Source: Candidatus Latescibacterota bacterium | Lineage (GTDB): Bacteria > Latescibacterota > UBA2968 > UBA8231 | DNA: 39,501 bases | Direction of reading: 5' to 3' | Assembly (NCBI GenBank): GCA_022820705.1 | Contig: JAJEEZ010000439.1 | Span: forward strand, 1 to 39,501 | Shown here: positions 1-39,501 of the stretch, in pieces | Numbering within the stretch: the stretch's first letter is position 1 | Layout: each line of letters begins with the position of its first letter | Notes under the pieces: generated by a model | The model's input: only the letters and a program-made list of their open reading frames with translations | Databases searched by the model: none | What the model was told of the DNA's origin: nothing | Program-made: the position numbers and the translations under genes

Positions 1-681
1 CTGGTAGGCCGCACGCAGGAGGCCCTTTTGTTGCTGGGCGAGGTGCTGGGCGTCTTGCGGCGACCAATAGGTGAGCATGTTCTGGTCTTTGCGCACGATG
101 CCGTCGCCCGAGCACGGTGCATCGACGAGGATGCGGTCGAAAAAGTTGGGGAAGTAGCGCGTCAGCATGGTCCCTCGGGCTTGCGTCAAGACGTGATTGG
201 CGACCCCACAGCGCTCCAAATTGCCCACGAGGGCGGGCATGCGCTTGCGCTGGGGTTCATTGGCTAGTAGCAGGCCGCTGTTTTGCATGCGGGCGGCAAT
301 CTGGGTGGCCTTGCCGCCTGGGGCGGCGCACAGGTCGAGGACGCGCTCGCCGGGCTGAGGGGCCAAGACCTCGACGGCTAGCATGGGGGCCTTGGCTTGG
401 ACGTAGTACGCGCCCATGGCGTGTTCAATAGTCTGGCCGAGGCTGGTGTCGCTTTCCGGTAAAGCGAAGCCCTCGCTGCACCAAGGCACACTTTGGCCGC
501 GCTGGTGCAGCGAGGGCCGGACGTGTTGCGCTTGCGCTTGTAGCGCGTTCAAGCGCAGCGAAGCTGGGGGAGGCGTGCGCGAGCACTGATAAAAGGCCAC
601 GCGCTCTTGGTCGTTGGGCAGCAGGCGGCCGATATACTGGAGCAGAGCCTGTAATTTATCCGGGTCGTACGCTTTGCGCAC
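1..681 (-). CDS. rsmF: rRNA (cytosine-C5) methyltransferase, RsmB/RsmF (NOL1/NOP2/Sun) family; 3' end cut by window edge
   Basis: My own translation of the minus strand; the ORF is absent from the track because no stop lies inside the window. It reads ...VPWCSEGFALPE..GAYYVQAKAPMLAVEVL..GERVLDLCAAPGGKATQIAA..ILVDAPCSGDGIVRKD... The SAM-binding motif and the PC catalytic motif are present. The N-terminal layout resembles E. coli RsmF (PWCEEGF). The only canonical in-frame start is GTG at 681-679. Confidence 0.8.
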   Translation of the reverse strand, partial: MRKAYDPDKLQALLQYIGRLLPNDQERVAFYQCSRTPPPASLRLNALQAQAQHVRPSLHQRGQSVPWCSEGFALPESDTSLGQTIEHAMGAYYVQAKAPMLAVEVLAPQPGERVLDLCAAPGGKATQIAARMQNSGLLLANEPQRKRMPALVGNLERCGVANHVLTQARGTMLTRYFPNFFDRILVDAPCSGDGIVRKDQNMLTYWSPQDAQHLAQQQKGLLRAAYQ

Positions 682-765
682 AGGTGGGGGTCCCTGTTTG
701 TTCTTCTCGTATAAAGTCCAAATCCGCGCCCTAAGACACTACTTTATTGCCCTTCTTTGTTCTTC

Positions 766-3246
766 TTATTCCCACTGAAGGTCTAACACGTAAATCTCGT
801 CGTTCCCATCGCGGTTGGATTCAAAGGCGATCTGGGTGCCGTCAGGGGACCAAGAAGGGGACCTGTCAGCGCCATTGTAGCTAGTAAGCCGACGCGGGTT
901 ACTGCCGTCGGCATCCATCACGTAAATATCTTCATCCCCATCGCGGGTGGATTGGAAGGCGATCTGGGTGCCATCAGGAGACCAAGAAGGGAACGCGTCA
1001 GTGGAGAAGAGTTGAGTTAGTTGGCGTAAGTTTTTGCCGTCGGTGTCCATTACGTAAATCTCGGCATCCTCTTGGTAGGTGGCATAGAAGGCGATCTGGG
1101 TGCCATCAGGAGACCAAGAAGGAGACCAGCTACTGTGGCTAGTAAGCTGACGCGGGTTACTGCCGTCGATATACACCACGTAGATGTTCCAATTGCCATC
1201 GCGGTTGGATTGGAAGGCGATCTGGGTGCCGTCAGGAGACCAAGAAGGGTACACGCCTCTGGTAAGCCGACGCAGGTTACTACCGTCGGCATCCATCACG
1301 TAGATGTTCCAATTGCCATCGCGGTGGGAGCTGAAGGTGATCTGGGTGCCGTCAGGAGACCAAGAAGGGGACACGTCCGAATCATCGTAATTGGTCAGGC
1401 GGCGTAAGTTATTGCCGTCGGCGTCCATTACGTAAATCTCCCAATTGCCATCGCGGGTGGATTGGAATGCGATCTGGGTGCCGTCAGGAGACCAAGAAGG
1501 GAACGCGTCCCAAGCATCGTGATTGGTCAGGCGGCGTAGGCGGGATTTCACTGTAATCACAATCGTTTCTACCGCTTGTCCCCCGTGTTCATCCTCCACC
1601 CTAAACGTCACTTGATACATTCCCCCCTCTGTGTCCGAGGGTTGCCACGTAAAGGTTGTTCCCGATAGCGACGATCCCGACGGATTATTCTCAACCGTAA
1701 AAATCAAAACATCCCCATCGGCATCATTCCCGGCTAAGGTGATCGTCAATGTGTGGCCCCCGGCGACGGTCTGATCACCAATGGTCGCCAATTCCGGCTC
1801 TCGGTTGGTATTCTTGACAGTAATGGTGATCGTCTCCCGGTCAACGCCGCCACGATCGTCTTCTACTGTAAAGGTGACCTCGTACTCCCCCGACTGAGAA
1901 TAGGACGGCGTCCAGCTAAAGGTCTGCTCTGCAAGGGAGGCTCCGGTTGGCTGCCCTTCGACGGAATAGGTCAACGCATCCCCATCCGCATCGCTGCCCT
2001 CCAAGATAATCGTCAAGGCACTACCTTCTTCGGCGATATGAGGACCAATACTGGCCAGTTCCGGTATCTGATTGCCTTCAACGTTAATGGTGACGTTCTG
2101 ACTATCGGAACCGCCGCGACCGTCCTCCACTGTGAACGTTACTTCATAGGTGCCTACCTGTGCCGACGATGGCTTCCAGCTAAAGGTCTGCTCTGCAAGG
2201 GAGGCTCCGGTTGGCTGTCCTTCGACGGAATCGGTCAACGCATCCCCATCCGCATCGCTGCCCTCCAAGATGATCGTCAGCACTTTGCCTACGTCCGCGT
2301 TCTGATTGCCCACGTCGGCTAACTCTGGTGCTTGATTGGTCTCGGCGACAGTAATGATGATTATTTCCCGGGCAACCCCACCGTGCTGATCGGCGACCGT
2401 AAAGGTGACCGAGTATTCCCCCGCTTGAGTATGGGACGGTTCCCATGTAAAAGTCGATCCCGATAGAGTTGCACCTGCTGGCGGTCCTTCGACCGCATAG
2501 GTCAACGCATCTCCGTCCTCATCAGTGCCGACCAACGGTATCGTCAATAGGCTACCCTCGGCGACGGTCTGGTCGCCAATGGCCGCCAAGGTTGGTGCCT
2601 GATTGGCCTCGCCGACAGTGATGGTGACCGTTTCCCGGGCAACCCCGCCGTGCTGATCGGTGACCGTAAAGGTGACCGAGTATTCCCCCGCTTGAGTATG
2701 GGACGGTTCCCATGTAAAAGTCGATCCCGATAGAGTTGCACCTGCTGGTGCTCCTCCAACCGCATAGGTCAGCGCATCTCCGTCCGCATCGCTACCGACC
2801 AACAATATCGTCAGGGTACGGCCTTCGGCGATAGTCTGATCGCCAATATCCGCCAATACCGGTACTTGATTGGTTGAAGTCAGCGCGATGACCACCCGAC
2901 TACTCTTGCCCCCCTGCACTAGCACCAACGCACTGCCGCGCCACTTTACGAAGGCCCCCTTATACGCTTCCACTACTACCGAATACGACCCCGTGGTTAC
3001 AGTCAGTTCGCCAAGCCAAACGTCCCCTTCATAGCGCAAGTCCTCGCTCATCACCACCGTCTCATCTTGCAACACCGTCACTACCATCCGGTCCACTCCT
3101 TGGACCACCGTCCCACTCACTTCATCCGGCGTAGCCGGATCTTGCACATCCAGCGCGATACGCCCCGTCTTGTCCGGCCCAGCCCCCCGATCTCCGCAGG
3201 TTCCAAGCAGTAAAATCAGTGCCATACTTAGCGCGTACTTGACCAT
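766..3246 (-). CDS. Large surface lipoprotein: N-terminal Ig-like region, 5 cadherin-like (dystroglycan-type/He_PIG-like) domains, 6 PD40/TolB-like beta-propeller blades
   Basis: ORF 766..3273. I prefer the ATG at 3246 (MVKYALSMALILLLGTCGD), which has GGAGGA 4-10 nt upstream and gives a signal peptide with a Cys (lipobox-like LGTC). There are five ~88-aa units (NQAP.LA.IGDQ...DADGDALTY...TF.W.PS..Q.G.Y.VTFTV.D..GG) and six SPSWSPDGTQIAF.S.RDGN..IYVMDADGSN.RRLT units. Confidence 0.85.
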   Translation of the reverse strand: MVKYALSMALILLLGTCGDRGAGPDKTGRIALDVQDPATPDEVSGTVVQGVDRMVVTVLQDETVVMSEDLRYEGDVWLGELTVTTGSYSVVVEAYKGAFVKWRGSALVLVQGGKSSRVVIALTSTNQVPVLADIGDQTIAEGRTLTILLVGSDADGDALTYAVGGAPAGATLSGSTFTWEPSHTQAGEYSVTFTVTDQHGGVARETVTITVGEANQAPTLAAIGDQTVAEGSLLTIPLVGTDEDGDALTYAVEGPPAGATLSGSTFTWEPSHTQAGEYSVTFTVADQHGGVAREIIIITVAETNQAPELADVGNQNADVGKVLTIILEGSDADGDALTDSVEGQPTGASLAEQTFSWKPSSAQVGTYEVTFTVEDGRGGSDSQNVTINVEGNQIPELASIGPHIAEEGSALTIILEGSDADGDALTYSVEGQPTGASLAEQTFSWTPSYSQSGEYEVTFTVEDDRGGVDRETITITVKNTNREPELATIGDQTVAGGHTLTITLAGNDADGDVLIFTVENNPSGSSLSGTTFTWQPSDTEGGMYQVTFRVEDEHGGQAVETIVITVKSRLRRLTNHDAWDAFPSWSPDGTQIAFQSTRDGNWEIYVMDADGNNLRRLTNYDDSDVSPSWSPDGTQITFSSHRDGNWNIYVMDADGSNLRRLTRGVYPSWSPDGTQIAFQSNRDGNWNIYVVYIDGSNPRQLTSHSSWSPSWSPDGTQIAFYATYQEDAEIYVMDTDGKNLRQLTQLFSTDAFPSWSPDGTQIAFQSTRDGDEDIYVMDADGSNPRRLTSYNGADRSPSWSPDGTQIAFESNRDGNDEIYVLDLQWE
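769..1542 (-). repeat. Six tandem coding repeats (about 123-132 nt period) encoding PD40 beta-propeller blades
   Basis: The string gcgatctgggtgcc[g/a]tcagg[a/g]gaccaagaagg recurs near 828, 959, 1091, 1214, 1337 and 1469. Confidence 0.9.
1543..2871 (-). repeat. Five tandem coding repeats (264-267 nt period) encoding cadherin-like domains
   Basis: Direct comparison shows 2364-2481 vs 2631-2748 are about 118 nt with 2 mismatches. 1912-2015 vs 2176-2279 are about 104 nt with 3 mismatches. Confidence 0.9.
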
Positions 3247-3320
3247 GTATCCTCCAGTGTATTGATTGAACATTTTTTACAATTATTCAATAATATAACC
3301 AATACAGCACAGCAAGGAGC

Positions 3321-4001
3321 ATGGGCGTCACACGCTGCTTCGTCGTCAGCGATCTGCACCTCGGATCGGCTTATTTTTACCATCGCCACTTTTTATCTTG
3401 GTTGGATGCTTTGCCCCAAGGGGTGCCGCTCGTGCTCAACGGCGACGTCATAGATGATCCGGGCCGAGCACTGCCCGATGCCCATCGGGCCGTGCTGGAG
3501 CGCCTCGTGAGCGAGTCGCAATCCCGGCCCGTAATCTGGGTGTACGGCAATCGCGATGCCGAGTTCAAGCTGGCTGATTCGGGGCGGATTCGCTTTGTCG
3601 ATAGCTGGCGGCTCAACCAACGGCTGCTCGTAATTCACGGCCATCGGCTCGATCGGCTGATGCCTCGGCACGCGGCGTTCAAATGGGCCTTTCGCCGCTT
3701 GCACCGCTGCCGCATCTGGCTCGGCAGGCGCGATTCTCACGTGGCCTAGTACGCCAAGAAATGGCCTTTGTTCTACCGGGTGCTCAACGAGCACGTGGCG
3801 CACAACGCCCTGCGCGTGGCGCAGCAAGAGGGGGTTGAAGCGGTGGTTTGTGGGCATACGCACGCAGCTATGGCGATTGAGCGGCAGGGCCGGTGCTATT
3901 TCAATACTGGTGCTTGGACCGAAAAACCCTTTCACTTTCTCGAAGTGGCCCCGGACCGCATGGCCCTACATACATACGAGGACGACAGGGACTGTGATTG
4001 A
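3321..4001 (+). pseudogene. Calcineurin-like metallophosphoesterase (LpxH-like) interrupted by an in-frame TAG at 3747-3749
   Basis: ORFs 3321..3749 and 3768..4001 are in the same frame and separated only by TAG. The motifs DxH (VSDLHLG), GDxxD (LNGDVID), GN-D (YGNRD) and H (VIHGH) lie upstream of the stop, and GHTH (VCGHTH) lies downstream. An AAGGAG RBS precedes the ATG at 3321. Confidence 0.75.
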
Positions 4002-4002
4002 T

Positions 4003-6201
4003 ATGATTAATGTGATTAAATGGATGGTCTTATTGGGGGCGGCCCTGCCAGCCGGCGCGCAAGAAGGGGGCTTCACTTGGCCACTGCGTCTTGCGCCGGC
4101 TCTGACTTCCACCTTTGGCGAATCGCGTTCCCGCGCTTTCCACGCTGGTATAGATCTCAAAACTTGGGGCGAGACGGGACATCCCGTACAGGCTCTAGCC
4201 GATGGTTATATATGGCGCGTGCGCACCTCGCCTTGGGGCTATGGCCGTGCTCTATACCAGAAATTGGCCGATGGCCGCACGGTGGTATATGCCCATCTGG
4301 AGAGCTTTGCCGCGCCCATGGCCGAGCTTGTGCAGCAAGCACAGCAGCAGCGCGGACGCTATAGCGTGGATTTGTATTTCAAGGAGGGGGAAATTCCCGT
4401 GCTCGGCGGCGCGGTCATCGCTTGGAGTGGCGAGAGCGGAGCCGGTCCTCCCCATTTGCACTTGGAGTTGCGCGACGCAAATAACGTGGCGATCAATCCC
4501 CTCTTGCACGGGTTCGCCATCGCCGATACGGTCGCGCCGACCTTGCAGCGGGTGGCCATCACGCCGCATGGCCACAATGCCCAAGTCGAGGGAGGGCACG
4601 ACCCCTATGTGCTGAATTTGCGCTGGCAGCCGGGCCGGGGGGAGTTCGTCGGGGTGCGGCCCGTGCAGGTGCTCGGCCCGGTGAGCATTAGCGCGTTGAT
4701 GTACGATCGCGCCGATGCGGCTCCCAACAAACTAGCTCCCTATCGCGCGGAATTGCACATCGACGGCGAGCTGGTTTTTGCCGCGCGCTACGAGCAGGTC
4801 AGATACGGCGATATGCACCAGATGTATTTGGACCGGCCGCTGGCTGCCTCTAAGGGTGGGATGGGTCGCTTTTACAACTTATGTCGCCTGCCGGGCAATC
4901 GCCTCGAATTCTACGAGGGGCCTAGCGATGGCATCCTAAACTTGGCCAAGGGACGGCACGAAGCCGTCGTCGTTGTCGCGGATGTCAATGGCAACGAGAG
5001 CCGGGCGCGCTTTGGCTTGATGGTTGATGAGCCGCCGGTCATTGCCGGGGCGCGGATCGTGGCGGCAGCGAATGGGACTTTTATCGAGGCGCGGATGACT
5101 GATGCGGACCATCGACTCGTGGAAGTAGAATTGGCCAGTTCGCGCGATGGCGAAAACTGGCGGCGCGTAGATCGGCGGCAGAGCCGCCCCGGTCCGCTTA
5201 AGTGGCGGATTCATCGCAACGCTTCCTATTGGCGGATTCGGGCGCGGGATCCGGCGGGCGGTGCAGCCTTTGCCGTTTGTCGCCTGCCCGACGATGGGGC
5301 CGCTGCGCCGACCTTTGCCTTGGAGCGCCGTCCCCACGCGGATTTCGTGGAGCTCGTGATGCGCTATGAACGAGTGCCTAGCGCTACGCCTTTGGTCCGC
5401 GTTGATACCGCTAATGTCAGTCCTCGCCAGACCGACTTGCGCGAGTTCCGAGTCGCAGTGCCACTCGATCCGAGCGACCCATCAACGGGAACGGTTTTGC
5501 TGCGGACGCCAGGGGCCGCTGTGCAAAAGGTCGTTCTCGATCGGCAATTCGTGGAGTCGGGTGCTGCAGCCAAGCTGACCTATGTCAACGGCGAGGTCGA
5601 ATTGGGTTTTGCTGCGGAGAGCGCGTACGCGCCGTTTTTTCCACAGGTCGTGGCTTTTGAGCCGCAAGTGCCTGCTGCGCTAGTGGCGGCTGGTCCGGCT
5701 TTTGCCTTGGGGCCTGATGTTAGCTTTGACCACCGGGTCGAGTTGCGCTTGCGCTACGACCGTCGGGAAACGCTGCCGCCGGAGAAGCTGGGCATCTACC
5801 GAGAGGTCGCCGCTGAAAAGTGGTCGCTGGTGAGCAATGAATGGGATGCTGTGGGTAGGCAGGTGGTGGCGCGGGTGCGGCACTTGGGCCGCTATGCGCT
5901 GTTGGCCGACTTGGAACCCCCTGAAATCAGCAGTTTGCAGCCGGCGGAGGGTGCAGGCGTTGGCCCGCGCCCAGAAATTCGCGGCGCGGTGCGCGATCAA
6001 GGCGCAGGCATTGGGCGGGAAACGGACATTGAGTTTGAGCTCGACGGACACCCGCTGATCGCCGAATACGATCCAGAAGCCGGGCGCGTGTACGGGCATT
6101 TGCTGGAAGACTTGCCGCCGGGTGCGCACCGCCTAGTACTGAGGGTGCGGGATATGAGCGGCAACCAAACCGAGGCACATTCGGAATTTACCGTGCGCTA
6201 G
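4003..6201 (+). CDS. Secreted M23 (LytM-type) metallopeptidase with a long (~500 aa) C-terminal extension ending in an Ig-like domain
   Basis: ORF 3835..6201. The ATG at 4003 gives a signal peptide (MINVIKWMVLLGAALPAGAQE). M23 motifs are present: FHAGIDL...GESGAGPPHLHLELRD. The upstream part of the ORF overlaps the preceding gene and is discounted. Confidence 0.8.
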   Translation: MINVIKWMVLLGAALPAGAQEGGFTWPLRLAPALTSTFGESRSRAFHAGIDLKTWGETGHPVQALADGYIWRVRTSPWGYGRALYQKLADGRTVVYAHLESFAAPMAELVQQAQQQRGRYSVDLYFKEGEIPVLGGAVIAWSGESGAGPPHLHLELRDANNVAINPLLHGFAIADTVAPTLQRVAITPHGHNAQVEGGHDPYVLNLRWQPGRGEFVGVRPVQVLGPVSISALMYDRADAAPNKLAPYRAELHIDGELVFAARYEQVRYGDMHQMYLDRPLAASKGGMGRFYNLCRLPGNRLEFYEGPSDGILNLAKGRHEAVVVVADVNGNESRARFGLMVDEPPVIAGARIVAAANGTFIEARMTDADHRLVEVELASSRDGENWRRVDRRQSRPGPLKWRIHRNASYWRIRARDPAGGAAFAVCRLPDDGAAAPTFALERRPHADFVELVMRYERVPSATPLVRVDTANVSPRQTDLREFRVAVPLDPSDPSTGTVLLRTPGAAVQKVVLDRQFVESGAAAKLTYVNGEVELGFAAESAYAPFFPQVVAFEPQVPAALVAAGPAFALGPDVSFDHRVELRLRYDRRETLPPEKLGIYREVAAEKWSLVSNEWDAVGRQVVARVRHLGRYALLADLEPPEISSLQPAEGAGVGPRPEIRGAVRDQGAGIGRETDIEFELDGHPLIAEYDPEAGRVYGHLLEDLPPGAHRLVLRVRDMSGNQTEAHSEFTVR

Positions 6202-7208
6202 CGCAGCGGCACCGGGGCACCGGCTTGGCGCAGCGACGCCTGCGCGGCCTCCAAGACCCGCACGACGCGCAGGCCGTCGCGGCCATCGCTGCGGGGTGTT
6301 TGGCCAGTGCGCACGCACTCGACGAAGTGCTGGCACTCTAGCTTGAGCGGCTCGGCCATTTGCAGCCGCGGAATGACGACATCGCCAAAGCGCAGCGCGA
6401 TGGAGTCGCCGTACGAGTCGTATTGCGGTCGCTCGGCCGATTTGTCGTAGATGCGCACCTTTTCCGTGCTTTCCACATCGTCAAACACCGCCATCTTGCG
6501 GCTGCCGACCACGGTCAGGCGGCGGATGCGGTGCGGGTCGAGCCAAGAGAGCTGCATTTGCGCCATCTTGCCATCGGCAAAGTGCAAGTTGGCAAAGACC
6601 ACGTCTTCGATGTCGGGCTGTAGATAGCACTCGCCGCGGGCGCTGACGGCGTCCGGCTCTTGGTCGAGGAGGTAGAGGATGACCGAGATATCGTGTGGTG
6701 CCAAGCTCCACAGGGCGTTTTCGTCGCTGCGGACAATGCCCAAATTGACGCGCTGGGAATACAGATAATATAAGTCGCCTAGTGCGCCTTCCCGCACTAA
6801 ATCATGCAGCATGTGTACGGCCGGGTGGTACTTTAGCAGGTGCCCGACCATCAGCACCCGGTCCCGCTCTGCGGCTAGTTCGACCAAGTGGGCCGACGTA
6901 GCGGCGTCGAGGGTCATGGGCTTTTCGACGTACACGTGCTTGCCGCGCTCTAGGGCGCGGCGGGCCAGTTCGTAGTGCTCGGCGGCTGGGACGGCCAGTA
7001 CTACGGCATCGAGCGAGTCGTCGCCGAGTACTTCGTCGTAATTGGCGGTGATTGGGACTTCTGGGTATTGGCGCTGGATGGCGCTGCGGATTTCCGGGCT
7101 AGCGTCGCAGACTTGGCGCAGATGGACGTCGGGTAGGTCGTGGAGGACGCGCACTAGGTTTTTGCCCCAATACCCAGCACCGACGCAGGCGATTTGGATG
7201 CGGCTCAT
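6198..7208 (-). CDS. Gfo/Idh/MocA family NAD(P)-dependent oxidoreductase
   Basis: This is the C-terminal 336 aa of ORF 6198..7694, starting at MSRIQIACVGAGYWGKN (Rossmann GxGxxG) and containing ...VYVEKPM... The ATG at 7208 overlaps the apbC stop as ATGA. Confidence 0.85.
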   Translation of the reverse strand: MSRIQIACVGAGYWGKNLVRVLHDLPDVHLRQVCDASPEIRSAIQRQYPEVPITANYDEVLGDDSLDAVVLAVPAAEHYELARRALERGKHVYVEKPMTLDAATSAHLVELAAERDRVLMVGHLLKYHPAVHMLHDLVREGALGDLYYLYSQRVNLGIVRSDENALWSLAPHDISVILYLLDQEPDAVSARGECYLQPDIEDVVFANLHFADGKMAQMQLSWLDPHRIRRLTVVGSRKMAVFDDVESTEKVRIYDKSAERPQYDSYGDSIALRFGDVVIPRLQMAEPLKLECQHFVECVRTGQTPRSDGRDGLRVVRVLEAAQASLRQAGAPVPLR

Positions 7209-7996
7209 GTTCGCTGGAAATAAGCGCCGATGTCGGCGGCTAAGTGCGCGAGGGCTTGGCTGCCTTCGGTATGGGGATGCGTTTTGACGACCGGCTCCCC
7301 TGCGTCGGCTTGGCTGCGGACGAGCGGGTCGAGCGGAATTTCGCCCAGATAGGGAATGTCCAAGCGACTGGCTGTGGTGCGGCCCCCTCCGGCTCCGAAG
7401 ATGGGGTCGGCATGGTCGCAGTTGTCGCAGCGGAAATAGCTCATGTTCTCGACCAAGCCGACGATGGGTACCTCGGTCTGGCGGAACATCTCGACGCCGC
7501 GACGCACGTCTTCGAGGGCAATGGCCGAGGGCGTGGTGACGATTAAGGCCGCGGTCAAGGGTGCTACTTGGGTCAGCGTGATTTGTACATCTCCAGTCCC
7601 AGGGGGCAAGTCTATGAGCAGCAAATCGAGCTCGCCCCAAGTGACGTTGAAGAGGAATTGGTGCATCATCTTGGCCAGCATGGGGCCGCGCCACACGACC
7701 GGGGTGCCTGCGTCGATTAGCAGTCCCATGGAAATGGCTTTGAGGCCGTGCACAGTCAAGGGCTCGATGCGGCCGTCCTCCGCGGTTGGCTTGCCTTCTA
7801 AGCCGATTAGACCCGGGATGTTGGGGCCGTAGATGTCGGCGTCGAGCAAGCCGAGCTGTAGCCCTTGGTGGGCTAGGCTCACGGCCAAGTTGGCACAGAG
7901 CGTGGACTTGCCGACGCCGCCCTTGCCGCTGGATATGGCTAGTGTATCTTTAATGCCGGGAATGGGTTGGCGATTGTGGGTTTGTGGGGCGTTCAC
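7205..7996 (-). CDS. apbC: Mrp/NBP35 family Fe-S cluster carrier ATPase
   Basis: Deviant Walker A SGKGGVGKST, plus DLPPGTGD, and CxxC (CDNC) in ENMSYFRCDNCDH. Confidence 0.9.
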   Translation of the reverse strand: MNAPQTHNRQPIPGIKDTLAISSGKGGVGKSTLCANLAVSLAHQGLQLGLLDADIYGPNIPGLIGLEGKPTAEDGRIEPLTVHGLKAISMGLLIDAGTPVVWRGPMLAKMMHQFLFNVTWGELDLLLIDLPPGTGDVQITLTQVAPLTAALIVTTPSAIALEDVRRGVEMFRQTEVPIVGLVENMSYFRCDNCDHADPIFGAGGGRTTASRLDIPYLGEIPLDPLVRSQADAGEPVVKTHPHTEGSQALAHLAADIGAYFQRT

Positions 7997-8080
7997 TGAA
8001 GTTCCTACTACTATAGTGGAAAATTTGAAGTATAGAGGAAAGACCTCCTCGCGGCAAGGGGAGTTACAAAGGAGCTAGGC

Positions 8081-8926
8081 ATGTATAGGATCGCGCTTTT
8101 GGCGGTCGTTTTGGCCCCCTTGGGTTGCACGAATGTCAACCAGATGCACAAGCTCTATCAGGAGGGCGACCACGCGCAGTTAGATCGCATTATGGAGATC
8201 GTCTCCCGCCAGGACTATCCCTATGCCACGCGGCGCAAGGCCGCGCGCATTCTCGGCGAGATCGGCGATCCTCGCGCCGTGCCCGTACTGAAAATGGCGC
8301 TCCAAGACTACGACCAGCGCACCACGCTCAAGCAGGACGCGCTGCGCGCTTTGGGCACCATCGGCGACCAGAGCGCGGCCTTGGATATAGGGAGGCTGCT
8401 CAACTACTCGCTCAATACGGCCGACTCCGAACTGAGGATGGCCGCCATTGAAGCGCTCGGGCAGATGGGGGGGACCAAGGCGGCTGAAATTTTGGTCAAT
8501 GCCCTCGACTATTACGACATGCTTACCCTGCGCTCTGAGCAGCGGACCCCTCGGGGGGTGTTCACCGGCGAGGAGATATCTCCCTATCCCTACGGACGGA
8601 TGCATCCCGACTCCACGGATGGCCCGCGACGCTATCCAAATGTGGGATTGGACCCCTTTGGGGAGGGAGGCCAGCCTCGAGTGAGTATGTTCGGTACGCC
8701 CATCGAGCCTACGCAGATGGAATACGACCCCACGCCCGAGGAGCGCACCCTAACCCATCAGGCACTTACAACCGTGGGGGCGGACGCCATTCCAGTGATC
8801 GAAAATCACCTAGATAGCCTGCGCGTAAGCCGCCCGACCTTGCGCAAGGAGTTACTGGCCATAATAAGCGAAATCACAGGTGTGTCGCCGGTGGTAGAAG
8901 CCGATTCCACAGTCTCCGATCTGTAA
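8081..8926 (+). CDS. HEAT-repeat (PBS-lyase-like) lipoprotein
   Basis: Signal plus lipobox MYRIALLAVVLAPLGC. Repeated A..LG.IGD..AVP.L motifs are present. An AAAGGAG RBS lies upstream. Confidence 0.7.
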   Translation: MYRIALLAVVLAPLGCTNVNQMHKLYQEGDHAQLDRIMEIVSRQDYPYATRRKAARILGEIGDPRAVPVLKMALQDYDQRTTLKQDALRALGTIGDQSAALDIGRLLNYSLNTADSELRMAAIEALGQMGGTKAAEILVNALDYYDMLTLRSEQRTPRGVFTGEEISPYPYGRMHPDSTDGPRRYPNVGLDPFGEGGQPRVSMFGTPIEPTQMEYDPTPEERTLTHQALTTVGADAIPVIENHLDSLRVSRPTLRKELLAIISEITGVSPVVEADSTVSDL

Positions 8927-8927
8927 G

Positions 8928-8956
8928 TTGACAAGGGTACTCCGAGCGCATATAAT
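8928..8956 (+). promoter_or_regulatory. Consensus sigma-70 promoter TTGACA-17 nt-TATAAT
   Basis: TTGACA at 8928-8933, a 17-nt spacer, and TATAAT at 8951-8956. It starts 2 nt after the stop of the upstream gene, about 130 nt before the next ATG (9089). Confidence 0.55.
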
Positions 8957-9088
8957 AGGACGATTCTATCCGAAAAATCGCCGAGATACGCGCTAGGCCC
9001 GCCTTGTTGAGGGCGGGATACGCGGACGCTTGGTTCGCCTGTTTGCCCCGGCCGAAAGGCCAAGTATAATTCGAGGTTGTCACCCATT

Positions 9089-9859
9089 ATGGAACGCGAT
9101 ATCGGCCCGATCCTCGGCGATTGGAAATACGCCCTAGGCGAGTTGAGCGTGCGCAAGATACGAGGCGGCAACGGCAGCGCCAAGCTCCAAATCCGCATGG
9201 ATCTGGGCTTGATGCAGCTAGAGTGGCGGGGGCGTCCCGACGCGCTACGCCCGCACGGCTATGTGTCGCTGTTGGATTACTACTGCCAGAAGCGACGCGA
9301 GTGGGAGAAAGAGCACGGCCCGGGCACCTTTAGCCTCTCGCACGAGGATTGTTCCGAACTGGCCCAAGAGGCCATGAAATACTACTGGCGGCGGATCGGT
9401 TTTTTCGAACTGAAGGAATACGAGCGAGCCGAAGAAGATGCCGTGCACAACCTCGCCATCCTCGATTTGTGCTACGAATACGCCGAGGAGGACGAGGATC
9501 GTCAGTTAGCCGAACAATACCGAGTCTTTGTCACGGCGCATCGGGTGCAGGCGCGGGCGCTGGCCTGTCTAGAGGTAGAGAACTATGCTGAGGCCCTAGC
9601 AGATATCCGCCGAGGCATCGTCGAAATTGAGGGATTTCTCGCCAAAATTGGTCAATTGGATCAGCTCGACGAGTGCCCTGAACTGCTCTTTTTGCGCGAG
9701 TGGGAAAGCGAGGTGGAAAGCACGCGACCGCGCACGTTGCGCGAGCGACTGACGGCTGATCTACAGGCCGCAGTCGAAGCGGAGCGATTTGAGCTGGCCG
9801 CTTCGCTTAGGGATCGCTTGCGTTCGCTTGAGACCGAGCAAACTGGCAGGTCGTCTTGA
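9089..9859 (+). CDS. UVR (UvrB/UvrC motif) domain-containing protein, function unknown
   Basis: ORF 9077..9859; I prefer the ATG at 9089 (MERDIG). The C-terminal stretch ERFELAASLRDRLRSL is a typical UVR motif. Confidence 0.7.
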   Translation: MERDIGPILGDWKYALGELSVRKIRGGNGSAKLQIRMDLGLMQLEWRGRPDALRPHGYVSLLDYYCQKRREWEKEHGPGTFSLSHEDCSELAQEAMKYYWRRIGFFELKEYERAEEDAVHNLAILDLCYEYAEEDEDRQLAEQYRVFVTAHRVQARALACLEVENYAEALADIRRGIVEIEGFLAKIGQLDQLDECPELLFLREWESEVESTRPRTLRERLTADLQAAVEAERFELAASLRDRLRSLETEQTGRSS

Positions 9860-11622
9860 AGGGTCGCTTACTGCCGAGGAGTGGGCCGAGGGGCGCTGTC
9901 TCCCGGCCCTTTTACTTTGCCCTGTTGGCATTGTTAAGTGCTTGCGGGCAAATGGCTCCCAATACGACGCCCGATGTGCCGACGGTCCAGATCATCCAAG
10001 AACAGCTACCCATAGTAGGCGACAACCTGCTCGACTTGCAGTTGTTCAGGCCAGGTACCGGTTCGAGCCTCCTGTTAGCTCTGCTGGAATGGGAAACCCC
10101 TTCGGGAGAGCAGCACAAGGTTGAGCACCGGTTGCAGGTACCGCAGGGGCGTCTAGTGCGTTATGCACTGCCGTATCGGCTGGCAGAGGCTGGCGTACAC
10201 CGCGCGGCATTGCGGCTATACGATCCAGAAATCGACACCCCCATCCACGCGATCGAAGAGTTGCACCTGTTTGCCCGGCCCATTTGGGAGCTTTCGGGCG
10301 ATCGCTCGTATTATACCGTAGAAGATGAGATCCGCTTTCGGCTGCGGCGCAATCGCTGGGCTGATACGACGATCCCTGTGACGGTCGAGTTGCAACGCGG
10401 CGGCGAGATCTTGGATCGCTTGGATGTAAACATGATCGGGCAGGAAGTCGCTGGGGCCTTTGCCGCAGACGCCTTGCCCGCAGGGCGTTATGAGTTGGTG
10501 GCGCGGTGGCTGGACCCGGTCGGCGGGGCAGATTCGCTGGCCGTGGCTTGCGAGAAGTTCGCACCAGCCGCACGGGAAGTGAAAATCGACCTATTCAGCC
10601 AATCCTTGCTCGTCGATGGCAAGCCGTTTTTTCCCATTGGGCTGTACTGGTTGCGGGCGGATATCCTCGCTCCAATGCGCCAGCTACATTTTAATTCCGG
10701 GGATTACTACTACAAGCTGCGTGGAGAAGAAGTCGCCGCGCTAATGGACGCGGCTGCCGTAGAGGGGATGCAGATACTTCTAGAGCTGACCGAGTACGCC
10801 CGGCGCAAGCCCGAGCCGGATTATCGGGCCATTACCGCCCTCGTCAAACGCTATCGCCAGCATCCGGCGCTCTTGGCGTGGTATTTGGTTGACGAGCCAG
10901 CCGAGACCAAAATGGCTCCTGCGTCTGCTTTGGCGATATACGAGCTAATCCGGGAACTCGATCCCTATCATCCAGTCTATTTGGTCAACAACCGACCACA
11001 CACATACGCCGCATATTCGGACGCCAGTGATATCTTGGCTATAGATGTCTATCCGATTCCGAATTACTCCATCAGTCAGGTGGGCGACTATATGGAGCGG
11101 GCGCGCTGGACCTCGCTGGAGCGAAAGCCGGTCTGGTTGATCGCCCAGGCCTTTGGCGGGGTGGAGCATTGGGCGCGCTCGCCGACGGCAACTGAGTTGC
11201 GGAACATGATCTACCAAGGGCTGGTTGGAGGGGCCAAGGGCGTGTTGTTTTACCGCTATTGCGAGGAGAGCGAACGCCACATCCAGCCCCTCGCCTTGTG
11301 GCGAGAAGTGCAGCGCCTCGCGGTCGAGCTTGACGAATTAGGCCCGGTGCTCTTGCAGGAGGAGCACCGCTTGGAGGCACAACCGACCAGTGGCGAGGTC
11401 GCAGTGGCGATCAAAGAATACAAAGGCGATTTTTACGCATTTGCCGTCAATGTCGCCGAAGATACGCGGCAGCTCGATTTGCGTCTGGAGGGCTTGCCGC
11501 CGATGGGGCGGGTCGAAGTGGTCCGCGGGCAGGCGGTCCCGACGCTGGCCAACGGGCGGCTCGCCGCAGAGTTGGAGCCGTTGGGCACGGCGGTTTTTCG
11601 CTTGCAGACAGCGGGCATTTAA
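9856..11622 (+). CDS. Lipoprotein with a glycoside-hydrolase-like (clan GH-A type) TIM-barrel region; function uncertain
   Basis: TTG at 9856 overlaps the upstream TGA as TTGA, and no other in-frame start precedes the lipobox (FALLALLSAC). WYLVDEP resembles the NEP acid/base strand of GH-A enzymes. The expected nucleophile position reads IAQAFGG, so activity is doubtful. Confidence 0.5.
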   Translation: MKGRLLPRSGPRGAVSRPFYFALLALLSACGQMAPNTTPDVPTVQIIQEQLPIVGDNLLDLQLFRPGTGSSLLLALLEWETPSGEQHKVEHRLQVPQGRLVRYALPYRLAEAGVHRAALRLYDPEIDTPIHAIEELHLFARPIWELSGDRSYYTVEDEIRFRLRRNRWADTTIPVTVELQRGGEILDRLDVNMIGQEVAGAFAADALPAGRYELVARWLDPVGGADSLAVACEKFAPAAREVKIDLFSQSLLVDGKPFFPIGLYWLRADILAPMRQLHFNSGDYYYKLRGEEVAALMDAAAVEGMQILLELTEYARRKPEPDYRAITALVKRYRQHPALLAWYLVDEPAETKMAPASALAIYELIRELDPYHPVYLVNNRPHTYAAYSDASDILAIDVYPIPNYSISQVGDYMERARWTSLERKPVWLIAQAFGGVEHWARSPTATELRNMIYQGLVGGAKGVLFYRYCEESERHIQPLALWREVQRLAVELDELGPVLLQEEHRLEAQPTSGEVAVAIKEYKGDFYAFAVNVAEDTRQLDLRLEGLPPMGRVEVVRGQAVPTLANGRLAAELEPLGTAVFRLQTAGI

Positions 11623-11667
11623 ACGGGTAATCCACTGGCTTTAGAGCCGGTTAAAGGGGAGAAAATT

Positions 11668-12156
11668 ATGGCCAAAAAGGTGGCCCTCAACAAGCGAGAT
11701 CGAGAGCGAATAAAGAAGAGGCTCCTAGTGCGCCGCGCTGAATTGCTCAGCGATCTGGATGGAACCGAGCACGAGATCGACGAGTTGCAAGACCCCAAGG
11801 CCGACGATCTCGACCGAGCAGTCGAGGCCGGAGCTATGGAGCTTTTGGTGGCGCTGGGGGATACTGAGCGCCGCGAATTGGAGGAGGTCACGCTGGCGCT
11901 CGAGAAGCTAGAAAGCACGACGTATGGCAAGTGCGAAGCCTGCCTTGAAAAGCCCTTAAACCTGTGTGCGACCTGTCCGTTTATTCCCAAGCCGCGCTTG
12001 GATGCCCTGCCCACGGCGCGGCTGTGCGTGTCCTGTCAGGAGGCCGAGGAGCAGAACCAGATTCCGTCCTACACCCGGCTGCGCCCGCGGCGGATGTTTG
12101 GCGAGGACATAGAAGAATTCACGCATCCGCTGATGGACTCAGAAGACGACAAATAG
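11668..12156 (+). CDS. DksA/TraR family C4 zinc-finger protein (atypical, with an extra CxxC)
   Basis: GGGGAG RBS upstream. The protein has a coiled-coil N-terminus and the Cys-rich stretch GKCEAC...CATC...RLDALPTARLCVSC. Confidence 0.75.
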   Translation: MAKKVALNKRDRERIKKRLLVRRAELLSDLDGTEHEIDELQDPKADDLDRAVEAGAMELLVALGDTERRELEEVTLALEKLESTTYGKCEACLEKPLNLCATCPFIPKPRLDALPTARLCVSCQEAEEQNQIPSYTRLRPRRMFGEDIEEFTHPLMDSEDDK

Positions 12157-12180
12157 GCGCTTAATCCGCGCGTTATTTGA

Positions 12181-12213
12181 GTAGGGGCGACCGGCCGGTC
12201 GCCCCTACTTTGT
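12181..12213. terminator. Intrinsic terminator between the convergent dksA-like and TolC-family genes
   Basis: Perfect 28-nt palindrome gtaggggcgaccggccggtcgcccctac (12181-12208) followed by tttgt. Confidence 0.7.
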
Positions 12214-12228
12214 ATGAGGATTGGGAGG

Positions 12229-13668
12229 CTAAGGAGCCAGCTCTTTTAGCTCGGCCATAGTGGCGAGCCGCACGTTTTTGAGCTGGCGCTGGTAGCCTAT
12301 GACCGCGGCTAAGGCGTTGATCTGGGCTTGGGTCAAGTTGCCTTGGGCTTGGAGCAATTGCTGGCTGTCGGCCAAGCCGAGCTCAAAGCGGCTCTGCTCG
12401 ACGTCGTAGGTGCGCTGGGCAAATTCGAGGGCGGCTTGGCGCAGGTCAATCTGGCGCTCGGCCTCGTGGACGCGGCGCGTGGCGTCGCGAACTTGCTGGA
12501 TGATCAGGCGGCGCTGCTTCTCGCGGTTGAGGCGGCTTTGCTCCAAGGCGATGCGCGCTTGGCTGATGTTGGCTTGCCGCTGGCCGCTGTCGATCAGCGG
12601 CAGGGTTATTTGCAGATCGACTCCCCAGCGATTGCGCTCGAAAGTGTCGCTGACATCGCCGATTTCTGGACCGCGACCCTGCATACTGACATTGGCCCCG
12701 AAGGTCGCGTTAATGCCGTTGCGGCGGCGGGCCTCCGCTATATTCAACTCGTTGATCTCCTCAAAAATTTCGGCTCGTTTCATGTCGGTGCGGCGCGCCA
12801 AGCCGATTTCGAGGGCGCGTTCGGCGTCGATGGGGTGAATCTCATACTGGACCTCAGTGTCGATTGTGATCGGTTCCCACACATCGAGTCCGAGGGTTTC
12901 GCGGAGCAGATCGCGGCGCAATTCGATATCGGTTTGCGCTTGGTCGTACGTGGCTTCGGCCTGCAGCATCTCTACCTGTAGGCGCAGGGCTTCCACTTCG
13001 GCGATGAGGCCGACCTCAAATTTTCGTTGAGCTAGCTCCAAATTGGCGCGCGACTGAGCCAAGCGCTGTTCCTCTATTTCGAGTTCGCGGACGCTCTGCA
13101 CTAAGTCGTAGTAATCGTCAATGACTTGGCCTTCTAGCTGGAGCCGCTGACGGTCGAAGTTGAGTCGTGCGCTTTGCAGGCTGTGCTCGGCGCGCTTGAG
13201 CGCGATTTCTTCGCTAGGCTGAGCGAGTAGATCGCGCTCGTAAGCAAGGCGCGTCGAACCCGAATAGTCGAGGAAGTCCTCGCGGCGATTGGACGAGAAG
13301 TCGCGGCGTAGAGCCGCAGAGGTCAGCGTGAATTGGCCGAGGTGGCGCAGGCGCTGGGTCATGCGCAGGTTGCCCGAGTAGGAGACATCGGTATTCTCTT
13401 CGCGGACTCGGGTTTGGAGGGCGACGTTTTCTTGAGTGTCGCGCAGCCCGGTGAAGCTAGGGGCAGTGACAAAGGCGTCCATGCCGAAAGTAAAAGGCGC
13501 TTGCGCCGTCGTCAGTTGGACTCGGCTGTTGTCTAGGTCTTGTTGGTTCCTTTGGTGTTGCAGGTTGTTTTGCATGGCCAAGTCGATGCACTCCTGCAGC
13601 GAGAGAACCTCGGCTGTCGAGCAGGTGGAGGCGATTAGCAAACCGACTAGTGCCCATTGGTATTTCAT
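12229..13668 (-). CDS. TolC-family outer membrane efflux protein
   Basis: ORF 12229..13809; the ATG at 13668 gives a signal peptide (MKYQWALVGLLIASTCSTAE). LSLQECIDLAMQNNLQ is a typical OEP N-terminus, and there are two repeated coiled-coil halves. Confidence 0.85.
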   Translation of the reverse strand: MKYQWALVGLLIASTCSTAEVLSLQECIDLAMQNNLQHQRNQQDLDNSRVQLTTAQAPFTFGMDAFVTAPSFTGLRDTQENVALQTRVREENTDVSYSGNLRMTQRLRHLGQFTLTSAALRRDFSSNRREDFLDYSGSTRLAYERDLLAQPSEEIALKRAEHSLQSARLNFDRQRLQLEGQVIDDYYDLVQSVRELEIEEQRLAQSRANLELAQRKFEVGLIAEVEALRLQVEMLQAEATYDQAQTDIELRRDLLRETLGLDVWEPITIDTEVQYEIHPIDAERALEIGLARRTDMKRAEIFEEINELNIAEARRRNGINATFGANVSMQGRGPEIGDVSDTFERNRWGVDLQITLPLIDSGQRQANISQARIALEQSRLNREKQRRLIIQQVRDATRRVHEAERQIDLRQAALEFAQRTYDVEQSRFELGLADSQQLLQAQGNLTQAQINALAAVIGYQRQLKNVRLATMAELKELAP

Positions 13669-13725
13669 CACGGAAGCCCCTTCTTGTGGATGGCGAGCGA
13701 AATGTTGTGGTTGTCTGTATCTGTA

Positions 13726-13754
13726 ATTATACAATACGGGTTTTACCGCGCCAA
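13726..13754 (-). promoter_or_regulatory. Putative sigma-70 promoter for the TolC-family gene (TTGGCG-17-TATAAT)
   Basis: On the minus strand, TTGGCG is at 13754-13749, followed by a 17-nt spacer and TATAAT at 13731-13726. Confidence 0.4.
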
Positions 13755-13858
13755 CCGCGCCGCGCGTGAACTGCAGCAATTTTCCGGCAGCGAGCTTTAT
13801 ATTTAACATTTAATATTAATAGACTTAAAGCCTATCACGAACTTAAAGGAGCAATGCT

Positions 13859-14608
13859 ATGACTACCCTCACTTCGCAAGTGCTGGCGTACGAAAAAACT
13901 GCCGCCGACCTTGCAGTTAAAATTTTTGCCGACGGAGCCGACCGCGAGAGCATGCTGGCGAGCTATGCCAATCCGCTGGTCTCCGGGTTTACGACCAATC
14001 CCACCTTGATGCGCCAAGCAGGCGTCACCGACTACCGAACCTTTGCCCACGACATCGTCGCGGCCATTCCCGATCGCCACATTTCTTTTGAGGTATTTTC
14101 AGACGAATTTGACGACATGGAGCGCCAAGCTCGCGAGATCGCAACTTGGGGCGAGAACGTGTACGCCAAAATTCCCGTCAGCAACACCAAGGGCGAAGTA
14201 AGCTACGACTTGGTCCATCGGCTGTCTCACGCCGGGGTCAAGGTCAATGTCACGGCGATCTTTTTGCTCGACCAAGTGCGAGAAGTGGCAGCCGCGGTCG
14301 AGGGCGGGGCACCGTGCTGCGTGTCGGTCTTTGCCGGCCGCATCGCCGACGCTGGGCTAGACTATATGCCGGTCATGGCCGAGTCGGTCGAGTTGCTCGC
14401 GTCCAACCCCCAAGCCGAACTCATCTGGGCCAGCCCCCGCGAGGTGTACAATGTCGTTCAAGCCGACAGCATCGGCTGCCACATCATTACCTGCACCAGC
14501 GACATCATCAAAAAGCTGCCGACCTTGGGCAAGGAAATGGGGCAGTTCTCGCTAGAAACCGTACAAATCTTTTACGCGGATGCTACGGCTGCCGGCTACA
14601 GCCTGTGA
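13859..14608 (+). CDS. Transaldolase family protein (short, TalC/Fsa-like class)
   Basis: FADGAD...GFTTNPTLM...KIP motifs are present. An AAAGGAG RBS lies upstream. Confidence 0.8.
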   Translation: MTTLTSQVLAYEKTAADLAVKIFADGADRESMLASYANPLVSGFTTNPTLMRQAGVTDYRTFAHDIVAAIPDRHISFEVFSDEFDDMERQAREIATWGENVYAKIPVSNTKGEVSYDLVHRLSHAGVKVNVTAIFLLDQVREVAAAVEGGAPCCVSVFAGRIADAGLDYMPVMAESVELLASNPQAELIWASPREVYNVVQADSIGCHIITCTSDIIKKLPTLGKEMGQFSLETVQIFYADATAAGYSL

Positions 14609-15192
14609 GCAGTTACACCCAACAGTACCTAGCGGCGGCGGCTCAAGTCATTGAGCAGCTAGATCGCAATGCGATTGACGCGATAGTTCGGCTCGTCGTC
14701 GAGACCCGTCGGCGCGGAGGGCGGCTCTTTGTCCTCGGCGTGGGAGGCAGTGCGGGCAATGCGAGCCACGCGGTCAACGACTTTCGCAAGATCGCAGGCA
14801 TTGAGTCCTACGCCCCCACGGACAACGTCTCAGAACTGACGGCGCGCATCAACGACGAAGGCTGGGATACGGCCTTTGCCAAATGGCTGGAGGGCAGCCG
14901 TTTAAACGAAAAGGATCTGATCTTGGTCTTGTCCGTCGGCGGCGGCAATCGCCCGCTGAATACCAGCGTCAACTTGGTTGTCGCACTGGAGTACGCCAAA
15001 GAGGTCGGAGCCAAAATCTGCGGCATTGTGGGGCGGGATGGCGGCTTTACAGCCCAAGTCGCCGATGCCTGCGCGATTGTGCCGACGGTCGTGCCGGACG
15101 CTGTCACGCCGCTGACGGAATCGTTCCAAGCCGTTATCTGGCACTTAATTGTCTCGCACCCCGAGGTACAAGTGGAGCGCACTAAGTGGTAG
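14605..15192 (+). CDS. SIS-domain sugar-phosphate isomerase, GmhA-like (sedoheptulose-7-P isomerase-like)
   Basis: This is the in-frame tail of ORF 14146..15192. GTG at 14605 overlaps the transaldolase TGA as GTGA. Motifs present: LFVLGVGGSAGNASHAVNDF, LSVGGG. Confidence 0.7.
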   Translation: MSSYTQQYLAAAAQVIEQLDRNAIDAIVRLVVETRRRGGRLFVLGVGGSAGNASHAVNDFRKIAGIESYAPTDNVSELTARINDEGWDTAFAKWLEGSRLNEKDLILVLSVGGGNRPLNTSVNLVVALEYAKEVGAKICGIVGRDGGFTAQVADACAIVPTVVPDAVTPLTESFQAVIWHLIVSHPEVQVERTKW

Positions 15193-15223
15193 ATGCGCTA
15201 GCCTCTGCAACGAAAGGTTGAAC

Positions 15224-16276
15224 ATGTCTGCGGTCCCCCGAGACCTGCGTCAGTTTTTGCACCACTACATTCCAGCCCTAGAAGAGGAGATGTTTTCGTT
15301 CCTCGCGGTGCGCGAACCCGAGGAGTTCCTATATCGGCTGATGCGCGACTACCCGGAGCGCGGCGGCAAGCGATTCCGCCCGGTGTTGGTGCTGCTGGCG
15401 TGCCAAGCCTGCGGCGGCGACGTGAAGAAAGCCATGCGAACTGCGGTGGCTTTTGAGATGTTCCAGTCGTTTGCCGTAGTCCACGACGATATTGAGGACG
15501 ATTCGGAGATGCGGCGCGGCAAGCCCTGTTTGCACAAACTGCACGGGATCCCATTGACCATTAACGTCGGCGATGCCTTATACGCCAAGGTCTTTGAGAT
15601 CCTCAACGCGAACCGCGAGGTGTTGGGGGCGGATGTCGCGCTCGATTTGATCGACGAGATGATCCGCGGCTCGTGCGAGACGTTTGAGGGGCAGGCATAC
15701 GACGTGGGTTGGATTCGCCAGCGCTATATTCCCAGCGAGGACGAGTTTATGATCATGTTGCGCAAGAAGACTGGGTGGTACACGGGCCGGGGGCCGTGTA
15801 CGGCCGGGGCGATTATCGCGGGGGCTGAGATGGAATTGCGAACTCGTATCGGCGATTTCGGCGAGTCCATGGCCATTGCGTTTCAACTGCGCGACGACCT
15901 GCTGAACTTAAGCTCTTCCGAACAAGACGCCGGCTCTGCGCCCGGGGTTACTTCTGGGGCCTATGGCAAGGAGCGGGGTGGGGATATTGCGGAAGGGAAG
16001 CGGACTTTGATTATCATCGACCTATTGGGCAAATGCAACGCGGCGGAACGCGAAGAAGTGCTGGCGATCTTGCACCAAGAGCGGCACCGCAACACGGCTG
16101 CCGAAATCGAGCGGGTCATCGCCTTGGTCGAGCACTACGAATGCGATCGCTACGTCGAGCACGTGTGTCAACAGAAGGTCGAAGAGAGCGTGACCCACCT
16201 AGAGAAACTCCCGGCCAATCCCGCGCGCGATATGCTGGGAGAAATGCTGGACTTTCTGGTCCAGCGCGCCTTTTAG
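15224..16276 (+). CDS. Polyprenyl (geranylgeranyl-type) diphosphate synthase
   Basis: The ATG at 15224 lies within ORF 15149..16276. The first DDxxD-type motif is VVHDDIEDD and the second is FQLRDDLLN. Confidence 0.85.
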   Translation: MSAVPRDLRQFLHHYIPALEEEMFSFLAVREPEEFLYRLMRDYPERGGKRFRPVLVLLACQACGGDVKKAMRTAVAFEMFQSFAVVHDDIEDDSEMRRGKPCLHKLHGIPLTINVGDALYAKVFEILNANREVLGADVALDLIDEMIRGSCETFEGQAYDVGWIRQRYIPSEDEFMIMLRKKTGWYTGRGPCTAGAIIAGAEMELRTRIGDFGESMAIAFQLRDDLLNLSSSEQDAGSAPGVTSGAYGKERGGDIAEGKRTLIIIDLLGKCNAAEREEVLAILHQERHRNTAAEIERVIALVEHYECDRYVEHVCQQKVEESVTHLEKLPANPARDMLGEMLDFLVQRAF

Positions 16277-17328
16277 TCCACCACTGGATTTTCCAAATAA
16301 GCGAGAAGTAACTGCGCCGTGTTGACGATGCCGTCCCACGCGCAGATTTCGTACCCGTGCGTGTTGTCGCCCGGGTAGCCAATCAGCGCAGCACGCGCGA
16401 TAGCGCCGGACGTTTTGGCAATTGATGAGTCGCTGGAATACGAAGTGAGAACGGCCGTTTGGATGTTGAACCCGCAGGCGGCGGCTAGGGCGTCAAAGCG
16501 GTCGATGATGCGCGCGTCGTACAGACCCCGAGTGTCGCGGACGCCGATGATGGGATCGCCGCTGTTGGCCGTGCCGTATTCGGCCGCCGCGGGCGCGATG
16601 TCAACAGCAACGGCCGCGTCAACTGGCAGCCGCCCGAGCGCGTAGATTGCGCCGTGACCGCCGATTTCTTCGCTGGAACTGGCTAAGAGATATACGTCTT
16701 GGGCCGGTTGGTTCTCCCGCAAGTGCAGGCCCACTTCGAGCATGGCCGCCAAGCCGGCGCGGCAATCGAGATTGTAGCCGCAGACGCAATCGCCTAGACG
16801 CCAGAGCGTCTTGTGTTTGCCGGCGATGACGACCCGAGTGCCGGCGCGAATCCCGCGCTGGGACAGTTCCTCGGCCGCGAGCCTCGTTTCAATCCACATC
16901 TGTTCCCACTTGAGCGGTTGGCCGTTTTTGAGCCGTCCCGCTGGACTTTCTGTGGAGACGTGCTTGGCTCCGGTGGAAAGCACGCCCGGACAGAGGCCAT
17001 CCCGCGTTAGGATTTCCACTGGACTTTCGCCTAGTGCCCAAGGGTGCAGACCGCCTAAGGGTTGCACCCTGATTTTGCCGTCGGAGTCAATGCGTTTGAC
17101 GATGAGGGCGATCTCGTCCTTGTGGGCGACGGCGGCCACGGGCTGATCGTGGCTTTGGCCCTTGATGTGAATGATGATGTTGTCGGCTGCGTCCTGCCAG
17201 ACGGCGTCGCCGATGGGAGCGGCGAGCTCGTTGACGAGGGCGTCCATCGCGGATTCTGCGCCCGAGGGTGCGTGCGCGGCGAGCAGTTGCTCGACAAAGC
17301 CGTAGAGGCGTTGGGCATCAATGTTCAT
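16273..17328 (-). CDS. M42 family (FrvX-like) glutamyl aminopeptidase
   Basis: Length and motifs fit: ...VAAVAHKDEIALIV..., LDCRAG, SSSEEIGGHGA. Confidence 0.75.
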   Translation of the reverse strand: MNIDAQRLYGFVEQLLAAHAPSGAESAMDALVNELAAPIGDAVWQDAADNIIIHIKGQSHDQPVAAVAHKDEIALIVKRIDSDGKIRVQPLGGLHPWALGESPVEILTRDGLCPGVLSTGAKHVSTESPAGRLKNGQPLKWEQMWIETRLAAEELSQRGIRAGTRVVIAGKHKTLWRLGDCVCGYNLDCRAGLAAMLEVGLHLRENQPAQDVYLLASSSEEIGGHGAIYALGRLPVDAAVAVDIAPAAAEYGTANSGDPIIGVRDTRGLYDARIIDRFDALAAACGFNIQTAVLTSYSSDSSIAKTSGAIARAALIGYPGDNTHGYEICAWDGIVNTAQLLLAYLENPVVD

Positions 17329-17332
17329 GGCT

Positions 17333-17370
17333 TGCTCCTAATTGCAGGTGAGCGAAAATAATTAGGAGCA
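17333..17370 (-). promoter_or_regulatory. 11-bp perfect inverted repeat enclosing the SD of the M42 peptidase gene
   Basis: tgctcctaatt (17333-17343) pairs with aattaggagca (17360-17370) across a 16-nt loop. On the mRNA the 3' arm contains AGGAGC, 4 nt upstream of the ATG at 17328. Confidence 0.45.
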
Positions 17371-17417
17371 CGCCGCGGGGCAATGACAATGCCTCTACGG
17401 GGATATTGGCAAAGAGA

Positions 17418-18026
17418 TCAGACTGGTGCGGCGAGCGATCCAATCACTTCTTCGGCCAGCCCGCGCAAGGTCTTTTGCAGCCGCAGGCGGCCCCGGTTGA
17501 CGCGCGATTTGACCGTGCCTACGGGGCAGTTAATGATCTTGGCAATTTCCTCGTACGAGAGTCCTTTCAAGTCGCGGAGGAGCACGGCGGCGCGAAATTC
17601 TGTGGGCAGGTCCTCGATGGCATCGACGACGAGCGCCTTGACGCGGTTGCCGTCGGTCTGTTCGCCCGGGATCGGGTCTTTGGCCGCCGGCTCGTAAAAG
17701 GCGGCAGTCTGTTCGTCGTCACTGGGGCTGATGGGAATCCAATTCCAGCGCTTGCGGCGACGCAATTCGGTCTTGGCGAGGTTGCCAGCAATGGTGTAGA
17801 GCCAAGTGGAAACCTGTTCGATGGCGGGGTACTGATGGCTGTGGCGCAGGCAGCGGAGAAAAGTCTCTTGGACGATATCCTCGGCCGTTTCCTTGTCGCC
17901 GACAAAGCGATAGACAAAGTTGTACAGGGGGGTGCGATAGCGTTTGACTAGCACGCCAAGGTGGCCTTGGTCTTCGGCGGCCCGCAGCAAAACTTCTCGA
18001 TCCGTGAGTTCATTTGTCGCTACCAT
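17418..18026 (-). CDS. ECF (group 4) sigma-70 family RNA polymerase sigma factor
   Basis: Region 2 (DIVQETFLRCL, WLYTIAGNL) and region 4 (LSYEEIAKIINCPVGTVKSRVNRGR) are both present. An AAAGGAG RBS lies upstream. Confidence 0.9.
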   Translation of the reverse strand: MVATNELTDREVLLRAAEDQGHLGVLVKRYRTPLYNFVYRFVGDKETAEDIVQETFLRCLRHSHQYPAIEQVSTWLYTIAGNLAKTELRRRKRWNWIPISPSDDEQTAAFYEPAAKDPIPGEQTDGNRVKALVVDAIEDLPTEFRAAVLLRDLKGLSYEEIAKIINCPVGTVKSRVNRGRLRLQKTLRGLAEEVIGSLAAPV

Positions 18027-18083
18027 GGTTGTGCTCCTTTCTGGTGCAATTCAAGCGATTATCGTCATGCCTAGGCATACACA

Positions 18084-18099
18084 AGCAATAATCGTGCCA
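18084..18099 (-). promoter_or_regulatory. Sigma-54 (-24/-12) promoter TGGCACGATTATTGCT upstream of the ECF sigma gene
   Basis: The minus-strand reading of 18099..18084 is TGGCACG-N4-TTGCT. This is a full match to the TGGCACG-N4-TTGCW core with correct GG/GC spacing. The predicted start is near 18073, about 47 nt before the ATG at 18026. Confidence 0.65.
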
Positions 18100-18163
18100 T
18101 TCTTCAATAAGGGGAAAATTCGCGTCTTATCGCCCGTTTTTAGGGGTTTTTGGCACCAAAAAG

Positions 18164-18197
18164 CCTCAGATATTTGAGCATCCTCAGAAATCTGAGG
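18164..18197. promoter_or_regulatory. Two adjacent 16-bp palindromic sites (candidate activator/UAS sites)
   Basis: CCTCAGATATTTGAGC (18164-18179) has 12/16 positions symmetric. CCTCAGAAATCTGAGG (18182-18197) has perfect 7-bp arms. Their centres are 18 bp apart, about 100-115 bp upstream of the predicted sigma-54 start. Confidence 0.4.
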
Positions 18198-18282
18198 CGC
18201 GTCTTTTGACAGGTACAGGGGCAAGCGGTAGATTTCGCACCGGTAAATTCACCCGCGTAATTGCTAAAAATGGAGTGCTTTA

Positions 18283-18900
18283 GTGCAAGAGTTGGCCACG
18301 CGCTTGGAGGCCTTGTGCCAAGCCAAGGGGGCAGAAAAATTCTCGGCTGAAGAAATAGTCGAGCTGTTGGAAGATGGTGAAGAGGTAGATTGGATTCTCG
18401 ATCAAGTGCTGCCGACGGCCACTGAGGCCGATCGCAGAGAAATGGGCCAAGTGCTGGCCGAAATCGCCGCAGCGGTGGCACCTGCTCCCGACGCGGATAC
18501 AGACGATGAAGAACCTGCCGCGGTGGAGGAGTTGGACTTGGCCCAACTCCAGCAGGCCCTGCCGCCCGGAGTTGACGTGCAGCAGGTCGAGGAAATGCTG
18601 CGCTCGCCGCAGGGAGCTATGCTGGCCGATTTTAGCGCCTTTTGCCAAGAGCGCGGATTCGATGGCGAGCTGGGTGAAGCGGAGATGAGCGAGGCCATGC
18701 GGGAATTGCACGAGGAGTGGTTGCAGACGCCGCGACCTGCGCTAGAAGGTGAAAAACCGGCTGCCGTGCTGGACGGAGGTCGGCTCTTTCCCAGCAAGGT
18801 AGAGACCTTCCGCCGCGAAACCCCCAAGGTCGGACGCAACGACCCGTGTCCCTGCGGCAGCGGCAAGAAGTTCAAAAGATGCTGCGGTAAGGCCGCTTGA
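18283..18900 (+). CDS. SEC-C motif domain protein (acidic, function unknown)
   Basis: GTG start with GGAG 8 nt upstream. The C-terminal [19 protein letters not shown] is the SecA-type metal-binding SEC-C motif. Confidence 0.7.
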
Positions 18901-18901
18901 G

Positions 18902-19444
18902 ATGGCCCAGATTCGCCCCTCTACGGCCATTGAAGGCGTCTATATCGTCGAGCTACAGTCGCACGGAGACGAGCGGGGCCGCTTTACCGAGGTGTATCGC
19001 AAGGAGTGGTTTCCCCAGCGCGGCTGGGACGCTTTGCAGTGGAGCCGCTCGGAGTCGCAGCAGGGGGTGCTGCGCGGCTTGCACTATCACCACCGCCAAG
19101 TTGACTACTGGCACTGCGGCATGGGCGCACTGCGCGTCGGGCTGCTCGATCTGCGCCGCAGTTCGCCGACTTGCGGGCAGGGGGAGGTCATCGAGCTAGA
19201 TCAAGAGGCATTGCGGGGCGTCTTTATTCCGGCGGGGGTGGCGCATGGCTTTTACGCCGTCACCGACGCGATGCTTTTCTATTTAGTCGATTCTTACTAC
19301 GACGGGACGGACGAATGGGGCGTGGCTTGGGATGATCCCGATGCGGGGTTGGACTGGGGCATTGAGGGGATGCCGATTCTCTCGCCGCGAGACCAAAACA
19401 ACCCGAGGCTGCGGGATATTCCCGCCGAGGATCTGCCCAGCTAG
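18902..19444 (+). CDS. rmlC: dTDP-4-dehydrorhamnose 3,5-epimerase
   Basis: DERG.F.E...RGLHYH...DYWHC..G....VLLDLRR.S...G; cupin-fold RmlC signature. Confidence 0.85.
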   Translation: MAQIRPSTAIEGVYIVELQSHGDERGRFTEVYRKEWFPQRGWDALQWSRSESQQGVLRGLHYHHRQVDYWHCGMGALRVGLLDLRRSSPTCGQGEVIELDQEALRGVFIPAGVAHGFYAVTDAMLFYLVDSYYDGTDEWGVAWDDPDAGLDWGIEGMPILSPRDQNNPRLRDIPAEDLPS

Positions 19445-19488
19445 AATTTATCTCAAAACTAAAACTTCTTTTGAAATAGGTTTGTTCT

Positions 19489-20004
19489 ATGACCCGACTT
19501 GAACTTGCTCACCGCATCTATCAGACCGCTCACCTGCGCGGACAATTTACCTTGCGCTCAGGTGCGACAGCCACAGAGTATTTCGACAAATATCAGTTTG
19601 AAACCCGTCCGGAGCTCCTCCGCGTACTCGCCACCCACCTCCAGCCCTTAATCCCCTCCGACACAGACATCCTTGCAGGTCTCGAACTCGGTGGGGTGCC
19701 CATCGCCACCATGCTCGCTCAGCTTTCGGGATTGCCTGCCTGCTTCGTGCGCAAACAGGCCAAAGAATACGGCACCTGCAAACTCGCCGAAGGCCCCGAC
19801 ATCGCCGACAAAAATCTGCTGATTGTTGAAGATGTCGTCACGTCCGGTGGACAGATTGCTCTTTCCGCCCAAGATCTGCGCAACCTTGGCGCAGAGGTTT
19901 CACAGGCCATCTGCGTAATTGACCGCGAATCCGGTGGCACCGAGAGTCTAGCCCGAGAAGGCATTGAACTCCACGCTTTATTTCGGATGAGCGAACTGAA
20001 GTGA
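19489..20004 (+). CDS. pyrE: Orotate phosphoribosyltransferase
   Basis: FTLRSG....YFDKY, and the PRPP loop LLIVEDVVTSGG. Confidence 0.9.
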   Translation: MTRLELAHRIYQTAHLRGQFTLRSGATATEYFDKYQFETRPELLRVLATHLQPLIPSDTDILAGLELGGVPIATMLAQLSGLPACFVRKQAKEYGTCKLAEGPDIADKNLLIVEDVVTSGGQIALSAQDLRNLGAEVSQAICVIDRESGGTESLAREGIELHALFRMSELK

Positions 20005-20020
20005 AACCGTTCATGATACG

Positions 20021-20053
20021 AAAAAGGGGGCCTCGGCTGAGGTCCCCTTTTTT
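20021..20053. terminator. Bidirectional intrinsic terminator between convergent pyrE and smc
   Basis: A5 run, then a 9-bp stem gggggcctc/gaggtcccc (one G-U pair) with loop ggct, then a T6 run. Confidence 0.8.
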
Positions 20054-20074
20054 GTCGGTGCGCTTCCGCTTTGG

Positions 20075-23000
20075 CTAGCCCGCTGCTGCAGCTTCCAATT
20101 CCTCGCCCTCGACCCGCACTGAAACGAGCTGAGAAACCCCTTCCTCGGGCATGGTGACGCCGTGCAGAGCGTCGGCTGCCGCCATGGTGATCTTGTTGTG
20201 CGTCACGACGACGAATTGCGTCTCGCGGGCAAATTCCTTGAGCACGCGCACGAAGCGGTTGATGTTGGCGTCGTCGAGCGGGGCATCGACCTCGTCGAGA
20301 ATGCAGAACGGGCTGGGCTTGACTTGGTAGATGGCAAAGAGCAGGGAGATGGCTGTCAGTGCCCGCTCGCCGCCCGACAGCAGGGCAATGTTTTGCAGGC
20401 GCTTGCCACGGGGACGGGCGATGATGTCGATGTGGGCCTCTAGGGCATCGACGTTTTCTTCGAGACGGAGGTCGGCTTCGCCGCCGGGGAAGAAGCGGAT
20501 AAAAGTCCCTTTGAACGTCTCGCGAATCTGCTCGAAAGACTTGAGGAACATCCGCCGCGCCGTGCGGTCGATTAGGCTGAGGGTTTTCTTCAGATCCTCG
20601 GCGGCGATGACCAGATCGTCGCGCTGTTGGCGGAGAAAGTCGTAGCGCTCCTTTTGTTCTTGATGTTCTTCCAAGACGCCCAAGTGTACCGAGCCCAAAC
20701 GGTGTAGGGACTGCCGCAACTGGTCAATGCGCTGTTGCGATGCTTCTTCGTCGATGGCTTCGTCGAGGGGCCCCATGGCCGAGACATCGCAGTGATACTC
20801 CTCCTGCAAGCGCTCGCGAATGTGCTGGGTCTGTAGTTGCAATTCGGAGATGCGCACTTCGAGGCTCGTGCGGCGCTCGCGCTGGTCGTTGAGCTGCCGC
20901 TGCAAGCGGCTGATGTTTTCCTGCAACTCGCGGTTTTGGGTGTTGGCGGTAGCCCAGTGTTGGCGGCGCTGGTCTTGCTCGGCAGCCAAGGTCTCGCGGC
21001 CTTGATGCAGTCCTTTGAGTTCGTCTGTTAAGGCCGTGCTGCGCGCACTGCAATCGGCCTGTTGGCGCTCGGCTTCGGTCCCCTCAGCCGCTAGACGTTC
21101 GATATTATTGTGTAGGTTGGCGTCGATGTTTTTCAGGCGGGTGGCGTCTCGTTCTAGCCCTTGGACCATTTCGGCGGTGCGGGCGTGTTCCACTTGGAGG
21201 GTGTTCAGTGCTTCGCGCCGCTCGCGCCGATGGGTTTCGCTCTGTTTGAGGTCTTCTTCCAAGGCGCTGCTTTCTTCGCTGAGGCGGGTGCTCTCAGTCT
21301 CGTTGTGGCGCAGGTGTTCGGCTTGTTCGGCAATGCTTTGGTCGAGGGCTTGGCAACGCTTGGCCAAGCTGGTGCTCTCGCCGTGGAGTTGCTTGAGACG
21401 CGCGGCGAGCCGCTCGGCATCAGCGCAGGCGCGCTGGTGCTGGTGGACCTGCTCGCGCTCCTTGGCGTGCCAAGTTTCGCTCTCAGCGGCTAGGTTCTCT
21501 AAACGTTGAGTGAGTACGCCGAGTTGCTCGGCGAGTGCATCGAGTCGAGGGCCAAGGGCTGCGTAGCGAGCTTTTTGGTGGGCGACGAGCGAGTGCAAGG
21601 TGCGGATTTCCCGCCCGCGGCCGAGGACGCCTGAATCCTCGGCTTGACTCTGGCCGCCCGACGCGAGGCCAAAGAGATCGACGGCGTCGCCATCGGGCGT
21701 GACGCAGCGCACGTAGGCATCCGGGTAGCGGCGCGTCAGGGCTAATGCGGTTTGTAAATCGTCCACTAGAAAGGTATTGTGCAAGAGGCTGGCGATTAGG
21801 GGGGCGATAGAGGCTTCGGGCCGCACGTAATCCAGCAGCGGGCCGCGCAGTCCGGGCATGGGATCTGGGTCTAAGACCGGGCCGAGGGTGCGGGGAGGAG
21901 CTTCTAGCGATAGAATGCCGACGCGCCCGGAACGCTCTCGGAGATGGGCAATGCCTTTGAGCAAGCCGCTGTCCGAGTCGGCGATCAATGCTTGCAGCGC
22001 CTCGCCGAGGGCGACCTCGACCGCGCGGGCGTGTTCTGTTTCGACTTCGACTAGGTCGCCGAGGACGCCGCGAAAGAGAGCGGCGTGGGGCGATTCGAGC
22101 ATTAAGGTGCGGACTCCGCTCTGATAGCCTTGGTAGCCGGCGCGGACTTTTTCGAGGACTTGCAGCCGCGCTTGGTTGGCCTCAGCGGCGCGCTGGGCCG
22201 CATCGCGTTGGGTGCCGAGTTCGCGGAGGTCCTTCTCGGTTTGGTCGCGGGCAGCGAGGGCTGTGGTGCGCTGTTGCTGGCAGACGGATAGCTGCTGCCG
22301 AGTTTCGGCGAGGGTGGCTTCGGCGGCTTCGGCCGCTTGCAGGGCTTGCTCGCGCTCGGCTGTGGCCGCGTCCTCTTCGCCGCGCATGGCAACGGCGCGT
22401 TCGTCGAGTGCGTCGCGCTCGGCCTGTTGGCGCTCGAGTGCGCGGCTTATTTCGCCTCCTTGGCGCAGGTGCTCCATGCGCTGGCGCTGGCGTTGGTCTA
22501 GTTCCGTTCGGTAGCTGTTGTATTCCTCTTCGGCTTGGGCGGCGCGCTGCTGATGGTCTTGCAATTTGCGCTCTATTTGCACAAAGGCCGTGCGCGCTTC
22601 GTCGAGGTGCGCGGTATTGTCGCGGCCCTGCTGCTGCACGGTTTTGAGTTGGCTGCTGTAATCGGCGCGTTCGCGGGCCGTGCGCTCGCGGATTTGTTCG
22701 GCCGCCTCGCGCCGTTCGCGCACGGCCACGAGGAGTTGTTCGCGCTCGTGTATGGTTTCGATGCGGCGATTGAGTTCAAGGCCCGCTTCCTGCATGGCTT
22801 TCTCGGCTTCGGTCAGCACGAGGCGCGCCCTTTCGAGCTCGGCCTCGCGGTTGGTGAAGCGGGTATAGCCTTCTTCGGCCGCCTTGCTGAGTGCGGCGAA
22901 TTCGTCTTGCAATGGAGAGATTTGGGCATTGAGGGCGAAGAAACGCTGGCGCCCCAAGCGCACGTCGAGCTGGTCCAATTCCCCTTTGAGTTCGCGGTAG

Positions 23001-23641
23001 CGGCGCGCTCGGCCTACTTGGCGGCCGAGATAGTCAACTTGGCGTTTGACCTCGGCGATGATGTCTTCAATCCGCTGTAGATCAGCTTGGGTGGCTTCTA
23101 AGCGATTCCGCGTGGAGCGCCGCCGAACTTTGTACTTGGTGATGCCGGCGGCCTCTTCGAGGATGCGGCGGCGGTTCTCGGTCTTATCGCTGATGATTTC
23201 ATCGACCATGCCCTGTTCCATCACCGCATAAGCACCTTGGCCCAAGCCAGTATCCATGAGCAGGTTGGTAATGTCCAAGAGGCGGCAGGGGATCTTGTTG
23301 AGCAGGTAATCGCTTTCGCCAGAGCGGAAAAGACGCCGGGTTAGCACGACCTCGGCGAATTCGACGGGCAGCGCACTATCGCGGTTTTCAATCGCCAGCG
23401 CGACTTCGGCCATGCCGAGGGCCTTGCGCTGGCGAGTGCCGGCAAAGATCACGTCCTCCATGCGCTGGCTGCGGAAAGAGCCGGCGCGTTGTTCACCTAG
23501 AACCCAGCGGATGGCCTCCACCACGTTGGATTTGCCGCAGCCGTTGGGGCCGACGATGGCCGTAATGCCCGGCTCGAAGGGAATGACGATCTTTTGGGCG
23601 AAGGACTTAAAACCGAAAATCTCGAGTTGATTGAGGCGCAC
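20075..23641 (-). CDS. smc: Chromosome segregation protein SMC
   Basis: 1188 aa. N-terminal Walker A FKSF...GPNGCGKSN, long coiled coils, a hinge, and C-terminal LSGGE...LDEVDAPLD. GTG start with AGGAG 8 nt upstream. Confidence 0.95.
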   Translation of the reverse strand: MRLNQLEIFGFKSFAQKIVIPFEPGITAIVGPNGCGKSNVVEAIRWVLGEQRAGSFRSQRMEDVIFAGTRQRKALGMAEVALAIENRDSALPVEFAEVVLTRRLFRSGESDYLLNKIPCRLLDITNLLMDTGLGQGAYAVMEQGMVDEIISDKTENRRRILEEAAGITKYKVRRRSTRNRLEATQADLQRIEDIIAEVKRQVDYLGRQVGRARRYRELKGELDQLDVRLGRQRFFALNAQISPLQDEFAALSKAAEEGYTRFTNREAELERARLVLTEAEKAMQEAGLELNRRIETIHEREQLLVAVRERREAAEQIRERTARERADYSSQLKTVQQQGRDNTAHLDEARTAFVQIERKLQDHQQRAAQAEEEYNSYRTELDQRQRQRMEHLRQGGEISRALERQQAERDALDERAVAMRGEEDAATAEREQALQAAEAAEATLAETRQQLSVCQQQRTTALAARDQTEKDLRELGTQRDAAQRAAEANQARLQVLEKVRAGYQGYQSGVRTLMLESPHAALFRGVLGDLVEVETEHARAVEVALGEALQALIADSDSGLLKGIAHLRERSGRVGILSLEAPPRTLGPVLDPDPMPGLRGPLLDYVRPEASIAPLIASLLHNTFLVDDLQTALALTRRYPDAYVRCVTPDGDAVDLFGLASGGQSQAEDSGVLGRGREIRTLHSLVAHQKARYAALGPRLDALAEQLGVLTQRLENLAAESETWHAKEREQVHQHQRACADAERLAARLKQLHGESTSLAKRCQALDQSIAEQAEHLRHNETESTRLSEESSALEEDLKQSETHRRERREALNTLQVEHARTAEMVQGLERDATRLKNIDANLHNNIERLAAEGTEAERQQADCSARSTALTDELKGLHQGRETLAAEQDQRRQHWATANTQNRELQENISRLQRQLNDQRERRTSLEVRISELQLQTQHIRERLQEEYHCDVSAMGPLDEAIDEEASQQRIDQLRQSLHRLGSVHLGVLEEHQEQKERYDFLRQQRDDLVIAAEDLKKTLSLIDRTARRMFLKSFEQIRETFKGTFIRFFPGGEADLRLEENVDALEAHIDIIARPRGKRLQNIALLSGGERALTAISLLFAIYQVKPSPFCILDEVDAPLDDANINRFVRVLKEFARETQFVVVTHNKITMAAADALHGVTMPEEGVSQLVSVRVEGEELEAAAAG

Positions 23642-23790
23642 GGTCTAGCTCCTGCCGGGCGCTGGGGAGGGGCGCTCCGCGGGGAAGAGGGTGAGGTGCG
23701 GGCGATGCTAGGGGAGTAAGAAACGGCCCGGGGAAAGGCCATGTTTTAAGTACTCAAAAACGAGAAACGCTGTCAAGGCACTTGCCGCTA

Positions 23791-24279
23791 TCAGAAATCT
23801 AGGGCCGAGTCATCAACCGTGGCTGGATCGTCTTCCTTGCCCATGGCGATGATGTGCTCGGCCGTGATCTCCTGGCGGCCGGCGTATCCGGCATTCAGTT
23901 CGTGCCAGTAGGCGACTTGGGGTTCGCCGCGCTGCCAGCACAACAGCACCCAACGACCTTGGTAGGTGGTGGGGAAGTCGAGGAGACCGCGTTCGAGGCC
24001 GCCGACTGGGAAGCGGATGCCCTCGGCGATGATTTCCTCGGCGACGATGTGCTTAATGTCGATGATTAGGTCGTTGATGCGGCGACGGTGCTGGTCAAAG
24101 GCCTCGCGGTCGGGGTTGGTGCTGCGGGTGACCGCTTGGCCCCAGAGCGCGTCGAGAATTTGCAACTGCTGATCGTGGTAGCGGACGGCTCCCTTCTTGA
24201 CCTCTAGGCGCTGGAGCGCGTCTTCTAGCTGAGGCAGCTTGGCGTTGGCCTCTTCAATTGTAAATGCCTTGCGCGTCAT
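23791..24279 (-). CDS. DUF2203-like protein (function unknown)
   Basis: The N-terminal FTIEEANAKLPQLE pattern is typical of DUF2203 as I recall it. No other motif was recognised. Confidence 0.55.
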   Translation of the reverse strand: MTRKAFTIEEANAKLPQLEDALQRLEVKKGAVRYHDQQLQILDALWGQAVTRSTNPDREAFDQHRRRINDLIIDIKHIVAEEIIAEGIRFPVGGLERGLLDFPTTYQGRWVLLCWQRGEPQVAYWHELNAGYAGRQEITAEHIIAMGKEDDPATVDDSALDF

Positions 24280-24405
24280 GGAACTTTGCGAGATGAGAAT
24301 GTTTGCTCGTCTTGTGGCAAAGTATAGGCATTGAGGTGCTGCGCTACAAGCCCTTGCGCTACCTTTGGCGATGCGTGATATTTAACACTGTTTTGCGACG
24401 TGGAA

Positions 24406-24439
24406 GGGGTCGGCGCAGCCAGCCCCGTCTTTTTATTTT
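24406..24439 (+). terminator. Terminator-like hairpin plus T-tract with no upstream plus-strand gene (immediately before gatC)
   Basis: ggggtcggcgcagccagcccc (a GC-rich stem with one mismatch and one G-U pair) is followed by gtctttttatttt. It ends 17 nt before the gatC ATG. Confidence 0.45.
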
Positions 24440-24456
24440 AAGTTCAAAGTTCACCT

Positions 24457-24744
24457 ATGGCGGTTACTATAGAAGAGGTCCACGGGGTCGCTGAGTTGGC
24501 TCGGTTGCGCTTTTCGCCCGCAGAGGAGGAAAGGCTAGCTGGGGAGCTCAACCGCATCTTGCGCTACATGGACACGCTCAACGAGCTGGACACCACGGGC
24601 GTAGAGCCAACGTCTCACGTGCTGCCCCTCGCCAACGCGTTTCGCCGCGACGAGGCCGCGCCCTTTCCCGCCGCGGCCGAAATCGTCGCTGCGGCCCCGC
24701 AGCGACAAGAGGACTACTTCAAAGTTCCGAGAATCATCGATTGA
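24457..24744 (+). CDS. gatC: Asp-tRNA(Asn)/Glu-tRNA(Gln) amidotransferase subunit C
   Basis: 95 aa. V..VA.LARL.....E......L..IL.Y...L.ELDT.GVEPT.H; classic GatC. Confidence 0.9.
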   Translation: MAVTIEEVHGVAELARLRFSPAEEERLAGELNRILRYMDTLNELDTTGVEPTSHVLPLANAFRRDEAAPFPAAAEIVAAAPQRQEDYFKVPRIID

Positions 24745-24812
24745 CTATTGAGAAGCGGAGGCAGGGCACTGTCGCCGCTTCTTTGTTTGGGCAGCTCGAA
24801 GGAGCGCGCAAC

Positions 24813-26603
24813 GTGGCCACAGAATACAAAGGCCCCAAATACGTCGTCGTAACTGGCGGCGTGATAAGCGGTGTGGGCAAGGGCTTGACCACAGCTTCCA
24901 TCGGCAAGATCCTGCAGCAATACGGCTACAGCACCACAGCCGTCAAGATCGATCCGTACATCAACTACGACGCTGGCACCATGCGGCCCACCGAGCACGG
25001 CGAGGTGTGGGTAACGGACGACGGCGGCGAAATAGATCAGGATTTGGGCAACTACGAGCGCTTCTTGGGGTTGGACCTGCCGCGCTCCAACAACCTGACC
25101 ACTGGGCAGATTTACCACACGGTCATCGAGCGCGAGCGCCGCGGCGAATACCTCGGCGAGACCGTGCAGCCGATCCCCCACATTACGGATGAGATCACCC
25201 GCCGCTTGCAGGAAGCGGGCGCGGGCTACGATATCGTGCTGGTCGAGATCGGCGGCATTGTCGGCGACTATGAGAACGAGCCGTTCCTCTTCGCTGTGAA
25301 GACCCTAGAGCGAGACTTGGGTGAGGAGCACTTTGCGCACCTGCTAATCACCTATCTGCCCATACCTCCACACGTGGGCGAGATGAAGACCAAGCCCACG
25401 CAGCAGGCTATTCGCATGCTCAGCGAGCACGGCATTTTCCCCGACTTCATCGTCTGTCGCGCCGAGACCGCCACCGACGAGGTGCGCAAGAAAAAGATCC
25501 AGATCGGGGCCAACGTGCCCTACGACCACATCATTTCGGCCCCAGATTCGGAGACGATCTACAATATCCCGCTGGTTTTAGAAAAAGAGAGGCTCGGCGA
25601 GAAGATCCTCAGCCGGCTCGGCTGCACGCCCAAGAAGACTCCAGACTGGCGGCCTTGGCTGGAATTGGTCAAGCGCAGTCGGCAGCCGCGCCAGTGCGTC
25701 CGCGTGGCCATGGTCGGCAAATACGTGGTCACGGGCGACTTTCAGCTAACGGACTCGTACATCTCAGTCAATCAGTCGCTGATACACGCTGGCGTGGCGT
25801 CGGATGCGCGGGTCGAGATTACTTGGATTGATGGCCATCAATTTGAGCGCGGCGAAATGGAACTGGCAGAACTCGACGCATTCGATGGTATTATCGTCCC
25901 CGGGGCCTTTGGTGGGGGAGGGGCTGAAGGCGTGATTGCGGCCATTCGCTACGCCCGCGAGCACAACATCCCCTATTTGGGCCTGTGCTACGGCTTGCAA
26001 CTGGCCGTGATTGAATACGCCCGCAATGTGGCCGGGGTTACTGAGGCTACTTCCGAGGAGTTCGACGCGGATTCCGAGTGGAAGGTCATCTGCGTCCAAG
26101 ACACCGAGCAAAAGAGCGCGCTAGAGGAAAATCGCTACGGCGGCAGCATGCGCTTGGGCGCATACGCCGCGGTGTTCAAAAGCGACAGCCGCGTCCTCCA
26201 GATTTACGAAGCGTCGGGCCGCCTCAACGAAGACGCCCGCCGCATCGAACAACTGCTGGCCAATCCCGACCAAGCGTTCCGCGTTGGCTTGGTCATGCTG
26301 GAGCGCGACAAAGTCGCCCTAGAGCGCCATCGCCATCGCTACGAGGTCTCGCCCCGCTTCGTCGAACTGCTCGAAGAGGAGGGGCTGGTCTTTTCGGGGT
26401 ATCACCGCCGCGTAGATGGCACTCGCTTGATGGAGTTTATCGAGTTGCCAGATCACCGCTTCTTTATCGCCACCCAAGCCCATCCCGAGTTTAAGTCGCG
26501 GATGGACAATCCTTCACCTCTGTTTGCCGGGTTTGTCGAGGCCGCGCTGGCCTACCAACAGGAGATTGCAAGCCATGAGGAGGGGCAGGCGGCGGCCTCC
26601 TAG
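24813..26603 (+). CDS. pyrG: CTP synthase
   Basis: KYVVVTGGVISGVGKG, DPYINYDAGTM.P..HGEV, and the GATase part GLCYGLQ...HRHRYEV. I prefer GTG at 24813 (GAAGGAG 7 nt upstream) over TTG at 24741. Confidence 0.9.
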   Translation: MATEYKGPKYVVVTGGVISGVGKGLTTASIGKILQQYGYSTTAVKIDPYINYDAGTMRPTEHGEVWVTDDGGEIDQDLGNYERFLGLDLPRSNNLTTGQIYHTVIERERRGEYLGETVQPIPHITDEITRRLQEAGAGYDIVLVEIGGIVGDYENEPFLFAVKTLERDLGEEHFAHLLITYLPIPPHVGEMKTKPTQQAIRMLSEHGIFPDFIVCRAETATDEVRKKKIQIGANVPYDHIISAPDSETIYNIPLVLEKERLGEKILSRLGCTPKKTPDWRPWLELVKRSRQPRQCVRVAMVGKYVVTGDFQLTDSYISVNQSLIHAGVASDARVEITWIDGHQFERGEMELAELDAFDGIIVPGAFGGGGAEGVIAAIRYAREHNIPYLGLCYGLQLAVIEYARNVAGVTEATSEEFDADSEWKVICVQDTEQKSALEENRYGGSMRLGAYAAVFKSDSRVLQIYEASGRLNEDARRIEQLLANPDQAFRVGLVMLERDKVALERHRHRYEVSPRFVELLEEEGLVFSGYHRRVDGTRLMEFIELPDHRFFIATQAHPEFKSRMDNPSPLFAGFVEAALAYQQEIASHEEGQAAAS

Positions 26604-26628
26604 TTCGGTGGGCGGTACAATCGTCTCA

Positions 26629-28437
26629 ATGGGCCGCGCTTTCCTGGGGAGAGCGCGGCTTTTTCGCGCCGGGTGCTGCGGAGCTATGCTCTGGGCCTGC
26701 GGTGCGGGAGAAGTGCCCGAAGAGCCGCTGCAAATTCCCGAGGTCGATGGGGAAGCATGGGACGCGCACATTGAGATAGGACGCCCCGGCCATCGCATCG
26801 AGATCCGCGCCGATTCTTTGCGCGAATTTTCCAAATCAGAGCAGATCGTCGCCACCGGTGGCGTGGAGGTGGCTTTCCGCGGCAACGAGGCCGTTTCGAC
26901 ACTGAGAGCCGAGCGCTTGGTGCTAGAGCACAAGCGGGATCGCTTTGGCTTGGCTGGCGGCGTGGTTTTGCGCGCTGGGGATAGCCTAGAAGTGCAGGCC
27001 GATACTCTGCTGTGGGAAAACGCGCACGAGCAGTTGCGCATTCCGGGTACATTGAGGGTGGAAGTCGGCGAGGGACGAGAGTGGGGCCGCAACCTCACGA
27101 GCAATTTTGCCGTAGATGTGTGGTCCTTGGAAGCTGTCGAGGGGCTTTGGCGCGGTCGGGATGGGGCGATGGTGGAGGTGCGCGCCCAACGCGAGGAAAG
27201 CCGTCGAGTCGAGGGTGCGCAAGAGATCACCTACGACAGTGTCGAAGTGCGCTACGACGGAGTGCAATTGATCGGACCGCGCGCCACGTTCCTCCCACAG
27301 GCTCGTCGCTTTGACCTCAGCGGAGGGGTCGAGGGAGCCGACTCGCTGGCGCAGTTTGCAGCCGACGAAGTTGCAGTGGATGCGGAAAAGCAGCGGCTAG
27401 TGGCGCGGGGGGCGGTCCGCTACCGAGAGGATGAGGCCGAGTTGCGGGCCGCAGAGGTAGAGGAGGACCGCAACGCAGCGCTATTGCAGGCCCGCGGGGA
27501 GCCGGCGACCTTTGTGCAGGGCGAGCGGCAGATCGAGGCGCGCCAGTTGGCGTATTCGCGTTCCGAGCGCGAGTTGACAGCCGAGGGCGGGGTGGTCTTG
27601 CGCGCCGGAGAGCAGGAGCTGACGGCCCAAACCCTCCGCTATACGCGCGATGGCCAAGTCCATGCCGAGGGCGCGATCGCGCTAAAGGCACCCGAGTTGG
27701 ACGGCTCGCTCGTCGGCGGTTCGCTCTTTTTCGACTTGGAGCAAGAGGCTGGCTGGCTGCGAGGCGCACCCTCGTTGCGCCAGCGCGAGCTCGTGCTATC
27801 CGCCCCTGTGTTGCGGTTCGATCTCGTGCGGAGCCGCTTGGCCGGGACCGGCGGTTTTACCCTGCGCGCCGAAGGGTTAGAGGTCGCGGCCGCGCGCGGT
27901 GCATACGAAGCGGATTCAGCGCGGGTGCTGGTGGCCGAGGGCGTGGTGTTGAAAGAACAGGATGACGAGCGCGACTATCACAGCCGCCTGATGGCCGATT
28001 CGATGGTCGTCGCCTTGGCAGACAGCCAAGTCGAGTGGATCGCCATACCCGGCCAAGTGAGCGGCCAAATTGAGGTAAGGGACCGCCATAGTTGGATCGA
28101 GGGGCGGGGCGGGCAAGTCTTTATGGCCGACGGCGACTTGGAGCGGGTTGAAGTAAGTTCCGAGGCCGACGTGACGCACCGCCGAGCCAAAAACGAAGAG
28201 ATCAATCGCTTTCGCGGACAGCAGATGACCTTGTACTTTGACGCGGGGGGATTGCACCGTGCCTTGGTAAAGGGCGCGGCCGAGTTAGTCACGCGGCTGC
28301 AAGAGGACGAAGAGGTCTCCGTCAACGAGGTCAGCGGCGAAGAATTGGATATCCGCTTTGCCGAAGGCTCGCTGGCTGAAGTGCGGGTAGGGCCAGAGAT
28401 CGAAGGCCGTTACTATCCGCCCGCAGAGGAGCCATAA
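26629..28437 (+). CDS. Long LptC/LptA-like (OstA-type) periplasmic LPS-transport protein with several tandem modules; lipoprotein signal
   Basis: The ATG at 26629 follows the pyrG stop and gives a signal ending in LWAC. OstA-like strands recur (AD.L......Q...A.GGV.....). The gene sits directly upstream of lptB-rpoN. Confidence 0.6.
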   Translation: MGRAFLGRARLFRAGCCGAMLWACGAGEVPEEPLQIPEVDGEAWDAHIEIGRPGHRIEIRADSLREFSKSEQIVATGGVEVAFRGNEAVSTLRAERLVLEHKRDRFGLAGGVVLRAGDSLEVQADTLLWENAHEQLRIPGTLRVEVGEGREWGRNLTSNFAVDVWSLEAVEGLWRGRDGAMVEVRAQREESRRVEGAQEITYDSVEVRYDGVQLIGPRATFLPQARRFDLSGGVEGADSLAQFAADEVAVDAEKQRLVARGAVRYREDEAELRAAEVEEDRNAALLQARGEPATFVQGERQIEARQLAYSRSERELTAEGGVVLRAGEQELTAQTLRYTRDGQVHAEGAIALKAPELDGSLVGGSLFFDLEQEAGWLRGAPSLRQRELVLSAPVLRFDLVRSRLAGTGGFTLRAEGLEVAAARGAYEADSARVLVAEGVVLKEQDDERDYHSRLMADSMVVALADSQVEWIAIPGQVSGQIEVRDRHSWIEGRGGQVFMADGDLERVEVSSEADVTHRRAKNEEINRFRGQQMTLYFDAGGLHRALVKGAAELVTRLQEDEEVSVNEVSGEELDIRFAEGSLAEVRVGPEIEGRYYPPAEEP

Positions 28438-28438
28438 G

Positions 28439-29170
28439 GTGGCATTGGAAACGCGCGCATTGAGCAAGCGCTACGGAGGGCGAGCGGTAGTTGACGAGGT
28501 CAACATTCGCGTCGAGCCAGGGGAGGTCGTCGGCTTGTTGGGCCCCAATGGCGCGGGCAAGACTACGACCTTTCACAGCATCGTCGGCTTTGCCGCGCCG
28601 GACGGGGGCCGCATCTTGCTCAACGATGCGGATATTACTGGGCTGCCGATGTATCGCCGCGCGCAGATGGGCATTGGCTACCTGCCGCAGGAGACCTCCA
28701 TTTTTCGCAAGCTGAGCGTGGCCGACAACATTCGCGCTGTATTGGAAGCGCGAGGAGTCGATAAAGCGCTCATCGCCGCGCGCCAACGGCAATTGCTAAC
28801 CGAACTGGACTTGCTAGAACGCGCCAATCAGCGCGCCGACACGCTTTCGGGCGGCGAGACGCGCCGGGTCGAGATCGCGCGGGCCTTGGCTTGCGAGCCG
28901 CACTACATGCTCCTCGACGAGCCTTTTGCCGGCATTGATCCGCGCACAGTAGAAGACATCCAGAACATCATCGCCGAACTGAGAAACCGAGGCTTGGGCG
29001 TACTGATTACCGACCACAACGTGCGCGAGACCTTGGAGATCGCCGCGCGCGCCTATATCCTCGTGGATGGTAAAATTTTAACTGCGGGCACAGCCGAAGA
29101 GTTAATTGCCAACGAGCAGGTGCGGCGCATCTACCTCGGCGAGCGCTTTAGTTGGCGGGTCGATGGGTAG
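28439..29170 (+). CDS. lptB: LPS export ABC transporter ATP-binding protein
   Basis: GLLGPNGAGKTT, GIGYLPQE.SIFRKLSV.DN, LSGGE.RRVEIARAL, LLDEPFAGIDP, ITDHNVRETL. GTG start. Confidence 0.9.
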   Translation: MALETRALSKRYGGRAVVDEVNIRVEPGEVVGLLGPNGAGKTTTFHSIVGFAAPDGGRILLNDADITGLPMYRRAQMGIGYLPQETSIFRKLSVADNIRAVLEARGVDKALIAARQRQLLTELDLLERANQRADTLSGGETRRVEIARALACEPHYMLLDEPFAGIDPRTVEDIQNIIAELRNRGLGVLITDHNVRETLEIAARAYILVDGKILTAGTAEELIANEQVRRIYLGERFSWRVDG

Positions 29171-29271
29171 GCGCGGTTGCACCTTGACTTTTCGCGCTGC
29201 ACGGGCTTGTTTTTACAGCTACTATCAGGGTAGGTAATTTTTATTAAGTAATTAATTTACAATAATTTATA

Positions 29272-30744
29272 ATGCTTCGTCCCGAGCAAAATACCGGCTT
29301 GCGCCTCCAGCAAAGGATGGCACCGCAGCTCATCCAATCGCTGCGGCTGTTGCAGATGTCCACCTTAGATTTGACGCTGGAGGTCAAGCAGCAACTCGAA
29401 CTCAACCCCTTGCTTGAAGAGGTCGTCGAACTGCGCGAGGAGGGGGAAGAGGAGGAACTGCGCGAGCAGGAGGAGGGGCTCAAGGCAGAAGAGGATCTGC
29501 CCGAGGACATGGAGGAGGTCGATTGGGACGCGCTGTTGGACGATCAGTTCGACGTGGGCGCGTATAATAGCGAGCGCACGGAATACGATCCCAACTGGGA
29601 GGCTGACCGCGAGCCACAGGAAAACCGCATCACCGCCATGCCGCCTCTCTTAGAGCACCTGTATCGTCAGCTAGGCGAGATTGGCGGTTTGGCACCGGAA
29701 GAGCGCGCCGTCGCCGAGTACATCATCGGCAATATCGACGAGCGCGGTTATGTCGGTTGCTCGCTCGCCGAAATCGCCGATGATCTACAAGTGGAAGTGG
29801 CTGCGGTTGAAAAGGTGCTGCGCGTCCTTCAGTCTTTTGACCCGCCTGGAGTCGGCGCGCGCGATTTGCGCGAGTGTCTGATGATCCAGTTGAGCCAGCG
29901 CGACGACCCGCTTAGCGCCCTGGCCTTGCAAGTGGTGCGCGACCATCTAGAGGACCTGACGCGGCGGCGTCTGCAGCACATCACCCGCGCCTTAGCCATT
30001 TCCAACGAGAAGCTCAAAGAGGTTTTGCAGGTCATCGAGCGCCTACAGCCGCATCCGGGTCTGTTGGCCAGCAGCGACTACGACAATCTCTTGACGCTGG
30101 ATAACGAGGTCGCGTACATCACGCCGGACTTGGTAGTTGAAAAAATTGGCGAGGAGTGGCAGGTGTGGCTGGCCGACGGGTCCATGCCGTCCTTAAAGAT
30201 CAATTCTGAATACCAGCATCTGCTCAACAATTCCCATGGCGACGGTGCGGCTGCGGTCAAGGACTACGTGGCCAAGAATCTCAACGACGCCCGCTGGCTC
30301 ATCAACGCCATCCACCAGCGCCGCACTACCATACTCAAGGTGGGTAATTACCTGTTGCAGGCGCAGTTGCCCTTTTTCGAGCAAGGGCCATCGCGGTTGC
30401 GGCCCTTGGTCTTGCAGGACGTGGCTGACGCGGTGGGAATGCACGTATCGACGATTAGCCGTGTCAGCAACGGCAAGTACGTGCAGACGCCGCATGGGGT
30501 CTTTGAACTGAAGTACTTCTTCGACAACAAGCTCATTACGGACGAAGGTGAAGACGTGTCGGTGCGCTCGGTGAAGGAGAAAATTTCGCAGCTCGTCGCC
30601 GATGAGGACAAGGCCCGACCGCTTTCGGATCAACAGATTGTCGAGGAGCTGAGCAAGGGCGGCTTGAAAATTGCGCGGCGAACCATAGCCAAATACCGCG
30701 ATCAGCTAAAAATTCCGGCGCAGCGGTATCGCAAGGAGCTATAG
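29272..30744 (+). CDS. rpoN: RNA polymerase sigma-54 factor
   Basis: N-terminal L.Q.M.PQL.QSL.LLQ.S..DL, an acidic region II, and the C-terminal RpoN box ARRTIAKYR. Confidence 0.95.
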   Translation: MLRPEQNTGLRLQQRMAPQLIQSLRLLQMSTLDLTLEVKQQLELNPLLEEVVELREEGEEEELREQEEGLKAEEDLPEDMEEVDWDALLDDQFDVGAYNSERTEYDPNWEADREPQENRITAMPPLLEHLYRQLGEIGGLAPEERAVAEYIIGNIDERGYVGCSLAEIADDLQVEVAAVEKVLRVLQSFDPPGVGARDLRECLMIQLSQRDDPLSALALQVVRDHLEDLTRRRLQHITRALAISNEKLKEVLQVIERLQPHPGLLASSDYDNLLTLDNEVAYITPDLVVEKIGEEWQVWLADGSMPSLKINSEYQHLLNNSHGDGAAAVKDYVAKNLNDARWLINAIHQRRTTILKVGNYLLQAQLPFFEQGPSRLRPLVLQDVADAVGMHVSTISRVSNGKYVQTPHGVFELKYFFDNKLITDEGEDVSVRSVKEKISQLVADEDKARPLSDQQIVEELSKGGLKIARRTIAKYRDQLKIPAQRYRKEL

Positions 30745-30753
30745 GTACGCTCC

Positions 30754-31120
30754 TTAAGCGCTCCCTTTCTTCCGCCCGACGATCAACAAATGCTCGGGCA
30801 TTTTTTCCAGCCGCGGTTCGTCCTCGATTTGCTCTCCGTATTCGACGACTTCGACGATGCGTCCGGCTTCCGCATAGCACTGTTGGATGTCTGCAACCCA
30901 CACAGACACGTGGCCGCCGGTGTACACTAAGCCAAAGGAATCGTCCGCGAGGACGGACAGGTCCGTCACATCCGCTTGCACAACCGCGTATAGACTACGG
31001 CTGATTCTTCGGCTGCTGGCTGTCGGTCGCCGTTATCGCGGAGTCAATCGGAAGGGATTGGCGACAAAAACCCACTGCACAGTAACACCCCGCACCGCTG
31101 GCGGTGTTTAAGTAATACAT
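30754..31120 (-). pseudogene. Remnant of a class I SAM-dependent methyltransferase (frameshifted, internally shortened)
   Basis: ORF 30754..30981 (VVQADVTDLSVLADDSFGLVYTGGHVSVWV...YAEAGRI) looks like the post-motif-II part of a Methyltransf_11/25-type enzyme. A 41-codon ORF, 31120..30995 in another frame (MYYLNTASGAGC...AITATDS), looks like a degraded motif I region. The total length is far too short for an intact enzyme. Confidence 0.4.
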
Positions 31121-31137
31121 CGCCAGATGGTATTACT

Positions 31138-31608
31138 GTGAGAAGGAGACCTCCCTTGGCAATACTTCTGCTAGCTCTCTTTTTAGCCACTGGTTGCTAC
31201 CACGGACCCTACAGAGGCATCTTAGGCGGCGGCATTGACACCATCGCCATCCCCTTTGTGGGCAACCAGACGGTCGAATACGCCGCTGCCGATAGCCTGA
31301 TACAAGCCACGGTCGGGGCCTTCCGAGAGGACGGGCAGTTGCGCTTGGCCGACGAGGGCGGGGCCGACGCCATCCTCTTACTGGACATCCTCTCCGTTGA
31401 TGATCGCATCCACTGGGGTAGAGTACTGGGTCAATACCAGTTTTCTATGGTGGTCTCCGTCGAAATAAAATCCTTCGAAGGAGCGGTGCTGCTGAGGCAA
31501 TACGAGTCGATAGGGCGGGGAACGTATGAAGCCGACGACGAGCGCGACCAAGCTATAGGCAAGGCCGCGAGAATGGTGGCCGCAGACATTGTTGGCCGCG
31601 CGCAATGA
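31138..31608 (+). CDS. LptE-like LPS-assembly lipoprotein
   Basis: Signal plus lipobox MRRRPPLAILLLALFLATGC followed by YHGPYRG (compare the GC-GWHLR of LptE). Size is about 155 aa. The alternative start TTG at 31156 has AAGGAGA 6 nt upstream. Confidence 0.5.
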   Translation: MRRRPPLAILLLALFLATGCYHGPYRGILGGGIDTIAIPFVGNQTVEYAAADSLIQATVGAFREDGQLRLADEGGADAILLLDILSVDDRIHWGRVLGQYQFSMVVSVEIKSFEGAVLLRQYESIGRGTYEADDERDQAIGKAARMVAADIVGRAQ

Positions 31609-31654
31609 ATACAAAGCCCTTGTTACCCCAAAGGAGGATAGCTGTAAACTGGCA

Positions 31655-32183
<529 letters not shown>

Positions 32184-32256
32184 TTATTATTCCCTCATCC
32201 TTGTATCTGTCTCCAATGAAGGCGGTACCGACGGGAATTGTAGGGTCGGCTACGAC

Positions 32257-33501
32257 TTAGCGCAATCGCCCCGCGCCATCAAACACCATATCAGCCAGCG
32301 CGCCGGTTTGCTCTAAGTCGGGATGGTCGCCGAACTCTCGCAGCAGGCTGGCGGAGAGTTGGATGTGGCCGATGTCGAGGGTGTTTTTGATGCGGACGAC
32401 GCGCGCCTGTTCGGGATTGGCGAGGTTCTGCACCGCAAGCGCGGCTTCAATGGCCTCGCGGTCGGTTGCCATGACGACTGGGATGTACGCGCGATTGAGG
32501 AAGGTGGTGGTGAAGACGTTGGCGTACGTGGCCTCGAAGTCGATGCGCTCGTGCAGGCGGCGGGTAATGATGTCGGCGAGGCCGACGCCGTTGGCATTGC
32601 CGTGGGTTTCGTCGGTTAGGTCGAGTACCACGATGCGAGCCGCACCTGGGGACTCTGGCTCTTTGACGCCGGGCAGGAGCATGCGGCCGACGACGTTGGT
32701 GTCCATGCCCGTGCCCGAGATATTCTTGCCGATTTGCTCGATGATCAGCAGGTCGATGCCTTGGACGAAGAGGCGGGGCATGGCGCGCCGCGCTTCCTCC
32801 AAAAGCTGCGGCTCGCGGCTTTGGAACTGCCTAGGTTGCAGGGCTTCGACGCGGAGCGTCTCTTCATAGGCGTTTTCGACGAGGGCCACACCCATGAGAA
32901 TCGGCGCTTGGTCGAGGATGCAGCGGCCCCAAGCCGGGATCAGGCGGGCGAGGCTTTCGGCACCCCCGGCGTGGGCGATGGTCGCACCTTTGTGGCTGCC
33001 TAGGCCAATGGTCATCATCTTCATCAGGCCGCTCTCAAAGGTCCCGCGAAAGGAGGTGTGCGGCTTGACGCGGTTGACGAGCACCACGCCATCGGCTTCG
33101 GTCGCGAGCCGGTTGAGTAGTACGGGGGTGCCGTCGTCGAGTTGGCCTACCTCGACGACATCCATAGTTGCCTCGACTGGGCAGCCCATGCTCTCGGCGT
33201 CGAGACCGTAGCTGGCGAGCACTTGCTTTTGACCTTGAGCCGTAGCGCCGCCGTGGCTGCCCATAGCTGGCAGCAGGAACGGCTTGCCGCCGGCCTCTTT
33301 GACGCAGTCGATGACGGTGCGGGTGATGAGCGGGATATTGGCGATGCCACGGCTGCCGCCCGTAACGGCGATTCGCGCACCGGGAGCGATGGCATCGGCT
33401 AGGCCGGCGTGCGCTAGCTGGTGGCGGACTTCGCCGGCCACGTCGGCGAGCGAGTCGCTGGCAAAGTGCTGCTTGACCGGGGCCATTTGTGGTAGTTGCA
33501 C
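32257..33501 (-). CDS. LarA-like / DUF2088 (lactate racemase N-terminal domain) family protein, tentative
   Basis: This is the in-frame tail of ORF 32257..33882. GTG at 33501 has AGAGG 8 nt upstream; the alternative is ATG at 33486. The pattern RIAVTGGSRGIANI...LPAMGSHGGAT..GQ parallels LarA's TR...AtGtHR arrangement. This call rests on recall only. Confidence 0.5.
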   Translation of the reverse strand: MQLPQMAPVKQHFASDSLADVAGEVRHQLAHAGLADAIAPGARIAVTGGSRGIANIPLITRTVIDCVKEAGGKPFLLPAMGSHGGATAQGQKQVLASYGLDAESMGCPVEATMDVVEVGQLDDGTPVLLNRLATEADGVVLVNRVKPHTSFRGTFESGLMKMMTIGLGSHKGATIAHAGGAESLARLIPAWGRCILDQAPILMGVALVENAYEETLRVEALQPRQFQSREPQLLEEARRAMPRLFVQGIDLLIIEQIGKNISGTGMDTNVVGRMLLPGVKEPESPGAARIVVLDLTDETHGNANGVGLADIITRRLHERIDFEATYANVFTTTFLNRAYIPVVMATDREAIEAALAVQNLANPEQARVVRIKNTLDIGHIQLSASLLREFGDHPDLEQTGALADMVFDGAGRLR

Positions 33502-33512
33502 GGCAGGTACCT

Positions 33513-34082
33513 CTATCCTTCGCCGACTAGGGCGGTGCGCAGGCGCTGGGCGCGTTCGCCGATCGGCAGGGCCGGTTTGGGCACCGGCTCGGTAGCCGGG
33601 GCGATTTTCCAGATAAAGACGACCGGGCCTTCTTCCGCAAAGTGCTGGTCGAGCTTGGCGTCGAAATCGTCGTCGGTGTCGATGGTATAGACGCGCTGGA
33701 GGCCGGCCCCACGGCAGATTTGCTCGTAGTCGATGAAGGCGGCTCCGGGCACGGGCTGACTGCCGGTGACTTCGTACGTGCCGTTTTCCGTGATGACGAG
33801 GGTTAGATTCGGGGCCGGGCGCTGGGCCAAGGTGACGAGGACGCCCAGCGACATCAGGGTGCTGCCGTCGCCGTTGATGCACAAGACCCGGCGCTCGGGC
33901 TGGGCAATGGCCAAGCCCAGCGCAAAGTCGGCGGCGTGGCCCATGGCGCTTTCGACGTGGGCAAAATCCAGCGGGCCGTCAGAGTGCGCGGCCCAGGGCA
34001 TGGCCACGCTCATGGTGGTGACCACGACTTCGTCCGTGCGTCTGGCGGCTAGTTTTGCGAGGCAGGTGTATTTGTCGAGCAT
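33513..34082 (-). CDS. TPP-dependent 2-oxoacid decarboxylase, beta (PP-binding) subunit, ComE/phosphonopyruvate-decarboxylase-like
   Basis: ATG at 34082 (MLDKY...). The TPP motif is AMGHAADFALGLA...VLCINGDGSTLMSLGVL...NLTLVITENGTYEVTG. Confidence 0.75.
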   Translation of the reverse strand: MLDKYTCLAKLAARRTDEVVVTTMSVAMPWAAHSDGPLDFAHVESAMGHAADFALGLAIAQPERRVLCINGDGSTLMSLGVLVTLAQRPAPNLTLVITENGTYEVTGSQPVPGAAFIDYEQICRGAGLQRVYTIDTDDDFDAKLDQHFAEEGPVVFIWKIAPATEPVPKPALPIGERAQRLRTALVGEG

Positions 34083-34083
34083 C

Positions 34084-34578
34084 TTATGCAGTCTCCGCAA
34101 CCAGCAGCACAGCGGTTGGCAGCGAGGTCTCTTGGGCCTTGGCGAACGCGGCGTCGATTTGACCGCAGTCGTCGTCTGTGTGCATGGCGGTGTAGGGAAT
34201 GTTCCAAGCCTTGAGAGTCGGCTCGAAGAAGGTGGCGGCCGTATCGACGCGGGGAGCACCTGGGGCCATAGTTGCGTAGCCTCGGTAGCCGACGAGCATG
34301 ACGAGGGGAATGCCCATGTTGTAGGCCGTGCCGCGCAAGGCGTCGCCGGCCTCCAAAAAGCCCGTGTTCTGGATCAACACGAGCGGATGGGCACCGCCCA
34401 AATACAGGCCGGAGGCCAAGCCGTACGCCTCGCCCTCGCGGCTGGTGAGGATCACTTCGATAGTGTCGTGGTCCCACAGGCGCTCGTACAGGACGCACGA
34501 GCCATTGTCTGGGACCCCTAATACGTGCGTAATGCCGTGCCGTTCAAGGGCGGCGATGATCTTGGCGGCGCTGATCAC
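34084..34578 (-). CDS. TPP-dependent 2-oxoacid decarboxylase, alpha (PYR-domain) subunit, ComD-like
   Basis: GTG at 34578, 4 nt after the upstream stop. HGITHVLGVPDNG...TSREGEAYGLASGLYLGG..PLVLIQNTGFLEAGDAL...GIPLVMLVGYRG. Confidence 0.75.
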   Translation of the reverse strand: MISAAKIIAALERHGITHVLGVPDNGSCVLYERLWDHDTIEVILTSREGEAYGLASGLYLGGAHPLVLIQNTGFLEAGDALRGTAYNMGIPLVMLVGYRGYATMAPGAPRVDTAATFFEPTLKAWNIPYTAMHTDDDCGQIDAAFAKAQETSLPTAVLLVAETA

Positions 34579-34582
34579 GATA

Positions 34583-35779
34583 CTACTCGGCGAAGATCGC
34601 ACGGGTGGCGATGCCGCTCTGATGGCCTTCCTGCTGGATGCCGCCGATAAACTGGGCGGTGCGGCCAGCCGGGGCAGTGCCTGCGTAGTACGCGCTGAAG
34701 GACTCGTTGAAGGCGACCAAACCAGCGCGATTTTGCGCGGAGTCGGCACCAGCGACGATGTAGGCGTTGTTGAAGACGCCGTCCTCTTTGAGACCCGCGC
34801 CGCCAGCTTCCTTGATCCGGGCGTCGAGCGTGCCGAGCTGTTGGCCGGCGTCGCTGCCGCCGACGGCTGAGACGTGGACTTCGCGCACGCCGTGGTGGCG
34901 CAAGCCCGCCCAGGTCGAGAAGCCGTCCTCGATCTGCCCCGAGCGCACGATTTCGACTTCACCGGAGACCACGCGGGGCTGCGGCTCGACGATGCCGTCG
35001 AGGTTGGGGATCCGCGACACCGGGTAAATCAGGCCAGCGGGCCGGTCGTCGCCGTAGTAGTCTGCAAAAACTTGGCGGGTGGTCTCGATGCGCTCCCAAG
35101 TTTTGTCTGGGTCGTCGTCCACGGCGACGAGGATCTCCATGAATACGGTCTGCTTTTTGAAGTCAACGCCTTGTTCGGCAAAGGGCTTGGCGTATTGCTC
35201 TTCGAGGACGAAGCGCATTTCTTCGGCCAAGTCGGAGCCGAGCGTGGTGATCATTTCGCCGTCTCGCTGGTGCATGACCGAGGCACCCGAGGGCTGGTGA
35301 TCGACCCAAGTGCCGTAGTCGATTGTGCCACCGCTGATGGAGACGGTCTCGCCAGCGCAGGCCTTGATCTGGACCTCGAAGAGGGCCGCTGGGTCTGGGA
35401 AGCCTTCCGGGTGGGTGAAGCGGGCCATGCGGTTGGAGCGCATGGGGCCGCCGGTGACCGCGGCGATCATGGCTCCGTAGCAGGAGTTGAAGTCGTTTTT
35501 GCGCTGGTCGCACTCGTCGCGGTCAGCAGATGGGGTGGTCCACAGGACGTCGGTCTTATACACGTCCGACCAGTGGACGCCGCAAATTTCGAGGCCCTTG
35601 TTGAGGTTTTCGATGGTGCCGAACCACTCCGAGCCAACGTCGTTGGCGTATTGGGTGCCGACGTTGCCCGAAGGCTCGACTAGGCGCACGACGTGGCCAT
35701 TGTCGTCGGTGATGATCACTTCGGTGGGGTTGGAAAAGATGGCGATGGGGTTGTGGCGGACGATATTGACTTGGGCCAT
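34583..35779 (-). CDS. Hypothetical protein, 398 aa, no recognised motif; first gene of the decarboxylase/LarA-like operon
   Basis: ATG at 35779 with a GAGGAG RBS (MAQVNIVRHNPIAIF...). The part of ORF 34583..36283 upstream of this ATG has no support. Confidence 0.7.
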   Translation of the reverse strand: MAQVNIVRHNPIAIFSNPTEVIITDDNGHVVRLVEPSGNVGTQYANDVGSEWFGTIENLNKGLEICGVHWSDVYKTDVLWTTPSADRDECDQRKNDFNSCYGAMIAAVTGGPMRSNRMARFTHPEGFPDPAALFEVQIKACAGETVSISGGTIDYGTWVDHQPSGASVMHQRDGEMITTLGSDLAEEMRFVLEEQYAKPFAEQGVDFKKQTVFMEILVAVDDDPDKTWERIETTRQVFADYYGDDRPAGLIYPVSRIPNLDGIVEPQPRVVSGEVEIVRSGQIEDGFSTWAGLRHHGVREVHVSAVGGSDAGQQLGTLDARIKEAGGAGLKEDGVFNNAYIVAGADSAQNRAGLVAFNESFSAYYAGTAPAGRTAQFIGGIQQEGHQSGIATRAIFAE

Positions 35780-35870
35780 GAGCTCCTCGGTTGATTTTGT
35801 GAAAGGTTGCCGCGAATTATATTGCAAAAAAATAGGCGGTCTGCCCAAGATAGACAATAGGGAGGGGCGA

Positions 35871-36550
35871 ATGTCCACCTGCGCCGTACTCTTTGCCAAA
35901 AAACCAGCTCCCGGAGCGGTCAAAACCCGGCTCCAGAGCCATTTGAGTACCTTTGACGCCGCGCGTCTGTACGAGGCTCTGCTGCTGGACTGCGCCACTG
36001 CGCTGCATGCGACACAGGCTGCTGCCAAGGTGGTGGCCTTTACTCCGGCCCATGCTGGAGACGCCCTGCGCACCCTGCTAGCCCCGATTGGCACCTTCGA
36101 GTACGTGCCGCAGATAGGAGCCGATTTAGGACAGCGGATGGAGGGCCTGATGCAGTGGGCCTTTGCGCGAGGGGCCGAGCGGGTGGTCCTCGTCGGCTCG
36201 GACAGCCCTTCTCTGCCGGCCGCGTACATTGACGAGGGGCTGGCGCTTTTACGCGAGAAGGAAGTGGTCTTGGGCCCGAGCATGGACGGCGGCTACTACT
36301 TGGTGGGTCGGCGCAAAGGGAGAGCCGGATATTCCAAGACGTGGCTTGGAGCACCGAGATGGTGTTCGAGCAAACCTTAGGGCGCTTGGGGACGCAGACG
36401 CTCGGCCTGCTGCCGCCTTGGTACGATGTGGATACGCCGACTGATGCTAGGTTTTTAAAGGTGCATCTCGAGGCCTTGGCGCGGGCGGGTAGTAGCCAAG
36501 GACAGCACAGCTTGGCCGTGTTGCGCGACTTGAAGCTGCCACTACCCTAG
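35871..36550 (+). pseudogene. DUF2064 / TIGR04282-type (MobA/CofC-like nucleotidyltransferase fold) gene with a -1 frameshift near 36318-36322
   Basis: ATG at 35871 (GGGAGGGG RBS) opens CAVLFAKKPAPGAVKTRL...GADLGQRM...LVGSDSPSL...LGPSMDGGYYLVG in frame 0. The conserved continuation (S)RIFQDVAWSTEMVFEQTL...WYDVDTPTD is in the -1 frame (ORF 36341..36550). Confidence 0.65.
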
Positions 36551-37269
36551 CGGTCGGCTTTCTTGCGGAACAAGGCTTCCCAGCGGTCTAATTCGTCTGA
36601 CGGGCGGGCTTCCGTACCATCGCGGTCAGTCGCGGGTGGCATCTCGTCGGCTTTCTTGCGGAACAAGGCTTCCCACTGATCGAGGTCGTCCGGGTCGAGA
36701 GGTGGGTGAGCTTCGGTGCCGTCTCGGGTAGATGCTGGTGCCTTCGGTGCTTGGTCGGCTCCCTTGTGGAACAGTTTTTCCCACTGATCGAGTTCGTCCG
36801 GGTCGAGAGGTGGGTGAGCTTCGGTGCCGTCGCGACCGGGCGCAGGCGTGGATTCGTTCGACTCCTGAATAGGTTCGGTGAGTTCGTCGAGAAAATCCTC
36901 AGAACAGGTCGAGCGGATCTTGTGGCGCGTTGCGCTGCGCTGGACTGCGCGGTCCGAGCTGATGACCCGCAGCCACTTGGCACCGTGCTTTTGCGCGACC
37001 GCCTGCGCGATTAGGTCGTCGGCTTGCTGAGGGTAGCGCGAGAATTCTATGGTGACGTGCGGGCCACTTGCACTCGCTGCGCTCGACGATTCGCCGGTGC
37101 CGTCGTAATACAGGGTAATGTGCTTGTTGGCGCGGCGGCCATAGGCGGCGAGTGCCTGCTGCAGGCGGTTGCGCGCTCGTTCCAGCGAGTCGCCTCGGCC
37201 TTGGAAAAGCTGGCTCGCTTTGATGAGGTTGTAGCCGTCTATGAGCAGGTGTTCTTTCTTGGTGGCCAC
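36547..37269 (-). CDS. YacP-like NYN (PIN-like) domain RNA-binding/RNase protein with three C-terminal acidic repeats
   Basis: GTG at 37269 with GAGGA 9 nt upstream. HLLIDGYNLI...ITLYYDG...ADDLI...LRVISSDRAVQ matches the YacP/Rae1 pattern. The 5' 220 codons of ORF 36547..37929 overlap the kinase gene and are discounted. Confidence 0.75.
   Translation of the reverse strand: MATKKEHLLIDGYNLIKASQLFQGRGDSLERARNRLQQALAAYGRRANKHITLYYDGTGESSSAASASGPHVTIEFSRYPQQADDLIAQAVAQKHGAKWLRVISSDRAVQRSATRHKIRSTCSEDFLDELTEPIQESNESTPAPGRDGTEAHPPLDPDELDQWEKLFHKGADQAPKAPASTRDGTEAHPPLDPDDLDQWEALFRKKADEMPPATDRDGTEARPSDELDRWEALFRKKADR
36551..36840 (-). repeat. Three imperfect tandem coding repeats (93 and 108 nt spacing)
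   Basis: The tcggct[tt/cc]cttg[c/t]ggaaca...ttcccac/gtgatcgag... units start at 36554, 36647 and 36755. They encode RDGTEA(HPPLDP)D(E/D)LD(Q/R)WE(K/A)LF(H/R)K(G/K)AD. Confidence 0.85.
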
Positions 37270-37280
37270 GGCTGTCGTCC

Positions 37281-39122
37281 TCACGCAAGGTGGATGCCTT
37301 GGGCATTGAGCTGATAGGAGACCACTCTGCTGTTGGCAAAGGCCGCGTGTTGGCGCAGCTTGTCGAGTCTGGTGTGCAACTCGTCTGCTTGCCCCTCGGC
37401 AGCGATGAGGAGGGCAAAGCCGCCGCCGCCGGCACCGGTGAGAAGCCCGCCCTCGGTTAGGTCGGTGATCTGGGGATTTTCGAAAAGGTGTTGCAAAGCG
37501 TCGTTGGTGGCTTGGGGGTCGAGGATGCAGCGCAACTGCCAGTAGCGGTTGGCTAGCCGCCCGAGATCGGCGTATGCGCCCGCGCTCAGTGCGGTCACCA
37601 TTTCGTCGTGAATGGCCAGTGACTCGCGGATGGCTCCATAGCGCTGGTGGTCGCGCAATAGATAGGCGTCGAGGACGACGTTGAGGCCGCGGGTTGCCGA
37701 GCGCGATATCCCCGTGTCGAAGAGCACGACTCGCTCGGTGAACAAGCGCTCGTCCACCTCGGTGAGGAATGTGCGCTCGGGCGCGGGTAGGCCGTCGGTC
37801 GGCGGCGCGTAGAAGTTCTTGATGGCCGAGGGGCCACCGCTGGCACCGCGCGCATCCTGCCAACCGCTGTTGAGGCCGAGGCTCTGTTCGAGCATGAGGC
37901 TTTGGTCGTAGAGGCCGGGGTATTCGCACGCGGGCGCGGCGTAGGGGTGACCGGAGAGATGGTAGAGCATTTTGAGAATGGCGGCGGACAAGACGCCGCT
38001 GGTTCCTAGGCCGGACCCTTGTAGAACCTTACTGCTGGTGGTGATTTCCAAGCCACCGCCACCGGTAAAGGCGGCGATGTCTTGGATGACGTCTGTGGAA
38101 TTTGGCCGGACGATGCCCGCGTGTACTAGCCCTTGTTTGACCAACCGCAGGGCTTCGTCGCCGCTGCGGCGGTAGGCAAAGAACAGCTCGCTGACGGTTG
38201 CGGCCGCGCTTTGTTTGCTGGCTTCAAAGTCGGCCTTGAAGCCCCGCGAGCGCGAGCGGAGGATGAGTTGGGGTTCGGCTAGCCTCCGTGCGGAGACTTC
38301 CAGCGGTGGTTGGGCTCGCTCTTCCCGGCCCTGTTGCAGATTGACGGCGATATTGAGGGTTTTTCCCCCTTGTTCTTTACTGCGCAGGTGATTGTCCGAG
38401 GCATTGGCGCTGGAGATCCCTAGGCGCAGGGGCGATTGGATGCAAAAGGCTTGCTCGTAAGCCGCTTCGGTCATGCGCGGCGCGGCGGCGCGGCCACTGT
38501 CGAGGGCGGCCAAGCTGTGCTGGAGGTCGATGCTCTGTAGTTGGTTGATCCGCGCCTCGTAGGCTGAGGCCAGTTTGTCGATGTGCTTGGCTTCTTTGAG
38601 TTGGACAATGTCTTGGCTGTCGATGCAGCAGGGCGGCAGCGCTCGTCGCCAGACTCGCGGTTCGGCGGCGAGCGTTCGGTAGATGTCGGCCATGATGCGG
38701 GCAACGCGCATCCCGCGCAGGCAGCGGATGGAGGCATCGCATTCTTCTAGGTAAGCATTGAGGCGTTTGAGCACCTGCAAGAGCGCCTTGGGAGATTTGG
38801 GGGGCAAAAGGCGCAGCAATTGGCGGTGGTCGAGATCGACTAAACCATCGACTAGATCGACGGTTAGTTGCGGCAGTTCTTGGGCGACCGCAGCGCCGAA
38901 GAGCGCTTCCCACTCGTCGGGCGTGGTTGCCGCGAGAAGCGCGTCGATGGCCGCAGGGGTTTCCAAACGGGACAAAAGCGACCGATTGAAGAGCAGATCG
39001 CGGAGAAAGCGGCGTTTTTCCTCGGGTTTGCCGGTCCGTGCTGCGTCGAGGATGTGATCGACGAGCGATTGGACTTCGCGCAAATCAGCGGCTTGTTCGA
39101 GGCGTTCGAGGAATGCTTTCAT
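37281..39122 (-). CDS. GHMP-family sugar kinase (fucokinase-type) with a novel ~230-aa helical N-terminal extension
   Basis: ATG at 39122 (MKAFLERLEQ). GHMP motif II is LQGSGLGTSGVLSAAILKML and motif III-like is TGAGGGGFALLIA. Confidence 0.75.
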   Translation of the reverse strand: MKAFLERLEQAADLREVQSLVDHILDAARTGKPEEKRRFLRDLLFNRSLLSRLETPAAIDALLAATTPDEWEALFGAAVAQELPQLTVDLVDGLVDLDHRQLLRLLPPKSPKALLQVLKRLNAYLEECDASIRCLRGMRVARIMADIYRTLAAEPRVWRRALPPCCIDSQDIVQLKEAKHIDKLASAYEARINQLQSIDLQHSLAALDSGRAAAPRMTEAAYEQAFCIQSPLRLGISSANASDNHLRSKEQGGKTLNIAVNLQQGREERAQPPLEVSARRLAEPQLILRSRSRGFKADFEASKQSAAATVSELFFAYRRSGDEALRLVKQGLVHAGIVRPNSTDVIQDIAAFTGGGGLEITTSSKVLQGSGLGTSGVLSAAILKMLYHLSGHPYAAPACEYPGLYDQSLMLEQSLGLNSGWQDARGASGGPSAIKNFYAPPTDGLPAPERTFLTEVDERLFTERVVLFDTGISRSATRGLNVVLDAYLLRDHQRYGAIRESLAIHDEMVTALSAGAYADLGRLANRYWQLRCILDPQATNDALQHLFENPQITDLTEGGLLTGAGGGGFALLIAAEGQADELHTRLDKLRQHAAFANSRVVSYQLNAQGIHLA

Positions 39123-39180
39123 GTGGTTAGTCAGGGATGAGGGTTGCTGAAAATTATACGCAAAAAACGCGCGCCGCGCA

Positions 39181-39501
39181 TTAGGGAGGGGCGGCATCGC
39201 CCATGAGTTCGCCAGCCTCGATTGCGAACTCGAGGTAGTTTTGTCGCGGAGGTAGCGGGCAGATATAAATGGGATTGTACGCGCAGTATGGGTTATAAGC
39301 GTTATTGAAGTCAATGACATACATGCCATCGTCCTCCCTCGTCAGGCGCGCGTAGCGCCCGCCTCCATACGTGGTGTGGCCGTTGGTCAGATCTTTGAAG
39401 AAGATTTCCGTTTCGCCGGTTTGTGGGCTGCGGTACACCTCCAGCCAAAAATCGTTTTCGCCGAAGGCCGAAACAAAGCGTCCGAATCGCTCAAGCTCGG
39501 T
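39181..39501 (-). CDS. DUF1684 domain protein, 5' end beyond window
   Basis: The reading frame stays open to the window edge by my own translation (TELERFGRFVSAFGENDFWLEVYRSPQTGE...). FKDLTNG.TTYGGGRY...IDFN.AYNPYCAYN....CP.PP..N.L...I.AGE is the DUF1684 signature. Confidence 0.75.
   Translation of the reverse strand, partial: TELERFGRFVSAFGENDFWLEVYRSPQTGETEIFFKDLTNGHTTYGGGRYARLTREDDGMYVIDFNNAYNPYCAYNPIYICPLPPRQNYLEFAIEAGELMGDAAPP

Follow-up and report, generated by a model that had tools for sequence, protein, structure and literature searches.

A candidate enhancer-dependent sigma-54 promoter conserved upstream of an RpoE-like ECF sigma factor gene in Candidatus Latescibacterota

ECF sigma factors are normally seen as members of sigma/anti-sigma pairs, and HrpL is essentially the one documented case in which sigma-54 controls such a factor purely through transcription. 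The question arises how an ECF sigma factor gene is controlled that has a sigma-54-type sequence in front of it and no recognisable anti-sigma gene beside it. Such a gene is found in a DNA stretch of 39,501 nucleotides from a Candidatus Latescibacterota bacterium (GCA_022820705.1 JAJEEZ010000439.1:1-39501), and this whole stretch of 39.5 kb is called the window in the following. A sequence-only reading of the window had proposed that the gene is expressed from a full-consensus sigma-54 promoter and is controlled at the level of transcription through an enhancer-binding protein (bEBP). This proposal was followed up by comparing orthologous loci, by scanning metagenome contigs and by weighing other explanations for each conserved element. 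The gene and the elements next to its start codon are as follows.

17418..18026, minus strand: gene for a 202-aa ECF (group 4) sigma factor, with PF04542 (Sigma70_r2) and PF08281 (Sigma70_r4_2) as the only domains
18034..18039, minus strand: Shine-Dalgarno sequence AAGGAG, 7 nt before the ECF ATG
18073, minus strand: predicted transcription start (+1), placed 12 nt after the C in the GC doublet
18084..18099, minus strand: sigma-54 -24/-12 element TGGCACGATTATTGCT, with GG at 18098-18097 and GC at 18086-18085

The encoded protein reaches 96.2 bits on TIGR02937, the NCBIfam model of the ECF superfamily (cut-off 42.9). This generic model alone is passed, and none of the NCBIfam equivalog models gives a score above its cut-off. 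The closest solved structures are those of AlgU, sigmaE and SigW (E = 1e-24 to 1e-27). Homologues number in the thousands; full-length identity is 72-97% for the best 120 clusters, few of which are named, and the names given are Latescibacterota or Gemmatimonadota. In an alignment of 14 sequences, more than half of the columns are invariant, and the linker motif RKRW(H/N)W(I/V)PI...PGE shows hardly any variation. Over about 70 genomes, the identity of the protein is 69-100%. In the related loci L021-L070, which belong to the locus set described below, the ECF protein is 69-82% identical, compared with 51-80% for the M42 peptidase, 45-71% for the SEC-C protein and 52-81% for the RmlC protein encoded nearby. 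Judged from these comparisons, the conservation of the ECF protein is unusually strong for a factor of this class.

The element TGGCACGATTATTGCT agrees with TGGCACG-N4-TTGCW at 12 of 12 positions, and its GG and GC doublets are exactly 10 nt apart. When both strands of the window were searched, this was the single exact match to the pattern, with 0.01 matches expected. The chance rate was obtained from dinucleotide-preserving shuffles, of which 1 in 100 contained a match. If up to two mismatches are allowed, the window holds five matches compared with 8.3 expected, and the other four lack GG or GC. Since the C of the GC doublet (18085) was taken as position -12, standard sigma-54 promoter geometry places the predicted +1 at 18073, which leaves a leader of 47 nt up to the ATG at 18026. 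Within this leader, AGAAAGGAG around the Shine-Dalgarno sequence is kept in relatives. The sequence-only reading had described a full-consensus site with correct spacing, had called it the sole full match on either strand and had put the predicted +1 about 47 nt ahead of the ATG; all three statements were confirmed by these searches.

The earlier reading had also named conservation upstream of orthologous ECF genes as a check, and this check was run. When one genome per species was scanned, 70 loci with this ECF protein (identity 59-100%) were obtained, nearly all of them from Candidatus Latescibacterota MAGs, some of which are still filed under older Gemmatimonadetes labels. Two unrelated ECF genes (Bacillus, Poribacteria) were returned as well and were used as negative controls. 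Of these 72 loci in total, the 69 related ones that have upstream DNA were used for the promoter counts. All 69 have the pattern GGYAYR-N4-TTGC on the coding strand ahead of the ECF gene, with about 0.1 expected, at 27-163 nt upstream of the start of the ECF protein match. Just one further match exists in the 436 kb of these loci when both strands are counted, and the best sigma-54 score of the unrelated ECF control loci is 8/12. The 69 sites represent 46 distinct 16-mer variants in which GG and TTGC are invariant. When the 46 loci that are more distant are taken alone, the information content stays below 0.4 bit in the flanking columns and is 0.65-0.72 bit at two consensus positions outside the search pattern, namely the T preceding GG and the T preceding TTGC. 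The conserved unit thus coincides with the motif and leaves its flanks unconserved, and the comparative support for a putative sigma-54 promoter is about as clear as data of this kind allow.

A motif of this kind could still be a chance match or a relic, with the ECF gene being transcribed from an unrecognised housekeeping-sigma or ECF promoter. No sigma-70-type promoter was predicted on the ECF strand, where the consensus that was used may not be that of Latescibacterota. The RpoE-type patterns GGAAC-N-CGT and GAAC-N-TCnAA were found in 0-2 of the 69 loci compared with about 1.3 expected, although these patterns may not reflect the specificity of this ECF factor. Since the housekeeping and ECF consensus of the host may differ from those searched, the failure to find other promoters is weak evidence, and this is what speaks for the chance or relic explanation. 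Against it stands the occurrence of the motif in 69/69 loci where about 0.1 would be expected, with GG and TTGC invariant and the flanks not. Furthermore, a paralogous ECF gene carries the motif too. This paralogue (L069, 2977-3618, 213 aa, 59% identity) lies in the same MAG as locus L034 and is preceded by the sigma-54 consensus TGGCACGCCCTTTGCG at 2914-2929, 48 nt upstream of its ATG (63 nt from the first base of the motif). We regard a chance match or relic as very improbable, and on the conservation data it is close to refuted.

The paralogous gene is located between a methyltransferase-like ORF and an RND-pump-like ORF, as read from the translations. Its upstream region contains no CTCAGA palindrome of the type described next.

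Aligning the intergenic regions of the close clade revealed two adjacent 14-bp palindromes of the form CTCAGA-NN-TCTGAG upstream of the promoter, which the sequence-only reading does not mention. Together with a series of A/T tracts they make up the upstream part of the region.

18183..18196: distal palindrome CTCAGAAATCTGAG, perfect, candidate bEBP enhancer (UAS), centre at about -116 from the predicted +1
18165..18178: proximal palindrome CTCAGATATTTGAG, one mismatch, centre at about -98 and 18 bp from the distal one, second half of the tandem UAS
18137..18162, minus strand: three A/T tracts (T5, A5, A5) at intervals of 10-11 bp, located between UAS and promoter

The distal palindrome can be extended to CCTCAGAAATCTGAGG (18182-18197). 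For the window, 0.08 matches to CTCAGA-NN-TCTGAG are expected. With at most one mismatch, 55 of the 69 loci have the palindrome no more than 260 bp upstream of the promoter, and four more have it further upstream, in a longer intergenic region, which gives a total of 59/69. A recognisable copy by the same threshold is missing in the remaining 10 loci, and elsewhere in 432 kb of these loci there are zero matches. The tandem arrangement, with a spacing of 18-21 bp, recurs in many relatives. On account of its position, tandem layout, dyad symmetry and strict association with the promoter, CTCAGA-NN-TCTGAG is read as the probable enhancer for an unlinked activator of the bEBP type.

The distances between palindrome and promoter cluster at about -73, -84, -92, -102, -112 and -120, and between close relatives they differ by indels of 11 and 10 bp. 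In a Rayleigh test for helical phasing the signal is strong over all loci, with p = 0.013-0.14 on unique distances. The steps would fit a requirement for the same face of the helix, which is graded as suggestive only because significance is lost when identical distances are collapsed. The CTAAAAAC block of A/T tracts is kept in the close clade and not in distant clades. It may provide an intrinsic bend that aids DNA looping and substitutes for IHF. In one close relative (L015), a 10-bp CTAAAAACGG unit of the A/T-tract region is duplicated.

Conserved blocks in an intergenic region could also have other functions, and the distal palindrome in particular could be read as an intrinsic terminator, or the blocks as an RNA element or a small ORF. 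The sequence CCTCAGAAATCTGAGG followed by CGCGTCTTTT was flagged as terminator-like on the plus strand by a scan, and an ORF of 57 aa (18224..18051) spans the region. The flanking genes diverge, so that there is no plus-strand gene whose end lies upstream of the palindrome, and for this reason the palindrome was rejected as a terminator. Moreover, it is the sequence and not the pairing that is conserved, with asymmetric variants such as CTCAAAAATCTGAG among the sites, and a T-run is lacking at the second copy. The 57-aa ORF was rejected because close relatives differ by indels of 11 and 10 nt, which disrupt its reading frame. As to an RNA element, an Rfam scan of positions 17300-18400 with E-values up to 1 gave no matches, and the predicted leaders of 68 loci fold no better than shuffled sequences (mean z = -0.1), so that no conserved structure was found in them. 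Taken together, we rate a terminator, an RNA element or a small ORF as extremely improbable.

Two further repeats overlap the promoter region itself. The first is a perfect 12-bp palindrome on the predicted start site.

18067..18078: perfect 12-bp palindrome ATGCCTAGGCAT, spanning the predicted +1

The earlier reading had pointed out this palindrome. It is indeed present and perfect in the window, but it is not conserved, not even in the nearest locus (L001), where the ECF protein is 100% identical and the DNA is not. This locus reads ATGCATAGGCAT, one base off, and most others show ACGCATAGCCAT or a deletion. The palindrome was rejected as a functional element, and as it is specific to the window it is probably due to chance. 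The second is a longer inverted repeat, CGATTAT...ATAATCG, formed by the promoter spacer and the leader. It was rejected likewise, since the spacer reads ATTA, ATTC, ATTT or GTTC in different loci without compensating changes.

In some close relatives (L011, L015-L017, L019, L020, L035, L050 and L068) the leader of the ECF gene is lengthened by an insertion of about 25-40 nt. The inserted segment folds into a GC-rich hairpin (GCGTCGCC..GGCGC), which the window lacks.

The upstream palindromes also lie close to the promoter of the neighbouring gene, which diverges from the ECF gene.

18283..18900, plus strand: divergent SEC-C gene, whose 205-aa product is acidic and has a SEC-C zinc motif at its C-terminus; synteny is kept in nearly all relatives
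18206..18234, plus strand: sigma-70-type promoter TTGACA-17-TAGATT of the divergent SEC-C gene, agreeing with the consensus at 10 of 12 positions

A GTCAAAA block at this promoter is conserved in relatives. Its -35 box (18206) is about 10 bp from the distal palindrome, so that the SEC-C and ECF genes may be co-regulated. The palindrome may even serve the SEC-C gene instead of, or in addition to, the ECF gene. In the extreme case the palindromes would be bound, as operator or activator site, by a conventional regulator that acts on the SEC-C promoter, with the sigma-54 enhancer lying elsewhere, and the location of the distal palindrome at about -45 to -58 of the SEC-C promoter is compatible with such a role. 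The stepwise shift of the palindrome-promoter distance in the ECF loci, by about 10-11 bp each, speaks against it.

Further evidence on this point came from metagenomes. In search of regulon members or of the activator, metagenome contigs were scanned for CTCAGA-NN-TCTGAG followed after 76-106 nt by GGYAYR-N4-TTGC. At least 120 contigs (L073-L192) with the palindrome and the sigma-54 core were found. Among the matches listed, 11 of 120 contigs encode this ECF factor, and most of the other contigs listed, mainly from peat metagenomes, show the same architecture before genes for Gly/Cys-rich lipoproteins. These genes include families of 43 and 21 loci among the matches listed (e.g., L089, 246-372, and L087, 1195-1319). 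Before the lipoprotein genes the palindrome stands 83-113 bp upstream of the sigma-54 motif, in more than 100 contigs. One contig (L141) encodes a protein that is assigned by NCBI to MAGs of Polyangia (Myxococcota). Lipoprotein loci of this Polyangia type, and not genes of Latescibacterota, thus made up the bulk of the matches listed. On another contig (L189, 5058-5170), genes for a histidine kinase and an NtrC-type bEBP are located directly upstream of the palindrome and the promoter.

The recurrence of the palindrome in more than 100 contigs, before sigma-54 motifs that belong to unrelated lipoprotein genes, and the NtrC-type bEBP gene directly upstream of it in one of these contigs both run counter to an operator that belongs to the SEC-C promoter, and we consider such an operator quite unlikely to be the main role of the palindromes. 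The same architecture supports the interpretation of the palindrome as a putative enhancer tied to sigma-54 promoters.

The other side of the ECF gene and the wider neighbourhood bear on the question of whether the factor has a partner protein.

16273..17328, minus strand: M42 family peptidase gene, 89 nt after the ECF stop codon

The gene order is kept among the relatives, with SMC, RmlC and SEC-C genes on one strand, the ECF gene diverging from them, usually followed by the M42 gene, and a convergent gene for a polyprenyl synthase. In none of 70 genomes does an anti-sigma gene lie next to the ECF gene, whose neighbours are the SEC-C gene on one side and the M42 or the convergent polyprenyl synthase gene on the other. 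The statement of the earlier reading that no anti-sigma-like ORF follows the ECF gene and that the next gene is an M42 peptidase gene at 89 nt was verified for the window, and the lack of such an ORF holds in 70/70 genomes.

About 15 relatives have no M42 gene at this position. In mid-distance clades that keep it, a clear intrinsic terminator follows the ECF gene and the M42 gene has a sigma-70-like promoter of its own, and in one distant clade the spacing between ECF and M42 genes is merely 38-50 nt. In the spacer of the window (17329-17417, minus strand) no terminator was found, as in the rest of its clade, and a conserved sigma-70-like sequence TTGCCC-17-TATTTT is present at 17383..17355 on the minus strand. 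From this sequence, the M42 gene of the window probably has its own promoter. The spacer also contains an inverted repeat, CTCCTAATT...AATTAGGAG, which pairs with the Shine-Dalgarno sequence of the M42 gene and is confined to the close clade.

Given the absence of a linked partner, the level of the ECF factor would be set mainly by its own transcription. The opposing possibility is that the sigma-54 promoter is real and that the factor is nevertheless gated mainly after translation, by a distant anti-sigma factor or by the SEC-C protein. All of the nearest solved relatives (AlgU, sigmaE and SigW) are under anti-sigma control, and zinc-binding anti-sigma factors exist. In addition, nearly all loci have the SEC-C gene as the divergent neighbour of the ECF gene, with a regulatory region common to both. 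However, no anti-sigma domain was found in the SEC-C protein, whose sole domain match is the 19-residue SEC-C motif, and its adjacency is not specific evidence because the whole region (SMC, RmlC, SEC-C, ECF and polyprenyl synthase genes) is syntenic. ECF groups that lack an anti-sigma factor and are controlled at the level of transcription are, moreover, well documented (PMC8999054), which takes further weight from such gating. We regard control mainly after translation as unlikely, and prefer the reading in which the ECF factor would escape post-translational control and its gene would be governed by sigma-54 and an activator.

Both of these components have to be encoded in the genome, and for sigma-54 this is seen within the window.

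29272..30744, plus strand: rpoN (sigma-54), after lptB, with PF00309, PF04963 and PF04552 all present, so that the domains for activator interaction, core binding and DNA binding are complete

The rpoN product scores 428.9 bits on TIGR02395 (cut-off 277) and contains region I and the RpoN box ARRTIAKYR. The presence of rpoN in the same window, to which the sequence-only reading had drawn attention, is therefore established by all three sigma-54 domains and the passed family model. It is ordinary lptB-rpoN synteny, though, and adds little to the case. For the activator, GAFTGA and ESELFGH motifs were searched in six-frame translations of the 39.5-kb window and of the 72 loci, with no occurrence, and Pfam scans of the larger ORFs of the window gave no Sigma54_activat domain. 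As no bEBP gene lies in the window or the 72 loci, the activator would be unlinked, and it is hypothetical.

Altogether, the proposal that the ECF gene is controlled at the transcriptional level through sigma-54 and an enhancer-binding protein gained support from the comparison of loci, with the promoter in 69/69 and the palindrome in 59/69. We consider it highly probable, on comparative sequence evidence, that the gene is transcribed from a genuine enhancer-dependent sigma-54 promoter under the control of an unlinked bEBP. According to this model, sigma-54 holoenzyme would be bound at the -24/-12 element (18099..18084) as a closed complex, and an unlinked AAA+ bEBP would occupy the tandem CTCAGA-NN-TCTGAG sites about 100-115 bp upstream of the start. 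The bEBP would reach the polymerase through DNA looping, possibly aided by the phased A-tracts, and would open the promoter using ATP; dependence on rpoN and on the activator is what we infer from this arrangement. The resulting mRNA, with its predicted leader of about 47 nt, would encode an RpoE-like ECF factor that has no adjacent anti-sigma partner and that would redirect core polymerase to its own regulon. The signal sensed by the activator would in this way set the amount of the ECF factor and hence the activity of the regulon.

For an uncultured phylum, these predictions define a promoter and a candidate enhancer to the base, within a syntenic module that belongs to the core of the phylum. 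They would provide a testable handle in organisms that are unculturable, consisting of a promoter/enhancer pair, a motif with which to find the activator, and a likely master regulator with a predictable regulon. They also illustrate that, once orthologous loci are set side by side, sequence data alone suffice to call a sigma-54 promoter with high confidence.

A more far-reaching reading is that the locus represents an ancestral, phylum-wide relay from sigma-54 to an RpoE-like ECF factor, in which anti-sigma control has been abandoned and whose enhancer is shared with lipoprotein genes of Polyangia. The nearly invariant ECF factor and its paralogues would then have no other role than to amplify the output of a single dedicated bEBP pathway. 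Its enhancer, CTCAGA-NN-TCTGAG at a phased distance, would be of sufficient age, or under sufficient constraint, for such sharing, and a conserved bEBP family would control the cell envelope across phyla. We put this forward as a possibility that is, for the time being, doubtful.

Among known systems, the closest in logic is HrpL. A cascade from sigma-54 to an ECF factor is not new in principle, since HrpL is the textbook case, and in a literature search it was the sole sigma-54-driven ECF gene found. The same search returned nothing on sigma factors of Latescibacterota, and the main text of the Casas-Pastor ECF classification makes no mention of this phylum or of sigma-54. HrpL of Pseudomonas syringae (ECF32) serves in a review as the model of an ECF factor that is regulated transcriptionally and has no anti-sigma factor (PMC8999054). 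As in the HrpR/HrpS-sigma-54-HrpL pathway of P. syringae and Erwinia, an ECF factor without a cognate anti-sigma factor would be expressed here from a bEBP-activated sigma-54 promoter (PMC8999054). The differences are nevertheless considerable. The host is an uncultured member of Latescibacterota and not a gamma-proteobacterial plant pathogen, there are no T3SS (hrp) genes in the window or the syntenic loci, and the ECF protein is closest to RpoE, AlgU and SigW by its best NCBIfam and PDB matches. The hrpRS genes are located in the hrp cluster, whereas the activator gene is unlinked here, and the enhancer motif differs. Furthermore, no counterpart of the negative autoregulation of HrpL was detected, and the module is a syntenic core feature across the phylum.

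A relay of sigma factors is also found in Borrelia, where sigma-54 and a single bEBP, Rrp2, drive the gene for a second alternative sigma factor. The locus resembles it as a relay and differs in its output, which in Borrelia is RpoS (group 2) and not an ECF factor. This Rrp2-RpoN-RpoS cascade of Borrelia burgdorferi is mentioned in PMC12655853. With SigE of Streptomyces coelicolor (ECF39, CseBC), the locus has in common that a separate signalling system would set the transcription of the sigma factor gene (PMC8999054). Unlike the activator proposed here, however, CseB is a conventional response regulator that works with a sigma-70-family holoenzyme, and neither sigma-54 nor an AAA+ activator is involved.

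In sequence, the closest solved relatives are RpoE, AlgU and SigW, which have the same sigma2-sigma4 architecture. Their modules include a co-transcribed transmembrane anti-sigma factor (RseA, MucA and RsiW, respectively), whereas none is adjacent here in 70 genomes, and in place of an RpoE-type autoregulatory promoter, which was not seen above chance with the patterns searched, the ECF gene has a predicted sigma-54 promoter. The locus is thus a new example of a known logic and not a new mechanism: a well-supported relay from sigma-54 to an ECF factor outside plant pathogens, in which the HrpL type of control would have been arrived at independently by an RpoE-like, stress-type ECF sigma factor.

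Follow-up and report, generated by a model that had tools for sequence, protein, structure and literature searches.

A conserved four-gene operon of Latescibacterota-type bacteria joins a predicted LarA-superfamily isomerase and a predicted two-subunit ThDP decarboxylase to an orphan protein

What is the function of the four closely packed minus-strand genes in this 39.5-kb stretch of DNA (the window), and do their products serve a single pathway? An ORF check of the window identified four adjacent genes encoding 398, 164, 189 and 414 aa, namely g1 (34583-35779, ATG start), g2 (34084-34578, GTG start), g3 (33513-34082, ATG start) and g4 (32257-33501, GTG start), separated by exactly 4, 1 and 11 nt, which reproduces the layout described in an earlier note on this DNA. 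A second possible start of g4 is the ATG at 33486, but the MQLPxM N-terminus is common to homologues. Since full-length homologues of each gene are present in dozens of genomes at 58-99 % identity all four are real genes. They make up a true operon, which bacteria of the Latescibacterota type have conserved, dozens of uncultured Latescibacterota species among them.

The divergent intergenic region upstream of g1 (35780-35870) is a candidate operon promoter and 5′ UTR. By direct reading it contains a minus-strand TATAAT (35821-35816) preceded by a T-run, and the Shine-Dalgarno GAGGAG of g1 lies at 35788-35783 on the same strand; a consensus promoter scan did not call the candidate TATAAT promoter and an Rfam scan of the window returned zero family matches. 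The divergent gene (35871-36550, plus strand) matches DUF2064 (E 1.1e-26) and the TIGR04282 family (134.6 bits, cut-off 134), with a CofC-like nucleotidyltransferase fold, and its frame is broken in the window at ~36300-36330, intact homologues being 224-253 aa. It is found directly upstream of g1 in every operon-bearing locus while its identity falls to 36-55 %. The operon site is surrounded by housekeeping genes (fabI, birA, rpoN, lptB, CTP synthase) and is not inside a polysaccharide-utilisation locus; with such surroundings the conservation of gene order may be partly inherited synteny.

Two of the genes appear to encode the halves of one enzyme, as the earlier note had proposed. g2 matches TPP_enzyme_N (E 5e-12) and g3 TPP_enzyme_C (E 1.2e-19), the cofactor-activating Glu48 of g2 is intact in SREGEA by direct reading, and the ThDP/Mg motif of g3 (G71-D-G ... 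N100; GDG-X26-N) aligns with GDGS...NNGTY of benzoylformate decarboxylase. Judged from sequence, g2 is the predicted alpha (pyrimidine-binding) and g3 the predicted beta (diphosphate-binding) subunit of one ThDP-dependent 2-oxoacid decarboxylase, and the gap between the genes is ≤ 18 nt in 49 of 49 loci. The split TPP_enzyme_N/TPP_enzyme_C architecture, the 1-nt spacing and the intact Glu and GDG...N motif are shared with ComDE (sulfopyruvate), RhiEF (phosphonopyruvate, PDB 9IZ3) and LumK/LumL (quinoxaline carboxylate); as these three are the only two-subunit ThDP decarboxylases characterised according to PMC12746152, g2/g3 would constitute an uncharacterised fourth lineage. Unlike them, g2/g3 score far under the thresholds of the curated models for ComD, ComE and Ppd (g2, TIGR03845, 75.8 bits against 147.95; g3, PRK06163, 109.8 against 240, and TIGR03846, 98.6 against 221.5; TIGR03297, 54 for g2 and 93 for g3 against 312.5), the genes that accompany such enzymes in their pathways are missing, and in Latescibacterota the pair keeps to one position close to fabI, birA and rpoN.

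The last gene, g4, scores above the cut-offs of both Lar_N (35.3 bits, cut-off 23.3) and NCBIfam NF052515 (nickel-pincer-cofactor isomerase, group 22; 537 bits, cut-off 400), bearing out its earlier description as LarA-like, and matches DUF362 too. Its residues H83, H148, K161 and H177 align with LarA His108, His174, Lys184 and His200 and do not vary among 16 members of the family, which come from four bacterial phyla and one haloarchaeon; both catalytic His are retained, as are the Lys that tethers NPN and the His that binds Ni. g4 is a predicted group-22 NPN-dependent isomerase of the LarA superfamily, whose 2-hydroxyacid racemases/epimerases include L. plantarum LarA, malate racemases and the D-gluconate 2-epimerases GntE (PMC7583248, PMC11770544). 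It is however very distant from any LarA that has been characterised or whose structure is solved (phmmer E 0.13 to 5HUQ); we found no characterised group-22 member in Desguin 2020 (PMC7583248) or Urdiain-Arraiza 2024 (PMC11770544) and no publication that connects DUF362 with the NPN cofactor. LarA relatives elsewhere are found with a dehydratase or clustered with larB/C/E, whereas g4 shares an operon with a ThDP decarboxylase and the orphan g1, and neither the window nor the 10-kb flanks of 80 loci contain larB/C/E.

Relatives of g4 in cultured bacteria (41-46 % identity) pass NF052515 as well, and are located in acid-sugar catabolic clusters, not sulfonate or phosphonate ones, of Sporomusa termitida pSPTER, Paenibacillus cellulositrophicus, Sulfitobacter, Pseudosulfitobacter, Marinovum algicola and Rubrobacter indicoceani. 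Some adjoin larE-larB-larC or larC and some UxaA/altronate-dehydratase-family or enolase-superfamily genes, and further contexts contain uxaC and an SDR, KDPG aldolase and 2-keto-3-deoxy-galactonokinase, or a four-carbon acid-sugar kinase and PdxA. The window operon has the same curated isomerase family, and the logic of these clusters (2-hydroxy acid to 2-oxo(-3-deoxy) acid to cleavage) is compatible with it. The clusters however use UxaA-family or enolase-type dehydratases, kinases, aldolases, transporters and regulators, of which the operon has none, carrying g1 and a ThDP decarboxylase instead.

The earlier note could place no motif in g1, and Pfam gives no match to the whole protein or to its individual domains (RidA model included); the predicted fold however does allow a placement. 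The homologues of g1 form ~189 clusters at 65-99 % identity, and a search of 1.84 billion representatives gave a single full-length cluster at 50 % identity. An AF2 model made with the alignment (pLDDT 85.3, pTM 0.88) contains three beta-beta-beta-alpha-beta-alpha-beta-beta repeats, and an internal repeat relates residues 128-249 to 258-372 (hhalign E 0.07). g1 is predicted to be a new family of three fused YjgF/RidA-like domains forming a Toblerone-like pseudo-trimer. Foldseek searches of the PDB matched the model to cyanuric acid hydrolase, barbiturase and chorismatase (E 3e-8 to 1e-6, TM 0.4-0.5) and to single RidA domains (target-normalised TM 0.61-0.69, 17-24 % identity). With its closest structural matches, the Toblerone-fold cyclic amide hydrolases (AtzD, TrzD, barbiturase; PMC3758960) and the chorismatases (FkbO, Hyg5), g1 shares a predicted single chain of three concatenated YjgF-like domains, but identity is ~10 % and there is no Pfam/HMM relationship. 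Unlike these families it has its own invariant motifs (EPSGNVGTQ, DHQPSG, SNRMARFT, PAGRTAQ) and a different genomic context, and because no lysine is invariant among its homologues the three Ser-Lys dyads of the hydrolases are impossible. As to the RidA/YjgF/UK114 deaminases, each repeat has a conserved Arg close to where its fifth strand begins (R117, R246, R373), which corresponds, by eye and without superposition, to the RidA carboxylate-binding Arg, some g1 loci adjoin PLP enzymes and JGI auto-names some members RidA; g1 differs from them as a fused single-chain pseudo-trimer.

The identities of the genes, the intact catalytic and cofactor residues of g2, g3 and g4, the predicted fold of g1, the conserved order and spacing and the coupled occurrence of g1 and g4 are results of the analysis. 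Going beyond them, we tentatively propose, with a probability of roughly one in three (0.35), that g4 epimerises an acid sugar, that g1 yields a 2-oxo acid from a dehydratase-like place, and that g2/g3 decarboxylate this 2-oxo acid. In this pathway g4 would invert the C2 hydroxyl of the acid sugar in an NPN-dependent manner, g1 would take the place that a sugar-acid dehydratase has beside group-22 isomerases of other phyla and produce a 2-oxo(-3-deoxy) acid, and g2/g3 would remove C1 as CO2 to leave an aldehyde one carbon shorter, replacing the usual kinase-plus-aldolase cleavage. We infer the order of these steps and any catalytic activity of g1. Known YjgF/RidA-fold enzymes convert enamine, imine and enol-ether species to 2-oxo acids, and we know of no sugar-acid dehydratase within the YjgF fold.

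Conservation of the gene neighbourhood, which the earlier note had made a check on its reading, was evident across relatives. Of 80 species-level loci, 48 keep the order g1-g2-g3-g4, even where protein identity is as low as 58-70 %, with median gaps of 4, 1 and 11 nt. g1 and g4 occur together in 43 of the 80 scan loci and also in L096, L103 and L104, and are jointly missing from L097/98, L100, L101 and L102, with no complete locus carrying just one of them beside g2-g3, a co-variation behind which lie few independent gain/loss events. The same chromosomal site carries (birA)-g2-g3 only in deep sister lineages and g1 and g4 only in others; g2-g3 are therefore not dependent on g1/g4, and the modules are separable, g1 and g4 as one unit and g2 and g3 as another, so that the four genes are not an obligate unit. 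At 26 of the 80 loci g1 lies without nearby g4 at other sites with unrelated partners, and in one 3.4-Mb contig it is ~100 kb away from g2-g3. Neighbours of solitary g1 include a fuconolactonase-like amidohydrolase, a DgaE-like PLP ammonia-lyase, an aminotransferase-fold protein, a Zn-ADH, an aldo/keto reductase and a heparinase II/III-like lyase cluster, which are acid-sugar or 2-oxoacid-type enzymes, and a KduD-like SDR (305.7 bits, cut-off 338.85) directly follows g4 in three Latescibacterota loci. These neighbourhoods count in favour of the acid-sugar pathway.

It is rather unlikely, though a serious alternative, that the genes are syntenic neighbours with independent jobs, packed together outside any one pathway, with g1 in lineage-specific housekeeping (such as a RidA-like enamine/imine deaminase controlling metabolite damage), g2/g3 as the core 2-oxoacid decarboxylase of the phylum and g4 as an accessory epimerase. 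The lineage-dependent content of the site, the solitary g1 loci, the birA gene that five lineages have inserted between g1 and g2, the housekeeping surroundings and the slightly greater conservation of g1 in the more diverged loci (mean identity 69.8 % against 65.2 %, 68.2 % and 65.1 % for its neighbours) are consistent with such a view. Against it, gaps of 3-13 nt survive in lineages diverged to 60-70 % identity, g1 and g4 are jointly present or absent though g2-g3 separate them and stay adjacent in L074 and L075, which lack g2-g3 and whose g1 proteins share only 64 % identity, and the family chemistry of all three modules concerns 2-hydroxy, 2-amino or 2-oxo acids. For the acid-sugar pathway the persistence of g2-g3 without g1/g4, the 26 loci without nearby g4, the birA insertion, the housekeeping surroundings, the small number of gain/loss events behind the g1/g4 co-variation and the lack of larB/C/E are adverse observations, as are the lack of any sequence link between g1 and enzymes and of a transporter, aldehyde dehydrogenase or regulator in the operon.

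The route suggested in the earlier note, from a LarA-type sulfolactate/phosphonolactate racemase through an oxidation step to a sulfopyruvate/phosphonopyruvate decarboxylase, now appears improbable. The curated models closest to g2/g3 are indeed ComD/ComE and Ppd, the closest PDB match of g2 is the alpha subunit of a putative two-subunit phosphonopyruvate decarboxylase (9iz3_A, E 1.9e-11), and JGI auto-annotation calls many orthologues "sulfopyruvate decarboxylase subunit beta"; sulfolactate racemisation is moreover a real metabolic need, which Chromohalobacter meets with two opposed dehydrogenases. However, g2/g3 reach just 17-51 % of the curated cut-offs, and equally distant split ThDP pairs of cultured bacteria belong to unrelated catabolic clusters in which aldehyde dehydrogenases come next. 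As the earlier note had observed, PEP mutase and ComA/B/C are missing among 27 scanned ORFs of the window (nearly all ORFs of at least 180 aa); neither these nor a dehydrogenase of the sulfolactate/sulfopyruvate pathways was found in the loci screened, namely the window and the Pfam-annotated contigs, and the operon contains no dehydrogenase for the oxidation step that the note had postulated. The genomic contexts of the group-22 relatives point to acid sugars rather than to sulfonates or phosphonates, and 3-sulfolactate or phosphonolactate would leave g1 without a role. Least probable is heterocycle or cyclic-amide catabolism, in which g1 would open a ring like cyanuric acid hydrolase or barbiturase, its leading Foldseek matches, and g2/g3 would remove CO2 from the carboxylate so formed, be it heteroaromatic or of the 2-oxo type, as two-subunit LumK/LumL do with quinoxaline carboxylate after hydrolytic pyrimidine-ring opening in riboflavin catabolism (PMC12746152), since g1 resembles these amidohydrolases only at ~10 % identity and TM 0.4-0.5, cannot carry the Ser-Lys dyads and matches no AtzD/TrzD model in Pfam, other N-heterocycle catabolic genes are absent, and g4 would be left without a role.

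The acid-sugar pathway remains our preferred, if tentative, reading. The combination of an NPN isomerase, a two-subunit ThDP decarboxylase and the orphan g1 is used in no described pathway, none having been identified for this conserved gene order, and the operon would join three enzyme modules for 2-hydroxy/2-oxo carboxylic acids, of which acid sugars are, we infer, the most likely substrates.

The four minus-strand genes at 32257-35779 are closely packed and lie in the order g1 (34583-35779, ATG start, 398 aa), g2 (34084-34578, GTG start, 164 aa), g3 (33513-34082, ATG start, 189 aa) and g4 (32257-33501, GTG start, 414 aa), their coordinates confirming the intergenic gaps of 4, 1 and 11 nt reported in the earlier note. 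Full-length homologues of all four proteins (58-99 % identity) occur in many genomes, and we therefore regard g1-g4 as real genes. A Shine-Dalgarno sequence (GAGGAG) lies ahead of g1 and a perfect TATAAT, read by eye from the sequence, is located ~40 nt upstream of its start inside the 91-nt divergent intergenic region. This TATAAT was not called by a consensus promoter scan, and scans for sigma-70 promoters and terminators gave counts not above those of shuffled sequences; a terminator-like site within g2 was disregarded. An Rfam scan of the whole window, in which a riboswitch upstream of g1 was sought, identified neither a riboswitch nor any other Rfam family.

The gene order is kept in relatives. 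In a species-level scan of 80 loci (one genome per species), mostly from MAGs labelled Latescibacterota with some labelled Gemmatimonadota, Zixiibacteriota or Handelsmanbacteria, all four genes were found in the order g1-g2-g3-g4 in 48, five of them with birA between g1 and g2. Four loci were cut short by contig ends, two (L074 and L075) have g1 followed directly by g4 with no ThDP genes, and 26 have g1 in other contexts. Median gaps across the four-gene loci are 4, 1 and 11 nt, and the g2-g3 gap, 1 nt in the window, is ≤ 18 nt in 49 of 49 loci. A search from g3 on long contigs returned seven loci, all at the same chromosomal site, where a GHMP-like kinase, fabI and a DUF2064 gene are followed by a variable block and then by convergent rpoN, lptB and onwards. 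The full operon is present in two of the seven; in the other five g1 and g4 are both missing and (birA)-g2-g3 alone remains, two of these five being the same place on different contigs. Both reduced arrangements are deep: lineages with only (birA)-g2-g3 share 67-76 % pairwise identity in g3, and between L074 and L075 the g1 proteins are 64 % identical. Together these loci indicate that g2-g3 is a separable module. No complete locus carries g2-g3 with only one of g1 and g4; at this site g1 and g4 are present or absent together, though they flank g2-g3.

A number of other features surround the operon. The DUF2064/TIGR04282-family gene, directly upstream and divergent in every operon-bearing locus, is frameshifted in the window (35871-36550, plus strand): the frame from MSTCAVLF stops at 36380, and the code for the conserved C-terminus (...FLKVHLEALARAGSSQGQHSLAVLRDLKLPLP) runs on in a different frame as far as 36550. 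In three related loci (L001, L003 and L004) the orthologue is uninterrupted, with a length of 224-253 aa, and the frameshift marks either a pseudogene or an assembly indel error. On the minus strand, an 81-nt direct repeat occurs three times in the 3′ part (36553-36834) of a YacP-like NYN-domain gene (36547-37314), with 63-89 % identity among the copies and spacings of 93 and 108 nt, and encodes the repeated C-terminal motif RDGTEAHPPLDPD(E/D)LDQWE.LF.K.AD. This tail seems to be lineage-specific, since orthologues such as that at L066 7810-8358 are only 182 aa. A 682-aa protein (37281-39329, minus strand) is a constant of the syntenic backbone in 42 related loci. Its C-terminal half is similar, at 138 bits and thus well short of the cut-off, to the fucokinase portion of the bifunctional fucokinase/fucose-1-phosphate guanylyltransferase, and its N-terminal ~290 aa have no family match. 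Two small minus-strand genes of 92 and 87 aa (31655-32183), 73 nt downstream of g4 and with a mutual overlap of 14 nt, resemble, to judge from their sequences, a toxin-antitoxin pair of the BrnT/BrnA type and gave no NCBIfam match; with homologues in only 4-6 related loci they appear to have been inserted locally, between rpoN and the operon.

The product of g1 had carried no motif that the earlier note could place, and HMM and Foldseek searches assign it a predicted fold and no Pfam family. Pfam gave no match for the whole protein, nor for each of its three domains at E values up to 10, and the sole family trace was a sub-threshold match to RutC (E 0.079). A word-indexed search returned ~189 clusters, the 120 matches listed being ~365-405 aa in length and 65-99 % identical, and an exhaustive phmmer search of 1.84 billion 50 %-identity representatives yielded one full-length g1 cluster and otherwise only fragments. 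No match to g1 was found by tblastn in 72,556 plasmids. Judged on its sequence, g1 is an orphan under unusually strong constraint. An unusable single-sequence AF2 model (pLDDT 37) was replaced by an AlphaFold2 model based on a 43-sequence alignment (pLDDT 85.3, pTM 0.88), which contains three beta-beta-beta-alpha-beta-alpha-beta-beta repeats. By prediction rather than solved structure, g1 thus has the beta-alpha-beta-alpha-beta fold of YjgF (chorismate-mutase-like), concatenated three times in one chain. A profile self-comparison, matching 128-249 with 258-372 at E 0.07, weakly supports duplication.

Foldseek searches of the PDB placed cyanuric acid hydrolases, barbiturase and related Toblerone-fold enzymes closest to the g1 model (best matches 6dhj, 6bup, 5hy1 and 4bvq; E 3e-8 to 1e-6, TM 0.4-0.5, 9-12 % identity). 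Chorismatases, FkbO and Hyg5 among them, matched in the same E range (5a3k, 5ag3, 4bps; TM 0.40-0.51, 11-13 % identity), and single RidA/YjgF domains with a target-normalised TM of 0.61-0.69 and a probability of 1.00. The Toblerone fold is itself a concatenation of YjgF monomers (PMC3758960). The predicted fold of the g1 repeats is that of RidA/YjgF/UK114 proteins; the family HMM (PF01042) does not match. Likeness to the chorismatases (FkbO, Hyg5, XanB2) is confined to the fold, with no sequence match and no shikimate or polyketide context. In the cyclic amide hydrolases of the Toblerone type (AtzD, TrzD, barbiturase) every repeat has its own Ser-Lys dyad. The 43-sequence g1 alignment shows no invariant lysine, so g1 is without the lysines that such dyads require, and it has no match to the family HMM either. 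On these grounds we treat g1 as a new family of known architecture.

The genes found beside g1 elsewhere are varied. Directly upstream of g1 in 20 species-level loci (L040 8585-9799 and 19 others) lies a 404-aa aminotransferase-fold protein, whose weak Aminotran_1_2 match and lack of an NCBIfam family mark it as another uncharacterised PLP-enzyme family linked to g1. Nearby lie a fuconolactonase-like amidohydrolase, a DgaE-like PLP ammonia-lyase, a Zn-ADH and a family-5 ABC binding protein. One locus (L099 5160-8945, ENA ERZ28763718 ctg125358) combines a PhyH-family dioxygenase, g1, an aldo/keto reductase and a metallo-beta-lactamase-fold (MBL) protein. In another (L093 7208-9203) a sugar-1-phosphate nucleotidyltransferase and then g1 stand beside a heparinase II/III-like lyase cluster, which also holds a GFO/IDH/MocA oxidoreductase and an acetyl-xylan-esterase-like gene. 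A role for g1 in NPN (nickel-pincer nucleotide) maturation was considered and dropped, as some loci that carry g1, and probably some entire genomes, have no g4 close by.

The reading of g2 and g3 as the alpha and beta halves of a ThDP enzyme holds. TPP_enzyme_N and TPP_enzyme_C fall on separate polypeptides (g2 and g3 respectively), the cofactor-activating Glu48 of g2 (motif SREGEA) is intact as read from the sequence, and G71-D72-G73...N100 of g3 aligns residue for residue with the benzoylformate decarboxylase motif. The pair thus has the split domains, activating Glu and GDG-X(24-27)-N Mg/diphosphate motif of two-subunit ThDP decarboxylases in general. The closest curated models are those of sulfopyruvate decarboxylase alpha and beta and phosphonopyruvate decarboxylase, and all were missed: g2 scored 75.8 bits against TIGR03845 (cut-off 147.95), g3 98.6 bits against TIGR03846 (cut-off 221.5), and g2 and g3 scored 53.9 and 93 bits against TIGR03297 (phosphonopyruvate decarboxylase, cut-off 312.5), or 17-51 % of the curated cut-offs. 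Of the pathway partners, neither ComA/B/C, whose absence the earlier note had stated, nor a sulfolactate dehydrogenase, Xsc or SuyAB was found, either among the 27 window ORFs that were scanned or among the genes called on the Pfam-labelled related contigs. PEP mutase was likewise not found in the window or in the Pfam-annotated related contigs, to which this screen of the scan loci was confined. On this evidence g2/g3 are neither ComDE nor Ppd; the intact motifs suggest a functional yet uncharacterised lineage of a rare enzyme type.

The closest solved split enzymes are 9iz3 and 9u8q (E 1e-6 to 2e-11), and even the best of these, 9iz3, matched at only E 1.9e-11 and 5.8e-10. Deposited as a putative phosphonopyruvate decarboxylase, 9iz3 is probably RhiEF, which has been cited as structurally characterised (PMC12746152). 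According to a 2025 paper (PMC12746152), the characterised two-subunit ThDP decarboxylases were until then confined to the biosynthesis of rhizocticin and of coenzyme M; the paper adds LumK/LumL. Equally distant split pairs on Deinococcus and Bradyrhizobium plasmids lie in generic catabolic clusters, followed by aldehyde dehydrogenases, and contain nothing that points to a substrate of g2/g3. The closest cultured relative of g3, on a Gemmatirosa plasmid (45 % identity), is situated between MacB-like permeases and groES/EL, an uninformative context. The birA gene (BPL_LplA_LipB and BPL_C domains) lies between g1 and g2 in some lineages (L066 11187-12314, L077 11197-11949), occurs also in L076, L078, L079, L097, L100 and L102, and is directly upstream of g2-g3 in lineages without g1 and g4. 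As fabI is a constant neighbour too, the decarboxylase may have some link to lipids or to biotin.

The resemblance of g4 to LarA was substantiated. Against NCBIfam NF052515 ("nickel pincer cofactor-dependent isomerase, group 22", cut-off 400 bits) g4 scored 537.2 bits over residues 3-389, its orthologues in L074 and L077 scored 527-531 bits and relatives from cultured organisms (41-46 % identity) 486-555 bits. Scores also exceeded the gathering score of PF09861 (Lar_N, the LarA N-terminal domain; 35.3 bits, gathering score 23.3) and that of DUF362 (25.6 bits against 24). The two catalytic histidines, the NPN-tethering lysine and the Ni-binding histidine of LarA are all retained: H83 of g4 corresponds to His108 (alignment to 2YJG), and H148, K161 and H177 to His174, Lys184 and His200 (alignment to 5HUQ). 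All four are invariant in a 16-sequence family alignment with members from Bacillota, Pseudomonadota and Actinomycetota and a haloarchaeon. As the pairwise alignments are weak (E 0.13-0.33) these equivalences rest on motif conservation; the alignments came only from single-sequence phmmer, and a profile of the g4 family found no match among PDB sequences even at E 10. By family model g4 is a group-22 NPN-dependent isomerase, with putative 2-hydroxy-acid racemase/epimerase activity. We found no characterised member of group 22 in LarA-superfamily papers (PMC7583248, PMC11770544).

The NPN biosynthesis genes larB, larC and larE are absent from the window, and tblastn with LarB, LarC and LarE of Paenibacillus, Sulfitobacter and Marinovum found no match, whether in the window or within the 10 kb flanking each of 80 related loci. 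In cultured members (Paenibacillus, Sulfitobacter/Pseudosulfitobacter, Marinovum) lar genes adjoin the group-22 isomerase. The clusters comprise uxaC, isomerase, SDR, larE, larB and larC in Paenibacillus; an altronate-dehydratase-family gene, isomerase and larC in Sulfitobacter and Pseudosulfitobacter; an enolase-superfamily gene, TTT transporter, isomerase and UxaA-family genes in Sporomusa; lar genes, TRAP transporter, isomerase, KDPG aldolase and 2-keto-3-deoxygalactonokinase in Marinovum; and a four-carbon acid-sugar kinase, PdxA and isomerase in Rubrobacter. These contexts tie group 22 to the NPN cofactor and to acid-sugar catabolism. A KduD-like SDR follows g4 in three operon-bearing loci.

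As the most likely reading, with a probability of roughly 0.35, we propose that g1-g4 form a modular catabolic unit for acid sugars or 2-hydroxyacids. What the analysis shows are the identities of the genes, their cofactor and catalytic residues, the predicted fold of g1, the conservation of order and spacing, and the joint occurrence of g1 and g4; the kind of substrate, the sequence of the reactions and whatever g1 catalyses are inferred. In such a unit g4 would invert C2, g1, in the position of the dehydratase beside group-22 isomerases of other phyla, would supply a 2-oxo(-3-deoxy) acid, and g2/g3 would decarboxylate this to an aldehyde. Known chemistry of the YjgF fold converts enamine, imine or enol-ether species to 2-oxo acids, or is ring-opening hydrolysis. 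The route would need no external redox cofactor, which fits the lack of a dehydrogenase in the operon, and would also explain how g1 with g4 and g2 with g3 can each survive alone, the source or the fate of the 2-oxo acid then lying with other enzymes.

The separability of the modules, the insertion of birA and the housekeeping surroundings favour independent neighbours kept by synteny, a serious contender that we nevertheless consider unlikely given the tight spacing across deep divergence and the co-variation of g1 and g4. A more specific and decidedly doubtful version of the acid-sugar proposal makes g1 a new catalytic class of the triple-YjgF fold and the obligate partner of the NPN isomerase, the two converting a 2-hydroxy acid sugar to a 2-oxo acid without external redox cofactor ahead of ThDP decarboxylation. 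In its strongest form the NPN enzyme would lend a hydride across the decarboxylation: the 2-hydroxy acid would be oxidised, the 2-oxo acid decarboxylated and the hydride returned to the aldehyde, giving in net terms an alcohol and CO2 from a hydroxy acid. The earlier note, whose split ThDP pair and LarA family stand, had envisaged sulfolactate- or phosphonolactate-like acids passing through epimerase, oxidation and decarboxylase; HMM scores under cut-off, the partner genes missing from the window and Pfam-annotated contigs, and a group-22 context indicative of acid sugars make this route highly improbable. Ring opening of a cyclic amide followed by LumKL-like decarboxylation has the fold similarity of g1 as its sole support and leaves g4 without a role; g1 lacks Ser-Lys dyads, and this reading is scarcely credible.

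We found no published account of this gene cluster. Its parts belong to known superfamilies and their combination is undescribed; among them g1 constitutes a new family, and two others represent rare enzyme types in lineages not yet characterised. g1 is exceptionally conserved (at least 65 % identity among the matches listed) while recognised by no sequence-family library, and would be the third independent use of the concatenated-YjgF architecture. g2/g3 represent a fourth lineage of the rare two-subunit ThDP decarboxylases beside ComDE, RhiEF and LumKL, conserved across an uncultured phylum. NPN enzymes are a young field, and the operon offers a testable metabolic setting for group 22. The host bacteria are thought to degrade marine polysaccharides. 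An epimerise-eliminate-decarboxylate route would be undescribed and, if the cascade is true, would allow 2-keto-3-deoxy acid sugars to be broken down by decarboxylation instead of by cleavage with a kinase and an aldolase.
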